A stretch of 13,767 nucleotides of DNA, taken from positions 1 through 13,767 of the forward strand of contig CAVPVX010000008.1 in the NCBI GenBank assembly GCA_963709345.1. The letters are read 5' to 3'. Position numbers and translations under genes: made by a program. This DNA is from an uncultured Actinomycetes bacterium. GTDB lineage: Bacteria > Actinomycetota > Thermoleophilia > UBA2241. Positions 1 to 13,767 of the stretch are shown here, piece by piece. The notes under the pieces were generated by a model that was given only the letters and a program-made list of their open reading frames with translations, was not told the origin of the DNA and did no database searches. Within the stretch, counting starts at the first letter, position 1. Each line of letters opens with the position of its first letter.

Positions 1-40
1 TGAGCTCCGCCAGCCGGTCGCGGTCGATGATCGCGGTCAT
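1..40 (-). CDS. 5' end of a gene running off the window (MTAIIDRDRLAEL...), possibly a class-III PLP-dependent aminotransferase
   Basis: ATG at 40..38 with GGAGGT RBS at 52..47. The 13 visible codons resemble the partial gene at 13732 (MTTIDRDRLAAL). The product guess rests only on this short N-terminus. Confidence 0.45.
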   Translation of the reverse strand, partial: MTAIIDRDRLAEL

Positions 41-86
41 GTGGTCACCTCCGTGACGATCCTATCCGAGCCGGCGCGCGTGCGGC

Positions 87-1475
87 TCATGCGAGCCCTG
101 CGTGCCGTTTGAAGCGCTGCACGCAATTGATCGGCAGATCCAGCAGTTCGGCGATCCTGAACTTCGCCTCCATGGCGCTCGACTGGGTGGGGTAGCTGAT
201 CTCAAAGGTCGTGATGCGCCCGAGCTGCCGCTCCCTTCGCACGTCCTCCATGGCGATGGGATCGGAGAGGTCGAAGGGGCTGACCCCGAGCCGCTCCGCA
301 ACGTAGGCCTTAGCCTCACGGATCCGCATTCCCCGAGTGATCTGCATGCGCGCCACCAGATCTCCAGCAGCGCGCATCCCGCACATCCCCGAGGCGGTCG
401 CGTGAGCACACGGCATCCCGAGAGGGTCGCCGCCGCCGACCTACAAGCCGTCCAGCCGCAGAATGTCGACGGTGGCGCGCGAGGCGCGCGCCACGGCGTC
501 CAGCGGCAGGTAGCTGGTGGTGGGGACGGCGCCGACGCCCATGCCGATGTTCATGTGCACGGGGATCTCGGCCACCTCCATGCACGGCTTGACGATCGTC
601 AGCGCGCGCGCGATGTTCCACGCCCCCGTGCGGCGGGTGTTGACGGTGATCGCCGGGCCGTAGATCGTCGCCCCGGCCCGGCGCACGAGCTCCATCTGTC
701 CGCGCGGCCAGAGACCGGCCAGGCGCACCCCGTCGTACTCGAGCCGGCCGTGCATGCCGAGCACGAACTCGCCGGCCATGCCGACCTGGATGCCCATGTC
801 GGGATGGGCCGCGCGGATGCGCTCGATCGCGAGTAGGGTGGCCAGGAAGTCGCCGTCGCCGGCCGCGCCGGCGGTGTCGAAGTCGATGCCGTCGGCGCCC
901 GCCTCCCACAGCGCGTCGGCGGTCTTCACCATGTCTTCGACGGCGTACCCGACCGCGTCCTCCTGGGCCGCTCGCGCCTCGTCCACTCGCGCCAGCGGCA
1001 GCAACTCCGACCAGTTGGGCGCCGGCCCGTCGGGCTTTGAGTACAGGCCCAGATTGGGCATCGCCCCGTACATCAGCGGCACCGTGAGAACCGCCTGTGC
1101 ATCTTTCATGCTCTGCGCCTCGAACGGCAGGATGGTCCGGATGGCCTTGAACGAGTAGTCGACGTGCCCGAGCTCGACGGAGTCGGCTCCGAACATCTGC
1201 TCGTAGATGAGCAGGTCCTGGGTGCGCGTGCCGACCGTCTTTGACCCCGAGCCGTCGTAGGTGAGCACGACTTCGTCGCCGATGTCGACGGCGGAGAACT
1301 TGGCCGGCGACGCCCAGATCTCAAGCAGGTGGTCGAGCTCGTCCGCGGACAGCGGCGGCACCTTGGCCCGGCTCGCCGCCGCCAAGGTGCCCTCTTCGAG
1401 CTCCGCGCGCAGCTCGCTGCGCGTCAAGCGGGTCAGCGAGCCGTCACCCATGCGGGTCGGGAACTGCGTCTCCAT
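87..1475 (-). CDS. mtbB: Dimethylamine:corrinoid methyltransferase MtbB, 462 aa, with in-frame TAG (pyrrolysine) at codon 345
   Basis: ORF 441..1475 (TRMGDG N-terminus, YGAMPNLGLY, DTAGAAGDGDF, MGVGAVP) ends LDGL-TAG at 443..441. The same frame continues VGGGDPLGMPCAHATASGMCGMRAAGDLVARMQ...EAKAYVAERLGV into ORF 87..416, the typical MtbB C-terminal region after Pyl. AAGGAG RBS at 1490..1485; TGA stop. Confidence 0.93.
441..443 (-). other. In-frame amber codon, predicted pyrrolysine site of MtbB
   Basis: Reads GAC GGC TTG TAG GTC GGC GGC GGC GAC CCT, matching the DG(I/L)-O-(I/V)GxGDP motif of MtbB. Confidence 0.9.
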
Positions 1476-1492
1476 CTTCCGGTGCTCCTTGT

Positions 1493-2920
1493 TCAGTGGC
1501 CGCCCGCGCCACGCGCGTACCGCTCGAACGCGGCGCGCGCCTCGCGGCGGGCATCGTCGGGGATGGGGGTCGGCACGTGCGCGGCGAGCACTGCTTCAGC
1601 GCGCGCCAGCGCGTCGCTCACCAGGGAACGCCCCGCATACGCGGATGGGGCCTCACGCTGGAACACGGATGCGCGCCAGATCTCACCGCGGCGAGAGTTC
1701 ACGCGAGAGCTGCGCCGCGCGAGGAACTGACCGCCCGGGCCGACCGCGGCGATGTCGTCGATCAGGGTCGACGCGTCGTCCACGGTGTCGGGCAGCTCGA
1801 GCAGGCGCTTGACCGACCCGATGAGGTCGCAGTCGAGGATGGTCTTGGCGGTGGATACCGCCTCGTCGACGACCCCGGCCCCGACGAGCAGATCGGCGCC
1901 GCACAGCACGGAGGTCGCCGCCGTCAGTGCACCCTCCGAGCCGGCCTGGAAGTTGGCGGCCTTGGCATCCGAGCTCATGCCGGCGCTCATGCTCGGCAGG
2001 CCGTACCGACGGGTCATGGCCAGGCTCGCCATGTCGATCAGCGCGACCTCGGGCGTGCCGCTGAGATACCCGCCGGTGCGCAGATGCGTGGAGCCGCCGA
2101 TGGCGACCACCATGAGAGGGCAGCCCGGCGCCGCCAGCTGGAAGATGGTGACGGCGGCCAGGATCTCCGCGAGCGTGATGACGGTCGTGCCCAGGACGCT
2201 CAGAGGAGCCGTGGTACCCATCAGCGGCAGGGGATGGACGAGGATCGGTACCCCGTGGCGCGCGAGCTCGATTGAGGCCTCGAGCTTGTCGCCCTCGAAC
2301 CGCAGCGGCGACACGGGGCAGTGCAGCGAGGAGTAGATCGGCCGCTCGTGCATCGGCGCCCCCGCGATCGCCTCCAACATCTCCAGAAGGGGCGGCACCT
2401 GCTCCGGCGAGTGCGCCACGACGCTCTGCACGTGCTTGGAGGTGGACTCCAGGGCGATGAGATCGGTCTCGAGGCCCACCGTCGGCGCATCGAGCTCACC
2501 CAACGTCAGCGAGGTCCAGATGAAGTCGAGGTCGTCAAGAGCGTCGAAGAGGCCGTAGAAGTAGGCGAGGTCGTCGCGCGTAGCGTCACGCACCGCGTCG
2601 GTCACGTCGTCCAGGACCGTCATCACCATGCCGTCCGTGCAGCAGGCCAGCGGCGAGCCGGCGCCGACGAGCAGGTCGTGAGCCGCGTCGCGGGCCGCGA
2701 GCCGCACGCTCCCGGGAGCCTTCTCCAGACAGCTCTCGACCAGCTCTGGGGGCAGGGTCGCGGTGCGGCGCTCCCTGTCGACGTGGGCGCCCGCGTCGGC
2801 GAGGAGGTCCAGGGCGACGGTGGACTCCACGCCGATGCCCACGTGCTCGAGCACGTACAGGACGCGCTGGTGCAGCGCGTCCTTCTCGGCGGCCGAAAGG
2901 CACCCGAACTTCAGGTGCAT
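1493..2920 (-). CDS. MttB-superfamily methyltransferase without Pyl, 475 aa; Ser at the Pyl-equivalent position
   Basis: Start is ATG 2920 (MHLKFGCLSAAE) with GGGAG RBS; the upstream part of ORF 1493..3487 is an off-frame read of mttB. Motifs CPVSPLRF, MGTTAPLSVLG, GTPE, YGLPSMSAGMSSDAK, VGPGGQFL. Confidence 0.9.
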   Translation of the reverse strand: MHLKFGCLSAAEKDALHQRVLYVLEHVGIGVESTVALDLLADAGAHVDRERRTATLPPELVESCLEKAPGSVRLAARDAAHDLLVGAGSPLACCTDGMVMTVLDDVTDAVRDATRDDLAYFYGLFDALDDLDFIWTSLTLGELDAPTVGLETDLIALESTSKHVQSVVAHSPEQVPPLLEMLEAIAGAPMHERPIYSSLHCPVSPLRFEGDKLEASIELARHGVPILVHPLPLMGTTAPLSVLGTTVITLAEILAAVTIFQLAAPGCPLMVVAIGGSTHLRTGGYLSGTPEVALIDMASLAMTRRYGLPSMSAGMSSDAKAANFQAGSEGALTAATSVLCGADLLVGAGVVDEAVSTAKTILDCDLIGSVKRLLELPDTVDDASTLIDDIAAVGPGGQFLARRSSRVNSRRGEIWRASVFQREAPSAYAGRSLVSDALARAEAVLAAHVPTPIPDDARREARAAFERYARGAGGH

Positions 2921-4395
2921 TGTGGACTCCCTACTGCCGCAGCGGCGTCGGCCGCGTCCACGATCTCGCGGATCTCGCGCACGACGTCGTCGGGCAGCGG
3001 CTCCGGCACGTGCGTCGCGAGGATGCGGCGCGCCTCCTCCAGCGCGCGCTGATGCAGGTCCTTGCCGCCGGCGGCGGCCCAGTCCTCCCGCACCCTGCGG
3101 TCGATCAGCTTCGGCTGGGACTGGCTGCGCATGAACTTGAGTGTGGAGTCCAGGCTGAGGAAGTCCCCGAAGGGGCCCACCTGCGCGATGTCGTCCACGC
3201 CGAGCCGCTCGTCGTCCACCGGGACACCCATGACCGCGTGCTTGATCATCCGGGCGAACTCGTTGTCCATGACGAGCTGGCCGAAATCGAACGCGACACC
3301 CGACTCGATCATCCCCGCGCCGTAGATCAGGTTGGCACCTGCCAACGCCGGCAGCAGCGCGGTCAGCGTCTTCTCGTGACCGGTCTGAGCGTCGAAGAGC
3401 TTGGAGTCGCCCTACAACCCGGCCACGTAGCTGGGCAGGCGATACCGTCGCGCGATGGCGGCTGCGGCGGCGCTGATGACGCCACACTCCGGCGAGCCGA
3501 CGGAGGCCGCCGCGAGGCGCAGGTCCATGGCCGTCGTCGAGCTGCCGTAGAGCATCGGCGTGCCTGGGCTCGTGAGCTGCGCCAGCGTGATTCCGGCGAG
3601 CACCTCAGCGTTGTGGACGACGAGTGTACCGGCGAGATTGACGGGGGCCGAGCCACCGGCCATCGCCATCGAGAGCACCAGACAGGGGACGCCGGCGCGC
3701 GCGGCCGAGACGATCGCCTCCGAGCACTCCTTGGGGAGCTTCAGCGGACTCACCGGACATACTCCGATCATCACCATCGGACGCCGCCGCAGAGCCTCCC
3801 GGTCACCCACGACGGCGGCGGCGATGTCGAGTATCGTCTCGGCCTCCCAGCGGGAGAGGGGGCCGGCGCAGATGTGCTTACTGGTGTTGAGCAGCGCCGC
3901 CTCGTAGCTGTGGATGGTCGCCGTCGCGGTCGGCATGTCGTGAGCTCCGACGGCGATCTCGTACGTGTCCAGTTCGTCCAGGTAGTCGGCGACTCGCGCG
4001 GTGTCGGCGACGTCCTGCTTGGTCGGCTCGCGCATCTCGCCGGTCTCGGGGTCGACGATGCTGATGCCCTCGCCGAACGTCGTGAAGCCGACGCGCCCGG
4101 CATCGAGCATGATGTCGTCCTTGGGGCTGCGACCGGCGGCCAGGATGCGCTCCGGCGACGAGTCGATCGCCGCCTCGACGAGCCGCGGCGGAATCCTCAC
4201 GACCCCGGTCGCACGATCGACGATCGCGCCGCCGGACTCGAAGATGTCCAGCGCCTCGGGGTCGTCGGTGAAGACGCCAGTCTGCTCGAGGACCTCCAGA
4301 GTCGCGACGTGGAGGTCCCTGAACTCGTCGTCGGTGAAGGCATTCAGGCTGAAGCCTCCGCTGCGCGTACGTCCCGCGTGGGCACGTCGTTTCAA
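2911..4395 (-). CDS. mttB: Trimethylamine:corrinoid methyltransferase MttB, 494 aa, with in-frame TAG (pyrrolysine) at codon 328
   Basis: ORF 3412..4404 ends LPSYVAGL-TAG (3414..3412) and continues in frame [38 protein letters not shown] into ORF 2911..3345. TTG start at 4395 is preferred: it lies 7 nt after GGAGGT and gives MKRRAHAG, aligning with the paralogue's MKRNLHAG. Confidence 0.94.
3412..3414 (-). other. In-frame amber codon, predicted pyrrolysine site of MttB
   Basis: GTG GCC GGG TTG TAG GGC GAC TCC AAG = VAGL-O-GDSK, matching the MttB VAGx-O-xD(A/S)K motif. Confidence 0.92.
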
Positions 4396-4420
4396 TGGAC
4401 CCACCTCCCCCGATAGTTTC

Positions 4421-4438
4421 GCTATCTATACATATAGC
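4421..4438. promoter_or_regulatory. AT-rich imperfect palindrome, candidate TetR operator between divergent mttB and tetR
   Basis: GCTATCTATACATATAGC has 7 of 9 symmetric pairs. It lies between a TTGACG -35-like hexamer (minus strand, 4460..4455) and the mttB RBS. Confidence 0.5.
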
Positions 4439-4485
4439 AAGCCAGTCTGGTCTGCGTCAAGAACTCCATGGTACGCTGCGACGCG

Positions 4486-5163
4486 ATGGACCGAGCGCAC
4501 TCCACAGAGCAGCCCGCAAGGAGCCTGCAGCCGCAACAGAACAGACGTCAGCTCAGCGCGGCCGCGTCAAGAGACAGGCTCATCGAGGCGACGATCCTGT
4601 GCATGGCCAACTACGGCCCCGCAGGCGTTTCCATCGAGAGGATCACCGACGCCGCCGGGGTGTCTCGCGGCCTGGTGCGGCACCACTTCGGCAGCAAGCG
4701 TCGGCTCCTCCTCGAGGCGTTCCGGCGCCTCGCGGACGGGCAGCGGGCGGCGTTCACAGCCGGCCCGGCGGAGGACGACGATCCGGTGGCGACGCTACGC
4801 GCGATCGTCGCCACGGACTTCCGTGAGGAGCTGGCCGCGCCTGAACGGGCTCACGCCTGGTTCGGGTTCTGGCAGGCAGCCCTCGGCGACCCGGACCTCA
4901 AGGAGATCAACGAGCGTGTGTACGCCGACGAGCGCGAGCGGTACAGCGAGCTCTTCCGCGAGGCGGCGCGGCGACAGGGCCTGGACATCGATCCCCGCAA
5001 GGCCGGGATCGGGCTCGTGGCCCTCGCGGACGGAGCCTGGATCGAATTGCTGATGGCGGCGACGGACTTCAGTGTCGACGATGCGCTCGCGCTCTGCGAC
5101 GACTACATCGACATGGTCCTGGAGCGGGGCCGCTCCGGTCGCGGGAGAGCCGGAGGCAGCTGA
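4486..5163 (+). CDS. TetR-family transcriptional regulator, BetI-like
   Basis: N-terminal TetR HTH (LIEATILCMANYGPAGVSIERITDAAGVSRGLVRHHFGSK) and a BetI-type C-terminal segment (AWFGFWQAALGDPDL). Start is ATG 4486 or 4468; neither has a clear RBS, and TG-g-TACGCT at 4469..4477 favours a leaderless start at 4486. Confidence 0.88.
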   Translation: MDRAHSTEQPARSLQPQQNRRQLSAAASRDRLIEATILCMANYGPAGVSIERITDAAGVSRGLVRHHFGSKRRLLLEAFRRLADGQRAAFTAGPAEDDDPVATLRAIVATDFREELAAPERAHAWFGFWQAALGDPDLKEINERVYADERERYSELFREAARRQGLDIDPRKAGIGLVALADGAWIELLMAATDFSVDDALALCDDYIDMVLERGRSGRGRAGGS

Positions 5164-5176
5164 GCCGTCACGGCGC

Positions 5177-5206
5177 GGCCCCTCGCGAACGCCCTCGCGG
5201 GGGGCC
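5177..5206. terminator. GC-rich hairpin between convergent tetR and MttB-family genes, likely a bidirectional terminator
   Basis: GGCCCCTCGCGA-ACGCCC-TCGCGGGGGGCC forms a 12-bp stem with one G:U pair. There is no U-tract. Confidence 0.55.
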
Positions 5207-5218
5207 CCGCTTGGCCGG

Positions 5219-6631
5219 TCAGCCCCCCGGCCGCCGGGCCTCGACGTCCGCAAGGATCCGGTCGAGGCCCGCCGTCACGTCATCCGGCAGCGCGAAGGCG
5301 CGCGGCTCGGAGCGCAGCTCCGCGACTCGCGCCCGCAGGCGGTCGAGCAGCGTCTTTGACCCGTCCGCCTCCCAGGCGTCGTGCCGCGTCGTGTCCAGGA
5401 AGTCGCTCTGCCAGATCTTGCGGAAGTGCTTGCGCGTGTAGGGCCGGGCCAGGTGGTTGCCGCCCGGCCCCACCGCCTCGATCTCGTCCAGCGCCAGCGC
5501 CTCGTCGTCCACAGGTAGCGGCGCCATGAACGCCTTCGCCCAGCCGAGCAGGTGGTCGCCGAAGACGATCGACTCGTAGCTGCTCTGCAACCCGCACTCG
5601 AGGTAACCGACGTCGTGCAGCAGCGTCCCGCGGCTGAGCTTGCCGAGGATCGCCGTCAAAGCCGCCTCCGCGCTCCACTGCTCGTCCAGCAGCTTGCTGT
5701 CGGTGTGCGCCGCGTAGGCGAAGCTCGGCAGGTCGTACCAGCGCGCCAGGTCGGTCTGCGCCTGGTGGCCGCGGAAGACGTCGGCGGACGAATACACTTC
5801 GTTCATCGTCCGCATGTTCATGGCGCCGACCCCGACGCCCCAGACGAACGGCGCACCGGGTTTGACCGCCTGGCTCAGAACGAGGCCGGCGAGGACCTCG
5901 GCGTTGGCGACCACGATGACGGCGGCCACGCTGGCCGGCGCCGTGGTGCCGGCGTTCGGCGCCGGCGCCCAGACGAGCGGGATGCCGAGCTCGGCGCAGG
6001 CGATCACCTTGCTGGCGCCGTCCTCGTCAAGAAGGAGCGGCGGCACGGGCATGGCGTAGATGGCGAAGCTGCCCGCCTCGCCGGCGAGCGCCGCCATCTC
6101 CCGCATCCTCGGGAGGATGTGCCCATCGCGGGGCGCCACGATGAGCGGCTTGCGCGTGCCCCGCAGCATGGCGTCCACCTGCACGAGGTCGTCGATCGCC
6201 TGCGGAGCATCTTCCGGCAGGCCCATGCTCATGACGAAGTCGATGTTGGGCAGCTTCTCGCAGAGAGCCGCCATGCCCTCGACGTCGGCGCGGCGGACGC
6301 GGCGGCGCTCACGGGTGTCCGGGTCGCAGACGTACAGGATGTCCGACCCAGTGCCGCAGTAGGTGTGGCCGGCGTCGAGCACGAGCGGCTCGGTCTCGCC
6401 GCCGCGCGACTTGATGGTCCAGTCGCGCGACGCGCTCTTGAGCGCCGCACCGACAAGCTCAGCGGGGATGCGCACCCGCGCCCCGTCCACCTGTGCACCG
6501 GCCCCGGCGAGGATCTCGACGGCCGGCGCGTAGTGCACGTCGATCCCCGTCTCGGAGAGCACCTGCAGCGTCGCCTCATGCACACGCCGACAGGCGGCCG
6601 CGTCCCAGATTGTCAGATGCGCCTCGTTCAT
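5219..6631 (-). CDS. MttB-superfamily methyltransferase without Pyl, 470 aa; His at the Pyl-equivalent position
   Basis: Motifs VHEATLQVLSETGI, AGTTAPASVA, NAEVLAGLVLSQAVKPGAPF, YDLPSFAYAAHTDSK, VGPGGNHL. GAGGAGG RBS at 6642..6636. Confidence 0.92.
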   Translation of the reverse strand: MNEAHLTIWDAAACRRVHEATLQVLSETGIDVHYAPAVEILAGAGAQVDGARVRIPAELVGAALKSASRDWTIKSRGGETEPLVLDAGHTYCGTGSDILYVCDPDTRERRRVRRADVEGMAALCEKLPNIDFVMSMGLPEDAPQAIDDLVQVDAMLRGTRKPLIVAPRDGHILPRMREMAALAGEAGSFAIYAMPVPPLLLDEDGASKVIACAELGIPLVWAPAPNAGTTAPASVAAVIVVANAEVLAGLVLSQAVKPGAPFVWGVGVGAMNMRTMNEVYSSADVFRGHQAQTDLARWYDLPSFAYAAHTDSKLLDEQWSAEAALTAILGKLSRGTLLHDVGYLECGLQSSYESIVFGDHLLGWAKAFMAPLPVDDEALALDEIEAVGPGGNHLARPYTRKHFRKIWQSDFLDTTRHDAWEADGSKTLLDRLRARVAELRSEPRAFALPDDVTAGLDRILADVEARRPGG

Positions 6632-6758
6632 ACCGCCTCCTCATTCACGCCCGGCACCACCAAGCTCCGTGAATCGAGCAGGTGCGAGCACATGCCTCGA
6701 CAGGGCCGGCGGGTCCCGGCCCGGACGAGTCTACCTCGGCCGCGCCGTATCCCCGCTC

Positions 6759-6804
6759 AGAGAATCTCATTGGCATCTGATCCATCCCCCCGAGAGAATC
6801 GCAT
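6759..6804. repeat. 12-nt imperfect direct repeat AGAGAATC(T/G)CAT, two copies
   Basis: AGAGAATCTCAT at 6759..6770 and AGAGAATCGCAT at 6793..6804, 34 nt apart, in a divergent intergenic region. Confidence 0.5.
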
Positions 6805-6844
6805 CTGTTTGGTCGGTGGCCTCCCCCGATGTAGGCCCTCTCGA

Positions 6845-6871
6845 GCACGGATCACCGGTGGTGATCCGTGC
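6845..6871. repeat. Perfect 12-bp inverted repeat with a 3-nt spacer
   Basis: GCACGGATCACC-GGT-GGTGATCCGTGC, in the divergent intergenic region 6632..6962. Confidence 0.7.
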
Positions 6872-6962
6872 CGGTTCTGAGGTGGACCGAGATGAAGCCT
6901 ACCTGCGAATCTACCCGCGACTGGGGAATCGGCGGGCAGGAGCACGGCCCTGGGGGCGCTCC

Positions 6963-8039
6963 ATGCATCTGACCGTCGGGCAAGCCGCCCGGACGCTCGG
7001 CGTGACGCCGAACACCGTCCGCCGCTGGACGGCGACGGGGTTTCTCCCGTGCGAGCACGCTGCCGGCGGCCACCGGCGCATCGCACGGGACGACATCGAT
7101 GAGTTGAGAAGAGCCATCGGGGAAAGCGGCCGGCTTCAGGCGCAACTGGCACGCGAGCGGGAAGTCGACACACTGGCGCAAGTGCTCATCGACCTGGCCG
7201 GCATGCTCGACCGGCAGGAGCTCCTCGCGACGATCGCCCGTCACGTCACGCGCCTCTGCGACTGCAGTACGTGTGCGATCAGCGGCTACGATGCGGCCGC
7301 CGGAAGTGTGCACGTCCTCGCGGAGTACGACGCGAGCGGGCAGCGCCTGCCGTCGACCACGGCCGTCGACATCGAGGACTACCCGCTCACGCGCCGTGTG
7401 CTGGAAAGGGGGGAGACCGTCGTCGTCAATGTGGATGACCGCGACGCCGACCCCGCCGAGGTCCGACTGCTGCGCCGCTACGAGGATCAGAGCGTGCTCA
7501 TCGTGCCGCTTGTCGTCGGCGATGATGCGATCGGCATTCTGGAGGCAGTCGACTCGGACCGGCCTCGCTTCTACTCCCCGCAGGAGTTGCGCCTCATGAG
7601 AGCGCTGGCCGGCAGCGCCGCGGTCGCCATACGCAACGTTGAGATGTACCGCGACGCGATGCGCGCCGGCGACGCAGCTGTCGTTCTTCCGACGCGGCTG
7701 AAAGACCTCGCCGACCGCATCGCCGACCCCGGCGACCTGCGCGAGCAGGCGGATTGGCCGGGCCCCGTCGCGCGACTCGCCTGCGACCTCTTCGCGGCGC
7801 ACTCATGCCTCATCGTCCGCGACAGCCAGGTCGTCGGCGCCGCCGTCGCAGCGGTATCGGCCGGCGAGCGAGGGGTGAGCCCGGCGTCCGACGGGCGTGA
7901 CGCCGCGAGCGTGCTGACGAGCGCTCGCACCGGGCCGGTCGGGGCATACGCACTGACCGTCACCCTGCTTCGTCCCGCCGAGCCCGGCGAGGGAGAGCTC
8001 CTCGACTTGCTCGCCGCGTTCGCCGCCGGGCTGGGCTGA
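6963..8039 (+). CDS. DNA-binding protein with MerR/excisionase-like HTH plus GAF domain, 358 aa
   Basis: MHLTVGQAARTLGVTPNTVRRWTATGFLPCEHAAGGHRRI is a MerR-like HTH. GAF motifs follow (SVLIVPLVVGDDAIGILEAVDSDRPRFYSPQELRLMRALAGSAAVAIRN). The first 98 codons of ORF 6669..8039 look non-coding. Confidence 0.82.
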   Translation: MHLTVGQAARTLGVTPNTVRRWTATGFLPCEHAAGGHRRIARDDIDELRRAIGESGRLQAQLAREREVDTLAQVLIDLAGMLDRQELLATIARHVTRLCDCSTCAISGYDAAAGSVHVLAEYDASGQRLPSTTAVDIEDYPLTRRVLERGETVVVNVDDRDADPAEVRLLRRYEDQSVLIVPLVVGDDAIGILEAVDSDRPRFYSPQELRLMRALAGSAAVAIRNVEMYRDAMRAGDAAVVLPTRLKDLADRIADPGDLREQADWPGPVARLACDLFAAHSCLIVRDSQVVGAAVAAVSAGERGVSPASDGRDAASVLTSARTGPVGAYALTVTLLRPAEPGEGELLDLLAAFAAGLG

Positions 8040-8257
8040 CGGCCGACCACATTCGCCTGCAGCGCAACCCGGCCGATTTCTCCACGACGCGGATCCACCC
8101 GTGGCAGGGTAGTCCTTACGTCGTCCGCGGATCGATTGTCCACCAGGCGCGTGTGCACCCGGACGCGCGAGGCTGCAGGCTTCACAGCGCCGCTCGACCC
8201 CACAAAGAGGAGCCCACATATCCAGAGCCGCCGACTCCGGCACCGAAGGCCGCACGG

Positions 8258-9155
8258 GCCACCCCGTCCTCGCTCGGCTACCGCATGCCGGCCGAATGGG
8301 AGCCGCACGAGCGCTACATCATGGGCTGGCCCACCCGGATCCGCATCCGCTCCGTCTGGGGCGAGCACTACGTGCGGGCGATGGCGAACCACGCGGCCGC
8401 GACATCGAGGTCGTCTAGATGCCGATCGACGACTCGTGGCTCCGCGACAGCTGGCCGATCTTCGTCACGCGCCCTGACGGCACGCTCGCCGTCAGCGACT
8501 ACGCCTTCAACTCCCGGGGCGAGAAGTGCCCACCCTACGACAACGATGCCGCCGTCGGCCGCCGGCTCGCCGAGCACTTCGGCGTGGAGCGCTTCGCCGC
8601 CCCGATGGTCCTCGGGGAGGCGGCATCACCATCGACGGCGAGAGCACGCTGGTCACCACTGGGAGCTGCCTGCTGCATCCTTCGCGCAACCCCGGGCCAA
8701 CCGAGGATGAGATGACGCGGATACTCAAGGACTACCTCGGTGCGGAGAAGGTCATCTGGCTCATCTCAGGACTGGGCCTTGACAAGGACCCCGACACCGA
8801 CTGGCATGTGGACGGCGTGGGCGCGTTCGTCGGCCCCGGCAGGGTGCTGCTTCACAGGGTTCGTGACCCGCAGCACCCCGACTTCGAGAACCCGGCGGAG
8901 AACCGCCGCCGGCTGCATATCGCCGACGCCCGCGGCCGGGACCTCGAGGTGACCGGGTTCGCCCGGCGGAGCGCGCCGGTGCTCATCGGCGACATGCCGA
9001 TCGTCGAGACCTACCTCGACTCGTACTTCGCCAACGGCGCGCTGATCGTGCCCTTCGACGGCAACGGGGACGACGACCTCGCCGCCTCAGACGCCCTGCG
9101 TGAGATCGTGCCCGGGCACGAGGTCGTCGGCGTGCCGTGCCCGGTCATCGGCTAC
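8258..9155 (+). pseudogene. aguA: Decayed agmatine deiminase / peptidylarginine deiminase family gene
   Basis: Family motifs lie in three frames: GYRMPAEWEPHE...WP, then DIEVV*MPIDDSWLRDSWP, then GGGITIDGE...RNP...TDWHVD...YFANGALIVP. Lesions: internal deletion with frameshift near 8400, TAG at 8416..8418, 1-nt deletion near 8614 destroying EGG, and loss of the C-terminal GGGxxHC catalytic-Cys motif after 9155. Confidence 0.85.
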
Positions 9156-9183
9156 AGCCGCCTCCCCGTCCGATCCGCCGAGA

Positions 9184-10647
9184 TCAGTCCATCTCATCCC
9201 GGCGCCACAGCGTGACGCCCTTCGGCATCGAGATACCGAGGCAGCGCCGCAGCGCGCGCGAGACCGGGTCGGGCCTGCGACCCTCGTCCTCCATCACCTC
9301 ACAGCGCTCGATGGCGCTGCGCACCGCGCGCGCGCCGACCGAGCGGATGGGCTCCGGCGGCAGGTAGGTCGGCGGCTCCGAGACCAGCGGCGACTGCGCG
9401 AAGTCGTCGTCGAGCCCCAGGACGACCGAGGCCAGGGTGCGGCCGATGAGGTTGGAGGCTGAGACGCCGTTGCCGGAGTAGCCCAGGCCATAGTGGACGT
9501 TGCGGTACGCGCCCAGGGTGCCGACCCAGGGAATGCCGTGCTGAGTGCGCTCGAGGGGCCCGCCCCAGCGCCACTCGACCGCGAGGTCGCGAGTGGCCGG
9601 CAGCATCCCGCGCATGTCCGCGACGACGCCCTCTATCTCGCGGAGATCGTGGAAGTGGGCGGGGATGATGCGGCCGCCGTAGCCGAGGCGGCCGCCACCG
9701 CGGCCGAAGACGACGCGGTCGTCGGCCGTGCGCTGGGCGTAGTGCACGGCGGTGCGCCCGTCCGAGAAGGGACGGCCATGCACCCAGCCCAGGCGGTCCA
9801 GAGCCTCCTGCGAGCTCGCCGTCGCGACCACGTGCGAGGGGATGATGAAGATGGTTCGGCGCAGCTCCGGCACCAGGCCGAGCCGGGCGCCGGAGGCGAG
9901 GACCACCCTGTCGGCGGTAACGCTCCCGGACGGGGTCTTGACGACGGCGGGCAGCGTGCGCTGCAGGCCGGCCATCGGCGTTGCCTCGTAGACGCGCACG
10001 CCGGCCGCGACGACCAGCCGGCGCAGGCCCTGCACCAGCAACGCCGGCTGGACGCTGCCGGCCTGCAGGATCAGCGCCCCGGCCTCGGCCGCCGGCGACC
10101 CCGACAAGGCACGGGCCTCGTCCCCGTCGAGGACGCGGAAGAGGTCGTCGCGACCGAGCTTGCGGGCCAGAAGAGCAGGCTCGAGGATGCCGTCGACCTG
10201 GGCCGGGGAAAGCGCCACGGTCAGGCCGCCCGTGAACGAGAGGTCGCAGTCGATGTCGCCGTCCCGTACCGTCTCGCGGATGTCGTCGAGGCTGCGCCGG
10301 GAGGCGTCGACCAGCCACAGCCCGGCGTCGCGGCCGAACCGTGAGATGAGCGCGGGCATGATGTCGTCCCAGCCGTTCACCCAACCGCCGTTGCGCCCGC
10401 TGGCGCCGGCTCCGCAGTACTCGCGCTCGATGAGCACGACATCCGTCCCGGGTGAGAGTCGCTTCACGGACAGGGCGGTCCACAGGCCGGTGAACCCGCC
10501 GCCGACGATGCACACGTCGGCGCGTTCGGTGGTCGTCAGCGGCAAGATGTCGACCGTATTCCAGCGCGGGTCGCCACCTTGCCAGAAGACTGCAGCGCGT
10601 GTCGCGTCGCCGTTCCACGCCCTCGCCTGGCTCATCCGGTCCACCAT
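9184..10647 (-). CDS. FAD-dependent oxidoreductase, DAO/glycine oxidase family (PuuB-like), 487 aa
   Basis: Motifs ADVCIVGGGFTGLWTA, GAGASGRNGG, VQPALLVQGL, WGGP, GYSGNGV. ATG 10647 has GGAGG 8 nt upstream; an alternative ATG is at 10635. Confidence 0.9.
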   Translation of the reverse strand: MVDRMSQARAWNGDATRAAVFWQGGDPRWNTVDILPLTTTERADVCIVGGGFTGLWTALSVKRLSPGTDVVLIEREYCGAGASGRNGGWVNGWDDIMPALISRFGRDAGLWLVDASRRSLDDIRETVRDGDIDCDLSFTGGLTVALSPAQVDGILEPALLARKLGRDDLFRVLDGDEARALSGSPAAEAGALILQAGSVQPALLVQGLRRLVVAAGVRVYEATPMAGLQRTLPAVVKTPSGSVTADRVVLASGARLGLVPELRRTIFIIPSHVVATASSQEALDRLGWVHGRPFSDGRTAVHYAQRTADDRVVFGRGGGRLGYGGRIIPAHFHDLREIEGVVADMRGMLPATRDLAVEWRWGGPLERTQHGIPWVGTLGAYRNVHYGLGYSGNGVSASNLIGRTLASVVLGLDDDFAQSPLVSEPPTYLPPEPIRSVGARAVRSAIERCEVMEDEGRRPDPVSRALRRCLGISMPKGVTLWRRDEMD

Positions 10648-10688
10648 CTTCGCTCCCTCCTTCGGCCGCCTCGCAGGTCGTCGCCGCG

Positions 10689-11276
10689 CTAGACCCAGAA
10701 CCCGGGCGGCTCGGCGAGTTCGGGATGCTCCCGCTCGAAGGCGAGAGCCGCCTCGAGCGTCCGCACCCAGTCGTAGTAGACGCCCTTGCAGTGGACGAGC
10801 TCGACGCCGAGATCGCGCAGGCGGGCGAGGCCGTAGGCCTGCGCGCCCGCCGGCGTGAAAACGGCGTCGGCGGCCACCACGACGCGATAGCCGGCCTCTG
10901 CGAGGCCGGCGGCTGAGTGCGTCACGCAGACGTCGGTCTCGAAGCCGCAGAGGACGGCCGTCCGGCGGCCGGTAGCCTTGATCGCCGCCCTGATGTCCGG
11001 GCAAGCGGCAAGATCGAAGACCGGCTTGGTGAACACCGGCGCCCTGCGGCCGACGGCGAGCAGCACGCCCCCCGCCGTCGGCCCGTTGCGCGCAGGGTCC
11101 TCCTCGGTCAGCACAGCCGGCACGCCCAGGGCGATCGCCGTCCCCGCCAGCCACGAGGCACGAGCGGCCGCCACACCGACCTGCGCCGCGTCAGCCTTGT
11201 CCAGCCTGTCGTTCCAGAACTCGGGCTGCAGATCGATGACGATGAGGATGGAATCGTCGCGTTCGATCAGCGGCAT
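10689..11276 (-). CDS. Isochorismatase-family cysteine hydrolase, 195 aa, ending in TAG
   Basis: ILIVIDLQ, FTKPVF and LCGFETDVCV supply the Asp-Lys-Cys triad. ATG 11276 has GGAGG at 11286..11282. Confidence 0.88.
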   Translation of the reverse strand: MPLIERDDSILIVIDLQPEFWNDRLDKADAAQVGVAAARASWLAGTAIALGVPAVLTEEDPARNGPTAGGVLLAVGRRAPVFTKPVFDLAACPDIRAAIKATGRRTAVLCGFETDVCVTHSAAGLAEAGYRVVVAADAVFTPAGAQAYGLARLRDLGVELVHCKGVYYDWVRTLEAALAFEREHPELAEPPGFWV

Positions 11277-11609
11277 GGTCGCCTCCGGTGACGTGGACGG
11301 GTCTGCCGGCGGCCGGAATCGCCCGCCGGCGGCTGCCCGCACGATACCACCACCCGCCAAGATCCCGAACGACCACAAGTTGGGCGAACTTCGCACCATC
11401 GCCGAGCCGCCAGAGACGGATTGCTCGGCGAAGTTGGGCGTGCGAGCCATTGACGCTTTACTCGCGGGCTCCCCGCCCTTACGCTCGAGATCTGCGAGCG
11501 GCGGGACGCTCCAGCGACCACGCCTGCGGAGGGCCGGGCGGCCCTACGTCTGTCCGCCTCACCCGCCGTCTCGTCACCTACAGACGCTTGTGGCAGCGGA
11601 GGTTCTCCA

Positions 11610-13081
11610 GTGAAGCGAAATCTGCACGCCGGGCGCCCCAGCTCCGGTGGGCTCAGCCTGAAGGTGTTCACGGAGGCCGAGCTCGACGACATCCATCTGG
11701 GCTCGCTCGAGGTCCTCGAACGCACGGGGATGTGGGTCGAGGCCGACGATGCGCTCGACATCTACAGCGATGGCGGCTGCCTCGTCGACCGCGAGACGCG
11801 TATGGTGCGCATCCCGCCTTATCTTGTGGAGGATGCGCTCCGCTCCTGCCCGCCCAAGAGCTATCTCTGTGGCCGCGACCCGGAGCAGGACATCGTCCTC
11901 GAGGGCGGCCGTGTCTACGTCTCCAACTTCGACGAAGGCATCATGCTCGTCGACACGCGCACCGGCGAGTACCGCCACCCGGTGTTACAGGACGTGCACG
12001 AGGCCGCACGGCTGGTCGACGCGCTGAGCGACATCGACACCTACGAGTCCGCCGTGCACCCGGGCGACGTCCCGGAGGCGACGGCGAGCCTCCACAAGTG
12101 GGAGGCGGCCATCCTGAACACCGGGAAGCCGGTGGGCACCGAGGCGACCAGCGCCTACGACTGCCGCAAGCTCATCGAGATGGCCACGGTGGTCGCGGGC
12201 GGCGAGGACGCGTTCCGCCACCGCCCGCTCATCGGCTTCGGCGTCTGCCCAGTGAGCCCGCTCAAGCTGCCGCGTGACGCCAGCGAGGTGATCATCGAGT
12301 CGGCGCGCGCCTGGTGCCCGGACACGATCCTCAGCATGGCGATGTCCGGAGGATCCTCCCCGGTCACCCTCGCCGGCACGCTCGTGCTGCACAACGCCGA
12401 GGTCCTCGCGGGCATCGTCCTCGCGCAGCTGGTCGAGCGCCGGCTGCCCCGTCACGTACGGCTCGTCGACTACGGCGATCGACCTGAAGCTGGCGGCGGC
12501 GTGCGTGGGCTCGCCCGAGCTCGCCCTGTTCAGCGCCGCCTGCGCCCAGATCGCTCGCCGCTACCTGCTTCCGAGCTTCGTGGCCGGGTTGTAGGCGGAT
12601 TCCAAGCTCGGTGACGCGCAGACCGGTCACGAGAAGACCCTCACCGGACTCCTTCCTGCGTTGGCAGGCGCCAACCCGAATCTACGGGGCGGGGATGGTC
12701 GATCAGGGCGTCACCTTCGACCTTGGCCAACTGGTCATGGACAACGAGATCGCGCGGATGATCAAGTTCGTCGTCGCCGGCATCTCGGTCACAGACGAGA
12801 CCATGGCGGTAGACGACATCGCCAAGGTCGGCGCGTTCGGCGACTTCCTCTCGCTCGACGCCACGCTCAAGCACATGCGCGAGCTCAGCCAGCCGGAGGT
12901 CCTCGACCGGCGCGTGCGCGAGGACTGGGAGAGCAGGGGCGCGACAGACCTCGCCGCGCGGACGCGCGCCCGGGCGCTGGAGCTTGTGGAGTCGCACCAG
13001 CCCCTGCCCATCGACCCCGACGTCGCCGAGCAGGTGCACCGCATCATTGAAGCTGCCGACCGTGAGAAAGGCGTGGCATGA
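11610..13081 (+). CDS. mttB: Second Pyl-type MttB (about 489 aa when repaired; TAG at 12592..12594, codon 328) interrupted by two +1 frameshifts (pseudogene or sequencing errors)
   Basis: GTG start with GGAGG at 11598..11602; colinear with mttB 2911..4395. After an extra C near 12441 the frame reads [26 protein letters not shown]...[38 protein letters not shown]. After an extra base near 12679 it reads [23 protein letters not shown] to TGA at 13081. Confidence 0.88.
12592..12594 (+). other. In-frame amber codon, predicted pyrrolysine site of the second MttB
   Basis: GTG GCC GGG TTG TAG GCG GAT TCC AAG = VAGL-O-ADSK. Confidence 0.88.
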
Positions 13082-13704
13082 ACGACCAGCTCAAGCAGGC
13101 CATCATCGCCGGCGACGCCGATGTGGCCACCGCACTCACCACGGCGCTCCTCGCCACCGGGGCCACGGCGCGGGAGATCCTCGACTCCGCCCTGCTCCCC
13201 GGCATGGAGGTCGTCGGCACGCGCATGCGTGACGGCGAGTGCTTCATCCCCGAGGTGCTGCTCTCCGCCCGCGTCATGCAGGCCTGCCTCGACCTGCTGC
13301 GCCCGCACATGGCCGCCGGCGACGAGGCCGGCGGCGGCGTGGTCGTGATCGGCACCGTCGAGGGCGACCTGCACGACATCGGCAAGAACCTCGTCGGCAT
13401 GCTCCTGCAGGGGGCCGGGTTCACGGTCGTCAACCTCGGCACCGGGGTGACGGCGGCCGACTTCGTCGCCGCCGTCAAGGAGCACTCGCCGAAGATCATC
13501 GGCATGAGCGCCCTGCTCACGACCACCCTGCCGCACATGGCCGAGACGATCGCCGCGCTCAAGGCCGAGAGCCTGCGCGACTCCGTCAAGGTGATGGTCG
13601 GCGGCGCCCCGGTGACCGCCGCCTACGCCGACGAGATCGGCGCCGACGGCTACGGCGCCAACGCCGGCATGGCGGTGGAGCGGGCGAAGGAGCTGGTGGG
13701 GTAA
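13078..13704 (+). CDS. Methyltransferase cognate corrinoid (B12-binding) protein, MttC/MtbC family, 208 aa
   Basis: Cap domain (LLPGMEVVG...FIPEVLLSARVM), DxHxxG motif (GTVEGDLHDIGKNLV), SALLTTT, VMVGGAPVT, IGADGY. ATGA overlap with the mttB stop. Confidence 0.95.
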   Translation: MNDQLKQAIIAGDADVATALTTALLATGATAREILDSALLPGMEVVGTRMRDGECFIPEVLLSARVMQACLDLLRPHMAAGDEAGGGVVVIGTVEGDLHDIGKNLVGMLLQGAGFTVVNLGTGVTAADFVAAVKEHSPKIIGMSALLTTTLPHMAETIAALKAESLRDSVKVMVGGAPVTAAYADEIGADGYGANAGMAVERAKELVG

Positions 13705-13731
13705 GCTGGGGGAAGCGGCCCGGAGGTGCCC

Positions 13732-13767
13732 ATGACGACCATAGACCGCGACCGCCTCGCGGCGCTC
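13732..13767 (+). CDS. 5' end of a gene running off the window (MTTIDRDRLAAL...), possibly a class-III aminotransferase
   Basis: GGAGGT RBS at 13722..13727 and ATG at 13732. Similar to the partial gene at 1..40. Confidence 0.45.
   Translation, partial: MTTIDRDRLAAL

Follow-up and report, generated by a model that had tools for sequence, protein, structure and literature searches.

The analyzed stretch of DNA (the window) comprises 13,767 nucleotides and is contig C8 of an uncultured Thermoleophilia genome (Actinomycetota) with a completeness of 98% and a GC content of 70%. A preceding sequence-only reading had located three TAG codons inside methylamine methyltransferase genes, and all three were found in frame, at 441-443 and 3412-3414 on the reverse strand and at 12592-12594 on the forward strand. 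As this reading had also anticipated, standard gene calling with translation table 11 presents the Pyl methyltransferase genes as split open reading frames. The gene mtbB (87..1475, reverse strand) encodes a dimethylamine:corrinoid methyltransferase whose codon 345 is the TAG at 441-443. Its read-through product of 462 amino acids matches PF09505 with 553 bits and the equivalog model TIGR02368 with 460.8 bits (cut-off 369.1); a solved MtbB structure was not found by sequence search. Read-through of mttB1 (2911..4395 or 4404, reverse strand; TAG at 3412-3414), a trimethylamine:corrinoid methyltransferase gene, yields a full-length MttB with 305 bits to PF06253 and 698.9 bits to the equivalog model TIGR02369 (cut-off 525). 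The product aligns over residues 2-485 of PDB chain 7xcm_A with 420 bits, with the TAG placed at chain residue 334; the search ranked the structures 2qne and 9yce next. The second trimethylamine methyltransferase gene, mttB2, extends from 11610 to 13081 on the forward strand and carries the TAG at 12592-12594 as codon 328. The same codon number had been claimed for both mttB genes, which is correct if mttB1 starts at TTG 4395, located 8 nt past a GGAGG, but not if it starts at GTG 4404, from which the TAG is codon 331.

Directly after mttB2 lies the gene of its cognate corrinoid (B12-binding) protein (13078..13704, forward strand; PF02310 and PF02607). The models MtgC, MtbC and TIGR02370 reach 186-224 bits with this protein, all below their cut-offs, and three more near-identical copies adjoin Pyl methyltransferase genes at other sites of the genome. 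The gene next to mttB1 is not a corrinoid protein but an MttB-superfamily paralogue with serine at the Pyl position (1493..2920, reverse strand; PF06253 216 bits), the ATG of which at 2920 is accompanied by a Shine-Dalgarno-like motif. A second paralogue (5219..6631, reverse strand; PF06253 228 bits) harbors a histidine at this position. With 298.5 and 291.3 bits, respectively, both remain below the TIGR02369 cut-off of 525. They probably act on other methylated amines, and none of the NCBIfam models named the substrate of either. Two regulators are encoded on the forward strand, a BetI-like member of the TetR family (4468..5163; PF00440 and PF13977; BetI models 107 bits, below cut-offs) and a protein combining a MerR-type HTH with a GAF domain (6963..8039, the start being a guess as the frame is open from 6669; PF13411, PF12728, PF01590). 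An agmatine deiminase-like (PAD_porph) gene follows in two frames (8153..9215, forward strand), with PF04371 matching the overlapping open reading frames 8153-8710 and 8526-9215; this is also the stretch in which the window and its twin on contig C1, described below, differ most by indels. The remaining genes, both on the reverse strand, encode an FAD-dependent amine oxidoreductase of the DAO family (9184..10515; PF01266 179 bits; TIGR03329 378 bits, below cut-off) and an isochorismatase-family hydrolase (10689..11276, start a guess; PF00857 68 bits).

The conservation of the TAG codons was analyzed in relatives, in which a sense codon at the site would speak against recoding. Instead, 26 of 31 loci retain the TAG at the corresponding alignment column, and the other five either end before the site (two) or are frameshifted (three). 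The homologue matches preserve it in 42 of 43 cases for MtbB, the sole exception sitting in a frameshifted locus, and in all 34 for MttB (at least 45% identity). In the genome itself, Pyl-type mttB occurs in about seven copies and mtbB in about ten. The sequence-only reading had suggested a search for pyl genes and had named their absence from a near-complete genome as a refutation, which did not materialize: pylB, pylC, pylD, a tRNA-Pyl with anticodon CUA, pylSn and pylSc are all present on contig C11. Scores exceed the cut-offs for the intact genes pylB (427 vs 348 bits) and pylD (212.5 vs 150), for pylSc (318.2 vs 178.15) and for pylSn (122.5 vs 51.15), a gene separate from pylSc. The matches to pylC sum to 280.1 bits (cut-off 248.3), with the last ~60 residues in another frame. 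This apparent frameshift may be an assembly error in an indel-prone assembly. The tRNA was detected by ARAGORN at C11:14991-15063. The genes are arranged in the order pylB-pylC-pylD-pylT, an unrelated gene on the other strand, pylSn, a corrinoid protein gene and, on the opposite strand, pylSc.

The genome also encodes RF1 (483 bits), and TAG is the stop codon of 518 of its 2172 confident open reading frames. These two features would be expected if the three TAGs were ordinary stops, with the genes split or truncated and pyrrolysine not inserted. This explanation is nevertheless extremely improbable, as the parts behind the TAGs are in frame, have a coding-type composition and are conserved at the protein level down to 48-60% identity, and the TAG is fixed at one alignment column. 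Moreover, Pfam and NCBIfam matches extend across the TAGs, the equivalog cut-offs for mtbB and the two mttB genes are passed only by the read-through products, and the genome contains a full pyl gene set. The earlier claim that UAG is decoded as the 22nd amino acid is thus supported by the pyl genes and by TAG retention in relatives, and the in-frame TAG of these mtbB and mttB genes almost certainly encodes pyrrolysine, as judged from sequence. In this cell UAG thus carries a double meaning, given that RF1 is encoded and roughly one gene in four is terminated by TAG. A search for further Pyl genes detected coding-like extensions after 62 of 518 open reading frames ending in TAG, 115 of 1575 ending in TGA and 12 of 79 ending in TAA; setting aside the ~18 methyltransferases, there is no clear excess after TAG. 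No bias towards nearby back-up stops was observed behind TAG-ended genes (median distance 51 codons vs 53 after TGA), so that such stops would not account for the protection of normal termination.

According to the first reading, the C-terminal portion of the enzyme continues in frame behind each TAG. This applies to mtbB and mttB1 but not to mttB2, which runs in three frames, each with a piece of the Pfam MTTB match. The frame is broken by two one-base insertions, an extra C near 12440, upstream of the TAG, and another near 12675-12679, 28 codons past it; both were overlooked in the first reading. The frame breaks are probably assembly errors, because both insertions are absent from the C1 twin of mttB2, from three of three orthologues and from environmental contigs of relatives (four of four runs at 12440 and all three runs that cover 12679). 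The twin is intact and scores 666.3 bits with TIGR02369 (cut-off 525). If instead mttB2 were a real, recently inactivated pseudogene, both extra bases would be expected to stand in the assembled sequence, as they do, and the loss of one of about seven Pyl-type mttB genes could be cost-free. This reading is unlikely given the intact twin, the orthologues and the environmental contigs, and several features of the assembly also argue against it. Each insertion lengthens a run of C, mttB1 is intact in the window but has frame breaks in the C1 twin, and of the 77 single-base differences between the twins, 50 are next to an identical base, a pattern that fits consensus noise. If the frameshifts in mttB2 and pylC were real after all, part of the pyrrolysine system would be decaying.

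The window repeats the terminal part of C1 with 97.7% identity and reaches 1192 nt past the end of that contig. It could represent a true second genomic copy created by segmental duplication, and the presence of both contigs in the bin, the incomplete identity and the extension past C1 are in accordance with this. However, the alignment continues until C1 itself ends, the window is cut off on either side within repeated gene families, and 85 of the 97 indel events are clustered within 4000-9200, while the remainder from 9200 to 13767 is almost identical. A genuine duplication is therefore doubtful compared with a redundant assembly or a co-binned strain.

Three Rfam PYLIS matches were detected in the window, each full-length and each beginning exactly at a TAG. 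These are PYLIS_2 (RF02509) in mtbB (344..443, reverse strand; 78.6 bits, gathering score 36), and PYLIS_3 (RF02510) in mttB1 (3315-3414, reverse strand; 78.2 bits, gathering score 38) and in mttB2 (12592..12692, forward strand; 69.3 bits, same gathering score). PYLIS elements have long been regarded as dispensable, or as absent for mttB. In mtbB, a 14-bp hairpin is located at 346-377, for which 89% of the alignment cells are paired vs 34-41% in slid controls. The third codon positions covary, CGC occurring with GCG in 10 sequences and CGG with GCC or GCT in 11, and only two of 28 are unpaired; the fold z-score of the element is -2.36. A test of synonymous sites in mtbB was not significant (19/36 vs 203/293 variable, p = 0.059; 19/39 vs 174/319, p = 0.5), and taken alone, the trough in pairwise diversity in this gene thus carries little weight.

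The mttB genes show a different signal, in that synonymous sites are frozen over ~45 codons past the TAG in three orthologue sets. Variable synonymous sites amount to 9/42 after the TAG vs 218/294 elsewhere in mttB1 (p = 6e-11), where the frozen stretch covers 3277..3414, to 5/43 vs 166/351 in mttB2 and to 9/41 vs 178/324 in a third orthologue set. About 100 nt of the PYLIS_3 region of mttB2 are identical in four species, and four control genes lack a synonymous-site trough. A small stem-loop at 3315-3362 of mttB1 is paired in 94.4% of cells vs 31-54% in slid controls. As a whole, the mttB elements fold no better than shuffled sequences (z = -0.73 for mttB1, +0.84 and -1.67 for the others; two control stretches +0.55 and -0.29). 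These data indicate that the sequence past the recoded UAG is under RNA-level selection, strongly so for mttB.

The freezing in mttB might have a nucleotide-level cause other than recoding, for example selection on local translation speed, a small or antisense RNA, or gene conversion within this large set of paralogues. This is a serious possibility, although one held with less than even confidence. Gene conversion would account for the near-identity of the stretch in paralogues whose proteins are just 50-65% identical. The mttB fold is not unusually stable, and the view expressed in the available portion of PMC3639795 is that the region behind the mttB UAG has no common structure. On the other hand, conversion alone leaves the conservation between species unexplained, the trough starts within 1-6 codons of the TAG in each of three separate sets of orthologues, and the two non-Pyl paralogues have none. 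The conserved codons include rare TTG, GCA and GGT (4-8% use), a feature not expected under selection for optimal codons. We tentatively propose, without rating it as the probable case, that the 100-135 nt behind the mttB UAG and the 14-bp hairpin of mtbB function as working recoding signals that make insertion of pyrrolysine efficient at ~17 chosen sites despite RF1. If true, PYLIS elements would be selected cis-signals in bacteria. The many orthologues now at hand offer an unusually clean natural test of RNA-level selection past a recoded UAG.

The window very likely represents a methylated-amine catabolism island of Thermoleophilia, in which the UAG codons of mtbB and two mttB genes would be read as pyrrolysine, with the PYLIS elements plausibly favoring its insertion. 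The island combines these three genes with the corrinoid protein, the two non-Pyl paralogues and the two regulators. Judging from the gene set, pyrrolysine would be made by PylBCD, loaded onto tRNA-Pyl by a split PylSn/PylSc of the bacterial type and inserted at UAG by the charged tRNA with its CUA anticodon, and the conserved PYLIS_2 and PYLIS_3 elements directly 3' of each recoded UAG may shift the balance from termination to insertion. Enzymes of the MtbB and MttB families transfer a methyl group from dimethylamine or trimethylamine to a Co(I) corrinoid protein, and the proteins of the island would be expected to do the same. CdhC (PF03598), that is acetyl-CoA synthase, was not found in the 98%-complete genome.

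The proposed assignment of the DNA to an actinobacterium, for which taxonomic placement had been recommended, agrees with the comparison to relatives, as the nearest records are titled Thermoleophilia or Actinomycetota and are uncultured. None of the public sequencing runs contained at least half of the words of the window, the best share being 0.14. Contigs from RNA libraries that bridge the TAG come from relatives, and such libraries may contain DNA. Among 401 sampled genomes of the class Thermoleophilia, 81 encode a PylSc above the cut-off. It was detected in 73 of 79 genomes of the window's own family and in 9 of 61 of a second family, but in none of 261 genomes across ten other families of the class. 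On this genomic evidence the pyrrolysine trait is lineage-wide in the window's own family. Thus an entire family of uncultured Actinomycetota from soil, wetland and sediment very likely consumes tri- and dimethylamine by means of a 22-amino-acid code. Because these amines are otherwise substrates of methanogens, such bacteria may compete for methane precursors, and because standard annotation splits the genes, this capacity is undercounted in surveys of metagenome-assembled genomes.

The system shares several features with that of Methanosarcina. The PDB entries 7XCL, 7XCM and 7XCN, which we take to be M. barkeri MttB with its corrinoid protein and with pyrrolysine as residue 334, offer the structural reference, the TAG here aligning with this residue of the 7xcm_A chain; the TIGR02369 cut-off is exceeded and a corrinoid gene follows mttB2. 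In contrast to Methanosarcina, the host is a bacterium of 70% GC with about seven Pyl-type mttB and some ten mtbB genes in one genome, and the methyl group cannot enter methanogenesis; CdhC was not found. The paralogues at 1493-2920 and 5219-6631 resemble the glycine betaine methyltransferase MtgB (PDB 2QNE, 9YCE) in that the Pyl position is encoded by a sense codon; both also score below the MttB equivalog cut-off. With regard to the Rfam models, the mtbB hairpin falls on the second helix of PYLIS_2 but here comprises 14 bp with covariation at wobble positions. The mttB signal differs from PYLIS_3 in consisting of a frozen primary sequence together with a small stem-loop, which the Rfam consensus does not draw.

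The split systems of Firmicutes and Deltaproteobacteria (PMC9630628) likewise possess separate pylSn and pylSc, pylBCD, pylT(CUA), frequent TAG stops and a retained RF1. They differ from the present one in the gene order, here pylB-pylC-pylD-pylT // pylSn // pylSc, and in the host, here a member of Thermoleophilia. The novelty implied by the sequence-only reading was overstated, since the trait has been published before for this lineage (PMC9630628, PMC10805028). The PylRS of a Thermoleophilia metagenome-assembled genome has been tabulated in a survey in which Actinobacteria account for just two of 81 bacterial genomes (PMC9630628), and Actinobacteriota genomes from Stordalen Mire express Pyl-type mttB and mtbB according to the accessible part of PMC10805028. 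As far as that part extends, the Stordalen Mire genomes agree with ours in the phylum, in the two gene families and in recognition by truncation at the amber codon, but the treatment of the trait there consists of one sentence and a figure, and it includes neither an analysis of pyl genes or PYLIS elements nor a count of paralogues. The present analysis adds the freezing of synonymous sites behind the mttB TAG in three orthologue sets and the wobble covariation of the mtbB hairpin.

The three genes with an in-frame TAG were analyzed in their read-through form. The window has a G+C content of 70% throughout and comprises contig C8 in full, one of the 11 contigs of a 3.11-Mb genome with a completeness rated at 98%. 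Two minus-strand ORFs joined via the TAG at 441-443 form mtbB (87-1475), whose 462-residue product matches the Pfam family Dimeth_PyL from end to end (553 bits) and scores 460.8 bits against the NCBIfam MtbB equivalog (cut-off 369.1). With its TAG at 3412-3414 read through, mttB1 (2911-4395, minus strand) reaches 698.9 bits against the MttB equivalog (cut-off 525), and the third TAG is located inside a second mttB gene, mttB2 (11610-13081, plus strand). As the sequence-only reading had anticipated, ordinary gene calling splits all three genes, which appear as separate ORFs under table 11. Its placement of TAG at codon 328 in both mttB genes holds provided that mttB1 starts at TTG 4395. This candidate start lies 8 nt behind a GGAGG motif, which the alternative GTG overlaps.

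The search for pyl genes in the same genome, which had been proposed as a check, located the complete set within about 8 kb of contig C11: pylB (427 bits, cut-off 348.2), pylC (280.1 bits summed, cut-off 248.3), pylD (212.5 bits, cut-off 150.05), tRNA-Pyl with a CUA anticodon (C11:14991-15063), pylSn (122.5 bits, cut-off 51.15) and, on the opposite strand, pylSc (318.2 bits, cut-off 178.15). The reading frame of pylC changes at C11:13850-13880, placing the last ~60 residues in another frame; as this assembly contains indels, the break may be an artefact of it or may reflect genuine damage to the gene. Between pylSn and pylSc lies a gene for a corrinoid protein with 39% identity to that of the window (C11:17711-18310). 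Relatives were also checked for a sense codon at the pyrrolysine (Pyl) site, but TAG was kept in 42 of 43 MtbB and 34 of 34 MttB matches of at least 45% identity from the own genome and 31 related loci. These loci, found with MtbB, belong to metagenome-assembled genomes (MAGs) titled Thermoleophilia, Actinomycetes or Actinomycetota and one labelled Deltaproteobacteria. TAG occupies the aligned codon in 26 of the 31; of the other five, three carry frameshifts and two stop short of this position. Pyl coding in the window is a real and well-supported case, correctly recognized from the sequence. The locus labelled Deltaproteobacteria (JBLMXT010000075.1) shares 88% (mtbB) and 84% (mttB) protein identity with the window; the record may have been binned or labelled wrongly, or the genes may have been transferred recently.

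Of 401 genomes sampled within the class, 81 had a PylSc score above the cut-off. By family, the counts were 73 of 79 in that of the window, 9 of 61 in a second one and none of 261 across the remaining ten. In the own genome, TAG-bearing mtbB genes occur on C8, C7 (five), C10, C6 and C11 (two), and TAG-bearing mttB genes on C8 (two, plus their C1 twins), C6, C7 (two), C10 and C11, alongside dozens of matches to the MttB superfamily that lack Pyl. Two homologues of monomethylamine methyltransferase (MtmB family, PF05369; 248 and 214 bits; C7:776285-777439 and C2:391900-393261) contain no in-frame stop and appear to lack Pyl.

The location of the third TAG (12592-12594) in a plus-strand mttB gene was confirmed, but the sequence-only reading had overlooked two frame breaks, which distribute mttB2 over three reading frames. 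Compared with three orthologues of other species, mttB2 has two single extra C's, each lengthening a C run: one near 12440, upstream of the TAG, and one near 12675-12679, 28 codons downstream. Positions 1193-13767 nearly duplicate, in reverse orientation, the terminal 12.5 kb of contig C1 (C1:441903-454417). Megablast gave 97.7% identity with 137 mismatches and 150 gap positions, and a global alignment gave 97 indel events and 210 mismatches. The indel events concentrate within 4000-9200 (85 of 97), and of the 77 single-base indels, 50 lie beside an identical base. The mttB2 copy on C1 is unbroken (one match over residues 3-486; 666.3 bits against the MttB equivalog), whereas for mttB1 the C1 twin is in pieces and the window copy whole. 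The extra base at 12440 is absent from contigs of relatives in four public runs (2, 1, 1 and 3 contigs), and that at 12679 in the three runs with cover (2, 1 and 1 contigs). It is possible that mttB2 of the window is a real pseudogene, but the two breaks quite likely arose as errors in the consensus of a redundant, noisy contig. Relative to the C1 end, the window probably represents a redundant contig or a strain variant, so its genes should not be counted twice.

The window also encodes two MttB-superfamily paralogues on the minus strand with serine (1493-2920) and histidine (5219-6631) at the Pyl column, both below the MttB equivalog cut-off, a BetI-like TetR regulator, a MerR-HTH/GAF regulator, a DAO-family amine oxidoreductase and an isochorismatase-family hydrolase. 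An agmatine-deiminase-like gene in two overlapping frames (8153-9215) is the stretch of greatest C8-C1 difference. Directly after mttB2 follows a corrinoid protein gene (13078-13704), one of four copies (the others at C7:343293-343918, C10:87661-88282 and C11:177547-178168) that are 98.6-99.5% identical at the protein level and each adjoin a Pyl-type methyltransferase gene. They resemble repeats whose similarity is maintained, and contig breaks probably stem from them. Both contig ends carry the first codons of similar genes (1-40, minus strand, MTAIIDRDRLAEL; 13732-13767, plus strand, MTTIDRDRLAAL); on C1, a class-III aminotransferase (PF00202) follows the corrinoid protein.

Judged from gene content and stop usage, UAG is a codon with two meanings in this genome. 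RF1 is present (483 bits, over cut-off), and 2172 ORFs selected by codon-position G+C end in TGA (1575), TAG (518) or TAA (79). A back-up stop is no nearer after TAG than after TGA (median distance 51 vs 53 codons). The presence of a tRNA-Sec (UCA; C1:120215-120312) indicates that UGA is probably recoded as selenocysteine as well. The genome encodes a RamA-type corrinoid activator, and an aldehyde:ferredoxin oxidoreductase gene lies beside the pyl genes; CdhC was not found in this 98% complete genome.

Rfam PYLIS elements begin at each TAG (PYLIS_2 in mtbB, 78.6 bits; PYLIS_3 in mttB1 and mttB2, 78.2 and 69.3 bits). Amino-acid-invariant degenerate codons were scored for any synonymous change among orthologues from other species, comparing the 45 codons after the TAG with the rest of the gene. 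Variable sites were depleted after the TAG in mttB1 (9/42 vs 218/294, p = 6e-11), mttB2 (5/43 vs 166/351, p = 3e-6) and the mttB of the C10 cluster (9/41 vs 178/324, p = 9e-5), while the values were 19/36 vs 203/293 (p = 0.059) for mtbB and 19/39 vs 174/319 (p = 0.5) for the mtbB of the C10 cluster. The lowest 45-codon windows of the mttB sets start at codons 327, 322 and 325, next to the TAG at 328; no comparable trough was seen in four control genes (the two non-Pyl paralogues, tetR and DAO; lowest windows 0.28-0.41). The recoded TAG of mtbB, mttB1 and mttB2 directly follows TTG, a rare codon that makes up 4% of Leu codons (TTG-TAG at 441-446, 3412-3417 and 12589-12594), and it does so in most homologues too, the others having GCG, GCA, TAC, TTC, CTG or CTC. 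The frozen mttB stretch also contains the rare codons GCA and GGT. It includes a stem-loop (3315-3362), GUUGGC-AGGN-GCCAAC within a 7-bp outer helix, with 94.4% of cells paired vs 31-54% in slid controls and four pairs changed on both sides, although the mttB stretches after the TAG did not fold better than shuffles. The 14-bp mtbB hairpin (346-377) has 89% of cells paired vs 34-41% in slid controls and a fold z of -2.36. Its covariation affects the third base of codons: 10 sequences combine Arg CGC with Ala GCG, 11 combine Arg CGG with Ala GCC or GCT, and the Ala/Thr and Val wobble bases are paired (C/U-G, A-U or G-C) in 25 of 28, counts that overstate the number of changes because related sequences are not independent events.

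Pyl coding in Thermoleophilia and Actinobacteriota is already in print. According to the available passages of PMC9630628, two of 81 bacterial PylRS genomes surveyed were Actinobacteria, and PylSc of 'Thermoleophilia_bacterium' and 'Actinobacteria_bacterium_ADurb.BinA094' is tabulated; those of PMC10805028 report expression of Pyl-encoding mttB and mtbB by some Actinobacteriota MAGs. Full-text searches for 'pyrrolysine' with 'Thermoleophilia' returned nothing related, and the passages of one paper retrieved for 'Thermoleophilia' with 'mttB' did not connect both terms. What merits further attention is selection at the RNA level downstream of the recoded UAG, for which a search for 'PYLIS', 'mttB' and 'synonymous' yielded one 2013 paper only (PMC3639795); its available passages describe 'no sign of common structure' for mttB, and canonical structures for mtmB and mtbB.
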